A model generated the notes under the pieces. It made no database searches. It was not told the origin of the DNA and worked only from the letters and a program-made list of their open reading frames with translations. A program made the translations under genes and the position numbers. From Alphaproteobacteria bacterium (lineage in GTDB: Bacteria; Pseudomonadota; Alphaproteobacteria; Bin95), in contig CBDBGH010000003.1 in assembly GCA_965205265.1 (NCBI GenBank), positions 1,138,749 through 1,202,748 on the forward strand: a stretch of DNA of 64,000 nucleotides, given 5' to 3'. Numbering within the stretch: the stretch's first letter is position 1; the number at the start of each line of letters is the position of its first letter. This document shows positions 1-64,000 of this stretch, in pieces.

Positions 1-982
1 CCGCATCGCCGAAGGGCAGGCGTTTCGATTCCTGGTCCTGCGGGTCGTGGTCGCTCGCTATGGCGTCGATGGTGCCGTCGGCCAGCGCTTCCACCACGGC
101 GCGCCGGTCGGCCTCGGACCGGAGCGGCGGGGAGACCTTGCCGAATGTCCGGTATTCGCCGATGGCGGTCTCGTTGAGCGCGAAATAATGCGGGGCCGTG
201 TCGCAGGTGACCCGCCAGCCCTCGCGCTTGGCCCGGCGGATGAGCGTAAGCCCCTCTGCGGTGGTAACATGGGCCGCGTGGTAGCGCCCGCCGGTCAGCG
301 CAACCAGGCGCAGGTCCCGGTCGATCATCATCGCTTCCGCAGCGGCGGGAATTCCGGGCAGGCCGAGGCGGGTCGCGATCTCGCCTTCGGTCACCACGCC
401 GCCCCTTGCCAGTTCGGGCTCTTCCGGGTGCTGCACGATGAGCGCATCGAAGGCCTGCGCATAGGAGAGCGCCCTGCGCATTACGCGGGCGCTGGAGACC
501 GCGCGCAGCCCGTCGGTGAAGGCGAGCGCGCCCGCGTCCTTCAGCATGCCGAGCTCCGTCAGCTGCTCGCCCTTGAGGCCGCGCGTGAGGGCTCCGTAGG
601 CGAACACCTTGACCCGCCGGACCTCGCGCGCGCGCCGGGCGATGAACTCGACGACATTCACGTCGTCGATCACCGGCGAGGTGTTGGGCAGGGCGACGAC
701 GGCGGTGACGCCGCCGGCTGCCGCCGCCAGGCTGCCGCTGTCGATGGTCTCCTTGTGCTCGCCGCCGGGTTCGCCCAGCTGCACCCGCATGTCCACAAGG
801 CCGGGCGCGGCGCAGGCGCCTTCGCAGTCGATGACGGCCGCGCCCTCCGGCGCCGATCCGGCGGCGACCTCCGGGCCGATTGCGGCAATCCTGCCGTCCT
901 CGATCAGGATGCCGCCGGGCGCGTCCAGCCGCGTCGCCGGGTCCAGCAACCGGGCGTTGACGAGCGCCGTGCGCCTGGTCAT
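1..982 (-). CDS. pyrC: dihydroorotase-type amidohydrolase (PyrC/PyrX); C-terminal part runs off the window
   Basis: The minus-strand frame is open from the ATG at 982 to position 1. It is absent from the ORF track because there is no stop in the window. My translation reads [36 protein letters not shown]...[14 protein letters not shown]...IASDHDPQ. The ATGA start/stop overlap with pyrB is the usual pyrB-pyrC pairing. Confidence 0.85.
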
Positions 983-1944
983 GCGGCCTCGGCGCGGTTC
1001 GACTGCAGCTTGCGCGTCAGGAGGTCGAGGCAGGCCATGCGGACCGCGACGCCCATCTCCACCTGCTCCTGGATCAGCGAGCGGTGGATGTCGTCGGCCA
1101 CGTCGCTGTCGATCTCCACGCCCCGGTTCATCGGCCCGGGATGCATCACCAGCGCATCCGGCCGGGCCGCCGCCAGCTTGCGGGCGTCGAGGCCGAAGAA
1201 GTGGAAATACTCCCGCACGGACGGCACGAAGCTGCCCTGCATCCGCTCCGTCTGGAGGCGCAACATCATCACGATGTCCACGCCGTCGAGGCCGGCCTGC
1301 ATGTCGTGGAAGACCTCGACGCCGAAGCGGTACATCTCGGCCGGCAGCAGGGTGGGCGGCGCCACGACCCGCACGCGCGTGCCCATGGCGTTGAAGAGGT
1401 GGATGTTCGAGCGCGCGACGCGGCTGTGCATGATGTCGCCGCAAATCGCGACCGTGAGGCCGGAGAGGCCGCCGAGGCGCCGGCGGATCGTCAGCGCGTC
1501 GAGCAGGGCCTGGGTCGGGTGCTCGTGCCAGCCGTCGCCGGCGTTGATGACCGCCCCGTCCACCTTCTCCGACAGCAGGTGGACGGCGCCGGACTGCGGG
1601 TGGCGGACCACCAGCAGGTCGGGCCGCATGGCGTTGAGCGTGAGCGCCGTGTCGAGCAGCGTCTCTCCCTTCTTGATCGCGCTGATGTCGGGGGAGATGT
1701 TGATGACATCGGCGCCGAGCCGCTTGCCGGCCAGTTCGAAACTGGTGCGGGTGCGCGTCGAGGTCTCGAAGAAGACGTTGATGACGGTGCGCCCCTTCAG
1801 CACCGCGACCTTCTTGTCGTCGCGCCGGCTCTGCTCGACATAGCTCTCGGACAGGTCCAGCAGGGCCGAAATCTCGCCGGGCGCAAGGCCCTCTATGCCA
1901 AGCAGGTGACGATGCGGGTAGCTGTATGGAGCGGCATCGGCCAT
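979..1944 (-). CDS. pyrB: aspartate carbamoyltransferase catalytic subunit
   Basis: ORF 979..1974 carries the motifs [21 protein letters not shown] and HPGPMNRG. I trimmed the start to the ATG at 1944 ([20 protein letters not shown]); the track start at 1974 is a TTG. Confidence 0.95.
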
Positions 1945-2035
1945 AAAGCGGCTTTGTGCGGGGGATTCGGGCAACGATCAAGGGTCCGCCCGTCCGGGAC
2001 TGTGGATGAATCGCGCGAGCGGGAGGCGCCGGCCG

Positions 2036-3277
2036 ATGGACATGCGTTTGACGCCGTTTCAGCAGGAGCTGGTGGACAGGGCGCGCCGCCTGGCGGTGGA
2101 GCGGTTCGCACCGCGCGCCGCCGCGCTCGACCGCGAGGCGGCCTTTCCCTTCGAGGACTATGACGACCTGAGGGAAGAAGGGTTGCTGGCGCTCTGCATC
2201 CCGGAGGCGCATGGCGGGCTCGGCGCGGATTTCGAGACCTATTGCCTGGTCGCCGAGCAGATCGCGCGCGGCAACGCCTCCACGGCGCTCACTTACAACA
2301 TGCACTGCCTCACCATGATGCTGATGGGCGAGATGGCGGACCGGTACGGCATGCCGGCGGAGAAGCGCGCCCGCCATGAGCGCCTCCGCGCGGAGAAGTT
2401 CCGCGAGGTGGTGGAGGAGGGCGTGTTCTACGGCCAGCCGCACAGCGAGCCGGTGGAGGAAGGCGAGACCGACACGGCCTTCAGCGTCGGCGGGCGGCGG
2501 TTCGGCACCGAGGCGCGGAAGGTGGAGGGCGGCTACCGCGTGACGGGGCGCAAATTCTTCGTTTCGCTCTCGGACGCGGCGGACTATTTCGCAACGCCGG
2601 CGATCCTGGTGGACGAGGGGAAGCTGACCTGGCTGGAGCGCACGCTTTACCTCAAGGTGCCGCGCGATGCCGAAGGGGTCGCCTTCGAGGGCGAGTGGGA
2701 CCCGATCGGCATGCGCGCCACGGTGAGCCGCGAGATGCACCTCCGGGACGTGTTCGTGCCCGACAGCGGCGACATCCTGCCGCCCGGCGTGTTCGGCGGC
2801 CTGTATCTGACCGCCTCGCACGCCCCGATGGGCTTCTCCGCGACTTTCCTGGGGCTCGCGGTCGAAGCTGCGGAAACCGCGCTCGCCTATCTGCAGGGCG
2901 GGCTTGCGGGCGCGCCCGGCCGGTCGAGCGTATCGCCTTCCGCCAGCAACGGGGTCTCCGAGATGCTCCTGAAGCTGGAGGCCACGCGCTCGCTCTTCTA
3001 CCACGCCGTCTCGGAGGCGAAGCTGCCGCCGACGCCGGAGACCCGTCAGCGCGCCCGCGCCGCGCATGTCACGGTGCAGCGCAATGCCGTGGAGATAACC
3101 TCGCTCGCCATGCGGGTCTGCGGCGGCCGCGCGATCCTCAAGCGCTTCCCGCTGGAGCGCCACCTCCGCGACGCCCGTGCCGCCTCCGTCATGCGCCCCT
3201 GGACGCTGGACATCGTCACGGAAGAACTCTGGAACGCGGCCTTGGCCCCGGAGGCAGAGAACGCACAAGGCGATTAG
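2036..3277 (+). CDS. acyl-CoA dehydrogenase family protein
   Basis: ORF 2006..3277. The protein begins MDMRLTPFQQELVDRARRLAVERFAPRAAALDREAAFPFEDYDDLREEGLLAL, a typical ACAD N-terminus. I set the start to ATG 2036, downstream of GGGAGG. Confidence 0.8.
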   Translation: MDMRLTPFQQELVDRARRLAVERFAPRAAALDREAAFPFEDYDDLREEGLLALCIPEAHGGLGADFETYCLVAEQIARGNASTALTYNMHCLTMMLMGEMADRYGMPAEKRARHERLRAEKFREVVEEGVFYGQPHSEPVEEGETDTAFSVGGRRFGTEARKVEGGYRVTGRKFFVSLSDAADYFATPAILVDEGKLTWLERTLYLKVPRDAEGVAFEGEWDPIGMRATVSREMHLRDVFVPDSGDILPPGVFGGLYLTASHAPMGFSATFLGLAVEAAETALAYLQGGLAGAPGRSSVSPSASNGVSEMLLKLEATRSLFYHAVSEAKLPPTPETRQRARAAHVTVQRNAVEITSLAMRVCGGRAILKRFPLERHLRDARAASVMRPWTLDIVTEELWNAALAPEAENAQGD

Positions 3278-3456
3278 TGCAGAGCCCGTTCCGATGAAAC
3301 CGTATTTCGCTCCGGGCCCGAAAATATCGGCCCGGACGCCCGCAGGGCGAGCCGGGGCCTCGTGCGGCCGGAGCGGGCGTCCCGAGGTCCCGAATCGACC
3401 CCGGATCGGGGTCCGGGGCAGGCTGCTCCGCGCCGACCGGGACGACGCCGGGAGTT

Positions 3457-3620
3457 TGCGTGGAGTGGGCCCCATGGTCCGGACAGTTTCAAGCGGCGTT
3501 TTTGACAGGTGTGTGGTTTTGTTTCTCCTCGAAGTGTTTTGGGCTGAGATATCCGAGAGCAGAGTGCAGGCGTCTGTTGTTGTAGCTGTCGATGAAGCGC
3601 GGCAGGTGTTGAGCGACGTC
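3457..3620 (-). mobile_element. IS3-family insertion sequence remnant: last 43 codons of the OrfB transposase plus a probable terminal inverted repeat
   Basis: Minus-strand translation of 3620..3489 gives DVAQHLPRFIDSYNNRRLHSALGYLSPKHFEEKQNHTPVKNAA*. This is the conserved C-terminal YN.R.LHSALGY.SP..FE block of IS3-family (rve) transposases. Downstream of the stop, 3488..3457 reads AAACTGTCCGGACCATGGGGCCCACTCCACGCA, which resembles an IS3-type end finishing in CA. The frame is cut upstream by a stop at 3621-3623, so the rest of the IS is missing. Confidence 0.7.
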
Positions 3621-3629
3621 CTAGTTGCT

Positions 3630-4145
3630 TTGAACGACAAGGAACTGATCGGTCGGACGCGGTTGCAGAAGACGATCTATCTTCTTGACCGTTGCGGGGC
3701 GGATTTCGGGTTGCCGTTCGAATATTACCGCTACGGCCCCTATTCCTTCGAGCTTGTCGGAGGCCTGAACGATGCGTTGGCGGACGAGCGTATCGATGTC
3801 GAGGAAAGGCCGGGGCGCCACAAGGTGCGTTATGCGGTCTTCAGGACGGACGCAGAACGGCCGGAAGCCTTGGGGAACCTTCTGGCCGAACAGGCCGTTT
3901 CCCTGCTGGGCCGGATGAAATACGTTTCCGACTTCGTTCTGGAGCTCGCCGCGACCATCGTTTTCCTGCGGGACGAATGGCACTATTACGGCAAGAACAA
4001 GGTTGCCACCGCCGACGCAATGGATGCGGCTGTCGAGGAAACGAAAAGGCGCAAATCGCTCAAGGCGACGCCGGAGCGGCTTGAAAAGGCGCTGGCCTTG
4101 CTGGACGATCTCGGCCTTGCGGACGCTCCGGCCGGACAAAAATAG
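3630..4145 (+). CDS. YwgA-like / DUF4065 (Panacea)-like hypothetical protein, possibly 5'-truncated by the IS3 remnant
   Basis: This is the C-terminal part of track ORF 3177..4145. It contains ...IGRTRLQKTIYLLDRCGADFGLPFEYYRYGPYSFELVGGLNDAL... The pattern RLQK..YL followed by Y.YGPYS.EL is what I associate with YwgA/SocA-Panacea-type proteins. G+C is visibly lower than in the neighbours. The only plausible start is TTG at 3630, and the sequence immediately upstream is IS3-derived. Confidence 0.5.
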   Translation: MNDKELIGRTRLQKTIYLLDRCGADFGLPFEYYRYGPYSFELVGGLNDALADERIDVEERPGRHKVRYAVFRTDAERPEALGNLLAEQAVSLLGRMKYVSDFVLELAATIVFLRDEWHYYGKNKVATADAMDAAVEETKRRKSLKATPERLEKALALLDDLGLADAPAGQK

Positions 4146-4153
4146 CTCGTCCC

Positions 4154-4402
4154 TCACCCTCCGCCAATGCGGGGCAGGAGATAGACTTCGGCGCCTTCGG
4201 GGATTGGGGCGGTCAGGTCGTCCTGGTGCATCACGCCGTCTATGGCGACGGCCATGCTTTCCTCGACTTGGCGGCCGAGACCCGGAAAGCGCGCGTCCAG
4301 ATCCCGGACCAGGCCTCTTATGCTGGTTGCGTCCGACTCCAGCTCGGCCATGCCGCCCGTGTATTGGCGGCAGGCCGAGTGGGTCAGGACGATGCGCGCC
4401 AA
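4154..4402 (-). CDS. MoaD/ThiS-family ubiquitin-like sulfur-carrier protein
   Basis: The 82-aa ORF ends ...AEVYLLPRIGGG*, a C-terminal Gly-Gly, with beta-grasp-like length and pattern. It has a TTG start and lies 7 nt downstream of the molybdoenzyme large-subunit stop. Confidence 0.7.
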   Translation of the reverse strand: MARIVLTHSACRQYTGGMAELESDATSIRGLVRDLDARFPGLGRQVEESMAVAIDGVMHQDDLTAPIPEGAEVYLLPRIGGG

Positions 4403-4409
4403 GGCGGGG

Positions 4410-6692
4410 CTATTCCTCCGCCGCCGCCTGCTCGTCCACCGCCTTGCGGACCTTGGGCGGCGACATGGGCAGTTCCGTCAGCCGGATGCCGATGGCGTCC
4501 TGGATGGCATTCGCCATCGCGGCCATGGGCGGCACGATCGGCACCTCGCCGACCCCGCGCGCGCCGTAGGGATGCCTCGGGTTCGGCACCTCGACGACGA
4601 CGGTGTCGATCATCGGCAGGTCCGAGGCCACCGGGATGCGGTAGTCGAGGAAGCCCGGATTCTCCAGCCGGCCCTTGTCGTCGTAGATATATTCCTCGTT
4701 CAAGGCCCAGCCGATGCCCTGCACGGCGCCGCCCTGGATCTGCCCCTCGACATAGGAGGGATGGATCGCGCGGCCCGCGTCCTGCGTCGCCAGATAGCGC
4801 AGCACCTTCACATGGCCGGTCTCCCGGTCCACCTCGACATCGACCAGATGCGTGCCGAAGCCGGGGCCCGCGCCCTGGGCGTTGAGCGAGGAGGTGGCGG
4901 CGATGGGCCCGCCGGTGCGGCCCGACTTGGCGGCGAGGTCCTCCAGCGTGAGCGGCTCGAAATCGCCCGCATTGCTGCCGGCGGGAACGGCCTTGCCGTC
5001 CTGCCACTCGACCGCCTCGACCGGGATGTCCCAGGTCTTGGCGGCGCGCGCCTTCAGCTCGTTCACAACGGACTTCGACGCCTCCACCACCGCCATGCCG
5101 GTGGCGAAGGTGACGCGGCTGCCGCCGGTGAGGAAGCAGTAGCCGACCGAGCTCGTGTCCGCGACGATCGGGCGGACGCGCTCCACATCGATGCCGAGCA
5201 CCTCGGCCGCCATCATCGCCATGGAGGCGCGGGAGCCGCCGATATCCGGGTTGCCGGTGGCGACCACGGCCGTGCCGTCCTCGTTGATGTTGACGGTCGC
5301 AGAGGACTCGCCGCCGATATTGAACCAGAAGCCCGCGGCGACGCCGCGCCCCTGGTTCGGCCCGAGCGGCACCTTGTAGTTCGGGTGGTCCTTCACCGCC
5401 TCCAGCGTCTCGACGCAGCCGATATCGCCGAAGGTCGGGCCGTAGGCCGCCTTGGTGCCCTTCTTGGCGGCGTTCTTGAGCCGGAGCTCGACCGGGTCCA
5501 TGCCGAGTTCGCGCGCGAGCTCGTCCACCGCGCTCTCGACGCCGAAGTTCGAGATCGGCGCGCCGGGCGCCCGGTAGGCCGCGACCTTGGGACGGTTGGT
5601 CACGACGTCATAGCCGGTGATGCGCACGTCCTGGAGGTCGTACACCGCGAACGCGGTCATGCAGCCGGGCCCGACCGGCGAGCCCGCATAGGCGCCGGCC
5701 TGGAACTTCAGCACGGCGTCGCCGGCGACGATGGTGCCGTCGCGCTTGGCGCCGATCTTGACCCAGACGGTGCCGCCCGAGGTCGGGCCGGAGCCGCGGA
5801 ACACCTCTTCGCGGGTCATCGCCATCTTGACCGGCCGCCCGGACTTCCGCGACAGCACGACCGCCAGCGGCTCCAGATAAACCAGCGTCTTGCCGCCGAA
5901 GCCGCCGCCGATCTCCAGCGGCGTCACGCGGATTTCGGAAATGTCGATGCCGAGCAGCTTGGCCACATAGGCGCGGACCATGAACTGGCCCTGGCTGGAG
6001 CAGTAGATCTGCACCTGCCCGTCCGCGGCGTATTGCGCGACGCAGGCATGCGGCTCGATGTAGCCCTGGTGGACGGGCGCCGTCTTGTATTTGCGCTCGA
6101 TGACGATGTCGGCCTTCTCGAACGCCGCGTCCACATCGCCCAGCTGGAACACCATGCGCTTGGCGACATTTGACGGGGTTGTCGGCTTCGGATCGACGCC
6201 CGAGGTGAACATGTCGTCATGGAGGACGGGCGCGCCTTCCACCATCGCGTCCTCGACGTCGATGACATGCGCCAGCACCTCGTAGTCCACCTCGATGGCC
6301 GCGAGCGCGGCATCGGCGGCGGCGGCGCTGGTGGCCGCGACCGCGGCGACGGCATGGCCGTCATAAAGCGCCTTGTCGCGCGCCATCGTGTTGCCGGACA
6401 TGTCCTTGAAGTCCGCCGGGCCTTCGCCCACAAAGGCTTCCTCGCTGGTGATCTCGGGCATGTCGGCGGCGGTCATCACCGCCTTGACGCCCGGGATCGC
6501 CTCCGCCTTCGAGGTGTCGATGGACCGGATGCGGGCATGGGCGTGCGGGCTGCGCAGCACCTTGCCCACAAGCTGGCCGGGAAGCTGGAAATCGGCCCCG
6601 AACTGGGCGCGGCCGGTGACCTTGTCCACGCCGTCCGGGCGGATCGGCCTGGTTCCGACGACCTTGAGGTCGGGGGTTCCGTCGGGTGCCAT
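4410..6692 (-). CDS. xanthine dehydrogenase/aldehyde oxidase family molybdopterin-binding large subunit (CoxL-like)
   Basis: ORF 4410..6887 trimmed to ATG 6692 (MAPDGTPDLKVVGTRPIRPDGVDKVTGRAQFGADF...). The loop AAYRAPGAP replaces the CODH form-I AYxCSFR signature. Confidence 0.9.
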   Translation of the reverse strand: MAPDGTPDLKVVGTRPIRPDGVDKVTGRAQFGADFQLPGQLVGKVLRSPHAHARIRSIDTSKAEAIPGVKAVMTAADMPEITSEEAFVGEGPADFKDMSGNTMARDKALYDGHAVAAVAATSAAAADAALAAIEVDYEVLAHVIDVEDAMVEGAPVLHDDMFTSGVDPKPTTPSNVAKRMVFQLGDVDAAFEKADIVIERKYKTAPVHQGYIEPHACVAQYAADGQVQIYCSSQGQFMVRAYVAKLLGIDISEIRVTPLEIGGGFGGKTLVYLEPLAVVLSRKSGRPVKMAMTREEVFRGSGPTSGGTVWVKIGAKRDGTIVAGDAVLKFQAGAYAGSPVGPGCMTAFAVYDLQDVRITGYDVVTNRPKVAAYRAPGAPISNFGVESAVDELARELGMDPVELRLKNAAKKGTKAAYGPTFGDIGCVETLEAVKDHPNYKVPLGPNQGRGVAAGFWFNIGGESSATVNINEDGTAVVATGNPDIGGSRASMAMMAAEVLGIDVERVRPIVADTSSVGYCFLTGGSRVTFATGMAVVEASKSVVNELKARAAKTWDIPVEAVEWQDGKAVPAGSNAGDFEPLTLEDLAAKSGRTGGPIAATSSLNAQGAGPGFGTHLVDVEVDRETGHVKVLRYLATQDAGRAIHPSYVEGQIQGGAVQGIGWALNEEYIYDDKGRLENPGFLDYRIPVASDLPMIDTVVVEVPNPRHPYGARGVGEVPIVPPMAAMANAIQDAIGIRLTELPMSPPKVRKAVDEQAAAEE

Positions 6693-6693
6693 G

Positions 6694-7173
6694 TCAGGAT
6701 GCTCCTCGCATGTCGGCGGCCGTGTCGAGCACGGCGCGGATGATCTTGTCGTAGCCGGTGCAGCGGCAGAGATTGCCGGCCAGCCAGTAGCGCGCCTCCT
6801 CCTCGGTGGGATTCGGGTTGCGCTCCAGCAGCGCCCTGGACGCGACCAGGAAGCCCGGCGTGCAGATGCCGCACTGCAGCGCCGCATATTCCAGGAACTT
6901 CTGCTGCAGCGGGTGCAGCCGGTCCCCGTCGGCCATGCCCTCGATGGTCTGGATGGCGTGGCCCTCGGCCTCGACGCCCAGCATCAGGCAGGAGCAGACG
7001 AGGCGGTCGTCGACCGTGATCGAGCAGGCGCCGCAGTCGCCCGTGGCGCAGCCTTCCTTGGTGCCGGTCAGATGCAGCTCGTCGCGGAGCACGTCGAGCA
7101 TGGTCTGCTCGGTGTTGCAGAGGAACTCGACCGGCTCGCCGTTGATCGTGGTGGAAATGTGGTGTTTCGCCAT
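6694..7173 (-). CDS. (2Fe-2S)-binding small subunit of the molybdoenzyme (CoxS-like)
   Basis: The 159-aa protein carries GCATGDCGACS and CGICTPGF...CRCTGY cysteine motifs. Confidence 0.95.
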   Translation of the reverse strand: MAKHHISTTINGEPVEFLCNTEQTMLDVLRDELHLTGTKEGCATGDCGACSITVDDRLVCSCLMLGVEAEGHAIQTIEGMADGDRLHPLQQKFLEYAALQCGICTPGFLVASRALLERNPNPTEEEARYWLAGNLCRCTGYDKIIRAVLDTAADMRGAS

Positions 7174-7182
7174 GGTTTCGGC

Positions 7183-8049
7183 TCAGGCTCCCGCGCGCTT
7201 GAAGGCAGTGGCGGCCGCGCGGCGCGCCAGCACGCCTGCGACCTTGGTGCGGTATTCGATGGTGCCGCGCTTGTCGTCGATGGGCTTGCAAGCGGCCCGT
7301 GCGGCGGCGTCGAGCGCGGCGAGCGCCGCATCGTCGAGCCTGCTGCCGACCAGCGCCGCAGCCGCATCGGGGACGACCAGCACGGTCGGCGCGACGGCCC
7401 CGAGCGACACTTTCGCCGCTGTGCAGGCGCCGCCCTCATCCAGTGTCACGCAGACGCCGGCGCCGACCACGGCGATGTCCATTTCCGTGCGCGGAATGAA
7501 GCGCAGATAGGCGTCTCCCGTGCGCGCCGGCTTCGGCGGCAGCTTGATCGCGACCACCATCTCGCCCTTGGCGAGCGAAGTGCGGCCCGGCGCCGTCGGC
7601 ACATCCTCGACCGGAACCTCGCGCTCCCCGTCCGGCCCGGCGATGACGACCGTTGCGCCCGCCGCCGCCAGCGCCGGCACGGAGTCCGCAGCGGGCGAGG
7701 CATTGCAGAGATTGCCGACAAACGAGGCCCGGCCCTGAATCTGCGTCGAGCCGATCAGTTCGACCGCTTCGACGATGCCCGGCCAGTCCTTCGACAGCGT
7801 CGCGTGCTCGCCCGCCTCGGCGCCGGAAACGGATGCGCCGATCCGGTAGCCGCCGCCCTCGGTCGTGATTGTCCGGAGTTCGGGAATCCGCTTGGTATCG
7901 ACGATCAGGTCCGGCTTCAGAATGCCGGAACGCAATTGGACGAGGAGGTCCGTGCCCCCCGCCAGCACCCTGGCGACGCCGCTTGCGTTCGCCAGCAACT
8001 GCACCGCTTCGGCCACCGTCGTGGGCGCAGCGAAACTCGGTGCGTACAT
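7183..8049 (-). CDS. FAD-binding medium subunit of the molybdoenzyme (CoxM-like)
   Basis: The 288-aa protein contains VLAGGTDLLVQLR and ...KRGTIEYRTKVAGVL, typical of the FAD-binding PCMH subunit. It is the first gene of the M-S-L operon. Confidence 0.9.
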   Translation of the reverse strand: MYAPSFAAPTTVAEAVQLLANASGVARVLAGGTDLLVQLRSGILKPDLIVDTKRIPELRTITTEGGGYRIGASVSGAEAGEHATLSKDWPGIVEAVELIGSTQIQGRASFVGNLCNASPAADSVPALAAAGATVVIAGPDGEREVPVEDVPTAPGRTSLAKGEMVVAIKLPPKPARTGDAYLRFIPRTEMDIAVVGAGVCVTLDEGGACTAAKVSLGAVAPTVLVVPDAAAALVGSRLDDAALAALDAAARAACKPIDDKRGTIEYRTKVAGVLARRAAATAFKRAGA

Positions 8050-8224
8050 CCTTCCTCCTCAATCTCGCATGGTCGCGCAAACAGACCCGCTGAAGCACCG
8101 TTGGGAGCCGGCGAGCCACTCGGATAACGCTATTCTAGAGCCATCCGTCCCCCTTTGGCGAGTGCGCAGCGTCGATAAGTCGCCTCGGCCCGGGCGTTAA
8201 CCTGCTGGAGAGATGCATGAAGGA

Positions 8225-8725
8225 TTAGAAGTCAAGAATGGCAGGCTTGTGCCCGCAATGCTTGATGAATCGCACGAGATCGTCCGGGGCAATGGCTGTG
8301 GTGCGGTCGTTGCGCAGCGGGTGGTAGTTGAGCGGTGAGATTTCGAGCATCCGGGCCTGCAGCACCGGCTGCACGCGCCGTTCGCGGTCATTGATGAGGG
8401 CGAAGGGCGTGACGGCGCCGGGGAGGATGCCGAGCACTTCCATGAGGCGCTCCGCCGACCCGAAGGAAGGGCGGCCCGCGCCGATCCGCCCGCCGAGTTC
8501 CTTCAGGTCGATCCTCGCATCTTCCAGGCAGACGACCAGCCAGTAGGCGTTCTTCCGGTTCTTCAGGAACAGGTTCTTGCAATGGCCGCCCTCCAGCAGG
8601 CCGCGATATTCCCGGTTCTCGTCCACCGTGAACACCGGCTCGTGGCAGACGGTGCTGTGGGCGATGGCGAGTTCGTCGAGGCGGGCGAACAGGTCCTCCG
8701 GCGTGGCCGGCCTGGAGGCGGTCAT
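8225..8725 (-). CDS. YbaK/ProX-type aminoacyl-tRNA editing domain protein
   Basis: This is the C-terminal 166 aa of track ORF 8225..9622 (MTASRPATPEDLFARLDELAIAHSTVCHEPVFTVDE...CKNLFLKNRKN...GAVTPFALIND). The start ATG at 8725 overlaps the upstream stop (ATGA). Confidence 0.8.
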   Translation of the reverse strand: MTASRPATPEDLFARLDELAIAHSTVCHEPVFTVDENREYRGLLEGGHCKNLFLKNRKNAYWLVVCLEDARIDLKELGGRIGAGRPSFGSAERLMEVLGILPGAVTPFALINDRERRVQPVLQARMLEISPLNYHPLRNDRTTAIAPDDLVRFIKHCGHKPAILDF

Positions 8726-10125
8726 GCCGCTGCTGCGGGCGCGGCGGCGAGCACGGCGGCGTCGTGGCGGGGGAGCTCCATCAGCACCGCTTTCAGGCGC
8801 CCGGCCGCTGTCTCGCCCACGGCGTCGGCAGCAAGCGCGTCGTATTTGGAGAGCAGCGCCGCCTCGCGGCCCGGATGGCCCGGCGCACCGGACGGATTGA
8901 GGGTTTCCGACCGCTCCACCCGTCCGTCGGGCCCGGCGATCTCGACCCAACCCGGGTAATCGGCCGGATAGAGGCCGTCGAGTTCGGCGTCGGGCACCAA
9001 TTCGATCCGCCGGGCGAGTTCCACCAGTTCGGGGTCGTTCAGCCGCTCGTCGGTATATTGCGCCGGCAGCGCGTTGCCGTCCGCGAGCGCTGCGGCGATG
9101 GTGAAGCGTGCGCTCATCTGGCCGTTGAGGGCGGTCCCCGGCTCGTAGTCGAAGCCGCATTGCACATCGACCACCCGCGGCAGGCCGGCGCGCACGGTCT
9201 CGTCCGCGCCGGGCATGCGCCCGAGGCGCTGGCGGAGTTCGCGCGCGGCATCGACATAGGAATGCAGCGAGCCGCAGCAGGAATAGGGCTTGAAATAAAC
9301 CTGTTCGACGGCCCATTCGCTGCCGAGCCCGTCCAGCAGGCGCTCCGGCCTTGCGTCGTCGGAGAAGGCGTCGAGGAAACCGCCGTCGTCGGTCTCCAGC
9401 ACGCTCGCCGGGCCTGTGAAACCCATCGCCGCGAGTTCCGCCGCCATGACGCCGGCATGCGCCGCGCGGCCCGGATGCAGGCGCTTGCTCATGGCGCCGT
9501 CCGCGTTGAAGGCGAACAGGCCCGATCCCTGCGTCGCGCCAAGCCCGAGCGCCCAGGCTGCCGCCTCCTCGTCCAGCCCGAGAAGAACGGCTCCCGCCGC
9601 CGCCGCGCCGAGCGGGCCGCACACGCCCGTAAGGTGCCAGCCGCGCAGCCGGGCAGCATTGGGATCGAGAGCGCGGGACGCACGAACCATCACTTCGTAG
9701 CCGGCGACGACCGCCGTTTCGATGGCCTCGCCATCGGAGCCGAGACGTTCGGCGAGCGCAAGCGCCGCCGGGACGGCCGCCGCGCCCGGATGCAGCTTGG
9801 CAATGAAATCGTCGAGCTCGAAGGCATGAGCGGCAACGCCGTTCACGAGCGCTGCGTCGGCGGGTCTGAGCGACGGGGCCGCCTCCCCCCAGACGGTCGC
9901 AAGACCCTCGCCACTACCCGGCAGCCCGGCTCCCCGGCGCGCCCAGGAGAGCGCCGTTTCGGCCCAGAATTCCTGCCGCCCGTGAAGCGCCGCGCCCATT
10001 GTGTCCAGCAGGGCGAGGCGCGCGGCGCGGCGGGTGCTCTCCGGCAGGGCTTCGGGCCGAAGGCCGGCCAGCCAGCGCGCGAGCTCGGCAGTCAGGGCGG
10101 GGGTTTCGCTGCGGTCGCGCGGCAT
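8722..10125 (-). CDS. MmgE/PrpD family protein (2-methylcitrate dehydratase-like)
   Basis: ORF 8722..10218 trimmed to MPRDRSETPALTAELARWL... It contains VNGVAAHAFELDD, WHLTGVCGPLGAAAA and KPYSCCGSLH, which are PrpD-family blocks. Confidence 0.85.
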   Translation of the reverse strand: MPRDRSETPALTAELARWLAGLRPEALPESTRRAARLALLDTMGAALHGRQEFWAETALSWARRGAGLPGSGEGLATVWGEAAPSLRPADAALVNGVAAHAFELDDFIAKLHPGAAAVPAALALAERLGSDGEAIETAVVAGYEVMVRASRALDPNAARLRGWHLTGVCGPLGAAAAGAVLLGLDEEAAAWALGLGATQGSGLFAFNADGAMSKRLHPGRAAHAGVMAAELAAMGFTGPASVLETDDGGFLDAFSDDARPERLLDGLGSEWAVEQVYFKPYSCCGSLHSYVDAARELRQRLGRMPGADETVRAGLPRVVDVQCGFDYEPGTALNGQMSARFTIAAALADGNALPAQYTDERLNDPELVELARRIELVPDAELDGLYPADYPGWVEIAGPDGRVERSETLNPSGAPGHPGREAALLSKYDALAADAVGETAAGRLKAVLMELPRHDAAVLAAAPAAAA

Positions 10126-10256
10126 GGCAGGTCTCCGAAAGCAGGGGGCAGTCCGCCGGGAGGGTTCCAACGGTGGCGGTTTCGGGTGAAGAATGCAGGA
10201 ATCGCGGTCCGCTCGCAAACCGGCCGGCCGCCTCGCAGAAACGGGAGACAGCGGCG

Positions 10257-11450
10257 ATGCCGGGTCCGTTCCACGGCCTGAGAGTGATCGACCTGACGAC
10301 GGTGGTCGTAGGTCCCTATACGAGCCAGTTCCTCGGGGACCTCGGCGCCGATGTCGTCAAGGTGGAGGCGCCCGAAGGCGACCTCTCGCGGCTGGTCGGG
10401 CCCCACCGCAATCCGGGTATGACCTCGCAGTGGATGCATGTGAACCGGAACAAGCGCAGCGTCGTTCTCGACCTCAAGACGGAAGGCGGCAAGCAGGCGA
10501 TGGACCGGCTGCTCGGGACAGCCGACGTTTTCGTCCACAATATGCGGCCCGAACCCCTCGCGCGCCTCGGCCTCGACTATGCGCGCGTGTCCGGGATCAG
10601 GCCGGACATCGTGTTCTGCAATATCTGGGGGTTCGGGCGCCGCGGCCCTTATGCCGGTCGGGCGGCCTTCGACGACGTGATCCAGGCCGGCGTCGGCCTC
10701 GCCGCGCTGGAAGGTTTCGCCACGGGCGAGGCGAAATACGTGCCGATGCTGATCGCCGACAAGACGACGGCGCTGTTCGCGGCGCTCGCGGTCTCGGGCG
10801 CGCTCTACCACCGTCTTGCGACCGGCGAGGGGCAGGAGGTCGAAGTGCCGATGTTCGAGAGCATGGCCGGGTTCGCGCTCGTCGAGCATCTCTGGGGCGA
10901 GAGCTTCGTGCCGGCCCTGGACCGGGTGGGCTCGGACCGCCACGCCACGCCGAAGCGCTGGCCGATTGCCACGAAGGACGGGTTCATCTGCGTGCTGGCG
11001 ACGTCCGACAAGCACTGGCGCGCCCTGCTGGAGGTTGCCGGGCGGCCGGGGCTGATGGACGACCCGCGCTATGCGACCCGTCCGGCCCGTTTCCGGCACC
11101 GGGACGAGATCAACGCCGAACTCGAAACATGGATGCAGGAAAAGACCACCGAGGAATGGGCGGGGCCGCTGTCGGAGGCGGGCGTGCCCTGCATGCCCGT
11201 GCAAAGCCTCGAACAGGTGGTCGCGGACCCGCATCTGGCCGAGGTCGGCTTCTGGCACGAGATGGACCATCCGAGCGAGGGCCGGCTCAGGTTGATGGCG
11301 CCTTCTCTCGCGCTCAACCGCTCGCCTGCCTCGATCCGCCGCCCGCCGCCGCGCCAGGGCGAGCATACGCGCGAGGTGCTGGCGGAAATCGGCTTCGACG
11401 CCGCCGGGGTCGAGGACCTGTTGGCCTCCGGCGGGGCGATTGCGGAATAA
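10257..11450 (+). CDS. CoA-transferase family III (CaiB/BaiF-like)
   Basis: ORF 9999..11450 trimmed to ATG 10257 behind GGGAGA. The protein begins MPGPFHGLRVIDLTTVVVGPYTSQFLGDLGADVVKVEAP. Confidence 0.9.
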   Translation: MPGPFHGLRVIDLTTVVVGPYTSQFLGDLGADVVKVEAPEGDLSRLVGPHRNPGMTSQWMHVNRNKRSVVLDLKTEGGKQAMDRLLGTADVFVHNMRPEPLARLGLDYARVSGIRPDIVFCNIWGFGRRGPYAGRAAFDDVIQAGVGLAALEGFATGEAKYVPMLIADKTTALFAALAVSGALYHRLATGEGQEVEVPMFESMAGFALVEHLWGESFVPALDRVGSDRHATPKRWPIATKDGFICVLATSDKHWRALLEVAGRPGLMDDPRYATRPARFRHRDEINAELETWMQEKTTEEWAGPLSEAGVPCMPVQSLEQVVADPHLAEVGFWHEMDHPSEGRLRLMAPSLALNRSPASIRRPPPRQGEHTREVLAEIGFDAAGVEDLLASGGAIAE

Positions 11451-11527
11451 TGTAGTTACATGGTGGTCTTGAATTGTTGGCGCGGCGGAGCATGTTGTCG
11501 TCATTGGTAGCGTAAGGAGCGGTTCTT

Positions 11528-11809
11528 ATGGAAATGGCTCTCAGGGAGGCCAAGGCGCGCCTTTCCGAATTGGTCGCCGAGGCCTGCCGGGGCGAGCGCG
11601 TGGTCATCACCAAATACGGCCGGCCGGTGGTCGAACTGGTGCGCTGCGAACGGCGCGGCGGGATCGATTTCGACAAGCTGGAGGAAGACCGCCGGCGGCT
11701 CGGACTTGTCGATGCGCCGCCGGAAGAGGTTGCAGCCATGGAGGCGGCGCTCAACGATCCTGCATTAAGTCGCCGGGTGCTCGGTCTCGACGACGAGGAC
11801 GGCGCGTAG
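11528..11809 (+). CDS. type II antitoxin, Phd/YefM family
   Basis: The 93-aa protein begins MEMALREAKARLSELVAEACRGERVVITKYGRPVVELV. An AAGGAG RBS lies upstream, and the gene sits 3 nt upstream of a PIN toxin gene. Confidence 0.85.
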   Translation: MEMALREAKARLSELVAEACRGERVVITKYGRPVVELVRCERRGGIDFDKLEEDRRRLGLVDAPPEEVAAMEAALNDPALSRRVLGLDDEDGA

Positions 11810-11812
11810 CCC

Positions 11813-12223
11813 GTGCGCGTCCTGCTCGATACGACCTATCTTTACAGGTTCATGGAAGCGGCAGCGGCGTTGACGGAAAACGACCGCCGGTTTTTCGGTA
11901 TGCGGGAGCTGCAGCTCTATGCGAGCGCGGTGTCGATCTGGGAGATGCGGCTGAAGCACAGTGCCCGCCATGCCTCGGGCGAGCGCAAGAGCCGGTTCGA
12001 TCCGAACGACGTGATTCCCGTGCTGGAAAACCAGGGTGTGACATTCCTGCCGATGACGATACGCCACGCGGCGCGCGCCCTCGATACGCCGCTCGGCCAC
12101 AGGGACCCGTTCGACGAATTGCTGCTCGTCCAGGCGCAGGAGGAAGGGCTCAGGCTGCTCACCGTGGACCGTCTCCTCATCGGCCATCCGCTCGCGGTCG
12201 CCTCGCACGAGGCCGGATCGTGA
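11813..12223 (+). CDS. vapC: type II toxin, VapC family PIN-domain ribonuclease
   Basis: The 136-aa protein has a GTG start. MRVLLDTTYL, SIWEM, HRDPFDELLLVQAQ and LLTVD supply the conserved PIN acidic residues. Confidence 0.85.
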   Translation: MRVLLDTTYLYRFMEAAAALTENDRRFFGMRELQLYASAVSIWEMRLKHSARHASGERKSRFDPNDVIPVLENQGVTFLPMTIRHAARALDTPLGHRDPFDELLLVQAQEEGLRLLTVDRLLIGHPLAVASHEAGS

Positions 12224-12780
12224 TGCAGGACGTGCCGGCGGGGCACATCGCCGCTGTCGTCACCGACCTGGAGATGACGGCGCCGCCCGCCGATCCCGGC
12301 CCTACCGCGCCGCTGGTAAGGTGGCCTGACCCGGACCTCAATGCTTACCGCGCACTGTTTCGGGAGATCGGCGAGGAATGGCTCTGGTTCTCGCGCCTGT
12401 CTCTCCCGGACGAGGCGTTGGCGGCCATCCTGCGCGATCCGCAGGTGGAGCTCTATGCGGGACCGGACAGGGAGAGCATCGTCGAGCTCGATTTTCGCGG
12501 GCATGGGGCGTGCGAGATCGCGTTTTTCGGGCTGGCGCCGTTCATGACCGGACGCGGGAAAGGGCGCCGGCTGATGGCGGCGGCGCTCGCCCTGGCCTGG
12601 CGCGAGGGCATCGGCCGGGTCTGGCTTCATACCTGCACGCTCGACCACCCGGCGGCGCTTCGCTTCTACCTTTCCTGCGGCTTCCGCGCGGTGCGCCGGC
12701 GGGTCGAGATCGAACCCGACCCGAGGCTCGACGGGCGGATCGCGCCGGAAGCCGCGGCGCACCATCCCGTCATCCGTTGA
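12223..12780 (+). CDS. GNAT family N-acetyltransferase
   Basis: ORF 12220..12780. It contains ...EIAFFGLAPFMTGRGKGRRLMAAAL...VWLHTCTLDHPAALRFYLSCGF, the acetyl-CoA binding R/Q-x-x-G-x-G/A motif. ATG 12223 overlaps the vapC stop (TGATG). Confidence 0.8.
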   Translation: MQDVPAGHIAAVVTDLEMTAPPADPGPTAPLVRWPDPDLNAYRALFREIGEEWLWFSRLSLPDEALAAILRDPQVELYAGPDRESIVELDFRGHGACEIAFFGLAPFMTGRGKGRRLMAAALALAWREGIGRVWLHTCTLDHPAALRFYLSCGFRAVRRRVEIEPDPRLDGRIAPEAAAHHPVIR

Positions 12781-12868
12781 ACGCGGCTTCCAAGAGCCGC
12801 ATTGCACCGGGCCGCAGGAATCCCATAGACCGGTTTCGATGGACATTTCCGAATGGGGAACGAGGAAC

Positions 12869-13657
12869 ATGCAAATATCCATGACCGGGCGCACGGCGCT
12901 CATTACCGGCGGCAGCGACGGCATGGGCCGGGCGATGGCGCTGAAATTCGCAGGCGCCGGCGCATCGGTCGCCATCGCCGCCCGCCGCCAGGGGCCGCTC
13001 GACGAGGCGCTGGCGGCGCTCGAAGCGGTTGCGCCCGGCCGTGCGGCCGCTTTTTCCGCCGATGTCAGCACGGCCGAAGACTGCGAACGGATCTACCGCG
13101 ATACCGTCGCGCGGTTCGGCGCCGTGGATATCCTGGTCAACAATGCCGGGACCTCGCAGACCGGAAAGTTCGAGGAGATCGACGACGCCACCTGGCAGGC
13201 CGACCTCGACCTCAAGCTGTTCGCCGCGATCCGGCTGTCCCGGCTGGCGCTGCCGGGCATGAAGGCGCGCGGGTGGGGCCGGATCGTCAATGTGCTGAAT
13301 GTGGGCGCGAAGGCGCCGCAGGCCGGCGGCGCGCCGACGGCCGTCTCGCGCGCGGCCGGCATGGCGCTCACCAAGGTGCTGGCGGGCGAGGGCGCGCCCC
13401 ACGGCGTGCTCGTGAATGCGCTGCTCACAGGCTATATCCGCTCCGGCCAGTGGGTCCGCCGGCATGAGGCCACGGCGCCGGACGCCGACTTCGATGGCTG
13501 GCTCGCGGAGATGGCCGGCAAGCTCGGCGTGCCGCTCGGGCGTTTCGGCGAGGCCGAGGAGTTCGCCAATATCGCCTGTTTCCTCGCTTCCGACGCCGGA
13601 TCCTACATCACGGGCACGGCGATCAATGTGGACGGGAACCGCAGCCCGGTCGTGTAA
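12869..13657 (+). CDS. classical SDR family oxidoreductase
   Basis: ORF 12839..13657 contains TALITGGSDGMGRA, NNAG and a C-terminal ITGTAINVDGN. The start is ambiguous: ATG at 12839, 12869 or 12881. Confidence 0.85.
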   Translation: MQISMTGRTALITGGSDGMGRAMALKFAGAGASVAIAARRQGPLDEALAALEAVAPGRAAAFSADVSTAEDCERIYRDTVARFGAVDILVNNAGTSQTGKFEEIDDATWQADLDLKLFAAIRLSRLALPGMKARGWGRIVNVLNVGAKAPQAGGAPTAVSRAAGMALTKVLAGEGAPHGVLVNALLTGYIRSGQWVRRHEATAPDADFDGWLAEMAGKLGVPLGRFGEAEEFANIACFLASDAGSYITGTAINVDGNRSPVV

Positions 13658-13825
13658 CCGAACGGCGCATCGCCCGTCCCGGGGGCAGCTTGCATTCCGG
13701 GGCGGGCGCGCGTAAACAGCGCGCGATTTCGCACGCGGGCCGCGGCCGACAAGGCCGGTCCGGTTCCTTCCCGAGGGAAGGCGACGGCCCGCGTCAGGAC
13801 AAACCGGAACAAGGAAGGCGAGCCG

Positions 13826-14941
13826 ATGGCCGTGCCGACATTCACCATGCGCCAGCTTCTGGAAGCGGGCGTCCATTTCGGACATCACACCCGGCGCTGG
13901 AACCCCAGGATGGCGCCGTACATCTTCGGGATCCGCAACGGCATCCACATCATGGACCTCCAGCAGACGGTCCCGATGCTCTACCGGGCGCTGGAGGCGG
14001 TTTCCAATGTCGTGGGCGAGGGCGGGCGCGTCCTGTTCGTCGGCACCAAGCGCCAGGCGCAGGAAACGGTGGCCGAGGCGGCGCGGCAATGCGGGCAGTA
14101 TTTCGTCAACCACCGCTGGCTCGGCGGCATGCTGACGAACTGGAAGACGATCTCCAACTCCATCAACCGGCTGCGCGACCTCGAGGAACAGCTGGCGCAG
14201 GACAATATCGGCCTGACCAAGAAGGAGTTCCTGCAGCTCCAGCGCGAGCGCGACAAGCTGGAGCAGACGCTGGGCGGCATCAAGGAGATGGCGGGCCTGC
14301 CCGACATCCTCTTCGTCATCGACACCAACAAGGAACACATCGCCGTCGCCGAGGCCCGCAAGCTGAATATTCCCGTCGTCGCCGTGCTGGACAGCAATTC
14401 CGACCCCGAGGGCGTGGAATTCCCGGTGCCCGGCAACGATGACGCAATCCGGGCGATCTCGCTCTATTGCGAACTGGTCACGAGCGCGGTGCTCGACGGC
14501 ATCGAGCGGGAAATGACGGCATCCGGCCAGGATATCGGCGAGCTGGAGGCGGCGCCCCAGGAGCAGGTCGCCGGTCCGGAGGACGAATCCGAAGCGGCGT
14601 CTGCCGATACCGCCGGGACGCCCGAAGCCGTCATGGCCGCCGAAGCGCCCGAACCTGCGGAGGTCCCGGAAGCCGCCCCGGCCGCGGAGAGCCCCGAGGC
14701 GGCGGAAGCTCCGGAAGCTCCCGAGGCCGCAGAGGCGCCCGAGGCTGCGGAGGCTCCGGAAGCCCCGGAGTCCGCAGAGGCGCCCGAGGCTGCTGAAGCG
14801 CCGGAGGCAGCCGAACCTGCGGATGCCCCCGAAGCCGCAGAGGCTTCGGAGGCCCCGGAAGCTTCCGAGGCAGCAGAGGCCGGGGCAGCGGACGAGACTG
14901 CCGAAAGCGCCGGCGAGGCTGGCGAAGAAAAGACGAACTGA
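13826..14941 (+). CDS. rpsB: 30S ribosomal protein S2 with a long acidic C-terminal extension
   Basis: [35 protein letters not shown]... is the canonical S2 core (about 255 aa). It is followed by about 115 aa rich in P/E/A. Confidence 0.97.
14638..14880 (+). repeat. in-frame degenerate tandem repeat encoding (PEAAEA)n inside rpsB
   Basis: The peptide reads [81 protein letters not shown]. At the DNA level there are repeated GAGGC(N)CC(N)GA(A/G)GC units. Confidence 0.8.
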
Positions 14942-14962
14942 CCGCAAGAGAGGCGAACACCG

Positions 14963-15883
14963 ATGGCTCAGGTGACGGCGGCGCTGGTCAAGGATCTGCG
15001 CGAGCGGACCGGCGCCGGCATGATGGACTGCAAGAAGGCGCTGACGGAAAACGGCGCCGACATCGAGGCGGCCCTGGACTGGCTGCGCAAGAAGGGGCTG
15101 GCTGCAGCGCAGAAAAAGGCCGGCCGGACAGCGGCCGAGGGGCTGGTCGGCATGGCGCTGGAGGACGGGCGCGGCGCGCTGGTCGAGCTCAACTCCGAAA
15201 CCGACTTTGTCGCGCGCAATGAAGGCTTCCAGGCGGCGGTCGCGAGGCTGGCCGCGCTCGGGCTGACCGTCGAGGGCGGTCTGGATGCCCTCAAGGGAAG
15301 CGAGATCGACGGGCAGACCGCCGAGGACTATGTCACCGGCCTGATCGCCACCATCGGCGAGAACATGAACCTCCGCCGCTACGCCACCGTCAAGGTCGGG
15401 GAAGGCGTCGTGGCCGGCTACATGCACAGCGCGGCGGCTCCGGGCCTCGGCAAGATCGGCGTCCTGGTCGGGCTGGAATCGTCCGGCGACAAGGAAAAGC
15501 TGGCGGCGCTCGGCAAGCAGATCGCCATGCATGTGACCTCCGCAAATCCCCGCTGGGTCTCGCGCGGCGATGTCGATGAGTTGGCGGTGGAGCGCGAGCG
15601 CGCCATCCTCGTGGACCAGGCGAAGGCGTCGGGCCGGCCCGACCATGTGATCGAGAAGATGGTCGAAGGGCGGATGCGCAAATATTACGAGGAGGTCGTG
15701 CTCGCCGAGCAGGCCTTCATCATGGACACCGACAAATCTGTGGCCAGGGTGCTGGAGGAAGCCGCGGGCGATATCGGCGCGCCGGTATCCTGCACCGGCT
15801 TCGTGCGCTTCGCTCTGGGTGAGGGCGTGGAACGCGAAGAGAAGGACTTCGCCGCAGAGGTGGCCCAGACGCTAGGGGACTGA
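14963..15883 (+). CDS. tsf: translation elongation factor Ts
   Basis: MAQVTAALVKDLRERTGAGMMDCKKALTENGADIEAALDWLRKKG is the canonical EF-Ts N-terminus. Confidence 0.97.
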   Translation: MAQVTAALVKDLRERTGAGMMDCKKALTENGADIEAALDWLRKKGLAAAQKKAGRTAAEGLVGMALEDGRGALVELNSETDFVARNEGFQAAVARLAALGLTVEGGLDALKGSEIDGQTAEDYVTGLIATIGENMNLRRYATVKVGEGVVAGYMHSAAAPGLGKIGVLVGLESSGDKEKLAALGKQIAMHVTSANPRWVSRGDVDELAVERERAILVDQAKASGRPDHVIEKMVEGRMRKYYEEVVLAEQAFIMDTDKSVARVLEEAAGDIGAPVSCTGFVRFALGEGVEREEKDFAAEVAQTLGD

Positions 15884-15908
15884 CGCGCGGGCCCCGACGG
15901 GAGAGTTC

Positions 15909-16625
15909 ATGGCGCAGCAAACCCGTTTCCGCCGCGTTCTGCTCAAGGTCTCCGGCGAGGCCCTGATGGGCGGTGAGGAATTCGGCATCGCGCCTTCCAC
16001 AATGCGGCGCATCGCGGGCGACATTGCCGAGGTCAGGGCGCTCGAGGTCCAGGTGGCGGTCGTCGTCGGAGGGGGCAATATCTTCCGGGGGGTGAACTCC
16101 GCGAAGATCGGCGTCGGGCGCGTTGCGGGCGACAACATGGGAATGCTCGCCACGGTCATCAACGCGCTCGCGCTCCGCAGCGCGCTGGAGGACGCCGGCG
16201 TCGAGGCGCGCGTGCAGAGCGCGATACCCATGCACACCGTCTGCGAACAGTTCATTCGCGAACGCGCCGACCGCCATCTTCGCCGCGGCCGGGTCCTGGT
16301 CCTGGCAGGCGGCACGGGCAACCCGTTTTTCACCACCGATTCCGCCGCGATATTGCGGGCGAGCGAACTCGGTTGCGATGCGGTGCTCAAGGCGACCAAG
16401 GTGGACGGCGTCTATTCCGCGGACCCTGAACAGGAGCCCGATGCCGAGCGCTATGACGCGCTGACTTACAACGAAGTTCTTGAGCGCGACCTAAAGGTCA
16501 TGGACGCCTCCGCCGTTGCGCTGGCGCGGGACAACCGCATTCCGATTCTCGTCTTTTCGCTGCATAATGCGGGTTCGTTCGCCCGCGCACTGACGGGCCG
16601 CGAGGCATCGACGGTGATCCGGTAG
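15909..16625 (+). CDS. pyrH: UMP kinase
   Basis: FRRVLLKVSGEALMG, VVVGGGNIFRG and TGNPFFTTDSAA are PyrH motifs. Confidence 0.97.
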   Translation: MAQQTRFRRVLLKVSGEALMGGEEFGIAPSTMRRIAGDIAEVRALEVQVAVVVGGGNIFRGVNSAKIGVGRVAGDNMGMLATVINALALRSALEDAGVEARVQSAIPMHTVCEQFIRERADRHLRRGRVLVLAGGTGNPFFTTDSAAILRASELGCDAVLKATKVDGVYSADPEQEPDAERYDALTYNEVLERDLKVMDASAVALARDNRIPILVFSLHNAGSFARALTGREASTVIR

Positions 16626-16640
16626 GAAAGCGAGGCTCTC

Positions 16641-17201
16641 GTGTCCGAAGACCCCGATATCGACGATCTGGAGCGGCGCATGAACGGCGCCATCGAGGCG
16701 CTGAAACGCGAATTCGCAGGGCTGAGAACCGGCCGGGCAAGCACCTCCCTTCTCGAGCCGCTGACTGTGGAGGCCTACGGCTCGGAAATGCCCATCAACC
16801 AGGTGGCGACGCTCGGCGCGCCGGAACCGCGCATGCTGACGGTGCAGGTCTGGGACAGGAGCAATGTGAAGGCCGTCGAGCGGGCCATTCGCGAGTCGGC
16901 TCTGGGACTCAATCCCGCTGCGGACGGCCAATTGATCCGGGTGCCGATCCCCGAGTTGAGCGAAGAGCGCCGGACGGAGCTCGCGAGGGTCGCTCACCGC
17001 TATGCGGAGCAGGCGCGGGTCGCGGTGCGCAATGTGCGCCGCGACGGCATGGACAAGCTCAAGCGCATGGAGCGGGCGGGAGACCTTTCCCAGGACGAAC
17101 AGCATCTATGGTCCGAAGAAGTGCAGGAGCTGACGGACCGCTTCGTCAAGGAAATCGACAGCGCCGTGGACGCCAAAGAATCCGAAATCATGCAGGTGTG
17201 A
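16641..17201 (+). CDS. frr: ribosome recycling factor
   Basis: The 186-aa protein has a GTG start. It contains ...[30 protein letters not shown]...[13 protein letters not shown]. Confidence 0.95.
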
Positions 17202-17206
17202 CCGCC

Positions 17207-17944
17207 ATGGCGGTCGAAACACGGGCGTTTCCCGCGGCGCTGGCGCTGCCTCGCCATGTCGCGATCATCATGGATGGCAACGGGCGCTGGGCTTCGGCGC
17301 GGGGCCTGCCGCGCGCGGCCGGCCACAGGCGCGGTGCGGAGGCGGCGCGCGCCGCGGTGCGGACTGCGGCCGAACTCGGCATCGAGATTCTGACGCTCTA
17401 CACGTTTTCCTCCGAGAACTGGAGCCGGTCGGCGCAGGAGGTGGACGACCTGCTCGGCCTGCTGCGTTACTATCTCGGCAGGGAACTCGAGGATATGCAC
17501 CGCAACGGCGTGCGGCTGCGAATGATCGGGGAACGGGACCGCTTGCCGGCGGACCTCCGCGAACGGATCGCCCATGCCGAGGCCGTGACTGCCGGCAACG
17601 ACGCCATTCTGGTGCAGGTCGCGGTCAGCTATGGCGGCCGTGACGAGATCGTGCGCGCTGCCCGGCGCCTTGTCGAGGCGGGAGCGGCAGGCGGGCTCCG
17701 GCCCGGCGACATCGACGAAGCCGCCTTCGCAGACAGGCTGGACACGGCCGGCATACCCGATCCCGACTTGCTGGTCCGCACCGGCGGCGAAATGCGAATC
17801 AGCAATTTCCTTCTCTGGCAGGCGGCTTACGCAGAGCTCTTCTTTACCGAGCGGCTATGGCCGGAGTTCGCCAAAGCCGATCTGGAAGCGGCTCTGGTCG
17901 CATTCAGCCGGCGCGAGCGGCGTTATGGCGTCCGCGCTGCCTGA
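17207..17944 (+). CDS. uppS: isoprenyl transferase (undecaprenyl diphosphate synthase)
   Basis: ORF 17108..17944 trimmed to ATG 17207. It contains HVAIIMDGNGRWA, LTLYTFSSENWSR and RTGGEMRISNFLLWQ. Confidence 0.95.
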   Translation: MAVETRAFPAALALPRHVAIIMDGNGRWASARGLPRAAGHRRGAEAARAAVRTAAELGIEILTLYTFSSENWSRSAQEVDDLLGLLRYYLGRELEDMHRNGVRLRMIGERDRLPADLRERIAHAEAVTAGNDAILVQVAVSYGGRDEIVRAARRLVEAGAAGGLRPGDIDEAAFADRLDTAGIPDPDLLVRTGGEMRISNFLLWQAAYAELFFTERLWPEFAKADLEAALVAFSRRERRYGVRAA

Positions 17945-18707
17945 CGAAACCTTCCGGCGCCTGGTTGCGGCCGCGGTCCTGATGCCGGCTGCGATTCTGG
18001 CGGTGTGGGCCGGGACGCCGTTTTGGGAAGCCCTGTTGTTCGCCGGCGCGCTGCTCGCCGGGCGCGAATGGGCTGCGATGGCCGAGCCGGAGGCGGTGAG
18101 GGCGTTTACGGCAATACCCGCGGCCGCCACGGCTCCGGCCCTGTTTTCGGCGCCGGCGGTCCTGCAGGGGGCGGTTGCGCTCGGGGCGGCCCTTGCGACC
18201 GGTTTGCTGTTCGGGCGCAGGGCGCTGGGGGCGGGGGTTCTCTATATCGCGCTTCCGGTCATGTGCCTCATCGCCCTCAGGCGCCCCGATTTCGGCGGCC
18301 TGGAACTCATCGTCTGGCTGTTCGCCGTTATCTGGGCAGGGGACATCGCGGCCTGGTGGACAGGGCGCAGACTCGGAGGCCCGAAGCTGGCGCCGTCCTG
18401 GAGCCCCGGCAAGACCTGGAGCGGCCTTGCCGGGGGGCTTGCCGCCGCCGGCGCCGCCGGGGCTGCCGCGAGCGCTGCCTTCGATGCGCCCGGAGGTGCC
18501 GGCGGCGGCTTCGCAGCCGGCGTGCTGGTCGGAGGAGCGGGAGCGGCCGGCGACCTGTTCGAAAGCGCCTGCAAGCGCCGCTTCGGCGTCAAGGACAGCG
18601 GCCGCCTGATTCCCGGGCATGGCGGGGTGCTGGACCGTGTGGACGCTCTCCTTGCGGGGGCCGCCGCCGTTATGCTGCTGACGGTTTGCGGGTGGCGCTG
18701 GACATGA
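17925..18707 (+). CDS. cdsA: phosphatidate cytidylyltransferase
   Basis: This sits in the frame of ORF 17631..18707, starting at ATG 17925 (MASALPDETFRRLV...), which overlaps the uppS end by 20 nt. The C-terminus SACKRRFGVKDSGRLIPGHGGVLDRVD is the CdsA signature. Confidence 0.9.
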   Translation: MASALPDETFRRLVAAAVLMPAAILAVWAGTPFWEALLFAGALLAGREWAAMAEPEAVRAFTAIPAAATAPALFSAPAVLQGAVALGAALATGLLFGRRALGAGVLYIALPVMCLIALRRPDFGGLELIVWLFAVIWAGDIAAWWTGRRLGGPKLAPSWSPGKTWSGLAGGLAAAGAAGAAASAAFDAPGGAGGGFAAGVLVGGAGAAGDLFESACKRRFGVKDSGRLIPGHGGVLDRVDALLAGAAAVMLLTVCGWRWT

Positions 18708-19879
18708 CGGCGAAGCGGGTGTCCATACTGGGTGCGACCGGTTCGGTAGGCGCGAATACGCTTTCCGTCATCGGCGAACATCGGGAGCGCTTTCGGGTCG
18801 TTGCCCTGGCGGCAGGAAGCAACGCCGGCCTTCTTGCGCAACAGGCCCGCGCATTCCGGCCCGAGTTCGCCGCGGTTGCGGAGCTCGGCAGCTATGCGGC
18901 GTTGAAGGAAGGACTGGCCGGAACCGGCATCGAGACGGCGGCCGGCCCGGAAGCGGTAGTGGAAGCCGCCAGACGCGATGCCGAATGGGTGATGGCGGCG
19001 ATTTCCGGCGCCGCAGGTCTGGAATCGACGCTCGCAGCGGTCGAGCGCGGCGCCGTTGTCGCTCTGGCCAACAAGGAAAGCCTGGTGTGTGCGGGCGAGC
19101 TGATGATGGCTGCGGCGCGCGCCTCCGGAAGCACGATCCTGCCGGTCGATTCCGAGCACAATGCGATCTTCCAGGTTTTCGATGCGCAGTGCCGGGACGC
19201 GGTCCGGCGCCTGATTCTGACGGCTTCCGGCGGGCCTTTCCGGTCCGCCAGCCGGGAAGAAATGGCCATCGTGCGTCCAGCCGAAGCCCTCAAACACCCG
19301 AATTGGGACATGGGCGCCAAGATAACCATCGATTCGGCGACCATGATGAACAAGGGCCTGGAGCTCATTGAGGCGCGCCACCTGTTCGCGATGTCCGGCG
19401 ACGCCATAGACATTCTCGTCCATCCGCAATCCATCGTGCATTCCATGGTGGAATATGCCGACGGGTCGGTGCTGGCGCAGCTGGGCACGCCCGACATGCG
19501 CACGCCGATAGCCGTTGCGCTCGCCTGGCCCGAGCGGCTGTCGGTGGCGGGCGAGCGCCTCGACCTTGCGGCGATAGGCCGTCTCGACTTCGAGCCGCCC
19601 GACCCCGAGCGGTTTCCGGCCCTTGCGCTTGCCCGGCAGGCGCTGGAAAGCGGCGGCACGGAACCGGCGGCGCTCAGCGCGGCGAACGAAGTGGCGGTTG
19701 CGGCGTTCCTGTCGGAGCGGATCGGCTTCCTGCAAATCGCCGAGATTGCGGGCGACACCGTCGCGGCAATGGGGTCCGGCCGGCTTGCCGGCCTGGACGA
19801 TGTGCGGTCCGCCGACCGGGAGGCGCGGGAAGTGGCGGAGCGGCTGGTCGACCGGGCCGCAGACAGGAGTTCGCGCTAG
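18704..19879 (+). CDS. dxr: 1-deoxy-D-xylulose 5-phosphate reductoisomerase
   Basis: ORF 18005..19879 trimmed to ATG 18704, with an ATGA overlap with cdsA. It contains VSILGATGSVGANTL, ANKESLV, DSEHNAIFQ and NKGLELIEA. Confidence 0.95.
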   Translation: MTAKRVSILGATGSVGANTLSVIGEHRERFRVVALAAGSNAGLLAQQARAFRPEFAAVAELGSYAALKEGLAGTGIETAAGPEAVVEAARRDAEWVMAAISGAAGLESTLAAVERGAVVALANKESLVCAGELMMAAARASGSTILPVDSEHNAIFQVFDAQCRDAVRRLILTASGGPFRSASREEMAIVRPAEALKHPNWDMGAKITIDSATMMNKGLELIEARHLFAMSGDAIDILVHPQSIVHSMVEYADGSVLAQLGTPDMRTPIAVALAWPERLSVAGERLDLAAIGRLDFEPPDPERFPALALARQALESGGTEPAALSAANEVAVAAFLSERIGFLQIAEIAGDTVAAMGSGRLAGLDDVRSADREAREVAERLVDRAADRSSR

Positions 19880-19956
19880 TGTCCCGGTTTCGAAGTCCGT
19901 ATGACCTGGATCGGGGTACGAGGCCTCTTCGGTTCGACGATTCCTTCGTCATGCCC

Positions 19957-20000
19957 GCCCCCCATATCGTCATGCACGGACTTGTTCCATTGCTGTCCGG
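19957..20000. repeat. partial/degenerate arm of the 88-bp palindromic repeat family
   Basis: CCCCCATATCGTCATGCACGGACTTGTTCCATTGCTGTCCGG. Its tail, CCATTGCTGTCCGG, is the reverse complement of CCGGACAGCAATGG at 20318. Confidence 0.7.
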
Positions 20001-20103
20001 TTTAGGATTTGCGGGCAGGGCGCATGGCGTGGATTCAACCGGGTTTCGAGGAGATCGGCGGGATTGGGACTCGGATCGATGCCTGACGTCCCAACCCTCA
20101 CAT

Positions 20104-20191
20104 CGTCATACCCGGACTTGTTCCGGGTATCCATACGGCCGTCCGACGGAAGCTGTGGCGGGAGATACCCGGAACAAGTCCGGGTATGACG
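20104..20191. repeat. 88-bp nested-palindrome MITE/REP-like element, copy 1
   Basis: CGTCATACCCGGACTTGTTCCGGGTATCC...GGAGATACCCGGAACAAGTCCGGGTATGACG. The terminal arms of about 28 bp are inverted repeats of each other, and each arm is itself a hairpin (CCCGGA-CTTGT-TCCGGG). Confidence 0.9.
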
Positions 20192-20317
20192 AAAGAACCT
20201 GTCTTGAGCCTGTCGAAGGGGGGCGTCCGGGCTTCACGGGCAAGGGGCGGATCACGGACGCCGCGCGCTCCCGAAACCCCCGGCGGACTCCCGTTCAGCC
20301 TCGCCCAATGGCTGAAC

Positions 20318-20404
20318 CGGACAGCAATGGACTTGTTCCGGGCATCCACTTCCGCCGCCGCAATGGCCCCGAGGGAGATGCCCGGAACAAGTCCGGGCAT
20401 GACC
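20318..20404. repeat. nested-palindrome MITE/REP-like element, copy 2 (left arm rearranged)
   Basis: CCGGACAGCAATGGACTTGTTCCGGGCATCCACTTCCGCC...GAGATGCCCGGAACAAGTCCGGGCATGACCGG. Confidence 0.8.
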
Positions 20405-20435
20405 GGAAAAGACAGGACACCAGGGAGGCGTCCGG

Positions 20436-21539
20436 TTGAGCTTCATTTGGGAATATCTGGTCCCGTTCCTGGTCCTGCTGAGCGTGCTCGTGTTCGTGCA
20501 CGAGTTCGGCCATTACTGGGCGGCGCGGCGGTGCGGCATCAGGGTGGAGGTCTTTTCCGTCGGGTTCGGCCGCGAGCTCTGGGGCCGGACCGACCGGGCC
20601 GGAACGCGCTGGAAGTTCGCTCTCATTCCGCTTGGCGGCTATGTGCGCATGTTCGGTGAGGCGGACGGCGCGCGCGCGCTGACGCCGGAGGAACACGCCG
20701 TCGCGTTCGGCAGCAAATCGCTCGGGCAGCGGGCGTTCGTTGTGGCGGCGGGTCCGGCGGCGAACTTCCTCTTTGCGATCCTCCTTGCCGCCGTCATGTT
20801 CATGACTTACGGCCAGCGGCATACCAGCCCCGTCGTCACCGAAGTGGTGCAGGGCGGCGCCGCCGCGTCGGCCGGCATCCGCGCGGGCGACCGCTTCGTG
20901 GAGCTCGACGGCGAGACGATTGCGCGGTTCGAGGACCTGCAGCGGATCGTGCGGCTCAGTCCCGGCCGGCCGCTGGAAGCCGTCGTGGTCCGCGGCGGCG
21001 CGGAAACGGCGTTCACCGTCACGCCTGCGGTGGAACGCCAGACCGACAGCCTCGGCAATGTGCATGAGTTCGGCCTGCTCGGCGTGCGCGGCAGAGCGAC
21101 GGAGACCGTGCGCCTCGGACCCGGGGAGGCGCTGGGCGCCGCGGTCGATTACACCTGGACCATGACGGTGACCATCCTCGCCTTCGTCGGCGAGATGATC
21201 GAGGGCCGCCGCTCCACCGACGAGCTCGGCGGGGTGCTTCGCATCGGGCATCTGGCAGGCGAGGTCGCGAAGATCGACTTCTCGGCCTACCTGCATTTCA
21301 TGGTGCTGTTGTCGATCAATCTCGGCCTCATCAACCTGTTCCCGATTCCGCTTCTGGACGGCGGGCATCTTGTCTTCTATGCAATTGAAGCGATTCGGGG
21401 CCGTCCGCTCGGGCAGAAGGCCCAGGAAATCGGGTTCAGGATCGGCCTGGGCCTGGTGGTGGCGTTGATGCTGTTCGTAACCTGGAACGACTTGGTGTAC
21501 TTTCAGGTTGTCGCATTCTTGGAACGCGTCGTCGGATGA
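20436..21539 (+). CDS. rseP: RIP metalloprotease RseP (site-2 protease)
   Basis: The 367-aa protein has a TTG start. VHEFGHYWAARRCG is the HExxH motif, and the C-terminal NLFPIPLLDGGH motif is present. Confidence 0.93.
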   Translation: MSFIWEYLVPFLVLLSVLVFVHEFGHYWAARRCGIRVEVFSVGFGRELWGRTDRAGTRWKFALIPLGGYVRMFGEADGARALTPEEHAVAFGSKSLGQRAFVVAAGPAANFLFAILLAAVMFMTYGQRHTSPVVTEVVQGGAAASAGIRAGDRFVELDGETIARFEDLQRIVRLSPGRPLEAVVVRGGAETAFTVTPAVERQTDSLGNVHEFGLLGVRGRATETVRLGPGEALGAAVDYTWTMTVTILAFVGEMIEGRRSTDELGGVLRIGHLAGEVAKIDFSAYLHFMVLLSINLGLINLFPIPLLDGGHLVFYAIEAIRGRPLGQKAQEIGFRIGLGLVVALMLFVTWNDLVYFQVVAFLERVVG

Positions 21540-21559
21540 CGCCGTCGATAGGGGATTCC

Positions 21560-23848
21560 ATGAGCAGATGGCGAGTCGTGCTTGCCGCATGGGTGCTGGC
21601 CGCCGCTATGGCGCTGCCGCCGGCGGTTGCCGACGCCCAGACGGGCGGCGCCGTCCGCGACATCGAGGTTGTCGGCGCGCAGCGCGTGGACGCCGAAACC
21701 GTCCGTTCCTATATGCGCGTGCAGCCGGGCGATCCCCTGGGACCGAGAACCATCAGCGACGCCCTGAAGAGCCTGTTCGAAACCGGCTATTTCGCCGATG
21801 TCAGCATCGACATGCGCGGCGATGTCATGGTGGTGACGGTCGCGGAGAACCCGGTCGTCAACCGTATTGCGTTCGAGGGAAACAGGCGGATCGACGATGA
21901 GACGCTCGGGCCCGAAGTACAGCTGAAACCGCGCCAGATCTTCACCCGTTCGGCGGCGGAACGGGATGTCAAACGCATTCTCGAAATTTACCGGCGGTCG
22001 GGCCGCTTTGCGGCAAGCGTCGAGGCGAAAATTATCGAACTTCCGCAGAACCGCGTGGATGTCGCCTTCGAGATCGACGAAGGAGAACAGACCCTTATCG
22101 AGAAGATCGTGTTCATCGGCAACGAGCAATTCAGCGACAGCGAGCTGATAGGCGAGATCAGCAGCAAGGAAGCAGCCTGGTACCGCTTTCTCTCGAATGA
22201 CGATGTTTACGATCCGGATCGCGTGGCGTTCGACCGCGAACAGCTTCGCGCCTTCTATCTCTCCAACGGTTACGTCGATTTCCGGGTGGCTTCGGCAGTC
22301 GCCGAGCTGACGCCGGACCGGGACGGCTTTATCCTGACTTTCACCGTGGAAGAAGGTCCGCAATACACCTTTGGCGCCATCTCGCTCGAAAACCGGTTGG
22401 TGGACATTCCGGACTTCCGCCTGTCATCCTTCCTCCAGCCTCGTACGGGTGAAATCTACGACAGGGGAAAGGTCCGTGAAACGGTGGACGGTCTGGTCGA
22501 AGCGGTGGGCGCTTCGGGATTTGCGTTTGTGGATGTCCAGCCGCGCTCGACGATCCGCAGGGAAGAACGGGAAGTCGATCTCGTGTTCCTCGTCGATGAA
22601 GGACCGAGGATTTATGTCGAACGTATCGACATCGAAGGAAACCTGCGCACGCTTGACCGCGTAATCCGGCGCGAATTCGGAATTGTGGAGGGAGATGCAT
22701 ACAGCCCCTCCAAAGTCGCCAGGGCAACCCGGCAGGTGCGCAATCTGGGTTATTTCAGGAAGGTCGATGTTTCGAATGAGCGGGGAAGCCGGCCGGACCG
22801 GACTCGCGTTACGGTCGAGGTGGAAGAGACGGCCACGGGCGAGTTCTCGATAGGCGCCGGCTATTCCAGCGAGAGCGGCGGGCTGCTTTCGCTGAGACTA
22901 GCCGAACGCAACCTGCTCGGGAAAGGACAGACTCTGGCTCTTTCTACGACGCTTGCCGAAGAGCAGAACCAGATCGAATTGTCCTTCACCGAACCGTATT
23001 TCCAGGACCAGCCTCTCTCGGTAGGCGGCGATATCTTCCGGGTCGTGACTGAAAACGACGACCTGGGATCTTACGATCTGGAAAGAACCGGCAGCCGCCT
23101 TCGGATCGGTTACAAACTTTCCCAGAACTGGTATCAGCGCTGGCGCTATTCCGTGACCCGCCGGTTGCAGAAGCCTCACCCCGGCAATAATATTTTACGG
23201 AGGGACTCCACTATCTCTTCGGTTGTCGGGCATGAAGTCGCGTACGATACGCGGGACAATCGGTTCAACCCGACTTCGGGAAATATCCTGAGCATCAGCA
23301 ATGACCTGGCGGGCCTCGGAGGGCAGGCCCGCTATCTCCGCACGGATGTCAGGGGGACGCATTATCTGCCCATGTCGAGGAAGCCGCCGGTGACCCTGGC
23401 GCTGTCCGCACGGGCCGGCGCGATCTACGGGCTCGGCAAGGATGTCGGACTTGTGGACCGTTATTTCCTCGGCGGCAGGACCTTGCGGGGCTTCGAGTTC
23501 GGCGGAGTCGGTCCGCGGCTCAACTCAAGAAGCATGAGTCCCGGCATTGCAATCGGCGGCAACTACCTTGCGACCACCTCCGCAGAAGCGATCTTTCCGG
23601 TCAGCCTGTCGGCGGAAGATCTCGGCCTCCAGGCGAGGCTGTTCGCCGAGTTCGGCACGCTTACCGGAGTCGACGACATCAATAGCCAGAATTACGACGA
23701 CGACGCCTCGATACGCGGCTCGATCGGCTTCGGCATATCCTGGACCACGCCGCTCGGGCCGCTTCGCCTCGATTTCGCCTGGCCGGTCGTGAAGGAAGAC
23801 TTCGACAAGGACGAAACGATCCTGTTCAGCATCGGGCAACAGTTCTGA
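21560..23848 (+). CDS. bamA: outer membrane protein assembly factor BamA
   Basis: ORF 21536..23848. The signal peptide is MSRWRVVLAAWVLAAAMALPPAVADAQ, followed by POTRA repeats (IEVVGAQRVDAETVRSYM...) and a C-terminal beta-barrel ending ...ILFSIGQQF. I set the start to ATG 21560 behind AGGGGA; ATG 21536 is also possible. Confidence 0.93.
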   Translation: MSRWRVVLAAWVLAAAMALPPAVADAQTGGAVRDIEVVGAQRVDAETVRSYMRVQPGDPLGPRTISDALKSLFETGYFADVSIDMRGDVMVVTVAENPVVNRIAFEGNRRIDDETLGPEVQLKPRQIFTRSAAERDVKRILEIYRRSGRFAASVEAKIIELPQNRVDVAFEIDEGEQTLIEKIVFIGNEQFSDSELIGEISSKEAAWYRFLSNDDVYDPDRVAFDREQLRAFYLSNGYVDFRVASAVAELTPDRDGFILTFTVEEGPQYTFGAISLENRLVDIPDFRLSSFLQPRTGEIYDRGKVRETVDGLVEAVGASGFAFVDVQPRSTIRREEREVDLVFLVDEGPRIYVERIDIEGNLRTLDRVIRREFGIVEGDAYSPSKVARATRQVRNLGYFRKVDVSNERGSRPDRTRVTVEVEETATGEFSIGAGYSSESGGLLSLRLAERNLLGKGQTLALSTTLAEEQNQIELSFTEPYFQDQPLSVGGDIFRVVTENDDLGSYDLERTGSRLRIGYKLSQNWYQRWRYSVTRRLQKPHPGNNILRRDSTISSVVGHEVAYDTRDNRFNPTSGNILSISNDLAGLGGQARYLRTDVRGTHYLPMSRKPPVTLALSARAGAIYGLGKDVGLVDRYFLGGRTLRGFEFGGVGPRLNSRSMSPGIAIGGNYLATTSAEAIFPVSLSAEDLGLQARLFAEFGTLTGVDDINSQNYDDDASIRGSIGFGISWTTPLGPLRLDFAWPVVKEDFDKDETILFSIGQQF

Positions 23849-24384
23849 TGCGCAGGCTCATAGCGGTATGGCTGCTGTGCCTCTGCACGGCGCCGGCTCT
23901 GGCCGAGGTGCCGCAATCGGTCGTCATCGTCGTCGATACCAACAGGATCATGCGCGAGGCGCAGGCGGCGGTCGGGATCGCCCGGCAGGTGGAAGAGCTG
24001 GGAGCGCGTTACGGAAACGACTTCAATGCCGCCGAGGCGCGCCTGCGGCAGGAAGACCAGTCGCTGAAGGACCAGCGCGGCCTGCTCTCCAAGGAAGCCT
24101 ACAAGGCCAGGGTGAAGGAGTTGCGCGAGCAGCTCGTGAAACTTCGCAGCAGCGCCCAGCGCCAACGGACCCTGCTGGACCGCGCGCGCGCCGAAGCGCT
24201 GCGCAAGGTCCAGCTGCAGCTGCAGATCGTGGCGCGCGAACTGGCTGCGAAGCTCGGCGCGAATATTGTCGTGCAGAAGGCCGCCCTGGTATGGGCGGAC
24301 GAGAACGCCCTGGAGTTCACCGAGGACGTTCTGAACCGCTTGAACGAGGTCCTGCCGGGTGTAACAATTGAAGTTTCGGAGTAA
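23848..24384 (+). CDS. skp: OmpH/Skp family periplasmic chaperone
   Basis: The 178-aa protein has a signal peptide (MRRLIAVWLLCLCTAPALA) and a coiled-coil region rich in Q/R/L/A. It occupies the canonical position after bamA, with a TGATG overlap. Confidence 0.85.
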   Translation: MRRLIAVWLLCLCTAPALAEVPQSVVIVVDTNRIMREAQAAVGIARQVEELGARYGNDFNAAEARLRQEDQSLKDQRGLLSKEAYKARVKELREQLVKLRSSAQRQRTLLDRARAEALRKVQLQLQIVARELAAKLGANIVVQKAALVWADENALEFTEDVLNRLNEVLPGVTIEVSE

Positions 24385-24419
24385 GCGGCGAAAGTCCCGG
24401 CGGAGGGCGGCGAGGGCAT

Positions 24420-24875
24420 ATGACTACTGACGACGCCGATATCGCAGAGATCGGCGAGGTGATGGCGACGATTCCTCATCGCTATCCCTTCCTCATGATC
24501 GATCGCGTAACCGAGATCCGGCTGGGCGAAAGCGCAGTCGGTATCAAGAATGTTTCTATCAACGAGATGCATTTCCAGGGGCATTTCCCGTCCAAGCCCG
24601 TCATGCCGGGCGTCCTGCTGGTCGAGGCGATGGCGCAGACGGCGGCCGTGCTCGTCGTGAAGACGATGGGCGATCATGTGCGGGGCAAGCTGGTCTATTT
24701 CATGACCATCGACAATGCGCGCTTCCGCCGGCCGGTCGTGCCGGGCGACCAGGTGCGCGTGGAAGTCGCGGTTCGCCGCCACCGGGGCGCGGTGTGGCGG
24801 TTCCGGGGCGAAGCCAGGGTGGACGGGGTCCTCGCGGCGGAGGCCGAATACAGCGCAATGATCCAGGGGTTGTGA
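24420..24875 (+). CDS. fabZ: 3-hydroxyacyl-ACP dehydratase FabZ
   Basis: IPHRYPFLMIDRV, HFQGHFPSKPVMPGVLLVEAMAQ. Confidence 0.96.
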   Translation: MTTDDADIAEIGEVMATIPHRYPFLMIDRVTEIRLGESAVGIKNVSINEMHFQGHFPSKPVMPGVLLVEAMAQTAAVLVVKTMGDHVRGKLVYFMTIDNARFRRPVVPGDQVRVEVAVRRHRGAVWRFRGEARVDGVLAAEAEYSAMIQGL

Positions 24876-25681
24876 TGGCGCGCTCGATACACCCGAGCGC
24901 CGTCGTCGAGGACGGAGCGACGCTCGGCGAAGGCGTGCAGGTCGGGCCTTTCTGCCATGTGGGCGCAGAGGTCGAGCTGGCCGAAGGCTGCGTCCTCCAC
25001 TCCCATGTGGCGGTGGCGGGGCGCACGGCGGTCGGTCCGCGCACCAGGATCTTTCCTTTCGCCTCGGTCGGGCACCCGCCGCAGGACCTGAAATATGCGG
25101 GCGAGCCCTCGACGCTGGAAATCGGGGCGGACAACATCATCCGCGAACACGTCACGCTGAATCCGGGCACGAAAGGCGGCGGCATGCGCACCGTCGTTGG
25201 AGACCGGAACCTGTTCATGATGGGCGCGCATGTGGCGCACGATTGCCGGGTGGGCAACGGATGCGTGCTGGCGAACAACGCCACGCTCGGCGGGCATGTC
25301 GTCCTTGAGGACGGGGCCATCGTCGGCGGCCTTGCGGCCGTTCACCAGTTCGTCCGTGTCGGCGCCCATGCGATGATCGGCGGCCTGTCCGCCGTCGTGC
25401 AGGACGTCATTCCCTACGGCATGGTATTCGGCGACCGCGCGACGCTGCGGGGCCTCAACTGGATCGGCATGAAGCGCGCGGGAACCGACCGCAAGACCCT
25501 GGCGCGGCTGCGAAAGGCGTTCCGGCAACTGTTCGACGGCGAAGGCCCGATGGGCGAACGGCTCGACGCCGTTTCGGCGGAGCACGGAGCCGATCCCATG
25601 GTGCGCCGCATCGTCGAGTTCATGGCCGCCGAATCGGACCGCGGCCTCTGCCTGCCGGAAAGCTCCGGGGATGCAGCCTAA
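24875..25681 (+). CDS. lpxA: acyl-ACP--UDP-N-acetylglucosamine O-acyltransferase
   Basis: ORF 24794..25681 trimmed to ATG 24875 (MARSIHPSAVVEDGATLGEGVQVGPFCHVG...). Hexapeptide repeats are present, and the C-terminal part has GLNWIGMKRAG. Confidence 0.93.
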   Translation: MARSIHPSAVVEDGATLGEGVQVGPFCHVGAEVELAEGCVLHSHVAVAGRTAVGPRTRIFPFASVGHPPQDLKYAGEPSTLEIGADNIIREHVTLNPGTKGGGMRTVVGDRNLFMMGAHVAHDCRVGNGCVLANNATLGGHVVLEDGAIVGGLAAVHQFVRVGAHAMIGGLSAVVQDVIPYGMVFGDRATLRGLNWIGMKRAGTDRKTLARLRKAFRQLFDGEGPMGERLDAVSAEHGADPMVRRIVEFMAAESDRGLCLPESSGDAA

Positions 25682-26516
25682 GCTGGCGATCGTCGCCGGC
25701 GGCGGATCGCTGCCGCTTGCACTGGCCGAAGCCTGCCGCACGAGCGAACGGCCCTATTTCCTTCTCGGCCTGGAGGGATTTGCGGAGCCGGACCGGCTTG
25801 CGGGGCATCCGCACCGCTGGGGCCGGATCGGCGCGGTCGGCCGGGTCATCGAGACGGTTCTCGAAGAAGGGGCGGGCGAGGTGGCGTTCGCCGGCCATGT
25901 CCGCCGCCCGTCGCTGGCGGCGCTCAGGCCGGACCTGTTCACGGTTCGCCTGCTTGCCCGGACCGGCAGGAAGGCGCTGGGCGACGACGGGCTGATGCGG
26001 CTCGTGACGGAGGCGTTCGAAGGCAAGGGCCTGCGGGTGGTCGAGGTGTCGTCCATCCTGGCCGACACATTGGCCCCGCCGGGTCCGCTCGGCGCGCTGG
26101 AGCCGGACGAGACCGCGCGGGAAGACATCCGCCGCGGCCTGGAAGTGGCCGAGGCGCTCGGACGCGCCGATGCGGGCCAGGCGGTGGTCGTGCAGCAGGG
26201 AATCGTGCTGGCGATAGAAGCGGCGGAAGGCACCGACCGGATGATCGCCCGGGCCTCCCGCCTCAGGCGGGAAGGGCCGGGCGGCGTGCTGGTCAAGATG
26301 GCGAAACCCCAGCAGGACCGGCGCATGGACCTGCCGGTGATCGGCCCGGATACGGTCGAAGCCGCGGCCGCTGCCGGGCTGCGGGGGATTGCGGTCGAGG
26401 CCGGCGGTGTGCTGGTCCTGGACCGGGAAGCGGCGGTCCGCAGCGCCGATGAAAAGGGGCTGTTCATCGCCGGCGCGGAGCCCGGCGCCGCCGAAGCCCC
26501 GCGCCGGAACGGGTAG
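25671..26516 (+). CDS. lpxI: UDP-2,3-diacylglucosamine diphosphatase LpxI (DUF1009)
   Basis: MQPKLAIVAGGGSLPLALAE..., ...DAGQAVVVQQGIVLAIEAAEGTDRMI..., KPQQDRRMDLPVIGPDTV. This is the alphaproteobacterial replacement for LpxH and is in the usual position after lpxA. Confidence 0.88.
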   Translation: MQPKLAIVAGGGSLPLALAEACRTSERPYFLLGLEGFAEPDRLAGHPHRWGRIGAVGRVIETVLEEGAGEVAFAGHVRRPSLAALRPDLFTVRLLARTGRKALGDDGLMRLVTEAFEGKGLRVVEVSSILADTLAPPGPLGALEPDETAREDIRRGLEVAEALGRADAGQAVVVQQGIVLAIEAAEGTDRMIARASRLRREGPGGVLVKMAKPQQDRRMDLPVIGPDTVEAAAAAGLRGIAVEAGGVLVLDREAAVRSADEKGLFIAGAEPGAAEAPRRNG

Positions 26517-26555
26517 GGCGCCGAACCCGTTCAGGCCAGCACGGAAGTCGGGCCG

Positions 26556-26731
26556 TCCTTCGATACGCGCCGGCCTTCGCGGGGCGAAGGCCGGCGCTAC
26601 TCAGGATGAGGGGGAGATGAGGCCGGTCGCTCGTGCGCGCCCCTCCCCTCATCCTGAGCAGCGACCACGCCAGCAGATGCCTCCCCAACCCTTATCCTGA
26701 GTAGCCGACCGGAGGGAGGCGTATCGAAGGA
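26556..26731. repeat. composite structured intergenic repeat with nested inverted repeats
   Basis: The outer 13-bp inverted repeat is TCCTTCGATACGC (26556-26568) / GCGTATCGAAGGA (26719-26731). A perfect 13-bp-stem hairpin lies at 26567-26597. CTCAGGATGAGGGG (26600-26613) pairs with CCCCTCATCCTGAG (26645-26658), and there is a third copy, CCTTATCCTGAGTAG, at 26690-26704. Confidence 0.85.
26567..26597 (+). terminator. strong GC hairpin downstream of lpxI (possible terminator/REP; no U-tract)
   Basis: GCGCCGGCCTTCG-CGGGG-CGAAGGCCGGCGC is a 13-bp perfect stem with a 5-nt loop, about 50 nt after the lpxI stop. It is followed by TACTCAGG, so it is not a canonical intrinsic terminator. Confidence 0.35.
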
Positions 26732-26789
26732 TGGACCCCCGGATGGAAGCGCTGCCCGTTTCAAACCGGTCGGATATGGCGCCAACGCC

Positions 26790-27176
26790 TCAGGCGGGCG
26801 TGAAGCAGGGTACCTTCTGGCCGCCTTCGGCTTCGACGAAGACCAGCCTGACCTTCATGCCGACGGCCAGGCTGTCGAAGTCGCAATCGACGAAGTTCGT
26901 CATCACGGTGACGCCTTCGTCCAGCCGCACATAGCCGATGGCGTATTGGGGGTCGGCCCGGCGCATGATCGAGTAGGTGTAGATCTCGCCGGTCCCCGCC
27001 GCTTCGACCGTCTCGACATTCCCGGAGAGCGTGAAGGGGCTGATCTTGCGGGGATACCAGAAGAATTTCCCGGTATCGCCGCAGCGGGGCAGCATCAGCC
27101 TGCCCTCGTTGCAGGCCTCCCAGAATTCCCGGTGTTCGACATTGGCCGGCGGCGCCGGAATCTTGCGGGCGCTCAT
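26790..27176 (-). CDS. Zn-ribbon/OB-fold DUF35 protein (thiolase partner)
   Basis: The 128-aa protein contains ...FWEACNEGRLMLPRCGDTGKFFWYPR...GTGEIYTYSIM...VMTNFVDCD...GMKVRLVF. There is a 4-nt overlap with the upstream thiolase-like gene. Confidence 0.8.
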   Translation of the reverse strand: MSARKIPAPPANVEHREFWEACNEGRLMLPRCGDTGKFFWYPRKISPFTLSGNVETVEAAGTGEIYTYSIMRRADPQYAIGYVRLDEGVTVMTNFVDCDFDSLAVGMKVRLVFVEAEGGQKVPCFTPA

Positions 27177-28363
27177 GCGTCGGCCCTCCCGAGAATCGTG
27201 GTTGAACTGCCCATGCGGGTGCCGAGCGAGCCCCCGGTGCCGTGGGCGAGCGCGAGCCGGCAGTCCTTCACCTGCACGGCCGGATGGGCCTCGCCGCGCA
27301 GCTGGCGCACGGCCTCGAGCACCTTGGTGAGCCCGCCGCGGTTCATCGGGTGGTTGTTGCAGAGGCCGCCGCCATCGGTGTTGAAGGGCAGCTTGCCGGT
27401 GCCCGCGATCAGGTTGCCGTCCGAGACGAAGGCGCCGCCCTTGCCCTTCTCGCAGAAGCCCAGGTCCTCGATGGTTTCCAGCACGGTGATGGTGAAGCTG
27501 TCATAGATGGACGCATAGTCGATGTCGCCCGGGGCGACGCCGGCTTCCTCGAACGCCTGCGGGCCGGACCAGCGCGCGCCGGTATAGGTCAGGTCCACCT
27601 GGCCGGACATCAGGTTCTTCGGCGCTTCGCCGCAGCCGAGCACCTTGACGCAATCGCGCTTGAGCGAGGCCGCGACCTCGGGCGCCACCACGACGAACGC
27701 GCCGCCGCCGTCGGAGATCACGCAGCAGTCGAGCCGGTGCAGCGGGTCCGAGATCATCGGCGAGTCCACCACCTCGTCCACCGTCACGACCTTGCGCAGC
27801 ATGGCGTGTTCGTTGTGCTGGGCGTGGTGCGAGGCGGCGACCTTGATCCAGGCGAGCTGTTCGCTGGTGGTGCCGAATTCGTGCATGTGCCGGCGCGCGG
27901 CCATGCCGTACATGTTCACCACGGTCGGCCCGTAGATGAACTCGAAGGGCACATCGGGCGAAGCGTCGCCGTAATTACGGGGCGCGGTGCCGGTCGCCAT
28001 GCCCTCCGAGCGCGGCCGCCCGGCGAGCGTGATGAGCGCCACCTTGCACTTGCCCGCCGCAATCGCCTGGGCGGCATGGCCGACATGGAGGACGTAGGAG
28101 GAGCCGCCGACATCGGTGGCGTCCATGTGCCGGACGTTCCTCAAGCCCATATATTCGATCATCGATAGCGGGCCGAGGCCCGGCGCGTCGCCTGCGCAGT
28201 AATACGCATCGACATCGTCGATGGACAGGCCGGCATCGTCGAGCGCGCCCCTGGCGCTCTCGGCGTGGAGTTGGGCGACCGACGTGTCGGTCGCCTTGCG
28301 GGTCGGGTGTTCGAAGATACCCGCAATGAAGGCTTTGCCCCTTGTGTGCATGCGTCGTTCCAT
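27173..28363 (-). CDS. thiolase-like protein (SCP-x/nonspecific lipid-transfer thiolase type)
   Basis: The 396-aa protein contains KAFIAGIFEHPTRKA..., ...NTDGGGLCNNHPMNRGGL..., HGTGGSLG. This is the thiolase fold typically paired with DUF35. Confidence 0.85.
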   Translation of the reverse strand: MERRMHTRGKAFIAGIFEHPTRKATDTSVAQLHAESARGALDDAGLSIDDVDAYYCAGDAPGLGPLSMIEYMGLRNVRHMDATDVGGSSYVLHVGHAAQAIAAGKCKVALITLAGRPRSEGMATGTAPRNYGDASPDVPFEFIYGPTVVNMYGMAARRHMHEFGTTSEQLAWIKVAASHHAQHNEHAMLRKVVTVDEVVDSPMISDPLHRLDCCVISDGGGAFVVVAPEVAASLKRDCVKVLGCGEAPKNLMSGQVDLTYTGARWSGPQAFEEAGVAPGDIDYASIYDSFTITVLETIEDLGFCEKGKGGAFVSDGNLIAGTGKLPFNTDGGGLCNNHPMNRGGLTKVLEAVRQLRGEAHPAVQVKDCRLALAHGTGGSLGTRMGSSTTILGRADA

Positions 28364-28420
28364 TGTTGGCGGAGCGGAATCGGGTGACGGGCCTCAGCCT
28401 ATGCTGCCGGACGCCAGCCC

Positions 28421-29515
28421 TCAAGGCACGATGCGCTCGCGGCGAAACTGCCGCAGCAGCTCGACCAGCATGTCCTCCGTGTCCATGCAGTCCTGGAAGC
28501 CGAATTGCCGCGCCTTGATCGTGCTGACGACAGCCGGGTTCGGGCGCTGGCCGTAGCCGAAGATGAAGTCCGCGAACTGCCAGGACGGGACGATTTCCTC
28601 CAGCCGGTGCGGGCGCAACCCGTGGCGCGCGACCATGGCGTCCCAGACGGGCCCCTTGTCCGCCATCACCCGCCGGAGCGAGCAGGGGAAGGGCTGGCCT
28701 AGCTCCATGTCGAAGACCTCGGCGACGCGCGGCCAGAGATTGTGCCAGACATAGCAGTCGCCATTCGCGATATTGAAAGCCTCGCCGCCGGCCGCCGGCG
28801 TCTCCCCGGCCCAGGCGGCGGCGCGGGCCAGCAGCCGGGCGTCGGTCGCCTCCTGGATGCGTGGCTCGCCGCCCGGGAAGCGGAGCGGCATGCCGAGTTC
28901 CTTCGAGAGCGCCGCATAGGCCGCCACGCAGGCAAGCGCGTTCATGTTCGAGCCGACGGCGAAGCCGAAGACGACCTGCGGGCGCAGGACCGTCCAGGTC
29001 CAGCCGGCGCGGGCGGCCCTGTCCCTCAGCCAGTCCTCCTGGTCATGGTAGAAGTTCGGCCCCCAATAACGCGGCTCGCGTTCTTTCGCGGGCGTCTTGA
29101 ACGGGCCGTGATGGGCGCCGTAGGCCTTTGTGCCCTGCAGCAGGGTGACATGCCGCAGGCCGGGCGAAGACGCTTCCACGGCCTCGACCGCATTGCGCAG
29201 CATGGCGAGATTGGTTTCGGCATGGTCGGGGTCGCGCCAGCCGCTCGCCACGTCGGCCTTCTCATGGACCGCCGCATAGACGACGCGGGCAATGTCGTGC
29301 AGGTCCGAAAGGCCGGCTTCGCAGGCCGCCCGGTCCCGCAGATCGACGCTCCGGAATTCGGCTCCGGTCGGGAAGTCGGGCGCCCGCCGCGACAGGCCGA
29401 CGACCCGCCAGCCCGGCAGCGCGTCGAAATGCTCGACCATGGCCCGGCCGACGGTGCCGAGCGCGCCGCAGACGAGCACGGTCCCCACGGCGGCGTCCCC
29501 GGCTCCGCTAGCCAT
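28421..29515 (-). CDS. extended SDR, NAD-dependent epimerase/dehydratase family (progesterone-5beta-reductase-like)
   Basis: The 364-aa protein contains VLVCGALGTVGRAMV (Rossmann), WTVLRPQVVFGFAVGSNMN and FNIANGDCYVWHNLW. Confidence 0.75.
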   Translation of the reverse strand: MASGAGDAAVGTVLVCGALGTVGRAMVEHFDALPGWRVVGLSRRAPDFPTGAEFRSVDLRDRAACEAGLSDLHDIARVVYAAVHEKADVASGWRDPDHAETNLAMLRNAVEAVEASSPGLRHVTLLQGTKAYGAHHGPFKTPAKEREPRYWGPNFYHDQEDWLRDRAARAGWTWTVLRPQVVFGFAVGSNMNALACVAAYAALSKELGMPLRFPGGEPRIQEATDARLLARAAAWAGETPAAGGEAFNIANGDCYVWHNLWPRVAEVFDMELGQPFPCSLRRVMADKGPVWDAMVARHGLRPHRLEEIVPSWQFADFIFGYGQRPNPAVVSTIKARQFGFQDCMDTEDMLVELLRQFRRERIVP

Positions 29516-29517
29516 GC
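29499..29517. repeat. 19-bp direct repeat, copy A (covers the start codon of the SDR gene)
   Basis: CCGGCTCCGCTAGCCATGC matches CCGGTTCCGCTAGCCATGC at 29745-29763 at 18 of 19 positions. Confidence 0.9.
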
Positions 29518-29556
29518 CCGAACGCCCCCAATATCGTCATGGTCGAACGCCCTCTC

Positions 29557-29643
29557 CGTCATGCCCGGACTTGTTCCGGGCATCTCCCTCGGGGGCCATC
29601 GCGGTGGCTGAAGTGGATGCCCGGAACAAGTCCGGGCATGACG
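29557..29643. repeat. nested-palindrome MITE/REP-like element, copy 3
   Basis: CGTCATGCCCGGACTTGTTCCGGGCATCTCCCTCGGGGG...GTGGATGCCCGGAACAAGTCCGGGCATGACG. The outer flanks, CCCCAATATCGTCATG (29527-) and CATGACGATATGAGGGG, are also inverted. Confidence 0.9.
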
Positions 29644-29741
29644 ATATGAGGGGTGGGCATGACGATATGAGGGGTGGGCATGATGATATGAGGGGTGGGC
29701 ATGATGATATGAGGGGTGGGCATGACGATATGAGGGTCGGG
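29637..29741. repeat. tandem repeat, 21 bp x 5
   Basis: The units run CATGACGATATGAGGGGTGGG x2, CATGATGATATGAGGGGTGGG x2, then CATGACGATATGAGGGTCGGG. They are contiguous with no spacers. The first unit is the right flank of the adjacent palindromic element. Confidence 0.95.
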
Positions 29742-29744
29742 ACG

Positions 29745-29763
29745 CCGGTTCCGCTAGCCATGC
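29745..29763. repeat. 19-bp direct repeat, copy B
   Basis: CCGGTTCCGCTAGCCATGC. On the minus strand it reads GC-ATG-GCT-AGC-GGA, a duplicate of the SDR gene's first codons (MASG). Confidence 0.9.
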
Positions 29764-29785
29764 GCCGGCGCCTCGCCGGAAGCGG

Positions 29786-30208
29786 CTATGCGATGATGTC
29801 CGACGCGTATTCCTCGGCCGCCTGTCGCGTCACCTCGATGAACTTCTTGGTCCCGAGCACGATGGCCTTCCTCGACACGCCGCCGTTCAGGAAGATGTAA
29901 TAGTCGCAGAGGAGAAGGCTGGCGTCCTTGGTGACCGCGGCGCGGGTGATGATGTAGCGGTCGTTTATCCGGTTGACGCATTCCAGCTTTTTCTTGAGCG
30001 ACACGTCGTCCTTCAGCGGAAACAGGATTGCGAGATGAATGGCGTCCTGATGGCTCGGCAATGTCGCGATGCATTTCAGTCCGCTCTCGGTAATGACGGA
30101 ATCGCCGTCGCCGTCCTGCTCGCAGTCCATATAGGCCGCATCGTATAGGGTGTGCAGGAAGTCGCGATTCAGGATCTGGGGCGTCACAAGGTCGTCGTAC
30201 ATCGCCAT
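29786..30208 (-). CDS. hypothetical protein, possibly YbjN-family (chaperone-like fold)
   Basis: The 140-aa acidic protein has no signal peptide (MAMYDDLVTPQILNRDFLHTLYDAAYMDCEQDGDGDSVITESG...CDYYIFLNGGVSRKAIV). The pattern is reminiscent of YbjN-domain proteins, from recall only. G+C is visibly lower than in the flanking genes. Confidence 0.45.
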   Translation of the reverse strand: MAMYDDLVTPQILNRDFLHTLYDAAYMDCEQDGDGDSVITESGLKCIATLPSHQDAIHLAILFPLKDDVSLKKKLECVNRINDRYIITRAAVTKDASLLLCDYYIFLNGGVSRKAIVLGTKKFIEVTRQAAEEYASDIIA

Positions 30209-30349
30209 CGTCCGGCGCCTCGCCCGATTCCGCGCTCCACGAATACCCGGACCATATGCGCGCGGTCCCGCCTGCGCAAGATGGAAGGCTGTTGCGGAAA
30301 CCGGCGCAAGCGGGCAAGGTAAGGCAAGGAACGAAAGGGAGGGACCCCG

Positions 30350-31516
30350 ATGTACCTGCGCACACTCGCTGCAGCGGCTTTGGCGGCCGGGCTGGCGGCT
30401 CCGGCCTTCGCGGCCGACCTGCCGAAGACCGTGACGCTCACGGCCTACGGCACCACTTCGTCAGGCTATGCCCAGTCCATCGCCATCGGCGCCATGCTCA
30501 AGCAGAAGCACGATGTCGAACTGCGCGTGATCCCGGGCAAGAACGACGTCTCGCGCATGATTCCGGTCGCGAAGAAGCGCGCGCATCTCTGCGCCTGCGG
30601 CATCGCCGCCGCCTTCACGCAGGAAGGCGTGTTCATGTTCGGCTCCAAGGCCTGGGGGCCGATGGCGATCCGCAACCTCTACAACAACGCCAAGGGGCCT
30701 CACGGGCTGATGCCGGTGGTCGCGGGCGATGCGGGCATCAAGACCGCCGCCGACCTCAAGGGCAAGAATATGGCGTGGATCAAGGGCGCCCCGGCGCTCA
30801 ACGTCAACCTCACGGCGTTGATGGCCTTCGGCGGCGTCACCTGGGACGATGTGACCAGGGTCGAGTTCCCCGGCTGGAAGCAGGCCGTGGACGGCGTGAT
30901 CGGCGGCCAGGCCGACGCGGTCATGGTCTCCACCATGTCGCCGCATGTGAACCGGCTGATGGCGTCGCCGCGTGGCAATTGGTGGATCTCGCTGCCCCAT
31001 GACGACAAGGAAGGCTGGGCCCGGGCCAAGAGTGTGGCGCCGTTCTGGAACCCGAACAGGGTCACGCTCGGCATCGGCCTCGAGAACAATGAGAGCGGCC
31101 AGCCCGAATTCGACGGCCAGATGTATCCCTATCCGATCATCATCGGCCTCGCCGGCGACATAGACGACGACTTCACCTACGCCATGACCAAGGCGGTGAT
31201 GGAAGGCTATGAAGGCGAGGGCGGCTACGGGACGCTGAAGGGCACGGCGGGCTACCAGATCGAAGCCCAGAACCTCCAGTGGATATTCCCCTATGCGGGC
31301 GGCTCGGTCCGTTACTACAAGGAAGCGGGTGCCTGGGGCGCAGAGGAAGAAGCGCACAACAACGCGCTGCTGAAGCGCCAGGACGTGCTGATCGGCGCGT
31401 GGAAGACCTACTACGCGGCCAACAAGGACATGGACGACGACGCCTTCGAGGCAGGCTGGGCCGAGGCCCGCAAGGAAGCGTTGGCGGCGGCCGGTCTGGA
31501 CGCGCCGTTCTCGTGA
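30350..31516 (+). CDS. TAXI-family TRAP transporter solute-binding subunit
   Basis: The 388-aa protein has the signal peptide MYLRTLAAAALAAGLAAPAFA and an AAGGGAGGGA RBS. It is followed by a fused TRAP permease gene. Confidence 0.8.
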   Translation: MYLRTLAAAALAAGLAAPAFAADLPKTVTLTAYGTTSSGYAQSIAIGAMLKQKHDVELRVIPGKNDVSRMIPVAKKRAHLCACGIAAAFTQEGVFMFGSKAWGPMAIRNLYNNAKGPHGLMPVVAGDAGIKTAADLKGKNMAWIKGAPALNVNLTALMAFGGVTWDDVTRVEFPGWKQAVDGVIGGQADAVMVSTMSPHVNRLMASPRGNWWISLPHDDKEGWARAKSVAPFWNPNRVTLGIGLENNESGQPEFDGQMYPYPIIIGLAGDIDDDFTYAMTKAVMEGYEGEGGYGTLKGTAGYQIEAQNLQWIFPYAGGSVRYYKEAGAWGAEEEAHNNALLKRQDVLIGAWKTYYAANKDMDDDAFEAGWAEARKEALAAAGLDAPFS

Positions 31517-31554
31517 CCGTCAAAGGCAGGAAACTGCCGAACTGAACCGGAAAT

Positions 31555-31585
31555 GGACCCGCCATGCGCCGCGTGTGGCGGGTCC
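31555..31585 (+). terminator. candidate intrinsic terminator/attenuator between the TRAP binding-protein and permease genes
   Basis: GGACCCGCCA-TGCGCCGCGTG-TGGCGGGTCC is a 10-bp perfect stem followed by TTCCTTG. It lies 39 nt after the binding-protein stop. Confidence 0.45.
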
Positions 31586-31655
31586 TTCCTTGCCCCGAAC
31601 CTGGCCTACGAATCGGCCGGAGCGCGTTGCATTGCAAGTTGGTTAGCGCCCACAC

Positions 31656-31743
31656 CGTCATGCCCGGACTTGTTCCGGGCATCTCCCTCCACCGTCTCCG
31701 GCGGACGGCCGCATGGATACCCGGAACAAGTCCGGGTATGACG
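31656..31743. repeat. nested-palindrome MITE/REP-like element, copy 4 (inverted orientation)
   Basis: CGTCATGCCCGGACTTGTTCCGGGCATCTCCCTCCACCG...CATGGATACCCGGAACAAGTCCGGGTATGACGG. Confidence 0.9.
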
Positions 31744-31828
31744 GAGAGAGTCGGGGGCATGACGGGTGAGTAGCCGGATGCTCCGGGTCGAACCGATGCA
31801 AACTTCGGAAACAGGACATTAACGCGCC

Positions 31829-33859
31829 ATGACACAGACCGAGCGGGAGACGGCGCTCAGCCGTCAGGCGGAAGAAGCGGTGGAGCACGCCGAGGCGTCG
31901 GTCAGCCGCCATCGGGACCTCGGGCCGGTCTGGATGACGATCGTGGTCGCCGCCTCCACCCTGTCGGTGCTGGCCTCGATCTATTTCATCTTCAACGTTC
32001 ATTTGATGATCGACGTGAAGATTTTCGGCGAGGAGACCGAATACTACTATTTCATGCTCGCCATGCTGTTGCCGCTGGTGTTCCTGCTCTACCCGCCCTG
32101 GCGCAATGTCGGCCCGATGGACCGGGTTCCCTGGTACGACATCCTGCTTTCGCTTGTCGTTTTCGCCGTTTCGATCACCTTTGCGGCGCATGGCGAGGAA
32201 AACCTGCTGGAAGGCTGGGAATACGCCGCGCCGGAATGGGCGGTCTACGCCTCCTATTTCATGTGGCTGATGGTGCTGGAGGCGACCCGCAGGGCGGGCG
32301 GCATGCCGATCTTCGTCATCTGCTTCATCGTCTCGCTCTACCCGGCGCTCGCCGAGCATGCGCCCGGTTTCCTCGAGGGCCAGTCCGAGACGCTGGAAGT
32401 TACCGCGAGCTTCCACATGTTCGGCACGGAGAGCGTCATGGGCATCCCCATGCGCGCCTTCGCCTCCCTTGTGGTGGGCTTCCTCATCTTCGGCGTGGCG
32501 CTGCAATTCACCGGCGGCGGCGCCTTTTTCCTCAACCTCGCCTTCGCCCTGCTCGGGCGCTTCCGCGGCGGGCCGGCCAAGGTGGCGATCTTCTCGTCCG
32601 GCCTGATGGGCTCGATGAGCGGCTCGGTCATCACCAATGTGCTGACCACGGGCGCGCTTTCCATTCCGGCGATGAAGCGGGTCGGTTTCCGCCCGGCCTA
32701 TGCGGGCGGCGTCGAGGCCTGCGCCTCGACGGGCGGCGTGCTGATGCCGCCCGTGATGGGCGCCACCGCCTTCATCATGGCGACCTTCCTGGAAATCTCA
32801 TACGCCGTGATCCTGGTGGCGGCGATCATCCCCTCGCTGCTCTACTATTTCAGCCTGTTCATGCAGATCGACGCCTATTCCGCGCGCTTCGGCCTCGAAG
32901 GGCTGCCCAAGGCCGAAATGCCGAAGGCGCGGGAGGTGATGCGCGACGGCTGGCATTTCATCTTCGTGCTGGCGCTGCTGATCGTGATGCTGCTGGTGAT
33001 GCAGCAGGAGGCGCAGGCGCCTTACTACGCCGCCGCCCTGCTGATCGTCATCAACCAGGTGCGCGCCCACGACCGATGGAACCTGGAGCGGTGCAAGCAG
33101 TTCCTCATCGGCATCGCCAAGCTGTTCACGGAGCTCGCCGGCATCCTGGCGGGCGTCGGCCTCATCATCGGCGCGCTGATGCTGACCGGGAAGGTCGGCA
33201 ACCTGTCGTTGGAGCTCGTCACCCTCGCCGGCGATTCGATCTTCGTGCTGCTCGTCATGGGGGCCATCACCAGCTTCATCCTCGGCATGGGCATGACGGT
33301 GACGGCGGCCTATCTCTTCCTGGCCATCGCGCTCGCGCCGGCGCTCACCGCCAGCGGGCGGCTCGACCTGCTCGCCGTGCATCTCTACATGATGTATTGG
33401 GGCATGATCTCCTTCATCACGCCGCCGGTGGCCCTCGGCGCCTTCGCCGCCGCCACGGTGGCCCGCGCCAACCCCATCACCACCGGCTTCGAAGCGATGC
33501 GGCTCGGCGCGATCATCTATTTCGTGCCGTTCTTCTTCGTGCTGAACCCGGCGCTGATCGGCCATGGCACGACCGTCGAGGTCATCACGGTCTGCGGGCT
33601 GGCCTTCGCGGGCGTCATCCTGATTTCGGGCGCGCTGCAAGGCTATCTGATCGGCATCGGCTCGCTCACCGGCAACCCGCTTGCCGCATGGCCGATACGC
33701 CTGGCGCTGTTCTTCTCCGGCCTGTTGCTGGCTTTGCCCGGCGGCGAACTCACCGGCTATTCGCACGCGCAATTGCTGATCGCGGCGGTTGTGCTGGGGG
33801 CTCCCGCGGCAGCGGCCGGCTGGTTCATGAACCGGCGGGGGACGGCACGGACGGCCTGA
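31829..33859 (+). CDS. TRAP transporter fused permease (TAXI-type, DctQ/DctM-like)
   Basis: The 676-aa protein is highly hydrophobic with many predicted TM segments. It is adjacent to the TAXI binding protein. Confidence 0.85.
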   Translation: MTQTERETALSRQAEEAVEHAEASVSRHRDLGPVWMTIVVAASTLSVLASIYFIFNVHLMIDVKIFGEETEYYYFMLAMLLPLVFLLYPPWRNVGPMDRVPWYDILLSLVVFAVSITFAAHGEENLLEGWEYAAPEWAVYASYFMWLMVLEATRRAGGMPIFVICFIVSLYPALAEHAPGFLEGQSETLEVTASFHMFGTESVMGIPMRAFASLVVGFLIFGVALQFTGGGAFFLNLAFALLGRFRGGPAKVAIFSSGLMGSMSGSVITNVLTTGALSIPAMKRVGFRPAYAGGVEACASTGGVLMPPVMGATAFIMATFLEISYAVILVAAIIPSLLYYFSLFMQIDAYSARFGLEGLPKAEMPKAREVMRDGWHFIFVLALLIVMLLVMQQEAQAPYYAAALLIVINQVRAHDRWNLERCKQFLIGIAKLFTELAGILAGVGLIIGALMLTGKVGNLSLELVTLAGDSIFVLLVMGAITSFILGMGMTVTAAYLFLAIALAPALTASGRLDLLAVHLYMMYWGMISFITPPVALGAFAAATVARANPITTGFEAMRLGAIIYFVPFFFVLNPALIGHGTTVEVITVCGLAFAGVILISGALQGYLIGIGSLTGNPLAAWPIRLALFFSGLLLALPGGELTGYSHAQLLIAAVVLGAPAAAAGWFMNRRGTARTA

Positions 33860-33883
33860 GAGCGGCGGGAGCCGCGGCCGTCC

Positions 33884-34057
33884 TTATCCGAAGGCCGCCA
33901 CGAGGCCGACGATGAACCCGATCACGCCGATCACGGTGATGACGGCTCCGCCGACCCTGGCCTGCAGGCCGTCATCCGCCCCGAACCCGATCCGCATGGC
34001 GACGATGCCCAGTATCGCAACCAGGGCGGACATGACCAGACCGAGCGCAGTGCCCAT
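33884..34057 (-). CDS. small hydrophobic protein (two predicted TM helices), hypothetical
   Basis: ORF 33884..34111 trimmed to MGTALGLVMSALVAILGIVAMRIGFGADDGLQARVGGAVITVIGVIGFIVGLVAAFG (57 aa). Confidence 0.5.
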   Translation of the reverse strand: MGTALGLVMSALVAILGIVAMRIGFGADDGLQARVGGAVITVIGVIGFIVGLVAAFG

Positions 34058-34137
34058 CGCGTGTTCCTTTGCCTTGCGCTGCCGCAAGTTTCGATGCCTT
34101 GGGCGGCGCAATCGGGGCGCGGCGCCCGGTTTGCGTT

Positions 34138-34992
34138 CTATTGCGGCGACATGCCCCTGAGCCGCTCGGAGCGGCGCCGCAGCAGTTCGACGGTGGTCAG
34201 CAGGCAGATCGAGATGACCACCAGGATGGTCGCGACGGCGAGGATCGTCGGGCTGATCTGTTCGCGGAGCCCGGTGAACATCTGCCAGGGCAGCGTCTTC
34301 TGGCCGGCCGAGCCGACGAACAGCACCACGACCACCTCGTCGAAGGAGGTGATGAAGGCGAACAGCCCGCCCGAGATCACGCCGGGCAGGATCAGCGGCG
34401 CCTGCACCTTGAAGAAGGTCCGCACCGGATTGGCGCCGAGATTGGCGGCGGCGCGCGTCAGGCTCCTGTCGAAGCCGACCAGCGTCGCGGTCACGGTAAT
34501 GATGACGAAGGGGATGCCGAGCGCGGCATGGGCCAGCACGACCCCGAGATAGGTGCCCTGGAGGCCGATGCGCGAATAGAAGAAATACATGCCGGCCGCG
34601 GAGATGATGAGCGGCACGATCATCGGGGAGATCAGCACCGCCATGATCGCGCCCCGGAACGGCACATGGCTCTGCGACAGGCCGATGGCGGCGAGCGTGC
34701 CGAGGCTCACCGACAGCAGGGTTGCCACAGGCGCGATGCGTACGGAGTTGTAGAGCGCATTCTGCCAGTCGATATTGGTGAAGAAATCGTTGTAGTTCAC
34801 CATGCTGTAGGCGTCGGCCTCCAGCGCCAGCATGCCCGGCGTGAAGGTGAAATAGGGCAGCGGGTTGAAGCTGAGGGGGACGATGACCAGCAGCGGGAAG
34901 ATGAGGAAGAAGAAAATCAGCACGCAGATGAGCCGGAAGCCCCAGTACCAGAGCTTCTGGCCGGTCGATGCATATGGCGGCAGTGCGGCCAT
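34138..34992 (-). CDS. ABC transporter permease (PotC-like)
   Basis: ORF 34138..35103 trimmed to ATG 34992. It contains an EAA-like loop, FDRSLTRAAANLGANPVRTFFKV. Confidence 0.88.
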   Translation of the reverse strand: MAALPPYASTGQKLWYWGFRLICVLIFFFLIFPLLVIVPLSFNPLPYFTFTPGMLALEADAYSMVNYNDFFTNIDWQNALYNSVRIAPVATLLSVSLGTLAAIGLSQSHVPFRGAIMAVLISPMIVPLIISAAGMYFFYSRIGLQGTYLGVVLAHAALGIPFVIITVTATLVGFDRSLTRAAANLGANPVRTFFKVQAPLILPGVISGGLFAFITSFDEVVVVLFVGSAGQKTLPWQMFTGLREQISPTILAVATILVVISICLLTTVELLRRRSERLRGMSPQ

Positions 34993-34997
34993 GCGCG

Positions 34998-36266
34998 CTA
35001 TCCCAGCTTCACATTGTCGATGCCGACGATCCTGTCGTAGAGCCAGTAGAGGACCAGCACGACCGCCAGCAGGATGACGCCCAGCGCCGCCGCAAGCCCC
35101 CAATTGAGGCTCGAGGAGATGTGGTAGGCGATCCGGTTGGAAATGAAGGTGCCCGAGGTGCCGCCGACCAGTTCGGGCGTGATGTAGTAGCCGATGGAGA
35201 GGATGAAGACGAGGATGCAGCCCGCCCCGATGCCGGGCACGCTCTGCGGGAAATAGACCCGCCAGAAGGCGGTCCAGTCCGTTGCGCCCAGGGATTTCGC
35301 GGCGCGCATGTAGCTCGGCGGGATCGTGCGCATCACCGAATAGAGCGGCAGGATCATGAACGGCAGCAGGATGTGCGTCATGGCGATGATCGTGCCGGTC
35401 TGGTTGTTTATCATTGCAAGGCGCCCGTCATCGGCGACGAGGCCTATGAAGACCAGCGTGTCGTTGATGACGCCCTGTTGCTGAAGCAATACCTTCCAGG
35501 CGGAGGTGCGGACCAGCAGCGAGGTCCAGAACGGCAGCAGAACGAGGATCATCAGCATGTTCGACGTGCGCATCGGCAGCGTGGCCAGCAGGAAGGCCAC
35601 CGGATAGCCGATCAGGAGGCAGGCAACCGTGATGACGACGCTCAGCAGCAAGGTGCGCTCGAACAGGAAGATGTAGATTCGTTCGTTCTCGGGCCTTGCC
35701 TCAATGCCGGTTGCGCCGAGCCTCGCATCGACGGCGTTGAGGAAATAACCCGACGTGTAGGCGCTCGAAAACCGCTTGATCGTGGCCCAGGTCTCAGGAT
35801 CGGCCCAGCTCTTGTGGATCTTGGCGAACTGCGCGGCGAGATCGCCGTCCTCGTCCATCCTCTTGACCCGCCGCCCCGTCTTGCGCAGCAGGCTGGCGAC
35901 TCCCGTCTGCTCGTAGTTGAGCCGGGAGCCGAGCTTGGTATGCGCCTTGGCGGCGACCGCAGCGAGCAGGTCCCGGTGAAGCGCGGCGAAGACCTTTTCG
36001 CCCGGCGGTTGGCCGGAGGCGTCGTCCCAGTCTTCCAGCGCCGCAACGGTAAGCGGCAGCGTATCCGGCACGATCGCGTTCTCGACCGAACGGAACAGCA
36101 TGTCCGCGATCGGCGCCGCGAACGTGACAAGAATGAAGATCAGCAGCGGCGCGATCAGCATGAGCGCGCGAAGCTTTTGCAGGCGGAGCGCGCGGGCCAG
36201 CGACTGCCTCAGCGGCCGGCCGTCTGCCGCAAGGATCGGCCCGGAGGCGTTTTCGCCGTTCGCCAT
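34998..36266 (-). CDS. ABC transporter permease (PotB-like) with a long N-terminal periplasmic/cytoplasmic insert
   Basis: The 422-aa protein has the EAA loop PSYMRAAKSLGATDWTAFWRV. About 150 extra residues sit between TM1 and the core. Confidence 0.85.
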   Translation of the reverse strand: MANGENASGPILAADGRPLRQSLARALRLQKLRALMLIAPLLIFILVTFAAPIADMLFRSVENAIVPDTLPLTVAALEDWDDASGQPPGEKVFAALHRDLLAAVAAKAHTKLGSRLNYEQTGVASLLRKTGRRVKRMDEDGDLAAQFAKIHKSWADPETWATIKRFSSAYTSGYFLNAVDARLGATGIEARPENERIYIFLFERTLLLSVVITVACLLIGYPVAFLLATLPMRTSNMLMILVLLPFWTSLLVRTSAWKVLLQQQGVINDTLVFIGLVADDGRLAMINNQTGTIIAMTHILLPFMILPLYSVMRTIPPSYMRAAKSLGATDWTAFWRVYFPQSVPGIGAGCILVFILSIGYYITPELVGGTSGTFISNRIAYHISSSLNWGLAAALGVILLAVVLVLYWLYDRIVGIDNVKLG

Positions 36267-36338
36267 GAAGCCCCGCGCGCCTTCTTCCGAAGGCCGAAAA
36301 GGGTGGAGGGGCCCGCGGGCCCCTCCGTCAGGACGCCT

Positions 36339-37436
36339 CTACTTGGCGAGCCAGGTCTGGAACTTCGCGTCGATATCGTCGCGATAGTCCGCCCAGAACT
36401 CGTAGTTGTAGAGCAGCGTGTTGCTCATGTTTTTCGGCTCGTTCGGCATGTGCGGGGCCATGTCGATGCCCAGTGTTGCATGCTTGCCGACCAGCGGCGC
36501 CGAAGATGCGCGCGCCGGACCGTAGGAGATGTATTTCGCCTGGTCCGCAAGGCGCTGGGTGTCGGTGGCGAAATTGAGGTAGTGCAGCGCGCGCTTCTTG
36601 CGCTCGTCGCTCAGGTTCGCCGGGACGATCCAGCCGTCGAGGTCGAACACCTGGCCGTCCCACAGCATGGCGACCGGCTGCTTGTCCTCCTCGATGAGCT
36701 TGAACAGGCGCCCGTTATAGGTGGAACCGATCACGACTTCGCCGTCGGCCAGAAGCTGCGGCGTATCCGCGCCGGCGGACCACCACACGACATGCTCCTT
36801 GATCGTGTCGAGCTTGGCGAACGCCTGCGCCTGGCCTTCCTCGGTCGCCAGCACGTCGTAAATGTCCTCCATGGCGACGCCGTCGCACATCAGCGCCCAT
36901 TCCATGTTGTTGATCGGGCGCTTTTCGAGGCTGCGCTTGCCCGGATAATTCTCCAGGTCGAACACGGCGCAGACGTCCTTGGGCGGCGTGTCGCCCACCA
37001 TGTCGGTGCGGTAGCCGAAGGTCGTCGAATAGACGATCTGCGGGATGAAGCAGGGCGTCACGAGGAAGTCGCCGAAGTCCTCGGACGCGGGCGTGCCGTC
37101 GGGCGCCGCCGCGAGCATCGAGTCCACATCGACCTCCATGGCGAGGCCTTCGTCGCAAAGCCGGATGGCGTCCGAAGCGACCACATCGACCACGTCCCAG
37201 GTCGTGTTGCCGGCTTCCGCCATGGCGCGAAGCTTGGCGACCGCTTCCGCCGCGCTCTCATCGTTGATGATGTTCACGCCCGGATTCATTTTCATATAGG
37301 GTTTGTGGTAGGCGTTCATCTGGGATGCCGAATAGGCACCGCCCCAGGACACGATGGTCATGTCCTCCGCCTGCGCCGCGCCGGCCAGCGCCACGGAGGC
37401 AACCGCGCCGGCTGCAAGGAATGTTCTGAGTCTCAT
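36339..37436 (-). CDS. ABC transporter periplasmic substrate-binding protein (PotD/PotF-like)
   Basis: ORF 36339..37523 trimmed to MRLRTFLAAGAVASVALAGAAQA (signal peptide). Confidence 0.85.
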   Translation of the reverse strand: MRLRTFLAAGAVASVALAGAAQAEDMTIVSWGGAYSASQMNAYHKPYMKMNPGVNIINDESAAEAVAKLRAMAEAGNTTWDVVDVVASDAIRLCDEGLAMEVDVDSMLAAAPDGTPASEDFGDFLVTPCFIPQIVYSTTFGYRTDMVGDTPPKDVCAVFDLENYPGKRSLEKRPINNMEWALMCDGVAMEDIYDVLATEEGQAQAFAKLDTIKEHVVWWSAGADTPQLLADGEVVIGSTYNGRLFKLIEEDKQPVAMLWDGQVFDLDGWIVPANLSDERKKRALHYLNFATDTQRLADQAKYISYGPARASSAPLVGKHATLGIDMAPHMPNEPKNMSNTLLYNYEFWADYRDDIDAKFQTWLAK

Positions 37437-37519
37437 GTGGCGTTCTCCCTTGTTTACCACTCTTTCCGTCCAAGCGTGGCGTAGCGGGGAGGCAACGACG
37501 CGCGCTCCCCGGTTACGGT

Positions 37520-38656
<1,137 letters not shown>

Positions 38657-38776
38657 AAACGGAGCGGCAATCGAATAGGGGGCTTGAGATTTTCAACTGC
38701 CCGGCAGGGTTTCGCCCTCTTGCGCTTGCTGCTATTCGCCTCGGGTCCGCAACCCTCAAGCGAAGGAGTTCCCGGA

Positions 38777-39016
38777 ATGGCCCAGCAACTCCTCCACCTC
38801 GTTTTCGGCGGGCGCCTTGTGCATCCCGACGGAACGGAATTCGCAGACCTCAAGGCCCTGGATATCGTCGGCATCTACCCCAACTACGCCGAGGCCGCCA
38901 AGGCGTGGCGCGGCAAGGCGCAGGGCACGGTGGACGATGCGCATATGCGCTACTACGTCGTGCATCTGCATCGCCTGCTGGACCCCGACAACCACCAGCA
39001 GGCGGAAGGACATTAG
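38777..39016 (+). CDS. DUF4170 domain-containing small protein
   Basis: ORF 38684..39016 trimmed to ATG 38777 behind GAAGGAG. The protein begins MAQQLLHLVFGGRLVHPDG...LDIVGIYPNYAEAAKAWRGKAQGTVDDAHMRYYVVHLHRLLDPD. Confidence 0.7.
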   Translation: MAQQLLHLVFGGRLVHPDGTEFADLKALDIVGIYPNYAEAAKAWRGKAQGTVDDAHMRYYVVHLHRLLDPDNHQQAEGH

Positions 39017-39019
39017 CCG

Positions 39020-40666
39020 ATGGACGGCGGCGAGGCCCTGGCGGAAACACTTGCGGCATGGAGCGTCGATACAGCCTTCGCCGTTCCGGGCGAAAGCTAT
39101 CTTCCGGTGCTTGCCGCCCTGCAACGCCGGGCCAACGCCATCCGCCTCGTCACGCCCCGGCATGAGTCCGGCGTAACCTTCGCCTGCGCCGCCTATGGCA
39201 GGATTGCCGGCAAGCCGGCGGTCGGCCTGGTCAGCCGCGGTCCCGGCTCGACCAATGCCTCCATCGGGCTGCATGTCGCGCGGCAGGACTCGGTGCCGAT
39301 GCTTCTGGTCATCGGCGATGTTCCGACGGCCTCGAAAGGCCGCGAAGCCTTCCAGGAAATCGACTACCGCAGGATGTTCTCCGGCATTGCCAAAGCAGTG
39401 CTTGAACCCGGCGCGGCGGCGGATGTGCCGGCGGAGGCGGCCCGTGCGCTCGAACTCGCCATGGCGGGGCGGCCCGGACCGGTCGTGCTCGTGATGCCGA
39501 AGGACATTTCCGATGGTGACGCCGGCTCGCCGGCAATTCCGGGGCCGGTGCGCCGCGCGCCGCTGCTCCCCGACCCCGAAGCCATTGCCGAGGCCGTGCG
39601 CCGGATCGATGCCGCCGAAAGACCTGTCGTCGTCGCAGGCGAATTGATTGCGTTCGACGGCGCGGAGGAGCCGCTTGCGCGATTCGCGGACGCGAGCGGC
39701 GCGGCCGTCACGACCGCCTATCGGTGTCAGGACGCGATATCCAACGACCACCCGGCCTATATCGGGCATCTGGAGATCAACAGGGACGACTTCCAGGAAC
39801 GGGCCTGGGAAGAGGCCGACCTCGTGATCGCCGCCGGAGCGCGGCTGGACGGCATCACGACCCGCGACTTTTCCCTGATCCGGGACGACCAGGCCCTGAT
39901 TCACATTTACCCCGACGCCGAAGTGCTGGAGCGCTGGCCTTCGGGGCTGGCGGTCAGGGCGGATGCGGGGCCGGCGCTTGAGGCGCTCGCCGCCGCGGTC
40001 TCGAACGGCAGCGCGGTCCGCAACGACTGGCGCGGGGGGTTGAACGCGGCGTATCGGCGCTTCTCCGACCCGGGCGGCGTTCCCGTCAACGGGCTCCTGG
40101 ACCTTGCGGAGGTAACGGCGGAGGCGCGCCGGCAATTGCCGCCCGATGCGGTTGTCATCACCGACAGCGGCACCTTTGCGCGCTGGGTGCACCGCTATTT
40201 CCGGTTCGGCGGCCGGCGCACCCAGGCAGGGCCGATGGCAGGCGCGATGGGCTACGGTGTCCCGGGCGGCATCGGCGCGGCGCTTGCGCGGCCCCGGTCG
40301 CCGGTCGTGGTCTTTGTCGGCGACGGCGGGTTCCTGATGACGGGACAGGAAGCCGTGACCCTGGTGCAGGAGCGCCTGCCGGTGAAGATCGTCGTCTGCG
40401 ACAACAATGCCTGGGGCTCGATCCTCACGTCGCAGCAGGCGCGCTACGGCGAGGACGGCATTTTCGGCACAAGGCTGGAAAGCCCGGATTTCGAGGCCGT
40501 CGGCCGCGCCTACGGCCTCCATGTGAGCCGCGTGCGGGAGACCGGAGAGTTCGCCGGCGCCCTTGCCGCCGCGCTTGCGCATCCGGGGCCGGCTTTGATC
40601 CACCTGGAGCTCGATGAGCGCGACATTTCCCCCTTCACCGGCCAGTCGCAGTCCTACCGGGTCTGA
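39020..40666 (+). CDS. thiamine diphosphate-dependent enzyme, acetolactate synthase large-subunit-like
   Basis: The 548-aa protein contains FAVPGESYLPVL, GPGSTNA and VFVGDGGFLMTGQE...CDNNAWG (TPP-binding GDG..N motif). Confidence 0.85.
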   Translation: MDGGEALAETLAAWSVDTAFAVPGESYLPVLAALQRRANAIRLVTPRHESGVTFACAAYGRIAGKPAVGLVSRGPGSTNASIGLHVARQDSVPMLLVIGDVPTASKGREAFQEIDYRRMFSGIAKAVLEPGAAADVPAEAARALELAMAGRPGPVVLVMPKDISDGDAGSPAIPGPVRRAPLLPDPEAIAEAVRRIDAAERPVVVAGELIAFDGAEEPLARFADASGAAVTTAYRCQDAISNDHPAYIGHLEINRDDFQERAWEEADLVIAAGARLDGITTRDFSLIRDDQALIHIYPDAEVLERWPSGLAVRADAGPALEALAAAVSNGSAVRNDWRGGLNAAYRRFSDPGGVPVNGLLDLAEVTAEARRQLPPDAVVITDSGTFARWVHRYFRFGGRRTQAGPMAGAMGYGVPGGIGAALARPRSPVVVFVGDGGFLMTGQEAVTLVQERLPVKIVVCDNNAWGSILTSQQARYGEDGIFGTRLESPDFEAVGRAYGLHVSRVRETGEFAGALAAALAHPGPALIHLELDERDISPFTGQSQSYRV

Positions 40667-40701
40667 GAGACCGTTTGAGAATAGCGGCTGCGCCTCTGTT
40701 A

Positions 40702-40801
40702 CGTCGCCCCGGCCCCCGAGCCGGGGTCTCCGGAAGCGTAGGCAAAGCCTTCGACATCCCACCAGGCGACACGAGGCCCCGGCTCGGGGGCCGGGGCGAC
40801 G
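40702..40801. repeat. 100-bp inverted-repeat element (second MITE-like family)
   Basis: CGTCGCCCCGGCCCCCGAGCCGGGGTCTC (40702-40730) and GAGGCCCCGGCTCGGGGGCCGGGGCGACG (40773-40801) are 29-nt arms matching at 28 of 29 positions as reverse complements. Each arm is also internally palindromic (CCCCGGC...GCCGGGG). Confidence 0.85.
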
Positions 40802-40952
40802 ATGTTTTTGCGCCTTCGGCTCGGTCGCCGCTCGCCCGAATAACGCGAGGCGCCCAACCGCATGCCTTCGCGAAAGCGGGGGGCGCCCCCGGCCCTCTTT
40901 CCGTCATGCCCGGTCGGGGCGATGTCCGCGTCCGGCAGGGGCATGGGCGTCT

Positions 40953-41375
40953 CTACCGTCCGGTTCGTTGCTTGCGGCGGCGGTAGCGCTCCAGACGGTG
41001 GCGCTTTAGGAAGCGCTGCACCGCGGTCGCGCCGAAGGACAGCCCCTCGGCGGCGAGCGCGGCGCGCAGCCCCCGGACGGACAGCCCCGGCTGCGCCTCA
41101 AGCATGCGGAAAATCCGCTCGCGCTCCGGCTCGATCCGCGAGGGCGTGGCGCCGCCCTGCCTGTCGGGCCGCACATGGCCGCGCTGGCGAAAGCGCTGCA
41201 ACCAGCGGCGGACCGTGCGCTCCCCCAGCCCGAAATGCCGGGCTGCGGCGGCGGCGCTCATGCCGCCCTCCAGCACGGCCGCCACCGCCCGGCCCCGCAG
41301 GTCCTCGCTGACGGGGCGGCCGCGCCTTTGCCGTCCCAGCGCGCCCGCCTGCCCGTTCGCCGTTTCCGCCGTCAT
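40953..41375 (-). pseudogene. IS630-family transposase, N-terminal HTH fragment only (truncated)
   Basis: ORF 40953..41483 trimmed to MTAETANGQAGALGRQRRGRPVSEDLRGRAVAAVLEGGMSAAAAARHFGLGERTVRRWLQRFRQRGHV...LSVRGLRAALAAEGLSFGATAVQRFLKRH. This is the paired HTH region of IS630/Tc1-type transposases. No DDE domain follows, and the frame runs into repeat sequence. Confidence 0.7.
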
Positions 41376-41896
41376 CGCGTCTCCTCCCGCCGCGCCGACG
41401 CGGCTCTCGCAAAACCGCCGCGCCGCCGCAGCTCGAAAAACCGGCCAACCTCCGCGGAACGATCCGAACCGCCCTGCCGGCAACCTGCCGGCGCCCGCCG
41501 CAAAACCTAAATGCCGCGATATGCCGCGGGCGCGCGCTTACAGGCTGGCGCTCCCGGCAACGGGCGCGCCATTCCAGCTCCGGGTCGAGTGCGGAAACAG
41601 GGCGCTCAGACGGCCCATCCGCCGGACGGTCAGGTCATGGCCTCGCTCGTTTCCTCAAGGATTCGGAACTTATATAGGATATATAGCAGAAAAAACAAGA
41701 ACAAAATGACCATATTCTGTCGATTGCGGCTGCGTCCGCAGAGGCGGAGGCCTGCAACGCCCGGCCGGGGCCGGCGGATGCGCGAATCCGGCGGGCCGGA
41801 GGGATGCGGAGCCATGCAGCAACGCGGCTTGAAGCCGGACTCCTGCTATCCTAGCGTCCTGCGGCGCAGGTCCGAGGCCCGAGGGGGGAAGCCGGC

Positions 41897-44017
41897 ATGA
41901 GCATCCGCATCGACACGCTCGACGCGTTCTTCAATCCGAAGTCGGTGGCCATCGTCGGCGCCTCGTCGAACTTCGCCAAGATCGGCGGCCGGCCCGTCCA
42001 CAACATGAAAATCTCCGGTTATGGCGGCAGGGTCTATCCGGTCAATCCGGGCGCTTCCGAGATCCAGGGCCTGCCGGCTTTCCCCGCTGTCGGCGACATT
42101 CCGGGGCCGGTGGACATGGCGGTGATCGTCGTGCCGATGTCCTTCGTGGAACCGGCGGTGACGGCCTGCATCGACAAGGGCGTGAAGGCCGCTATCGTCC
42201 TGTCTTCCGGTTTCGCCGAGATTTCGGAGGAGGGCGCAAAGGCGCAGCGCCGCCTGGCCGATCTCGGCGCCGAGGGCGGGCTGCGCATCATGGGGCCCAA
42301 TTGCATGGGCGTGATGAATACCGGCACCGGCATGATCGCCACATTCATCTCGGCCATCGGCGATACGGGGCCGGAGAGGGGCACGATTTCCGTCGCGGCG
42401 CAATCGGGCGCCTTCGGCGGCCATTGCTTCACGCTCGCCCGCGAACGGGGCCTCGGCCTCAACCTCTGGGCCACGATGGGCAACCAGTGCGATGTCGAGT
42501 TCTCGGACTGCCTGGCCTACATGGCGCAGGACCCCGGCACCAGCGTCGTACTCGGCTACATGGAAGGCGTGCAGGACGCGGACAAGCTGGTCGAGGCGCT
42601 CGAAATCGCCCGCGCCGCCGAAAAACCGGTGGTGCTGATGAAGGTCGGGCGCTCCGAGGTCGGCACTGCCGCCGCGGCTTCCCACACGGCATCGCTCACG
42701 GGTTCCGACGCCGTTTTCGATGCGCTTCTGCGCCAGTACAACGTCTTTCGACCCCACAGCATCGACGAGATGTTCGATGTCGGCTACGCCTTCGCCGGCG
42801 GCCAGCTGCCGAAGAGCGCCAGGACGGGCATCATCACGGTTTCCGGCGGGGTCGGCGTCATCATGGCGGATGCGGCGGAGGACGCCGGCCTCGAGTTGCC
42901 GCCGCTGCCGGAGGCGACCCAGGAGCGGATGAAGGCGCTCGTGCCCTTTGCCGGCACCCGCAACCCGCTGGATGTGACCGCGCAGTTCATCAACGATGCA
43001 ACGCTGATGGAGACCATGTACGGCGCCCTGCTGGAAGAGGGCGGTTATGCAAGCGCGGTCTGCTTTCTGGCGGGCGTCGGCCTGAATCCGCTGATGATGA
43101 AGGATCTGGAGCCGAGCCTGGAGGCGGTGCGGCAGCGTTTTCCTGACCAGTTGCACATGCTCGCCATCCTGACCACGCCCGAGCGCCGCGCGCGGATCCA
43201 GGCGATGGGCTATCTCTGCTACGAGGACCCGAGCCGGGCGATCCACGCGCTCGGGGTTCTGGCGCGGTATTCCGCGGCGTTGAAGCGGGGGCCGTCCGCG
43301 CCGCCTCCCGACCTGCCGTCCGGTGCGCCGAAGCTCACGGCCGGCACGGCCGTCAACGAGGTGGAAGGCAAGCGCATTCTGGCGGCTGCCGGCGTGCCGG
43401 CTGTCCCGGAACGGCTTGCAGCGTCTGCCGGCGACGCGGCCGAGGCGGCGGAGGCAGCCGGGTTCCCGGTCGTCATGAAGATCGTCTCGCCGGACATTCT
43501 CCACAAGTCCGAGATCGGCGGCGTCATTCTCAATGTCGCGACGCGGGAAGCCGCCGAAACGGCTTACCGCGACCTGCTTGCGCGGGCCGAAGCGCATGCG
43601 CCGGATGCGCGGATCGACGGCGTGCTGGTCGCGCCCATGGTGTCCGGCGGCGTCGAGACCATTCTGGGCGTTGTCCGCGATCCGGTATTCGGCCCCGTGG
43701 TCATGTTCGGGCTCGGCGGCGTTTTCGTGGAGGTGCTGAAGGACGTGACCTTCCGCATCGCGCCGTTCGGCGTCGACGAGGCGCGCCGGATGATCCGCGA
43801 GGTGCGCGGTTATCCGATGCTGGAGGGCGTTCGCGGCGCGCCGCCGGCGGACGAGGAAGCGCTGGCCGACGCGCTGGCCAGGCTTTCGGCGTTTGCGGCC
43901 GCCAATGCCGATGTGCTGGAAACGATCGACGTCAATCCGTTCATCGTGCTGCCGAAAGGGGAGGGCGCGGTCGCCGTGGACGCGCTGATCGCCGTGCGGG
44001 AGAGCGCCGACGCATGA
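41897..44017 (+). CDS. ADP-forming acyl-CoA synthetase (acetate--CoA ligase family; CoA-binding + ATP-grasp)
   Basis: The 706-aa protein begins MSIRIDTLDAFFNPKSVAIVGASSNFAKIGGRPVHNM... It contains NCMGVMN and a C-terminal ATP-grasp (FPVVMKIVSPDILHKSEIGGV). Confidence 0.88.
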   Translation: MSIRIDTLDAFFNPKSVAIVGASSNFAKIGGRPVHNMKISGYGGRVYPVNPGASEIQGLPAFPAVGDIPGPVDMAVIVVPMSFVEPAVTACIDKGVKAAIVLSSGFAEISEEGAKAQRRLADLGAEGGLRIMGPNCMGVMNTGTGMIATFISAIGDTGPERGTISVAAQSGAFGGHCFTLARERGLGLNLWATMGNQCDVEFSDCLAYMAQDPGTSVVLGYMEGVQDADKLVEALEIARAAEKPVVLMKVGRSEVGTAAAASHTASLTGSDAVFDALLRQYNVFRPHSIDEMFDVGYAFAGGQLPKSARTGIITVSGGVGVIMADAAEDAGLELPPLPEATQERMKALVPFAGTRNPLDVTAQFINDATLMETMYGALLEEGGYASAVCFLAGVGLNPLMMKDLEPSLEAVRQRFPDQLHMLAILTTPERRARIQAMGYLCYEDPSRAIHALGVLARYSAALKRGPSAPPPDLPSGAPKLTAGTAVNEVEGKRILAAAGVPAVPERLAASAGDAAEAAEAAGFPVVMKIVSPDILHKSEIGGVILNVATREAAETAYRDLLARAEAHAPDARIDGVLVAPMVSGGVETILGVVRDPVFGPVVMFGLGGVFVEVLKDVTFRIAPFGVDEARRMIREVRGYPMLEGVRGAPPADEEALADALARLSAFAAANADVLETIDVNPFIVLPKGEGAVAVDALIAVRESADA

Positions 44018-45192
44018 GCCGCAGCCCGGTCATCGTCGGCGTGGCCGACGCGCCGACCCACGAGCGCGGCCGCGCGCTGCCGGGCTCGACCGTGCTCTCC
44101 ATACAGCGCGATGCGGCGGGTGAGGCGCTTGCCCAGGCGGGGCTGACCATGAGCGATGTCGATGGCCTCGCGGTCGCCGGCATGTGGGGCATGCCGGGGC
44201 CGGGCGCCATGCAGCCCGTGCTGCTGACGGAGTATCTCGGCCTCGAATGGCCGTGCTATCTCGACGGCACCAATGTCGGCGGCGCGGCCTTCGTGCTGCA
44301 TGCAGGCCGGGCGGCCGAGGCAATCCGTTCGGGGCAGGCGGACGTGGTCCTGATCGTCTATGGCTCGCTCCAGAAGAGCCAGGCGGCGCGGGCGCTGGGC
44401 GGGCGCCCGGCGATGTTCTCCAACCAGTGGGACATTCCGGCCGGTCTGCCCCTTCCGGTCGGCGCCTATGCAATGGCGGCGCAGCGCCATGCCCATGTCT
44501 ACGGATCGACCCGCGAGACGCTTGCTGAAATCGCTGTGGCGACCCGCGCCTGGGCCGCGCTCAATCCCGCGGCTGCGTTCCGCGAGCCGATGACGGTGGA
44601 CGACGTGCTGGGCGCGCGGACGATCGCCTCGCCGCTCGGGCGCTACGACTGCTGCCTCGTCACCGACGGCGGCGGCGCGGTGGTGATGACCACGGAGGAG
44701 CGCGCGCGCGACCTGCGCACGCCGCCGGTCCATGTGCTGGGGCACGGCGCCTCCGCCTCGCATGCGAGCATCGCGCATATGCCGGACATGGCGAAGCTCG
44801 AAGTGGCCGAGCGGTCTTCGCGCGCGGCTTATGCCATGGCGGGGCGCGGCCCTGCCGAAATCGACCTCGCCATGCTGTATGACAGCTTCACCATCACGGT
44901 GCTGATGACGCTGGAGGCGCTCGGGCTCTGCGGCTACGGCGAGGGAAAGGAGTTCGTCAGGGGCGGGCGGACCGGTCCCGGCGGCGCCTTTCCGGTCAAC
45001 ACCAATGGCGGCGGGCTCTCCTATTGCCATCCGGGCATGTACGGGCTGTTCACCATCATCGAGGCATGCCGCCAGCTCTGGGGCATTGCCGGCGAGAGGC
45101 AGGCGGAGGGCGTGCGCACGGCGGTATGCCACGGCACGGGCGGCGTGCTCTCCTCCGGCGCGACGCTCATCCTCTCGACGGAAAACGGCTAA
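44014..45192 (+). CDS. thiolase-like protein (second copy, DUF35-associated type)
   Basis: The 392-aa protein contains VIVGVADAPTHERG..., NTNGGGLSYCHPGMYG and HGTGGVLS. There is an ATGA overlap with the upstream synthetase. Confidence 0.85.
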   Translation: MSRSPVIVGVADAPTHERGRALPGSTVLSIQRDAAGEALAQAGLTMSDVDGLAVAGMWGMPGPGAMQPVLLTEYLGLEWPCYLDGTNVGGAAFVLHAGRAAEAIRSGQADVVLIVYGSLQKSQAARALGGRPAMFSNQWDIPAGLPLPVGAYAMAAQRHAHVYGSTRETLAEIAVATRAWAALNPAAAFREPMTVDDVLGARTIASPLGRYDCCLVTDGGGAVVMTTEERARDLRTPPVHVLGHGASASHASIAHMPDMAKLEVAERSSRAAYAMAGRGPAEIDLAMLYDSFTITVLMTLEALGLCGYGEGKEFVRGGRTGPGGAFPVNTNGGGLSYCHPGMYGLFTIIEACRQLWGIAGERQAEGVRTAVCHGTGGVLSSGATLILSTENG

Positions 45193-45202
45193 AATCGGCG
45201 CC

Positions 45203-45610
45203 ATGACCTACGACAAGCCGGTGCCCGCCATCGACGCCGAATCGGAGCCCTACTGGACCGGCGCGCGGGAAGGCCGCCTGATGATCCAGCGCTGCGGCAG
45301 GACCGGGCGCTGCTTCCTCTATTCCCGCCGCCTTGCGCCGGGCGCCAGCGATGACGATATCCGGTGGATCGAGGCGAAGGGAACCGGGACGGTCTATTCC
45401 TTCACCGTCTGCCATGCGCCGGCCGGGCCGGCCTTCCGGGACGAGACGCCCTATGTCGTCGCCTGCGTCGAGCTCGACGAAGGGGCGCGCATCGTGAGCA
45501 ATCTCGCAACCGGGGACATCGACGCGGTCCGTATCGGCCAGAGGGTCGAGGTGTTCTTCGACAGGGTCTCCGAAGACCTGACGGTCCCGAAGTTCCGCCC
45601 GGCGGGCTGA
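45203..45610 (+). CDS. Zn-ribbon/OB-fold DUF35 protein (second copy)
   Basis: ORF 45005..45610 trimmed to MTYDKPVPAIDAESEPYWTGAREGRLMIQRCGRTGRCFLYSR...GTGTVYSFTV...IVSNL...GQRVEVFF. Confidence 0.8.
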   Translation: MTYDKPVPAIDAESEPYWTGAREGRLMIQRCGRTGRCFLYSRRLAPGASDDDIRWIEAKGTGTVYSFTVCHAPAGPAFRDETPYVVACVELDEGARIVSNLATGDIDAVRIGQRVEVFFDRVSEDLTVPKFRPAG

Positions 45611-45617
45611 GGCGCCC

Positions 45618-46559
45618 GTGCAGAAGCGCTTCTGGCATTATGTAGGGGTTGTTGCCGCGATTGCCGTGTTCGCCGCCGCCGTCTGGGCGCTGACCTGGCA
45701 ATTGCGCGACCTTCGCTGGGACGACCTCTTCCGTCAGCTCGAAGCGATTCCGCTCCACCGCATCCTGGCCGCGGTGGCCGCGACCTTCGCGGCCTATCTG
45801 GTGCTGGCGGCCTACGACCACACCGCCTTTCGCTATATCGGCCGGCGCATGGCGTTCGGCCGGGTCGCGTTCGTCTCCTCCATTTCCTATGCGTTCAGCC
45901 ACAATCTGGGCTTCGGGGCGCTGACCGGCGGTGCCGTCCGGTTCCGGTTCTACACGGACTGGGGCGTTCCGCCCGGCGACATCGCCCGCGTCGTCCTCTA
46001 TGCCGGCATCGTCTATTACCTCTGTGCGCTCTCCGTGGGCGGGCTGCTGACATTCCCCAATGCGGCCGCGCTCGCGGACGTGCTGGAGCTGGAGCCGGCC
46101 CTGGTTCGCACGATCGCGGCCGTGTGGGTGCTGTGCGGCGCGCTCTATGTCGTGTGGTGCCTTTGCGGCAGGCCGGTCGTGCGCGTCGGCGAGCGCGAGG
46201 TGACGCCGCCGAAGATCCGCCATGGCCTCATCCAGTTCTGCGTCGGCATCCTCGAATGGGTGTTCACCAGCGCCGTGCTCTACCTGGTGCTGCCGCCGGA
46301 TTTCGGCATGCCCTACTGGCATTTCGTCGCCGTCTATGTGCTGGCTTACATGGCCGGCTATATCAGCCATGTGCCGGGCGGCCTCGGCGTGTTCGAGACC
46401 GTGCTGCTGGTGCTGATGCCGGAGACCGTGCCGACCCATGTCGTGGCCGCGGGCATCATCACCTACCGCGTCATCTACTTCCTCATGCCGCTCGCGCTGG
46501 CGCTGGCCCTCTTCGGCGCCTACGAAGCCGCCAAAGGCCGCTTCTCGCGCGGGGGGTAG
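45618..46559 (+). CDS. UPF0104/YbhN-type integral membrane protein (MprF flippase-domain-like)
   Basis: The 313-aa polytopic protein has a GTG start. It contains ...AYMAGYISHVPGGLGVFETVLL... No C-terminal lysyl-transferase domain is present. Confidence 0.65.
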   Translation: MQKRFWHYVGVVAAIAVFAAAVWALTWQLRDLRWDDLFRQLEAIPLHRILAAVAATFAAYLVLAAYDHTAFRYIGRRMAFGRVAFVSSISYAFSHNLGFGALTGGAVRFRFYTDWGVPPGDIARVVLYAGIVYYLCALSVGGLLTFPNAAALADVLELEPALVRTIAAVWVLCGALYVVWCLCGRPVVRVGEREVTPPKIRHGLIQFCVGILEWVFTSAVLYLVLPPDFGMPYWHFVAVYVLAYMAGYISHVPGGLGVFETVLLVLMPETVPTHVVAAGIITYRVIYFLMPLALALALFGAYEAAKGRFSRGG

Positions 46560-46640
46560 GGGGCGTGCCCGCCGCCTTGCAATCCGGGGCGGGGGGCCAT
46601 AGCGTTCGGAGGAGTTTGACGCGACCCGGGACGCTGCCTC

Positions 46641-47822
46641 ATGGACCTCAATTTCGCCCCTGAAGACGAAGCCTTTCGCGACGAGTGCCGTTCCTTCCTG
46701 GCGGAGAAGCTGCCGGGCGACGTGGCGCGCAAGGTCGGGCTCGGCATCCAGCCGACGCTCGACGAGGTGATGGCCTGGCACCGGGAGCTCCACGACAAGG
46801 GCTGGATCGCGCCCAACTGGCCGGTCGAATGGGGCGGCCCCGGCTGGACGGTGACGCAGAAATACATCTGGGACGAGGAGCAGGCGCTCGCCAATGCGCC
46901 GCGCCCGATCCCGTTCGGCCTGTCCATGTGCGGGCCGGTGCTGATGGCCTTCGGCACCGAGGCGCAGAAGCGGGACAACCTGCCGCGCATCCTCTCCGGC
47001 GAACGCATCTACTGCCAGGGCTATTCCGAGCCTGGCGCCGGCTCCGACCTCGCCTCGCTCAAGACGCGCTGCGAGGTGCATGACGACCGGTTCGTCATCA
47101 ACGGCCAGAAGATCTGGACGACCGCCGCCCACTGGGCGAACTGGATCTTCTGCCTCGTGCGCACCTCGACGGAAGGCAAGCGGCAGGAGGGCATCTCCTT
47201 CGTCCTGATCGACATGGACACGCCCGGCATCGAGGTGAAACCGCTCATCACCCTCGAGGGCCTGCACGAGGTCAACGAAGTGTTCTTCACCGATGTCGTC
47301 GTGCCGCGCGAGAATCTGGTGGGCGAGGTGAACCAGGGCTGGACGATCGCCAAATACCTGCTGGGCCACGAGCGCATGGGCGGCGGCGCGCTCGGCAGCC
47401 AGAAGAACGGCCTGCGCTCGCTCAAGGAGATCGCGGCGGACCGGGGGCTGGAGGAAGACGCGACCTTCATGCGCAAGGTGGCGGAGGTCGAGATCGAGCT
47501 CCAGACGCTTGAGATGCAGATGCTCCGCATGCTCGCCGCCGTCTCGGCGGACAAGGAGATCGGCGCGGAAGCCTCGATGATCAAGATCCGCCGGACGGAA
47601 ATCCAGCAACGCCTCTCCGAGCTCAGGATGGAAGCGGCGGCCTACGACGCCAATCCCTACCAGATCGAGGCGATGGAGCACGGCTGGAACGAGGAGCCGG
47701 TCGGGCCGGATTACGCCAACGCGCTCGCCGCGAAATATTTCAACGACCGCAAGCACACGATCTTCGCCGGCTCCAACGAGATCCAGCGCAACATCATCGC
47801 GAAGCGGATGCTGGAGCTTTGA
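46641..47822 (+). CDS. acyl-CoA dehydrogenase family protein
   Basis: The 393-aa protein begins MDLNFAPEDEAFRDECRSFL... It contains YSEPGAGSDLASLKT, INGQKIWTT and IFAGSNEIQRNIIAKRML. Confidence 0.9.
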   Translation: MDLNFAPEDEAFRDECRSFLAEKLPGDVARKVGLGIQPTLDEVMAWHRELHDKGWIAPNWPVEWGGPGWTVTQKYIWDEEQALANAPRPIPFGLSMCGPVLMAFGTEAQKRDNLPRILSGERIYCQGYSEPGAGSDLASLKTRCEVHDDRFVINGQKIWTTAAHWANWIFCLVRTSTEGKRQEGISFVLIDMDTPGIEVKPLITLEGLHEVNEVFFTDVVVPRENLVGEVNQGWTIAKYLLGHERMGGGALGSQKNGLRSLKEIAADRGLEEDATFMRKVAEVEIELQTLEMQMLRMLAAVSADKEIGAEASMIKIRRTEIQQRLSELRMEAAAYDANPYQIEAMEHGWNEEPVGPDYANALAAKYFNDRKHTIFAGSNEIQRNIIAKRMLEL

Positions 47823-47841
47823 GCCGGCCCCCGGCCCCTCA

Positions 47842-47929
47842 CGTCATGCCCGGACTTGTTCCGGGCATCCATACGGCCGCCCGGCGGAAGCGGCGGCGGG
47901 AGATACCCGGAACAAGTCCGGGTATGACG
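47842..47929. repeat. nested-palindrome MITE/REP-like element, copy 5
   Basis: CGTCATGCCCGGACTTGTTCCGGGCATCCATACGGCCGCCCGGCGGAAGCGGCGGCGGGAGATACCCGGAACAAGTCCGGGTATGACG. It starts 20 nt after the ACAD stop. Confidence 0.9.
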
Positions 47930-48006
47930 CAGGGGGCATCCGGGTATGACGGGGAGAAGGGCATGACGGAGGTGGCGTTCGGGCATGGCGCCCGAGGCGA
48001 TCGGCC

Positions 48007-49011
48007 ATGAGCGGCTTGCGGCCCAATCTCGACCTTGAGCGGCTTGCGGACCGGCATCGGCGGATGCACCGCATCCGCGCTTTCGAGGAGCAGGCCGTCG
48101 CCGCGCTGGAGGAAGGGCTGGTGCTGGGCGCCATCCACCCCTCCATCGGGCAGGAAGCCTGCGCGGTGGGCGCGGTCGGCAGCCTTGCGCGCGAGGACCT
48201 GCTGCTGTCCACCCATCGCGGCCACGGCCACACGCTGGAAAAGGGCGCCTCGGCCGCCGCCATGATGCGCGAGCTGTTCGGGCGCGAAGGCGGCAATTGC
48301 GGTGGCAAGGGCGGCTCCATGCACATCGCCGACTTCTCTGTCGGCATGCTGGGAGCGAACGGCGTCGTCGGCGCCAACATCAACATCGCCGCCGGTGCGG
48401 CCCATGCGGTGCGGCTCAAGGGCGAACGGCGGATCGTGTGTTGCATTTTCGGCGACGGTGCGGTCAATCGCGGGCCGTTCCTGGAGGGGCTGAACTGGGC
48501 GCGCGTCTTCGACCTACCGGTGCTGTTCGTCTGCGAGGACAACGCCTTCGCCGCCACGACGCGGACCGAGGCGATGACCGGCGGCCCCGGCCCGGCGGCG
48601 CGCGCCGAGGCGCTCGGCATTCCCTCCCACGCCGCGGACGGCAACGATGTGGACCGGATGGCGGAGGTGACGACGGAACTGCGCGAGCGCATCCTCGCGG
48701 GCGGCGGGCCGCAATTCCTGTGGGCGAAGACCTGGCGGCTGACGGGCCACACGGCCGTGGACAAGGCGGCCTACCGCGATGCCGGGGAAGTGGCGGAGCG
48801 CTGGAAGGACGACCCCGTTGCCCGCGCAGCGGAGACCCTGCGCGCGCATGGCGCCCCGGAGGAAACGCTGTCGGGCCATCGTGAAGCGGCGGTTGCTGAA
48901 ATGCGGGCGGCGTATGAGGAGGCGAAGGCCGCGCCCTGGCCGGGGACGGCGTCCCTCTACGCGGACGTGCAGGATGTCGGCGATCCCCGCGAAGCGGCGT
49001 TCCGATGGTGA
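48007..49011 (+). CDS. TPP-dependent 2-oxoacid/acetoin dehydrogenase E1 component, alpha subunit
   Basis: The 334-aa protein contains HPSIGQEA, THRGHGH, GGSMH and FGDGAVNRG. Confidence 0.9.
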   Translation: MSGLRPNLDLERLADRHRRMHRIRAFEEQAVAALEEGLVLGAIHPSIGQEACAVGAVGSLAREDLLLSTHRGHGHTLEKGASAAAMMRELFGREGGNCGGKGGSMHIADFSVGMLGANGVVGANINIAAGAAHAVRLKGERRIVCCIFGDGAVNRGPFLEGLNWARVFDLPVLFVCEDNAFAATTRTEAMTGGPGPAARAEALGIPSHAADGNDVDRMAEVTTELRERILAGGGPQFLWAKTWRLTGHTAVDKAAYRDAGEVAERWKDDPVARAAETLRAHGAPEETLSGHREAAVAEMRAAYEEAKAAPWPGTASLYADVQDVGDPREAAFRW

Positions 49012-49973
49012 CGACCACCTATATGGAGGCCGGACGGCGGGCGCTGGCCGAGGAGATGCGCCGCGACCCGACCGTGTGGGCGCTCGGCGAGGACCTCGGG
49101 CGCGGCGGCGTCTTCGGCCAGTATGCCGGCATGGCGGAGGAGTTCGGGCCGCTCAGGATTTCGGACGCACCGATCTCCGAAGCGGCGATCCTGGGCTCCG
49201 CCGTCGGCGCGGCGCTGGCGGGCACGCGCCCGGTTGTCGAGATGCGCTTCGCCGATTTCGCCCTCTGCGCCGTGGACGAACTGGTGAACCAGGCCGCCAA
49301 GGCGCGCTACATGTTCGGCGGGCAGGGCGGCGTGCCGCTGGTCGTGCGCGAGCCGATGGGCATGTGGCGGTCGTCCGCCGCGCAGCACTCGCAGTCGCTG
49401 GAAGCGTGGTATGTGCATATTCCCGGCCTGACGGTCGTTGCGCCTTCGACGCCCCGGGACAATTTGCGGCTGCTGAAGGCGGCGATCCGCAGCGACGACC
49501 CGGTCGTCTACTTGGAGCACAAGGACCTCTGGGGCCTTGAGGAAGAACTCGGCGAGGACGAACCGCCGGGCAAGCTCGGCAGCGCGCGGGTCGTGCGCGA
49601 GGGCAGCGACGCAACCGTGGTCTCCTGGTCCGCCATGGTCCACAACGTCTGTGAGGCGGCGGGGGTGCTGGCGGAAGAGGGCGTGTCCGTGGAGGCGATC
49701 GACCTGCGCACGCTCTGGCCGTGGGATCGCGAAGCGGTGCTGGCCTCGGTGCGCAAGACCGGGCGGCTGGTCGTGGCGCATGAGGCGGTCTCGGTCGGCG
49801 GCTTCGGGGCCGAGGTTGCGGCGACCGTCTCGGAGGCGCTGTTCGGCAGCCTGAAGGCGCCGGTGAAGCGCCTCGGCGCGCCGCGCGTCCCGATCCCCTA
49901 CGCCAAACCGCTCGAAGACATGCTGCGCGTGGGGCCGGACGCGATTGCGGCGGCGGTCCGCGCGCAGCTGTGA
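49005..49973 (+). CDS. 2-oxoacid/acetoin dehydrogenase E1 component, beta subunit
   Basis: The 322-aa protein contains ...ISDAPISEAAILGSAVGAALAG.RPVVEMRFADF..., HSQSLEAWY and IDLRTLWPWD. It overlaps the alpha-subunit gene by 7 nt. Confidence 0.9.
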   Translation: MVTTTYMEAGRRALAEEMRRDPTVWALGEDLGRGGVFGQYAGMAEEFGPLRISDAPISEAAILGSAVGAALAGTRPVVEMRFADFALCAVDELVNQAAKARYMFGGQGGVPLVVREPMGMWRSSAAQHSQSLEAWYVHIPGLTVVAPSTPRDNLRLLKAAIRSDDPVVYLEHKDLWGLEEELGEDEPPGKLGSARVVREGSDATVVSWSAMVHNVCEAAGVLAEEGVSVEAIDLRTLWPWDREAVLASVRKTGRLVVAHEAVSVGGFGAEVAATVSEALFGSLKAPVKRLGAPRVPIPYAKPLEDMLRVGPDAIAAAVRAQL

Positions 49974-50042
49974 GAGACCGTTTGAAAGTTGGCGTCCGGG
50001 CGTTTCGGGACAGAGCCGAAGGCGTTGCCCAGACCCCCTTCC

Positions 50043-50130
50043 CGTCATGCCCGGACTTGTTCCGGGCATCCATACGGCCGCCTGACGGAAGCCGTGGAGA
50101 GGGATGCCCGGAACAAGTCCGGGCATGACC
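50043..50130. repeat. nested-palindrome MITE/REP-like element, copy 6
   Basis: CGTCATGCCCGGACTTGTTCCGGGCATCCATACGGCCGCCTGACGGAAGCCGTGGAGAGGGATGCCCGGAACAAGTCCGGGCATGACC. Confidence 0.9.
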
Positions 50131-50226
50131 GAGGGGGTATTCGGACTTGACGGAACCGCGCCGAGCCTTGCCCCGATGCTATTGTCGAGCTGTTCCTGAG
50201 CCTTTCTTCCAAGAGGATTTGAAGCG

Positions 50227-50733
50227 ATGACGGATTGGCAGGAGGACCTTTACCGGGTCCTGAAGGAGTTCGAGGTCAGCCAGGTGAGCTATGTGCCGGA
50301 CGCCGGCCACCGGGTGCTGATCGACAGGTCGCTCGCGGACCCGGAGATGCATTCCGTGCCGCTCACCACGGAGGAGGAAGGCATCGCCATGCTTGCCGGT
50401 GCGCATCTCGGCGGCGCGCGCGGCGTCGCGGCCATGCAGTCCTCCGGCATCGGCAATTGCGTCAACATGTTCTCGCTGGTGAAGAACGGCCTCTTCCCGA
50501 TGCTGGTGCTTGTGTCGATGCGCGGCGATTTCGGCGAGGGCAATCCCTGGCAGATGCCGATGGGGCAGGCGGTCGAGCCGGTGATGGAGGCGATGGGCTT
50601 CGTCACCATGCGGATCGACCGGCCCGAGGATGTGGAGGGCGCCATGCGGGCGGCCTGCACCATGGTGTTCAAGTCGGGGCAGGCGGTGGGCGTTTTGCTC
50701 ACGCAGAAATTGATTGGCGCCAAAGCGTTTTAG
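50227..50733 (+). CDS. sulfopyruvate/phosphonopyruvate decarboxylase-like TPP enzyme, alpha (PYR-domain) subunit
   Basis: The 168-aa protein contains VSYVPDAGHRVLI...PLTTEEEGIAMLAGAHLGG.RGVAAMQSSGIGNCVN. This is the ComD-like split TPP enzyme pattern. Confidence 0.7.
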   Translation: MTDWQEDLYRVLKEFEVSQVSYVPDAGHRVLIDRSLADPEMHSVPLTTEEEGIAMLAGAHLGGARGVAAMQSSGIGNCVNMFSLVKNGLFPMLVLVSMRGDFGEGNPWQMPMGQAVEPVMEAMGFVTMRIDRPEDVEGAMRAACTMVFKSGQAVGVLLTQKLIGAKAF

Positions 50734-50749
50734 GTGGGGAGCGGAAGCG

Positions 50750-51376
50750 ATGAATGAAGCATTCCGGGCCGGGACCGCGGCCGATATGAGCCCCGTCGGC
50801 ACGCTCGACAGGCGCGAGGCCGTGCCGGCGCTGGTGGGCAATCCGCAGGACTGGCTGATCGTCGCCGGCCTCGCCGGCACGGCGAAGGACACCGCCGCCA
50901 TGTGCGAGCCGGAGGCCAACTATTTCGCCTGCGCCGGCGTCATGGGCGGCGCCGTCGCCATGGGCCTCGGGCTCGCGCTCGCAAGGCCGGACCGCCGCGT
51001 TCTGGTGCTGACGGGCGATGGCGAGCTGCTGATGAATGTGGGCTCGCTCGCCACCGTCGCGATCCTGAACCCGCCCAACCTCTCCATCGTCTGCGTCGAT
51101 AACGGCCATTACGGCGAGACCGGCTACCAGAAAAGCCACACCTCGCTCGGCGTGGACCTTGCCGCCATGGCTTCCGGGGCGGGCATCCCGGCGGTCCGCT
51201 CGGTATCCGAAGCAGGCGAGATCGAAGAGGCGGGCCGGCTGCTCCGCGAAGCCAACGGCGCCTCGTTCGTGCTGCTCAGGATTACCCCGGATGCGCCGCC
51301 GCCGGTCATCAGGCGCTCGCTGGACGCGGCGCTTGCGAAGGACCGTTTCCGCGCGGCGACTCTCCCGGCGGGATGA
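50750..51376 (+). CDS. sulfopyruvate/phosphonopyruvate decarboxylase-like TPP enzyme, beta (PP-domain) subunit
   Basis: ORF 50714..51376 trimmed to ATG 50750. LVLTGDGELLMNVGSLATV...VCVDNGHYGETG is the TPP GDG...N motif. Confidence 0.7.
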   Translation: MNEAFRAGTAADMSPVGTLDRREAVPALVGNPQDWLIVAGLAGTAKDTAAMCEPEANYFACAGVMGGAVAMGLGLALARPDRRVLVLTGDGELLMNVGSLATVAILNPPNLSIVCVDNGHYGETGYQKSHTSLGVDLAAMASGAGIPAVRSVSEAGEIEEAGRLLREANGASFVLLRITPDAPPPVIRRSLDAALAKDRFRAATLPAG

Positions 51377-52320
51377 ACATACTTGTCGTCGGAGGATCGG
51401 GGTTCGTCGGCCATGCTATCGTGCGGGCGCTGCTTGCCGAAGGGCGCAGTCTGTCCCTGCTGAACCGCGGCTCGCGTCCGATCGCGGGCACGGTCCAGCT
51501 GACGGCCGACCGGAATGACCCGTCGGCATTGGCGTCCGCCCTCGGGGATCGGCGCTTCGACGCGGTCGTGGACACGAATTGCTACACCCCGCAGCAGGCC
51601 GGGATGCTGGTGGAGGCGCTGGGCGGTCGCGTGGCGACCGCAGCGGTGATATCGAGCGTTGCGGTCTATGCCGACAATGTCCGTCAGCCCCCGACCGAAA
51701 CCGAACCCACCGGCGGCGCGGCTGCATGGGCGGGTTACGGGCGCGACAAGACCGAGGTCGAGCATGTCTATGCCGCTGCCGGCTTTGCGGCCGCCACGGC
51801 GTTGCGTCCGCCCTATATCTGCGGACCGAACAACAATCTCGACCGGGAAACGTGGTTCTTCCGCCGGATACTCGCCGGCCGGCCCGTGCTCGTGCCGGGA
51901 TCCGGGAGCGCCTGGTGCCAGTTCGTGCATGAGGACGACCTAGGCGCGGCCGTATGCGCATGGCTGCGTCGCGCCGCCGAAGGCTTTCGCGCCTTCAATG
52001 TCGCCGACCCCGAGATGATCGCCTCGGCGGAGCTGGTGCGCAGGCTCGCCAGGGCAGCGGGCCGCGAGGCCGATGTCCGATGCGTCGGGACCGCCAGCGG
52101 CGGTGCGCAGGCGAGGGACTGGTTCCCGTTCCATAATGTGCATTGCACGGGCGACCCGACCGCATTTTCCGAAGCGTTCTCATGGGCGCCGGCGGCCGAC
52201 CTCGACACGAGGTTTGCCGAGATTTTCAGGCAGTTGTCGGAGACGGGCCGGATACCCGCCGACGACTGGACGCCGCTTGAAGAGCGCATTCTGGCCGGTC
52301 TGGACGAGAATGCGGGATAG
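51373..52320 (+). CDS. NAD-dependent epimerase/dehydratase family protein
   Basis: MNILVVGGSGFVGHAIVRAL is the Rossmann GxxGxxG motif. There is an ATGA overlap with the upstream gene. Confidence 0.8.
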   Translation: MNILVVGGSGFVGHAIVRALLAEGRSLSLLNRGSRPIAGTVQLTADRNDPSALASALGDRRFDAVVDTNCYTPQQAGMLVEALGGRVATAAVISSVAVYADNVRQPPTETEPTGGAAAWAGYGRDKTEVEHVYAAAGFAAATALRPPYICGPNNNLDRETWFFRRILAGRPVLVPGSGSAWCQFVHEDDLGAAVCAWLRRAAEGFRAFNVADPEMIASAELVRRLARAAGREADVRCVGTASGGAQARDWFPFHNVHCTGDPTAFSEAFSWAPAADLDTRFAEIFRQLSETGRIPADDWTPLEERILAGLDENAG

Positions 52321-52364
52321 CGGCATGGTGCCGCGCAGACCGTGAATTGTGCCGGGAATCCGGG

Positions 52365-54452
52365 TCAGGGGTCGTTGGACAGATCAGGCGGCGCTGCGCG
52401 CGGCGGTGCGGGTACGGAAACGCGCCCGGTGACTTTCGGGCGAAAGGCGGGAGAGGTCCTGCCGGAGGAGAAGCCGGGGATGGGCCGCACGGGCGCGCCT
52501 TCATGCGCCGCCGCCATGAAATCGCGCCAGATGCGCGCCGGCAGGCCGCCGCCGGTCACCTCGTCCATCGGCGCGCCGTCGTCATTGCCGACCCACACGC
52601 CGGCGACCAGGTTGCCGGTGAAGCCGATGAAGAAGGCGTCGCGGAAGGACTGGCTGGTGCCCGTCTTGCCGGCGGCCGGCCGGCCGGCGAGCCGGGCGGC
52701 CCTGCCGGTGCCCTCGTTCACCGCGGCGGACAGCAGGTCGTTCATGGACGCCACCACGCCGGGCGCCACGGCCTCGCCCGCGCCGGTGCCGGCCCGCTCG
52801 AACACGCCCTCGATCTCCCGAACGCCGTAGGGGATCACGCCTGCGCCGCCATTGGCGAAGGTGGCGTAGGCGCCGGTCAGCTCGATCAGCCGCACCGCGC
52901 TCGAGCCGAGCGCAATGGTGAGATCGGGCGCGAGGTCCGATGTAATGCCGAGGCGTCGCGCCGCTTCGGCGACGCGGGCGCGTCCGGCGCGGTCCGCGAG
53001 GCGGACGGCGGCGGCATTCAGCGATTGCGCGAAGGCCTCCCGCATGGCGATCGAGCCCCGGAACCGCCCGTCGAAGTTCCGGGGGGCCCATCCACCCACA
53101 TTCACGCGGGCGTCGGTCACGGTGCTGTCCGGACTCAGGCCCCGCTCCAGCGCCGCCATATAGACGAACAGCTTGAAAGCCGAGCCCGGCTGGCGGAGCG
53201 CCTGCGTCGCGCGGTTGAACTGGCTGGCGCCGTAGTCCCTGCCGCCGACCATGGCCCGCACCGCGCCATCCGGCGACATGGCGACAAGGGCGGCCTGGGA
53301 CGGGTTCGTCCTGCCCGCCAGCGCTGCGGCGACCGTTTCCGCCGCGAGGCGTTGCAGGCCGGGATCGAAGGTCGTGGCGATACGGAGGTCCCGGTCCACC
53401 AGCCCCAGGCGCCGGTTCACCTGCGCCAGCACCCAGTCGGCGAAATAGCCCCGCCCGTCCGGTTCCGTTGCGGTCCGCAATGTCGAGGCGGCCGTCCGCG
53501 CGGCTTGCTCGGGCGAAATGAAGCCGACGCTTGCCATCGCCTTCAGCACAAGGCGCCCCCGCTCCGCCGCGCCGCCCGGATTGGCGGCAGGCGACAAGCG
53601 GCTCGGCGCTTTCAGCAGGCCGGCAAGCACGGCGGCCTCCCAGAGATCGACTTCGGCCGCCGGCTTGGAGAAGAAGCGCCGTGCGGCGGCGTCGATGCCG
53701 TAGGCTCCGGAACCGAAATACACCCGGTTCAGATACAGCGAGATTATGTGGTCCTTGTCGTAGCGCCACTCCAGCCAGAAGGCGAGCAGGGCCTCGCGGA
53801 TTTTCCGCTCGATAGACCGCTCGGGCGTCAGGAAGATGTTTTTGGCAAGCTGCTGAGTGATCGTGCTGCCGCCCTGGCGCACTCTTCCCTCGACGATGTT
53901 GACCCAGAGAGCCCGGACAAGGCCGATCAGATCGATACCGCTATGGTCGTAAAAGCGCCGGTCCTCGATTGCGATAACCGCGCGCGGCACGTAGTCGGGC
54001 AGTTCGGCCGCATTTACCGGGTCGCCGTAAAGATCGCCCTTGGCGAGGAGGGGATTACCGGCCGCATCGTTGAGAAAAATACCGGGGCGCCGACCGCTTT
54101 CCGCGGCCTGTTCGACATCGGGCAGGGTGTAGGAAAAGTAGGCGAGCGCCGCGATCAGCGCGACCAGGCCCCAGACAAAGGCGACCGCCGTCCCGGAGAC
54201 GAGGCGCCGCAGAAGGGACCGGCGCGCGCCGCCCGTCTTTCTTGTCCGGCGTCCGGTCCGGCTCGACGATTTCCGTTTGGGCGCCACATTCCCGGGCCGT
54301 TTGTTCCCGAGCGTTCTAGCCGGCGAATGTGGCGATTCCGGGGCCGGCCCGGATTTGCCGCCCGACCCTTTGCGCAGGCTCGGACCGCCCCGGCGCCGCT
54401 GCCCCGTTCCTTTCCTGCCCGTCCTGTCGCCCTGGCGCGCCATGGGCGTCAT
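52365..54452 (-). CDS. bifunctional class A penicillin-binding protein (PBP1A family transglycosylase/transpeptidase)
   Basis: The 695-aa protein carries glycosyltransferase motifs EDRRFYDHSGID and GGSTITQQL, and transpeptidase motifs SAFK, SLN and KTGT. It has a long Arg/Lys/Gly-rich N-terminal tail before the TM segment. Confidence 0.93.
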   Translation of the reverse strand: MTPMARQGDRTGRKGTGQRRRGGPSLRKGSGGKSGPAPESPHSPARTLGNKRPGNVAPKRKSSSRTGRRTRKTGGARRSLLRRLVSGTAVAFVWGLVALIAALAYFSYTLPDVEQAAESGRRPGIFLNDAAGNPLLAKGDLYGDPVNAAELPDYVPRAVIAIEDRRFYDHSGIDLIGLVRALWVNIVEGRVRQGGSTITQQLAKNIFLTPERSIERKIREALLAFWLEWRYDKDHIISLYLNRVYFGSGAYGIDAAARRFFSKPAAEVDLWEAAVLAGLLKAPSRLSPAANPGGAAERGRLVLKAMASVGFISPEQAARTAASTLRTATEPDGRGYFADWVLAQVNRRLGLVDRDLRIATTFDPGLQRLAAETVAAALAGRTNPSQAALVAMSPDGAVRAMVGGRDYGASQFNRATQALRQPGSAFKLFVYMAALERGLSPDSTVTDARVNVGGWAPRNFDGRFRGSIAMREAFAQSLNAAAVRLADRAGRARVAEAARRLGITSDLAPDLTIALGSSAVRLIELTGAYATFANGGAGVIPYGVREIEGVFERAGTGAGEAVAPGVVASMNDLLSAAVNEGTGRAARLAGRPAAGKTGTSQSFRDAFFIGFTGNLVAGVWVGNDDGAPMDEVTGGGLPARIWRDFMAAAHEGAPVRPIPGFSSGRTSPAFRPKVTGRVSVPAPPRAAPPDLSNDP

Positions 54453-54476
54453 ATAGGCCCAAGGTCCGGGCTATTT

Positions 54477-55727
54477 CTAGGCCACGGCGCGGTGGGCCTG
54501 GCTTCGCGGCAGGATGAGCAGGCTGCCGAGAAGCTGCATGCCCTTGTCGTCGTCTCCGGCCGCCCGCTCGCGCAGCGCGAGCAGCGCCCTGCCGCCGGCC
54601 GTCTCGCCCCAGAACCAGTCCGAGAGGTCCCGCGAGGCTGCCGCTCCGGGCTGCGCCGTGGCCGCCTCGGTGTAGAAGGCCATCAGGTCGTCGCAGGCGA
54701 GCTTCAGCGCGCGGGAGAGCTTGCGTTCCGGTCCCGGATCGTCCGGCTCCCCGCCATCGGCGTACCGGCAGATCATCCGGACCGCTTCCTCGATTTCGTA
54801 GCCGCTGGCGCCGACCGTGGTCCGCCCGCGCCGTTCCTTCGCAAGATCCCACCACGGCCGAAGGCGGGCTATTTCATCCGCGACGAGCCGCTCGCGGTTG
54901 CCGTCCGGGGCGGTCTCGGGCCGGGGAAGGGACACGGGACAGGCCCAGCCCTCGTAATCCGCAGGCTCCGGCGCGGAATCGGGAAATTCCTCCAGCACCG
55001 GGCCGGCGGGCCGGTCCAGCAGCGCAAGGGCGGCGCGCAGCACCCGGAGCTGGAAATCCGGGTTGTCCGGCGCGCCCAGCGGCCGGCCGAGCTCGAAGGG
55101 CACGGACAGCGTGCGGGGATTGGCGATGGCCTCGGCATGTTCGTGAACCAGGGCGATGGCCACCGTGGCGATACCCTCGCGCTCAAGATAGTGGGCGAGC
55201 GCGCACACGGCGCGCGTGCAGTTCGGTCAGACGGGCACCAGCAGCGCCGTATCCACGCCTTCGGCCCGCATGGCGGCCGCGACATCCTCCGCGAAGGGCT
55301 GCATCGGCGCGGGGTCGCTCGCGCCCATGAAGGAATAGTGGTGGTCCGCGACGCCGCCGATTTCGCCCGCGGCCGCCATCTCCTTGAGGCGGTCGAGCGG
55401 GTAAACGATGTTGAGGTCCTGCTGGAAGCCGGTGCGGTCGTAGTTGACCGAGATATGGCTCATCACGATGTCGCCCGCGCCCGCATCGGCCGGCAGCACC
55501 CGGTAATCGACGGCCCCGGGGCCGAACGGGCGGTCTCCGCGCCTGCCGAGGCCGGCGGAGGAAACCACGGCGATCCGGCGTTCGGAAAGGGGGGGCCCGG
55601 AGACGAAGGAGCCGCCCTCCATTTCGGGCAGCGGCAGGCGGGCGAGATGCCGGGCAACGCCCTCCGGCATGTCGGCGTAGCGGGTCATGGATGCTCCTTG
55701 CGGAATCGGCGACGATGCGCGAAACAA
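54477..55727 (-). CDS. glycine/sarcosine/betaine/D-proline reductase selenoprotein B (GrdB/PrdB) family protein with an in-frame TGA (probable Sec) at 55227-55229
   Basis: Track ORFs 55227..55727 and 54477..55208 are in the same frame. They are separated only by a TGA plus six sense codons. The joined protein reads ...AEGVDTALLVPV-U-PNCTRAVCALAHYLEREGIATVAIAL...LGRPLGAPDNPD. A U-x-x-C context is the hallmark of GrdB-type selenoproteins. Confidence 0.7.
55199..55215 (-). promoter_or_regulatory. candidate bacterial SECIS hairpin
   Basis: The mRNA reads GCGCGC-CGUGU-GCGCGC: a 6-bp stem and a 5-nt loop containing GU, 17 nt in total. It begins exactly 11 nt 3' of the in-frame UGA. Confidence 0.55.
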
Positions 55728-55756
55728 CGGGACGACGCTACATAGAGTGAGGCAAG

Positions 55757-56737
55757 ATGCAGGTCAAAGCCATCCGGATCGACAGGCCGGGACCGCCGTC
55801 GGCGATGGAATTGCGCACGGTGACGGTCGGCGAGCCGGGCCCCGGCGAAGCGCTGATCCGCCATACCGCTGTCGGGTTGAACTATATCGACACCTACCAC
55901 CGCTCGGGGCTCTACGAACTGCCGCTGCCGAGCGGGATCGGCAGCGAGGGGGCGGGCGTCGTCGAGGCGGTCGGCGAAGGCGTCGGGCATATAGCGCCGG
56001 GCGACAGGGTGGCCTATTCGGGCGGCGCGCCCGGTTCCTATTCGGAAGCGCGCGTGATGCCCGCCGACCGGCTGGTGAAGCTGCCGGACGACATCGACGA
56101 CAGGCAGGCCGCAGCCATGATGCTCAAGGGCATGACCGTCGAATATCTGCTGAACCGCACCTTCAAGGTGTCGCCGGGCCAGACCATCCTGTTCCACGCG
56201 GCGGCCGGCGGCGTCGGGCTGATCGCCGGCCAGTGGGCCAAGGCGCTCGGCGCAACCGTCATCGGCACGGCCGGCGGCCCCGAGAAATGCGAACTGGCCA
56301 AGGGTTACGGCTACGACCACATGATCGACTACAAGCAGGGCGGCATCGCCCGGCAGGTGCGCGAGCTTACGGGCGGGGCCGGCGTTCCGGTGGTCTATGA
56401 CAGCGTCGGCAAGGCGACCTGGGACGAATCGCTGGACTGCCTCGCGCCGCGCGGGGTGATGGTGTCTTTCGGCAATGCCTCCGGTCCGGCCGCGCCGTTT
56501 GCGCCCGGCATTCTCGCGGCCAAGGGCTCGCTCTACCTGACCCGGCCGTCCCTGGTGCACTACACGTTGACGCAGCAGGACGTGCAGGCATCGGCCGATG
56601 CGCTGTTCGCCATGGTGAGTTCGGGCAAGGTCAGGATCGAGGTGAACCAGACCTATGCGCTGGCCGATGCCGCGAAGGCGCATGAGGATCTTGAGGGACG
56701 CCGGACCACCGGTTCGACCGTCCTGCTGGTGGAGTAG
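55757..56737 (+). CDS. qor: NADPH:quinone oxidoreductase (zeta-crystallin-type MDR)
   Basis: The 326-aa protein contains VGLNYIDTYHRSGLY, AAAGGVGL and a C-terminal KAHEDLEGRRTTGSTVLL. Confidence 0.88.
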   Translation: MQVKAIRIDRPGPPSAMELRTVTVGEPGPGEALIRHTAVGLNYIDTYHRSGLYELPLPSGIGSEGAGVVEAVGEGVGHIAPGDRVAYSGGAPGSYSEARVMPADRLVKLPDDIDDRQAAAMMLKGMTVEYLLNRTFKVSPGQTILFHAAAGGVGLIAGQWAKALGATVIGTAGGPEKCELAKGYGYDHMIDYKQGGIARQVRELTGGAGVPVVYDSVGKATWDESLDCLAPRGVMVSFGNASGPAAPFAPGILAAKGSLYLTRPSLVHYTLTQQDVQASADALFAMVSSGKVRIEVNQTYALADAAKAHEDLEGRRTTGSTVLLVE

Positions 56738-56744
56738 CCGCGCG

Positions 56745-57533
56745 ATGTCCGCAGACACGGTCCTCTACGAGGTGCGCGACGGCCTTGCGCACGTAACGCT
56801 CAACCGTCCCGACGCCGCCAACGCCTTCGACCTCGATTTCGTCCGGGCGTTCCACCGCGTCATGATCGACTGCGACAAGAACAGGGCCGTGCGGGCGGTG
56901 CTGCTGACGGGCGCCGGCAAGATGTTCAGCGCCGGCGGCGACCTCAAATTCTTCCTGCAGGCCGGCGACAGGGTGGCCTCCGTGCTGGCGGAGATGACGA
57001 CCAGCCTCCATACCGCGATTGCGGTGATGAACCGGATGGACGCTCCGGTCGTCATCGCGGTCAATGGCATGGCTGCCGGGGGCGGCATGTCGCTTGCGTT
57101 GACGGGCGATGTCGTCTTTGCGGGCGAAAGCGCGCGGTTCACCATGGCCTATACCGCCGGCGGCCTCTCGCCGGACGGCAGTTCGACCTGGTTCCTGCCC
57201 CGGCTGGTCGGGTTTCGCCGCGCCAAGGAACTGGCGCTGACGAACAGGATGCTGAGCGCCGCCGAAGCGATGGAGGCCGGCATCGTCGATCGCGTGGTTC
57301 CGGACAGCAAGCTGATGGCGGAAGCGGAAAAGCAGGCGCGCCTCTTCGCGGACGGCCCGACCGGAGCCTATGGCGCGGTCAAGCGGCTGATGATCGAGAG
57401 CTTCCAGAACGGGCTCGAAACGCAGATGGAGCTCGAGTCCCGCGCCATCGCCGCCCGTGCCGCCAGCGCCGACGGGCGCGAGGGCGTGGGCGCTTTCGCC
57501 GAGAAGCGCAAACCGACCTTTACCGGGGAATAA
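56745..57533 (+). CDS. enoyl-CoA hydratase/isomerase family protein
   Basis: ORF 56655..57533 trimmed to ATG 56745. It contains VTLNRPDAANAF, LTGAGKMFSAGGDLK and a C-terminal GVGAFAEKRKPTFTG. Confidence 0.9.
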   Translation: MSADTVLYEVRDGLAHVTLNRPDAANAFDLDFVRAFHRVMIDCDKNRAVRAVLLTGAGKMFSAGGDLKFFLQAGDRVASVLAEMTTSLHTAIAVMNRMDAPVVIAVNGMAAGGGMSLALTGDVVFAGESARFTMAYTAGGLSPDGSSTWFLPRLVGFRRAKELALTNRMLSAAEAMEAGIVDRVVPDSKLMAEAEKQARLFADGPTGAYGAVKRLMIESFQNGLETQMELESRAIAARAASADGREGVGAFAEKRKPTFTGE

Positions 57534-57539
57534 CCGCCG

Positions 57540-58418
57540 ATGAATGCCGCCGAACTGCCGAAGTCCTTCGTTGAGGTGAAGGGCAGGCGCATGGCCTATA
57601 CGGAGATGGGCGAGGGCGACCCCGTCGTCTTCCTTCACGGCAACCCGACATCCTCCTATCTCTGGCGCAACATCATGCCGCATGTGGCAGGGCAGGCCCG
57701 CTGCCTGGCGCCCGACCTCATCGGCATGGGCGACAGCGACAAGCTCGACGACCCGGGCCCCGGCAGCTACCGCTTCGTCGAGCACCGGGACTATCTGGAC
57801 GGTTTCCTCGACGCCGTCGGCCTCGGCGGCAATGCCGTGTTCGTCGTCCATGACTGGGGCTCGGCGCTCGGCTTCGACTGGGGCAACCGACACCGGGACC
57901 GCATGCGGGGCTTCTGCTACATGGAGGCGCTCGTCAGGCCCGTTACTTGGGAAGAGTGGCCGGAAGCGGCGAAGGCCGTATTTCAGGGTTTCCGCTCGCC
58001 GGCGGGCGAAGGGATGGTGCTGGAAAAGAACGTGTTCGTGGAGCGCGTGCTCCCCGGCTCGATCCTGCGCAAGATGTCCGAAGAGGAAATGGCGGTTTAC
58101 CGCCGGCCCTTCGCGGCTCCGGGAGAGGACCGCCGCCCGACCCTCACATGGCCGCGCGAGATCCCGATCTCCGGCGAGCCGGCGGATGTCGTCGGGATCG
58201 TGCGCGCCTATTCCGAGTGGCTGGCCGCCTCGGATGTCGCCAAGCTGTTCATCGACGCCGAGCCGGGCGCCATCCTGACCGGCCCGCAACGGGAGTTCTG
58301 CCTGGGCTGGCCCAACCAGACCGTGGCGAAGGTCAAGGGCAGCCACTTCATCCAGGAAGACTCCCCCGACGAGATCGGCAAGGCCCTCTCCGACTGGCTG
58401 CGCAGCCTGCCGCGGTAG
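57540..58418 (+). CDS. haloalkane dehalogenase, HLD-II subfamily (LinB/DmbA-like)
   Basis: [24 protein letters not shown] (nucleophile Asp-Trp), CYMEAL (Glu), [14 protein letters not shown] (His). It aligns along its full length with my recollection of LinB. Confidence 0.88.
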
Positions 58419-58428
58419 TTCGCCGCCT

Positions 58429-59991
58429 TCAAGCGGGCCGGCCCGATGACGGCTGCCGGGCCAGCCGCTCGGCGAGCTCCAGCTTGCGGACCTTGCCGGT
58501 GGCTGTGACCGGCAGGGCGGCGCGCTCGACGATCTCGATGCGCTGCGGCGTCTTGTAGGCGGCGAGCTCCGCCCGGCAGGCGCGTTTCAGCGTGTCGGGA
58601 TCGGGAGACGCGCCGGGTTCTGCGACCACGACCGCCGCGGGCACCTCGCCCTTCACCGCATCCGGCAGGCCGACGACATAGGCTTCCGCAACGCCGGGCC
58701 GGTCCTGCAGGAATGTCTCGATTTCGCGCGGCGCGATATTGATGCCGCCCGATTTCAGCATCTCCTTCAGGCGCCCCTGGAACAGCAGCCGGCCGCCATC
58801 GTCCCAGGCCGCAAGGTCCCCGGTCTTCATCCAGCCGTCCGCGGTGAAGATTTCGGAATCGCGCTCCGCATCGTTGTAGTAGCCCGGCATGTTCCGCCCG
58901 CGCAGCCAGATTTCGCCCTGCGCGCCGTCGCGGCCGGTTTCGGGATCGACGAGACGGATGTCCTGCCCGGGCAATGGCCGCCCGCATGTGATGTGCCGTA
59001 TGTGCAGGGGATCGTCATAATCGCAAACCGCCGAATTCCCATAGGCTTCCGTCAGGCCGTAAACCTGAAGGATTCGTCCGACCCCGAGCCGTTCGATCAG
59101 CGCCATGTCGCCGGGCGTGCCGATGGAGAGGCCGGTCCGCAGCGACGAAAGGTCCCGCCCCGGCCGGTCCGGATGCTCCCACATCGCATGGGCCATGTTG
59201 GGCATGCCGTAGAAGACGGAGCAGCGCTCCCGCTCGATGAGCGCCATCGCCTCGCCCGGCTCGAAAGCGTGCTGGAGGACGATTGCCGCCCCGTGGGTCA
59301 ACGCAGCCCCGAGGGCGTTGGCGGCGGCGAAGCTCCAGAAGAGATTGATGGCGAGCCAGACCCGGTCCTCCGGCCCGAGGCGCATCCGCTCGCCGATGGC
59401 GCGCATGTTCTCGATAATGCCGCGATGGGTGAGCTGCGCGCCCTTCGGCATGGCGGTGGTGCCGGAGGTGAAGAGGATTTGCGCCACATCGTCCGGTTCC
59501 GGGCCGGGAAAGGCGCCGGGCTCGCGGCACAGCGCGGACCAGGGCAGGGCGCCCGGCGGCGTGTCGCCCAGGATGACAACGGTGCCGACATTGTCGAACG
59601 CGCCGGCCTCGCGGAGCAGGGCGGGATAGTCCTGCCGGAGATAGCGGTCGGCGGCGACCAGAAGCCCGATGTCCGACTTGGCGAAGACATGGCGAAGCTC
59701 ATGGGTGCGGAACCAGGTGTTGATCGCGACAACGCGCGCGCCGAGCGACAGCGCCGCGAACATGACCGCAAGCCACTCCGGGCAATTGCCCATCAGCAGG
59801 CCGACATTGTCGCCCCGCCGGATGCCGTGCGCATGGAGCCCGGCGGCAAGCCGCGCGGCCTCATCGCGGAAAGCGCCATAGGTCCAGCGTTCGCCGCGAT
59901 AGACCAGGAATTCGCGGTCGGGCGCGCTATCGGCGAGGGCGTCCAGCAGGCCGGGCAGCGTGCGAGCGGTCCGGACCGCTTCGGACATCAT
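58429..59991 (-). CDS. AMP-binding adenylate-forming acyl-CoA ligase family protein
   Basis: The 520-aa protein contains FTSGTTAMPKGA (AMP-binding motif I), YGLTE, TGDLA and PVTATGKVRK. Confidence 0.9.
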   Translation of the reverse strand: MMSEAVRTARTLPGLLDALADSAPDREFLVYRGERWTYGAFRDEAARLAAGLHAHGIRRGDNVGLLMGNCPEWLAVMFAALSLGARVVAINTWFRTHELRHVFAKSDIGLLVAADRYLRQDYPALLREAGAFDNVGTVVILGDTPPGALPWSALCREPGAFPGPEPDDVAQILFTSGTTAMPKGAQLTHRGIIENMRAIGERMRLGPEDRVWLAINLFWSFAAANALGAALTHGAAIVLQHAFEPGEAMALIERERCSVFYGMPNMAHAMWEHPDRPGRDLSSLRTGLSIGTPGDMALIERLGVGRILQVYGLTEAYGNSAVCDYDDPLHIRHITCGRPLPGQDIRLVDPETGRDGAQGEIWLRGRNMPGYYNDAERDSEIFTADGWMKTGDLAAWDDGGRLLFQGRLKEMLKSGGINIAPREIETFLQDRPGVAEAYVVGLPDAVKGEVPAAVVVAEPGASPDPDTLKRACRAELAAYKTPQRIEIVERAALPVTATGKVRKLELAERLARQPSSGRPA

Positions 59992-60353
59992 CGTTCGCGC
60001 GCGGCCTCGACAAGCGGCACGGCGCGCCCGTTATAGACGTCCGGCTTGCGCACGCGGACGCGGCACCAGGCGACTTTCGGGTCCTGCAGGCAAAGCTCCA
60101 GAAGCTCGTCCACCAGCGTTTCCAGCAGGTCGGTATGCGGACGGTCGGGCCACTCGGAGGTCACATGGCGATAGACGCGGTCGTAGTCGATGCAGTCGTC
60201 GATGCTCCGCGCCGTCTCCCATTCGGGGCGGGTCATTTCGACATCGACGAGCAGGCGCTGGCGCCTGCCGGGATGGCGTTCCCAGTCCGCGATGCCCACC
60301 CTGGCCTCGACGGCAATGCCTTCGAGGGCCACACGCTGCCAGGTCCGCGTCAT
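59988..60353 (-). CDS. folB: dihydroneopterin aldolase
   Basis: The 121-aa protein contains IALEGIAVEARVGIADWERHPGRRQRLLVDVEM...IDYDRVY. There are ATGA overlaps on both sides. Confidence 0.8.
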   Translation of the reverse strand: MTRTWQRVALEGIAVEARVGIADWERHPGRRQRLLVDVEMTRPEWETARSIDDCIDYDRVYRHVTSEWPDRPHTDLLETLVDELLELCLQDPKVAWCRVRVRKPDVYNGRAVPLVEAARER

Positions 60354-61084
60354 TCCTCGATCATCGCCGTCTCGACGTCCTCATAGTCCTGAAAGCGGAA
60401 TCCGGCGTCAACATAGAGCGTTTCCCCGGTCACGCTTTTCGTCTCGACCAGGTAGCGCACCGCCCGAAACAGGTCGTCCAGCGCGATTTCGCGCTCGAGC
60501 AGGGTGGAGCGGACGACGGCCCGGTATTCGTCGGCGCTCTGACCGCCGCTCGGCAGCACCACGCCCGGCGCGACGGCGTTCACGCGCACGGTCGGCGCCA
60601 GCGCCTGCGCCAGCATCGTGGTGGCGTTCTGGAGCGCGGTCTTGGCGAGCGTGTAGGACAGGAAGGACGCGCTCGGCCGCCAGATCTTGAAATCGAGGAA
60701 ATTGACGGCCACGGCCGGTCGGCCGCGGGCGGCGACGGCCCGGATGAGATTGACCGGGGCCGCCAGATTGACCGCGATATTGCGCGCCCAGGTTCCGGCC
60801 TCCAGCGTCTCCATGTCGTCATACTCGAAGGTGGACGCGCAGTTGATGAGCACATCCACCGGCCCCAGCGCGGCCTCGCAACCGGCGATCAGGGACTCTG
60901 CGGCATTCCACTCGGAAAGGTCGGCCGGAAGCAGGGCGGCTTGCCCGATCCGCGCCGCAAGCGTCTCCGCTTCCGGCCGCGAGCCGTTGTAGTGGATGCC
61001 GACGGAGCAGCCCGCCCGCCCGAAGCCGAGCGCCAGATGGCGACCGATTCGCCGCGCCGCGCCCGTCACCAGCACCACCGTCAT
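60350..61084 (-). CDS. pteridine reductase-like SDR (PTR1/FolM/PruA type)
   Basis: This is the C-terminal 244 aa of track ORF 60350..61957, beginning MTVVLVTGAARRIGRHLALGFGRAGCSVGIHYNGS... It also contains SYTLAKTALQNATTMLAQALAPTVRVNAVAPG. TGAA(K/R)RIG plus Y-x-x-x-K in this context is the pteridine reductase pattern. Confidence 0.75.
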   Translation of the reverse strand: MTVVLVTGAARRIGRHLALGFGRAGCSVGIHYNGSRPEAETLAARIGQAALLPADLSEWNAAESLIAGCEAALGPVDVLINCASTFEYDDMETLEAGTWARNIAVNLAAPVNLIRAVAARGRPAVAVNFLDFKIWRPSASFLSYTLAKTALQNATTMLAQALAPTVRVNAVAPGVVLPSGGQSADEYRAVVRSTLLEREIALDDLFRAVRYLVETKSVTGETLYVDAGFRFQDYEDVETAMIEE

Positions 61085-61932
61085 GACGCCAGCCAGGCTT
61101 CCAGGTTCTCGACTTCGCCGGCGTCCCGGGCCGCCCGGAAGGCCTCGTTGGCGCTGGCGTTGGCGGTGAATTCCGCACGGGCGGCCGCGGCGATTTCGGG
61201 CGTGAGGTCGAGGCCGCCCGCATCGATGGCGGCGACGATTGCGGCATAGCCGCGCGCCGCCCGGTCGGCCGTGTCGGGCGACTGGGTGATCGAGCCGTCG
61301 CGCTTGACATAGTCGTAGCCGGTTCGCGCGAGGCCGCGGAATTCCGGGCAGCGGCTCAGCACTTCGAGGTTGAATACGACATCGCTGCAGAAGTCGAAGG
61401 CGCGCCAGCCCCCGCCCGCGAGCTCGCGGCGGAGGAGCGCGTTCATCGGCAGGCGGGGGGCGAGGATCGCCTCGGCCGTCAGCCGGAAGTCCGCCGGAGT
61501 TGCCGGGAACGCCGTCTTCGTCAGGCAACCTCCGATCCAGAGCGCCGTATTGTCCACCGCCGCGCCGTAGCGCTCCGCATAGGGCAGCATGAAGGCGAGC
61601 CGCTCCGGGCGCATGGCGTCGTCGGCATCGAGATTGGCGACGAAACGCCCCCGCGCCGCGGCCAGCGCGGCATTGCGGGCGGGCCCGTCGCCGCTGCCCG
61701 TTCGTCCCGTGGAAACCTGCCGGAGGCGCGGGTCGGCGCAGCCCAGCATGGCCGCGTAGTCCTCGCCGTCGTCGGAAGCGAGCACCACCTCGATATCGTC
61801 GAACGTCTGGGCGAGCGCGCTTCGGACCGCCTTGCCGATCGTCCCGGCGGCCTCGAAACACGGGACCAGAATGCTGACGGTCGGTGCTAGACTGTGCGCC
61901 AGGGAGCCGTCCTCCGTCGGGGCGCGGCACAT
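61081..61932 (-). CDS. family 2 glycosyltransferase
   Basis: ORF 61081..61989 trimmed to ATG 61932. It contains VSILVPCFEAAGTIGKAVRSALAQTFDDIEVVLASDDG, ARNAALAAARGRFVANLDADD (DxD). Confidence 0.8.
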   Translation of the reverse strand: MCRAPTEDGSLAHSLAPTVSILVPCFEAAGTIGKAVRSALAQTFDDIEVVLASDDGEDYAAMLGCADPRLRQVSTGRTGSGDGPARNAALAAARGRFVANLDADDAMRPERLAFMLPYAERYGAAVDNTALWIGGCLTKTAFPATPADFRLTAEAILAPRLPMNALLRRELAGGGWRAFDFCSDVVFNLEVLSRCPEFRGLARTGYDYVKRDGSITQSPDTADRAARGYAAIVAAIDAGGLDLTPEIAAAARAEFTANASANEAFRAARDAGEVENLEAWLAS

Positions 61933-61955
61933 TAGCAGTATCGGAGAAAGCCCGC

Positions 61956-62762
61956 ATGAACGGCCTGCCGTCCTACGATGTCTTCGCAATCCGCTACGGC
62001 GAGCAGAAGGAGCGCCCGGAGGGCTCGACCTTCATGGGCGGCGACCCGGCGAAGACGATCCCCGGCCTCGACTTCTTCACCTATGTTATCGCCGGGGCAG
62101 GAAGGACCTGGATCGTCGATACCGGCTTCAAGGCCGACATTTCCGGCGAGGGCGGGCGCATGTTCCTGCACGACCCGGCGGCCGTGCTGGGCCGGCTCGG
62201 CGTCGATGCGAAGACGGCGCCCGACGTCCTGCTGACCCACGCGCATTTCGACCATGTCGGCAATCTCGCCGACTATCCTGCGGCGTCTTTCCGCATGCAC
62301 GCCGAGGAAATGGCGTCGATCACCGGCCCTGACATGACGCATCCGGCCTTCCGCCACGCCTACCATCTGCGCGACACCCAGGCGCTGGTGCAGCTCGTCT
62401 ATGAAGACCGGCTGCGTTTCGACACCGACCCGGTCGTCGAAATCGCCCCCGGCCTCGAATCGCACCTGATCGGCGGCCATGCGCGCGGCCAGACGGTGCT
62501 GCGCGTCCACAGCAGGCGGGGCTGGATCCTGCTCGCCTCCGATGCCGTCCACCTGTTCGAGGAAGTGACGGACGAGCGTCCGTTCGCCATCTTCTACGAC
62601 CTCGCGAAGATGGTGGAAGGGTATCGGCGCTGCCTGGCGCTTGCGGGCTCGCTCGACCGGCTGGTTCCCGGCCACGACCAGCTGGTGACGGCGCGTTATC
62701 CGGCCCCGAGCGCCGGGCTCGAAGGCATCGTATTCGACCTTGGCGCCGAGCCCTCGGCCTGA
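61956..62762 (+). CDS. MBL-fold metallo-hydrolase (N-acyl-homoserine-lactonase-like)
   Basis: ORF 61884..62762 trimmed to ATG 61956. LLTHAHFDHVGN is the HxHxDH motif. The gene lies only 23 nt from the divergent GT2 start. Confidence 0.8.
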   Translation: MNGLPSYDVFAIRYGEQKERPEGSTFMGGDPAKTIPGLDFFTYVIAGAGRTWIVDTGFKADISGEGGRMFLHDPAAVLGRLGVDAKTAPDVLLTHAHFDHVGNLADYPAASFRMHAEEMASITGPDMTHPAFRHAYHLRDTQALVQLVYEDRLRFDTDPVVEIAPGLESHLIGGHARGQTVLRVHSRRGWILLASDAVHLFEEVTDERPFAIFYDLAKMVEGYRRCLALAGSLDRLVPGHDQLVTARYPAPSAGLEGIVFDLGAEPSA

Positions 62763-62774
62763 TTCGGGCCAACC

Positions 62775-62803
62775 CTTGCGCAGGCGGCATCTCTGGCTAT
62801 AGT
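62775..62803 (+). promoter_or_regulatory. candidate sigma-70-type promoter for yajC-secD
   Basis: CTTGCG (62775-62780), a 17-nt spacer, then TATAGT (62798-62803). GGAGGGA lies 7 nt before the yajC ATG. Confidence 0.45.
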
Positions 62804-62829
62804 CGCGCGTCCTTTCGGAGGGACCTTCC

Positions 62830-63219
62830 ATGCTGATCTCACCGGCCTACGCGCAGAGTGCGGGTGGCGGCGGCGACATGCTGACCGGCCTGTTGCCGAT
62901 CATCCTCATCTTCGTCGTGTTCTACTTCCTGCTGATCCGCCCGCAGCAGAAGAAGGCCAAGGCGCATCGCGAACTCGTGGCCGCGCTCCGGCGCGGCGAC
63001 AGGGTTGTGACCGCCGGCGGCATTATGGGCGTCGTCGCCCGCGTCAGCAACGAGCATGAAGTGCTGGTGGAGATCGCGGAGGGCGTGCGGGTGCGCATGG
63101 TCCGCTCGCAGATCACCGATGTGCTGAGCAAGCCCGGCCAGGCCCAGGCCGCCGCGCCGGCCGCTCAGGCAGGGGGCGGCAGCCTCCTCGGCGGACTGTT
63201 CGGCCGCAGGGGCAACTAG
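62830..63219 (+). CDS. yajC: preprotein translocase subunit YajC
   Basis: LLPIILIFVVFYFLLIRPQQKKAKAHRELVAALRRGDRVVTAGGIMGVV is the canonical YajC core, followed by a Gln/Ala/Gly-rich tail. Confidence 0.93.
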   Translation: MLISPAYAQSAGGGGDMLTGLLPIILIFVVFYFLLIRPQQKKAKAHRELVAALRRGDRVVTAGGIMGVVARVSNEHEVLVEIAEGVRVRMVRSQITDVLSKPGQAQAAAPAAQAGGGSLLGGLFGRRGN

Positions 63220-63225
63220 CCTGCA

Positions 63226-64000
63226 ATGCTCTACTTCGCCAGGTGGAAGATCGTCGTCATCCTGGCGATTTGCGCGCTCGGGCTCGTCTATGCATCGCCG
63301 AATTTCTGGCGCTCGGACAATCTCGGCACGGACCTGCCGAGCTGGATTCCGCACAAGACCGTCAATCTCGGCCTCGACCTCCAGGGCGGCGCGCACCTGC
63401 TGATCGAGGTGCAGACGAGCGCCGTGCTGAAGGAACGCCTGGAAGCGGTGGAGGACAATGTGCGCCGCAGCCTGCGCGATGCGCGCATCGGCTATCGCGG
63501 ACTCGGCGTGCGCGACCGGGCCGTGGTGTTCACGCTCCGCGACGCCGGCGATGTCGGACGCGCCCGGCAGCTCGTGGCCGAACGCGACGCTCTCGTGACC
63601 GTCGAGATCGACGAGTCCGGGGCCGCCCGGCTGGAATATCCCACGGAAGTGGTCGTCGATGTCGAGAGCGCGGCGGTCGAACAGACGCTCGAAATCCTGC
63701 GCATCCGGCTGAACGAGCTCGGCCTTCGCGAGCCGACGATCCAGCGCCACGGCCTGGACCGCATCATCGTGCAGCTTCCGGGTGTGGACGATCCGGACAC
63801 GATCAAGGACCTGCTTACCCAGACGGCGAAGCTCACCTTCCATCTTCTCGACCAGCGCAATGCGGACCCGACTGCGGCCGCCCCGCCCGGCGCGCGCTGG
63901 CACAAGGGCACGGACCCGCTCGGGCAGGTCACCGATTATCTCGTCGAAAAGCGGGTGCGGGTTTCCGGCGAGCGCCTTGTCGATGCCCAGCAGACCTTCC
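63226..64000 (+). CDS. secD: protein translocase subunit SecD, N-terminal part (runs off the window)
   Basis: The frame is open from ATG 63226 to the window end: MLYFARWKIVVILAICALGLVYASPNFW...VNLGLDLQGGAHLLIEV...IIVQLPGVDDPDTIKDLLTQTAKLTFH. Confidence 0.9.
   Translation, partial: MLYFARWKIVVILAICALGLVYASPNFWRSDNLGTDLPSWIPHKTVNLGLDLQGGAHLLIEVQTSAVLKERLEAVEDNVRRSLRDARIGYRGLGVRDRAVVFTLRDAGDVGRARQLVAERDALVTVEIDESGAARLEYPTEVVVDVESAAVEQTLEILRIRLNELGLREPTIQRHGLDRIIVQLPGVDDPDTIKDLLTQTAKLTFHLLDQRNADPTAAAPPGARWHKGTDPLGQVTDYLVEKRVRVSGERLVDAQQTF

Follow-up and report, generated by a model that had tools for sequence, protein, structure and literature searches.

The locus raised the question of whether two neighbouring ORFs are two genes, the remnants of a disrupted gene, or a single gene in which a UGA is decoded as selenocysteine (Sec). 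Within the 64,000-nucleotide stretch of DNA analysed (the window), ORFs 55227..55727 and 54477..55208 were found to share the minus strand and the reading frame, separated by the TGA at 55229-55227 and six sense codons (CCG AAC TGC ACG CGC GCC), as an earlier reading of the sequence alone had described. The joined translation reads ...ALLVPV, the UGA, and then PNCTRAVCALAHYLEREG..., with no further in-frame stop. Judged by comparison with its relatives, the locus is very probably one gene for a 403-residue selenoprotein, with UGA 154 decoded as Sec. The earlier reading had proposed a Sec-decoded selenoprotein rather than two genes or a pseudogene, and this proposal was upheld by the conserved TGA, the Cys/Sec pair at its position, purifying selection and a constrained hairpin downstream. 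The length of the product, however, needed correction. It had been given as 416 codons, but the start is ATG 55688 rather than TTG 55727, because an AAGGAG lies 5 nt upstream of this ATG and the homologue N-termini all align from its Met; the product is 403 aa and the Sec-UGA is codon 154. The features of the locus are as follows.

54477..55688, minus strand: complete gene of the predicted PrdB-like selenoprotein, from ATG 55688 to the TAG stop at 54479-54477; residues 1-403 aligned by tblastn in 80 loci
55694..55699, minus strand: Shine-Dalgarno-like AAGGAG upstream of ATG 55688, found by sequence inspection
55227..55229, minus strand: in-frame UGA, codon 154, predicted to be read as Sec; TGA at the aligned codon in 81/81 sequences, Cys in full-length homologues
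55218..55229, minus strand: putative U-P-N-C redox motif (UxxC) of Sec154 and Cys157, with an invariant Cys at U+3
55199..55215, minus strand: SECIS-like hairpin GCGCGC-CGUGU-GCGCGC, nt 15-31 counted from the U of the UGA, after an 11-nt spacer
55014..55688, minus strand: N-terminal PrdB-like alpha/beta domain, about residues 1-225, from the TIGR04483 alignment and an AlphaFold model
54480..55013, minus strand: C-terminal extension, about residues 226-403, mostly helical, unmatched by Pfam or NCBIfam models and not present in canonical PrdB

The conservation of the UGA was examined in 80 fetched related genomic loci (48-89% identity, gene GC 49-72%), which together with the window gave 81 sequences. 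Their sources were Alphaproteobacteria, Entotheonella, Desulfobacterales, Geobacter, Binatia and others. In 80/80 loci a single in-frame TGA was present, always at the codon of the window's UGA, with no second stop or frameshift, and 13 full-length homologues carried Cys at the TGA position (PV-C-PNC(S/T)R). The aligned position was thus occupied by either Cys or TGA, and a check for decay in 11 close relatives and the window found no additional stops or frameshifts; both outcomes agree with what the earlier reading had expected of a selenoprotein gene. In 12 close species, dN/dS was 0.117 before the TGA and 0.146 after it, with dS of 0.60-0.67, indicating that both gene halves are under purifying selection.

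A split gene, in which the UGA ends a 153-aa chain, a 243-aa chain starts from GTG 55208, the hairpin couples their translation and the two chains associate, would also account for the conservation of the TGA and for the purifying selection acting on the two halves. The codon at U+7 is indeed GTG in 64/81 sequences, but the other 17/81 have GTT, GTC or GTA, which are not start codons. The six sense codons that precede this position also evolve as coding sequence (P-x-C-T-R-A). The codons after the TGA vary at the third position (CCN; TGC/TGT), and the invariant Cys at U+3 is encoded by TGC in 57 and TGT in 24 of the 81 sequences, a synonymous usage as expected of a translated codon. Moreover, the full-length homologues put Cys exactly at the TGA, in a CxxC motif, and the gene stands beside selA, selB, selC or selD in 11 loci. 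These points leave the split gene improbable, although it fares best among the alternatives to Sec decoding.

The hairpin downstream of the UGA was then considered. A 17-nt GC-rich hairpin beginning 11 nt after the UGA had been claimed and was found as described, with a 6-bp stem, a CGUGU loop, a UGA-to-loop spacing of 17 nt and a free energy of -10.1 kcal/mol. It agrees with the bSECIS model on all four quoted criteria, namely a loop of 3-9 nt with G in the first two loop positions, a stem of 4-16 bp, a distance of 16-37 nt from UGA to loop and an MFE <= -7.5 kcal/mol (PMC13188914). However, a downstream hairpin that passes this model was found for 113 of the 1252 TGA triplets (9%) in the window, which has a GC content of 68%, and for this reason the hairpin alone is weak evidence. 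In folding, which had been suggested as a check, the 91-nt region did no better than its shuffles (z = 0.38). By itself the hairpin is not above chance, and its significance comes only from comparative data. Rfam returned no match in a gathering-threshold scan of the whole window, and a permissive scan of 55150-55260 gave chance matches only (mir-1909, toga_FSE). The minimum-free-energy fold of the window favours a 7-bp register shifted to nt 11-27 (-8.6 kcal/mol for its hairpin alone), which was rejected in favour of nt 15-31 because it breaks in relatives with G at nt 25.

Across the 81 sequences the hairpin is kept at a fixed spacing and without indels, which bears out the conservation that the earlier reading had called for. 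Standard pairs were formed in 85% of the pair cells, compared with 26-64% in slid controls, and compensatory changes were seen in seven cells in three pairs (loci L048, L053, L051 and L052). A seventh pair is not formed in 38/80 sequences. RNAalifold retained just four pairs with almost no covariation term; the sparse covariation and the few retained pairs are explained by the element being nearly invariant. This near-invariance is also seen at synonymous sites. In the 12 close species, dS was 0.127 in the 11 codons after the UGA versus 0.667 further downstream, and the third-position entropy of the stem codons was 0.17-0.74 bits in the 81 sequences, whereas 62 other conserved four-fold sites averaged 1.53 bits and none of them fell below 0.88. 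Synonymous variation at the stem codons is strongly suppressed. In four Cys-form genes the hairpin is absent.

The upper stem-loop of the E. coli fdhF SECIS is 17 nt long and occupies nt 15-31, at a distance of 11 nt from the UGA, with G23/U24 in its loop and a bulged U17 (PMC8659212). The window hairpin resembles it in being a 17-nt stem-loop at nt 15-31 with an 11-nt spacer and a G-U in the apical loop. In contrast to fdhF, the family has a C-G-U-G-U or G-U-G loop whose GU falls at nt 22-23, not 23-24, and it lacks the bulged U; 33/80 of its members have a G-G mismatch at nt 17/29 instead.

No tRNA-Sec, selA, selB or selD was found within the 64-kb window (SelA, SelB and SelD by tblastn). 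Among the relatives, a tRNA-Sec lies <=6 kb from the orthologue in 9/80 loci, eight of which also have selA, selB or selD above the NCBIfam equivalog cut-offs, and selA and selB adjoin the gene in two further loci (L089 and L090). The loci with selA, selB or selD adjacent are L019, L021, L023, L026, L029, L046, L059, L068, L089 and L090. Following the E. coli paradigm, UGA codon 154 would be recoded during translation: the GC-rich hairpin (nt 15-31, loop C-G-U-G-U) would act as a bacterial SECIS and recruit SelB-GTP-Sec-tRNA(Sec) to the ribosome, so that Sec would be inserted and termination would not occur.

Readthrough of another kind was also weighed, through a code in which TGA is a sense codon, a near-cognate Trp or Cys suppressor, or a sequencing error for TGC or TGT. 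Nothing specific speaks for it, except that Cys insertion too would yield a functional CxxC protein. No other credible same-frame TGA junction exists in the 64 kb, which argues that TGA is not a general sense codon here, and no second selenoprotein was found in the window by the same search. The TGA occurs in 80 independent assemblies, which speaks against a sequencing error, and the conserved downstream hairpin and the linkage to sel genes are specific to Sec decoding, making readthrough of another kind very unlikely. A candidate TGA junction at 7185 (minus strand) with coding-like composition proved to be an ordinary stop between CoxM-like and CoxS-like genes. Finally, a nonsense mutation in a Cys-type PrdB-like gene, with the two ORFs as decaying remnants, is scarcely credible: the gene callers do report two ORFs, public protein sets have only the 243-aa fragment and the Sec machinery is not visible in the window, but all 80 loci, from several phyla, keep the TGA and are free of any other stop or frameshift, and dN/dS is 0.12-0.15 on both sides of it at a dS of about 0.6.

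With Sec decoding as the preferred reading, the family of the predicted selenoprotein was determined. The protein matched Pfam GRDB (PF07355) with 30.9 bits (cut-off 22), and its best NCBIfam match was TIGR04483 PrdB (99.3 bits, E = 2e-28), aligning residues 33-224 to profile positions 26-218 of 238 without reaching the equivalog cut-off of 300. TIGR01918 (glycine/betaine/sarcosine/D-proline reductase selenoprotein B subfamily) gave 48.4 bits and also stayed below its cut-off of 65.45. The earlier placement in the GrdB/PrdB family therefore holds in so far as the protein is PrdB-like with PF07355 above cut-off, but the protein is neither a canonical GrdB nor a canonical PrdB. As in clostridial PrdB, the aligned residues cover nearly the whole PrdB profile and the UxxC Sec is at the corresponding place. 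Unlike clostridial PrdB, the window protein extends about 180 residues further at its C-terminal end, it was not seen in a context of prdA, prdC, prdD or prdE, and the hosts of the family are mostly Alphaproteobacteria, not amino-acid-fermenting Clostridia. With GrdB, GrdF and GrdH it shares the UxxC motif, the Pfam GRDB match stopping 3 residues before the UGA, and its residues 77-223 align with the C-terminal third of the GrdF and GrdH models, the part that contains Sec. It differs from GrdB in that only the C-terminal third of GrdB is matched, in that no grdA, grdC, grdD or grdE genes are nearby, and in its motif: GrdB has UxxCxxC, whereas the window has U-P-N-C-T-R-A-V-C, with the third Cys at U+8, a position held by Gly or Ser in most relatives.

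The closest known group is marine. In the Sargasso Sea selenoproteome of 2005 (Zhang, Fomenko and Gladyshev), a two-domain protein with "uPNCTR" was listed as "Proline reductase PrdB", and the supplement gives a selenoprotein entry ...LLTPVuPNCTRSVGALSYYLEREG... (PMC1088965). In the GOS data (Zhang and Gladyshev, 2008), 'Proline reductase PrdB' comprises 235 Sec and 110 Cys sequences with pfam07355 and UxxC (PMC2398784). The window protein belongs with this group by its PF07355 match, its U-P-N-C motif and its similarity to published members; the Sargasso sequence AACY01078217 aligned with the window C-terminal part over the whole region after Sec (38% identity, E = 9e-41). The two also share the PV-U-PNCTR motif, the same two-domain architecture, the C-terminal motifs FPLGRPLG, RR..RT and EAxTAxPG, and the Sec/Cys dichotomy. 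The window gene differs from the published marine members in being a diverged orthologue from an uncultured alphaproteobacterial clade. Nothing on 'PrdB-like' proteins, or on selenoprotein B of sponges or Alphaproteobacteria, turned up in a literature search. That the PrdB-like family contains Sec has been known since 2005, and the recoding itself is not a discovery.

The structure was viewed through an AlphaFold model of the Cys homologue P0036 from Falsiroseomonas selenitidurans (overall pLDDT 88), which stands in for the window protein. The model shows alternating strands and helices in the N-terminal domain and helices from about residue 268 to the C-terminus, and the equivalent Cys157 lies between strand 150-154 and the N-terminus of helix 158-173. 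Within the C-terminal extension, Cys250 (codon 54941-54939) is invariant, and the motifs RRGRTT and EAxTAxPG are conserved. No relative in the PDB was found by sequence, with either a single sequence or a profile, and a Foldseek search of PDB and BFVD with the P0036 model returned no match with E < 0.01 (TM <=0.25). U154-x-x-C157 would then be located at the N-terminus of a helix in the PrdB-like domain, accompanied by a family-specific helical C-terminal domain. By analogy with GrdB and PrdB, Sec154 may serve as the catalytic nucleophile of a thiol/selenol-dependent reductase, and Cys157 may resolve the intermediate.

The gene context varies among the loci and includes CoA transferase, zinc alcohol dehydrogenase, enoyl-CoA hydratase, MurJ and sel genes. 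Gly_reductase (PrdA/GrdE) was not among the families matched by >=2 of 128 immediate neighbours in 70 loci, and was absent from the Pfam-annotated loci L001-L003 and L084-L090. OCD_Mu_crystall was observed next to the gene in L090, and Ala_racemase and DAO in L089.

Whether the enzyme is a genuine D-proline reductase subunit PrdB was considered against these data. Its best NCBIfam match is TIGR04483 PrdB over almost the entire profile, its relatives are named 'Proline reductase PrdB' in the literature (PMC1088965; PMC2398784), the JGI label of the Cys forms is 'D-proline reductase (dithiol) PrdB', and proline- or D-amino-acid-related neighbours occur in some loci (L090, L089). On the other hand, with 99 bits the protein is well short of the 300 required by the equivalog model, it has a further domain of some 180 aa outside the 238-position PrdB profile, no Gly_reductase was found among the recurrent immediate neighbours in 70 loci, and the gene context is variable. 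A genuine PrdB is thus unlikely, and the enzyme is probably not a D-proline reductase. We tentatively propose instead a self-contained selenoenzyme, whose chemistry or substrate would be unlike that of the characterised GrdB and PrdB. It might work without a pyruvoyl partner, with the C-terminal domain and Cys250 replacing the role of PrdA/GrdE, and it could be a main reason why these largely aerobic Alphaproteobacteria retain the Sec machinery. At present, the 'proline reductase' label sits on a family for which no PrdA partner was seen and which fails the PrdB equivalog model.

The annotation of the gene is affected as well. The earlier reading had predicted that automated annotation would probably split it or flag it as disrupted, and the gene callers indeed give ORFs of 153 and 243 aa, the only forms in which the window gene is present in public protein sets. 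On the Sec reading, it should be entered as a single selenoprotein CDS in which codon 154 is marked as a translation exception, and not as two hypothetical ORFs. The mis-annotation is systematic, because 148 of the best 150 cluster representatives from a library of 1.8 billion proteins are fragments some 245 aa long, starting immediately downstream of the UGA. The marine PrdB-like family concerned is, with its 235 sequences in GOS, among the most abundant selenoprotein families of the ocean.

The PrdB-like gene is divided by a single in-frame stop codon into two pieces in a mechanical ORF listing:

55688 to 54477, minus strand: PrdB-like gene, from ATG 55688 to TAG 54479-54477, with a single internal stop in frame
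55699-55694, minus strand: AAGGAG preceding ATG 55688
55229-55227, minus strand: in-frame TGA at codon 154, the sole internal stop
55227..55727, minus strand: ORF 1 of the listing, from TTG
54477..55208, minus strand: ORF 2 of the listing, from GTG, in the frame of ORF 1

The two ORFs described in the sequence-only reading, in one frame and parted by TGA and six sense codons, were confirmed from the sequence. Its length of 416 codons was wrong. Because homologues align from ATG 55688, the product has 403 aa.

Comparison with related sequences indicates that the UGA at codon 154 is very probably read as selenocysteine (Sec). Among database proteins, the 33 most similar (67-91% identity) were without exception C-terminal fragments of ~243 aa (33/33), and full-length relatives (405-427 aa, 40-47% identity) carried Cys exactly at the TGA position, in PV-C-PNC(S/T)R. 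When one genome per GTDB species was scanned, residues 1-403 found matches of 48-89% identity at 80 loci. Their hosts include Alphaproteobacteria, Entotheonella, Desulfobacterales, Geobacter, Binatia and Rhodopila. In each of these loci (80/80) the aligned gene was interrupted in frame exactly once, by a TGA at the codon matching codon 154. Homologues hold either Cys or TGA at this position. Decay of the gene in close relatives had been named as a possible refutation. In the close clade used for selection analysis (the window and loci L004-L014), no extra stops or frameshifts were found, and dN/dS was 0.117 upstream and 0.146 downstream of the TGA, with dS ~0.6. Both halves of the gene are under purifying selection in the window's own clade. 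The proposed selenoprotein is supported by the conserved UGA, the conserved hairpin, the Cys/Sec pair and the linkage to Sec machinery. It is most improbable that the UGA ends one polypeptide and a GTG restart begins a second. In the window and the 80 loci (81 sequences), the six codons that separate the TGA from the supposed restart vary in the manner of coding sequence: the Pro codon after the TGA is CCN with a free third position, and the invariant Cys three codons after the UGA is encoded by TGC in 57 and TGT in 24. The supposed restart codon is GTT, GTC or GTA in 17/81. A gene for two polypeptides is therefore strongly disfavoured, because the stretch after the TGA evolves as translated codons and the supposed restart is not a start codon in those 17.

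The hairpin and its 11-nt spacing after the UGA, as first proposed, were confirmed:

55215-55199, minus strand: hairpin GCGCGC-CGUGU-GCGCGC, nt 15-31 from the U of UGA, after an 11-nt spacer

Its free energy is -10.1 kcal/mol, and it satisfies the consensus bSECIS model (PMC13188914). Like the E. coli upper stem-loop (PMC8659212), it occupies nt 15-31, 11 nt from the UGA, but its loop GU lies at nt 22-23 rather than 23-24, and it has no bulged U. On its own, in DNA of 68% GC, the hairpin is weak evidence; a downstream hairpin meeting published bacterial SECIS criteria follows 113 (9%) of the window's 1252 TGA triplets, and the 91-nt region folded no better than shuffles (z = 0.38). In the ungapped alignment of the 81 sequences, nt 15-21 and nt 25-31 formed standard pairs in 85% of cells, versus 26-64% for control partners slid by 1-3 nt. 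The core stem pairs were nearly invariant. Compensatory changes were seen at nt 15/31 (G-C to U-A in L051 and L052), nt 16/30 (C-G to G-C or A-U in L048 and L053) and nt 17/29 (G-C to C-G or U-G), and nt 17/29 was a G-G mismatch in 33/80 family members. The covariation is real but sparse, and RNAalifold alone was unimpressive. Nt 17 of this mismatch is where the E. coli fdhF SECIS has its bulged U17, which matters for function; the agreement may be coincidental.

Selection on synonymous sites is stronger evidence for the hairpin than covariation. In the close clade, dS was 0.127 in the 11 codons after the UGA versus 0.667 further downstream, with zero synonymous variation at codons +3 to +9. 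Across the 81 genes (GC 49-72%), third-position entropy at the stem codons Thr, Arg and Ala was 0.74, 0.29 and 0.17 bits, all below the minimum of 62 other conserved four-fold sites (minimum 0.88, mean 1.53 bits); the flanking Pro (+1, 1.52 bits) and Leu (+10, 1.71 bits) were ordinary. At the corresponding positions, four Cys-form genes had only 3-5 pairs, which were not contiguous, and they lacked the GUG loop. Conservation of the hairpin, whose absence the sequence-only reading had named as a possible refutation, appears as fixed spacing, pairing and suppressed synonymous change in the 81 sequences. Hairpin codons aside, the lowest entropies among conserved four-fold sites were at the Val just before the UGA (mostly GTC, 0.88 bits) and the Leu at -4 (0.99 bits; 55230-55241), a hint that the context preceding the Sec codon is constrained too.

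Following the E. coli paradigm, SelB-GTP-Sec-tRNA(Sec) would bind the hairpin and deliver Sec at codon 154. By analogy with GrdB/PrdB, Sec154 may be the catalytic nucleophile of a reductase, with Cys157 as the putative resolving thiol.

With ARAGORN, 9/80 loci had a tRNA-Sec no more than 6 kb from the PrdB-like gene, where ~0.2 would be expected by chance (a rough estimate, from one tRNA-Sec per ~4-Mb genome). In 8 of the 9, selA, selB and/or selD adjoin the gene, and sel neighbours scored above NCBIfam equivalog cut-offs (selB 390 bits, selA 584 bits, selD 420-508 bits). Two further loci, reached via database proteins, have selA and selB beside the split gene. Within the 64-kb window, no tRNA-Sec, selA, selB or selD was found. 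Locus L090 carries a 'selenium island':

L090, 1-8747: selA, selB, two unannotated genes, split UGSC, Pyr_redox_2-SelD, split PrdB-like, OCD_Mu_crystall, peptidase M17

UGSC is a known selenoprotein family. The L090 member lies in two ORFs (4643-4939 and 4961-5188), and this split is presumably another Sec-UGA. In L085, a Halieaceae MAG, a UGSC-family gene (17056-17248) is found at a distance of 8 kb from a PrdB-like gene of the Cys form. L023 (3473-5914) and L090 (5212-7440) encode SelD with a pyridine-nucleotide-disulphide oxidoreductase domain (PF07992) fused at its N-terminus, and many matches of a SelD homologue search share this fusion.

The Sec status of the family is already established, and not new here, because three surveys list members; the window adds one more, which is unannotated. 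In the Sargasso Sea selenoproteome, 42 selenoproteins are named 'Proline reductase PrdB' and bear a UxxC motif (PMC1088965); the GOS study has 235 Sec and 110 Cys members, and a 2006 survey assigns 'proline reductase' selenoproteins to Geobacter and Anaeromyxobacter. AACY01078217, given in the PMC1088965 supplement as ...LLTPVuPNCTRSVGALSYYLEREG..., aligned for 240 residues, at 38% identity (E = 9e-41), to the part of the window protein that follows Sec. The annotation split that had been expected is seen in public protein sets, where 148/150 of the nearest 50%-identity cluster representatives are fragments (~200-280 aa) that start immediately downstream of the UGA, and the 153 aa of the N-terminal part appear as a GRDB-like ORF of their own. 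Mis-annotation of the family is systematic, and the remaining interest lies in the function of an abundant, mislabelled selenoprotein family.

The assignment to the GrdB/PrdB family held in part. PF07355 (Pfam GRDB) scored above gathering, over residues 81-151 only, ending three residues before the UGA. The top NCBIfam match, TIGR04483 (D-proline reductase PrdB; E = 2e-28), aligned residues 33-224 to profile positions 26-218 of 238, with 99 bits, far below the equivalog cut-off of 300 bits; the TIGR01918 subfamily cut-off was likewise not reached. GrdH, GrdF and GrdB models matched residues 77-223 with their C-terminal third, and residues ~226-403 had no family match in Pfam or NCBIfam. A Cys-form homologue, P0036 (42% identical), gave an AlphaFold model (pLDDT 88, pTM 0.88) in which the N-domain is alpha/beta and the C-domain entirely helical. 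The Cys that corresponds to Sec sits where strand 150-154 gives way to the N-terminus of helix 158-173, and such a junction is the usual site of a redox CxxC motif. Searches by sequence, profile and fold found no PDB relatives.

The gene is flanked as follows:

55757-56737, plus strand: zinc-type alcohol dehydrogenase/quinone oxidoreductase gene, divergent
52365-54452, minus strand: PBP1A gene, downstream

Further out come genes for enoyl-CoA hydratase, alpha/beta hydrolase and AMP-ligase, and the close clade has this order as well. Across the family the context varied, with sel genes, zinc alcohol dehydrogenases, enoyl-CoA hydratase, MurJ and isocitrate-dehydrogenase-family genes; Cys forms neighbour peptide-type ABC transporters, TauD dioxygenases and M19 dipeptidase. 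In 8 loci (L018, L023, L041, L054, L060, L064, L070, L073) a co-oriented family III CoA-transferase gene (PF02515, 338 bits) lies directly upstream, ending a median of 16 nt away, and could be an operon partner in one sublineage. A Gly_reductase (PrdA/GrdE) gene was not recurrent among the immediate neighbours in 70 loci. Because of this and the variable context, the window protein should be classed neither as a D-proline reductase nor as a glycine reductase.

Elsewhere in the window, a CoxL/CoxS/CoxM-type molybdenum hydroxylase operon was found:

4410-8049, minus strand: whole operon
4410-6887, minus strand: large MoCo subunit
6694-7173, minus strand: 2Fe-2S subunit
7183-8049, minus strand: FAD subunit

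The same-frame TGA at 7185 was rejected as a read-through junction; it is the FAD-subunit stop, 9 nt before the next ATG. Four ORFs with coding-like codon-position GC had no Pfam match at E <= 1e-5 (47-1843, 8764-10281 and 50227-50733, plus strand; 11917-13071, minus strand), and some may be spurious high-GC ORFs. The remaining window is ordinary chromosome core, with rpsB-tsf-pyrH-frr, rseP, OmpH-lpxA-lpxI, transporters and acyl-CoA metabolism.
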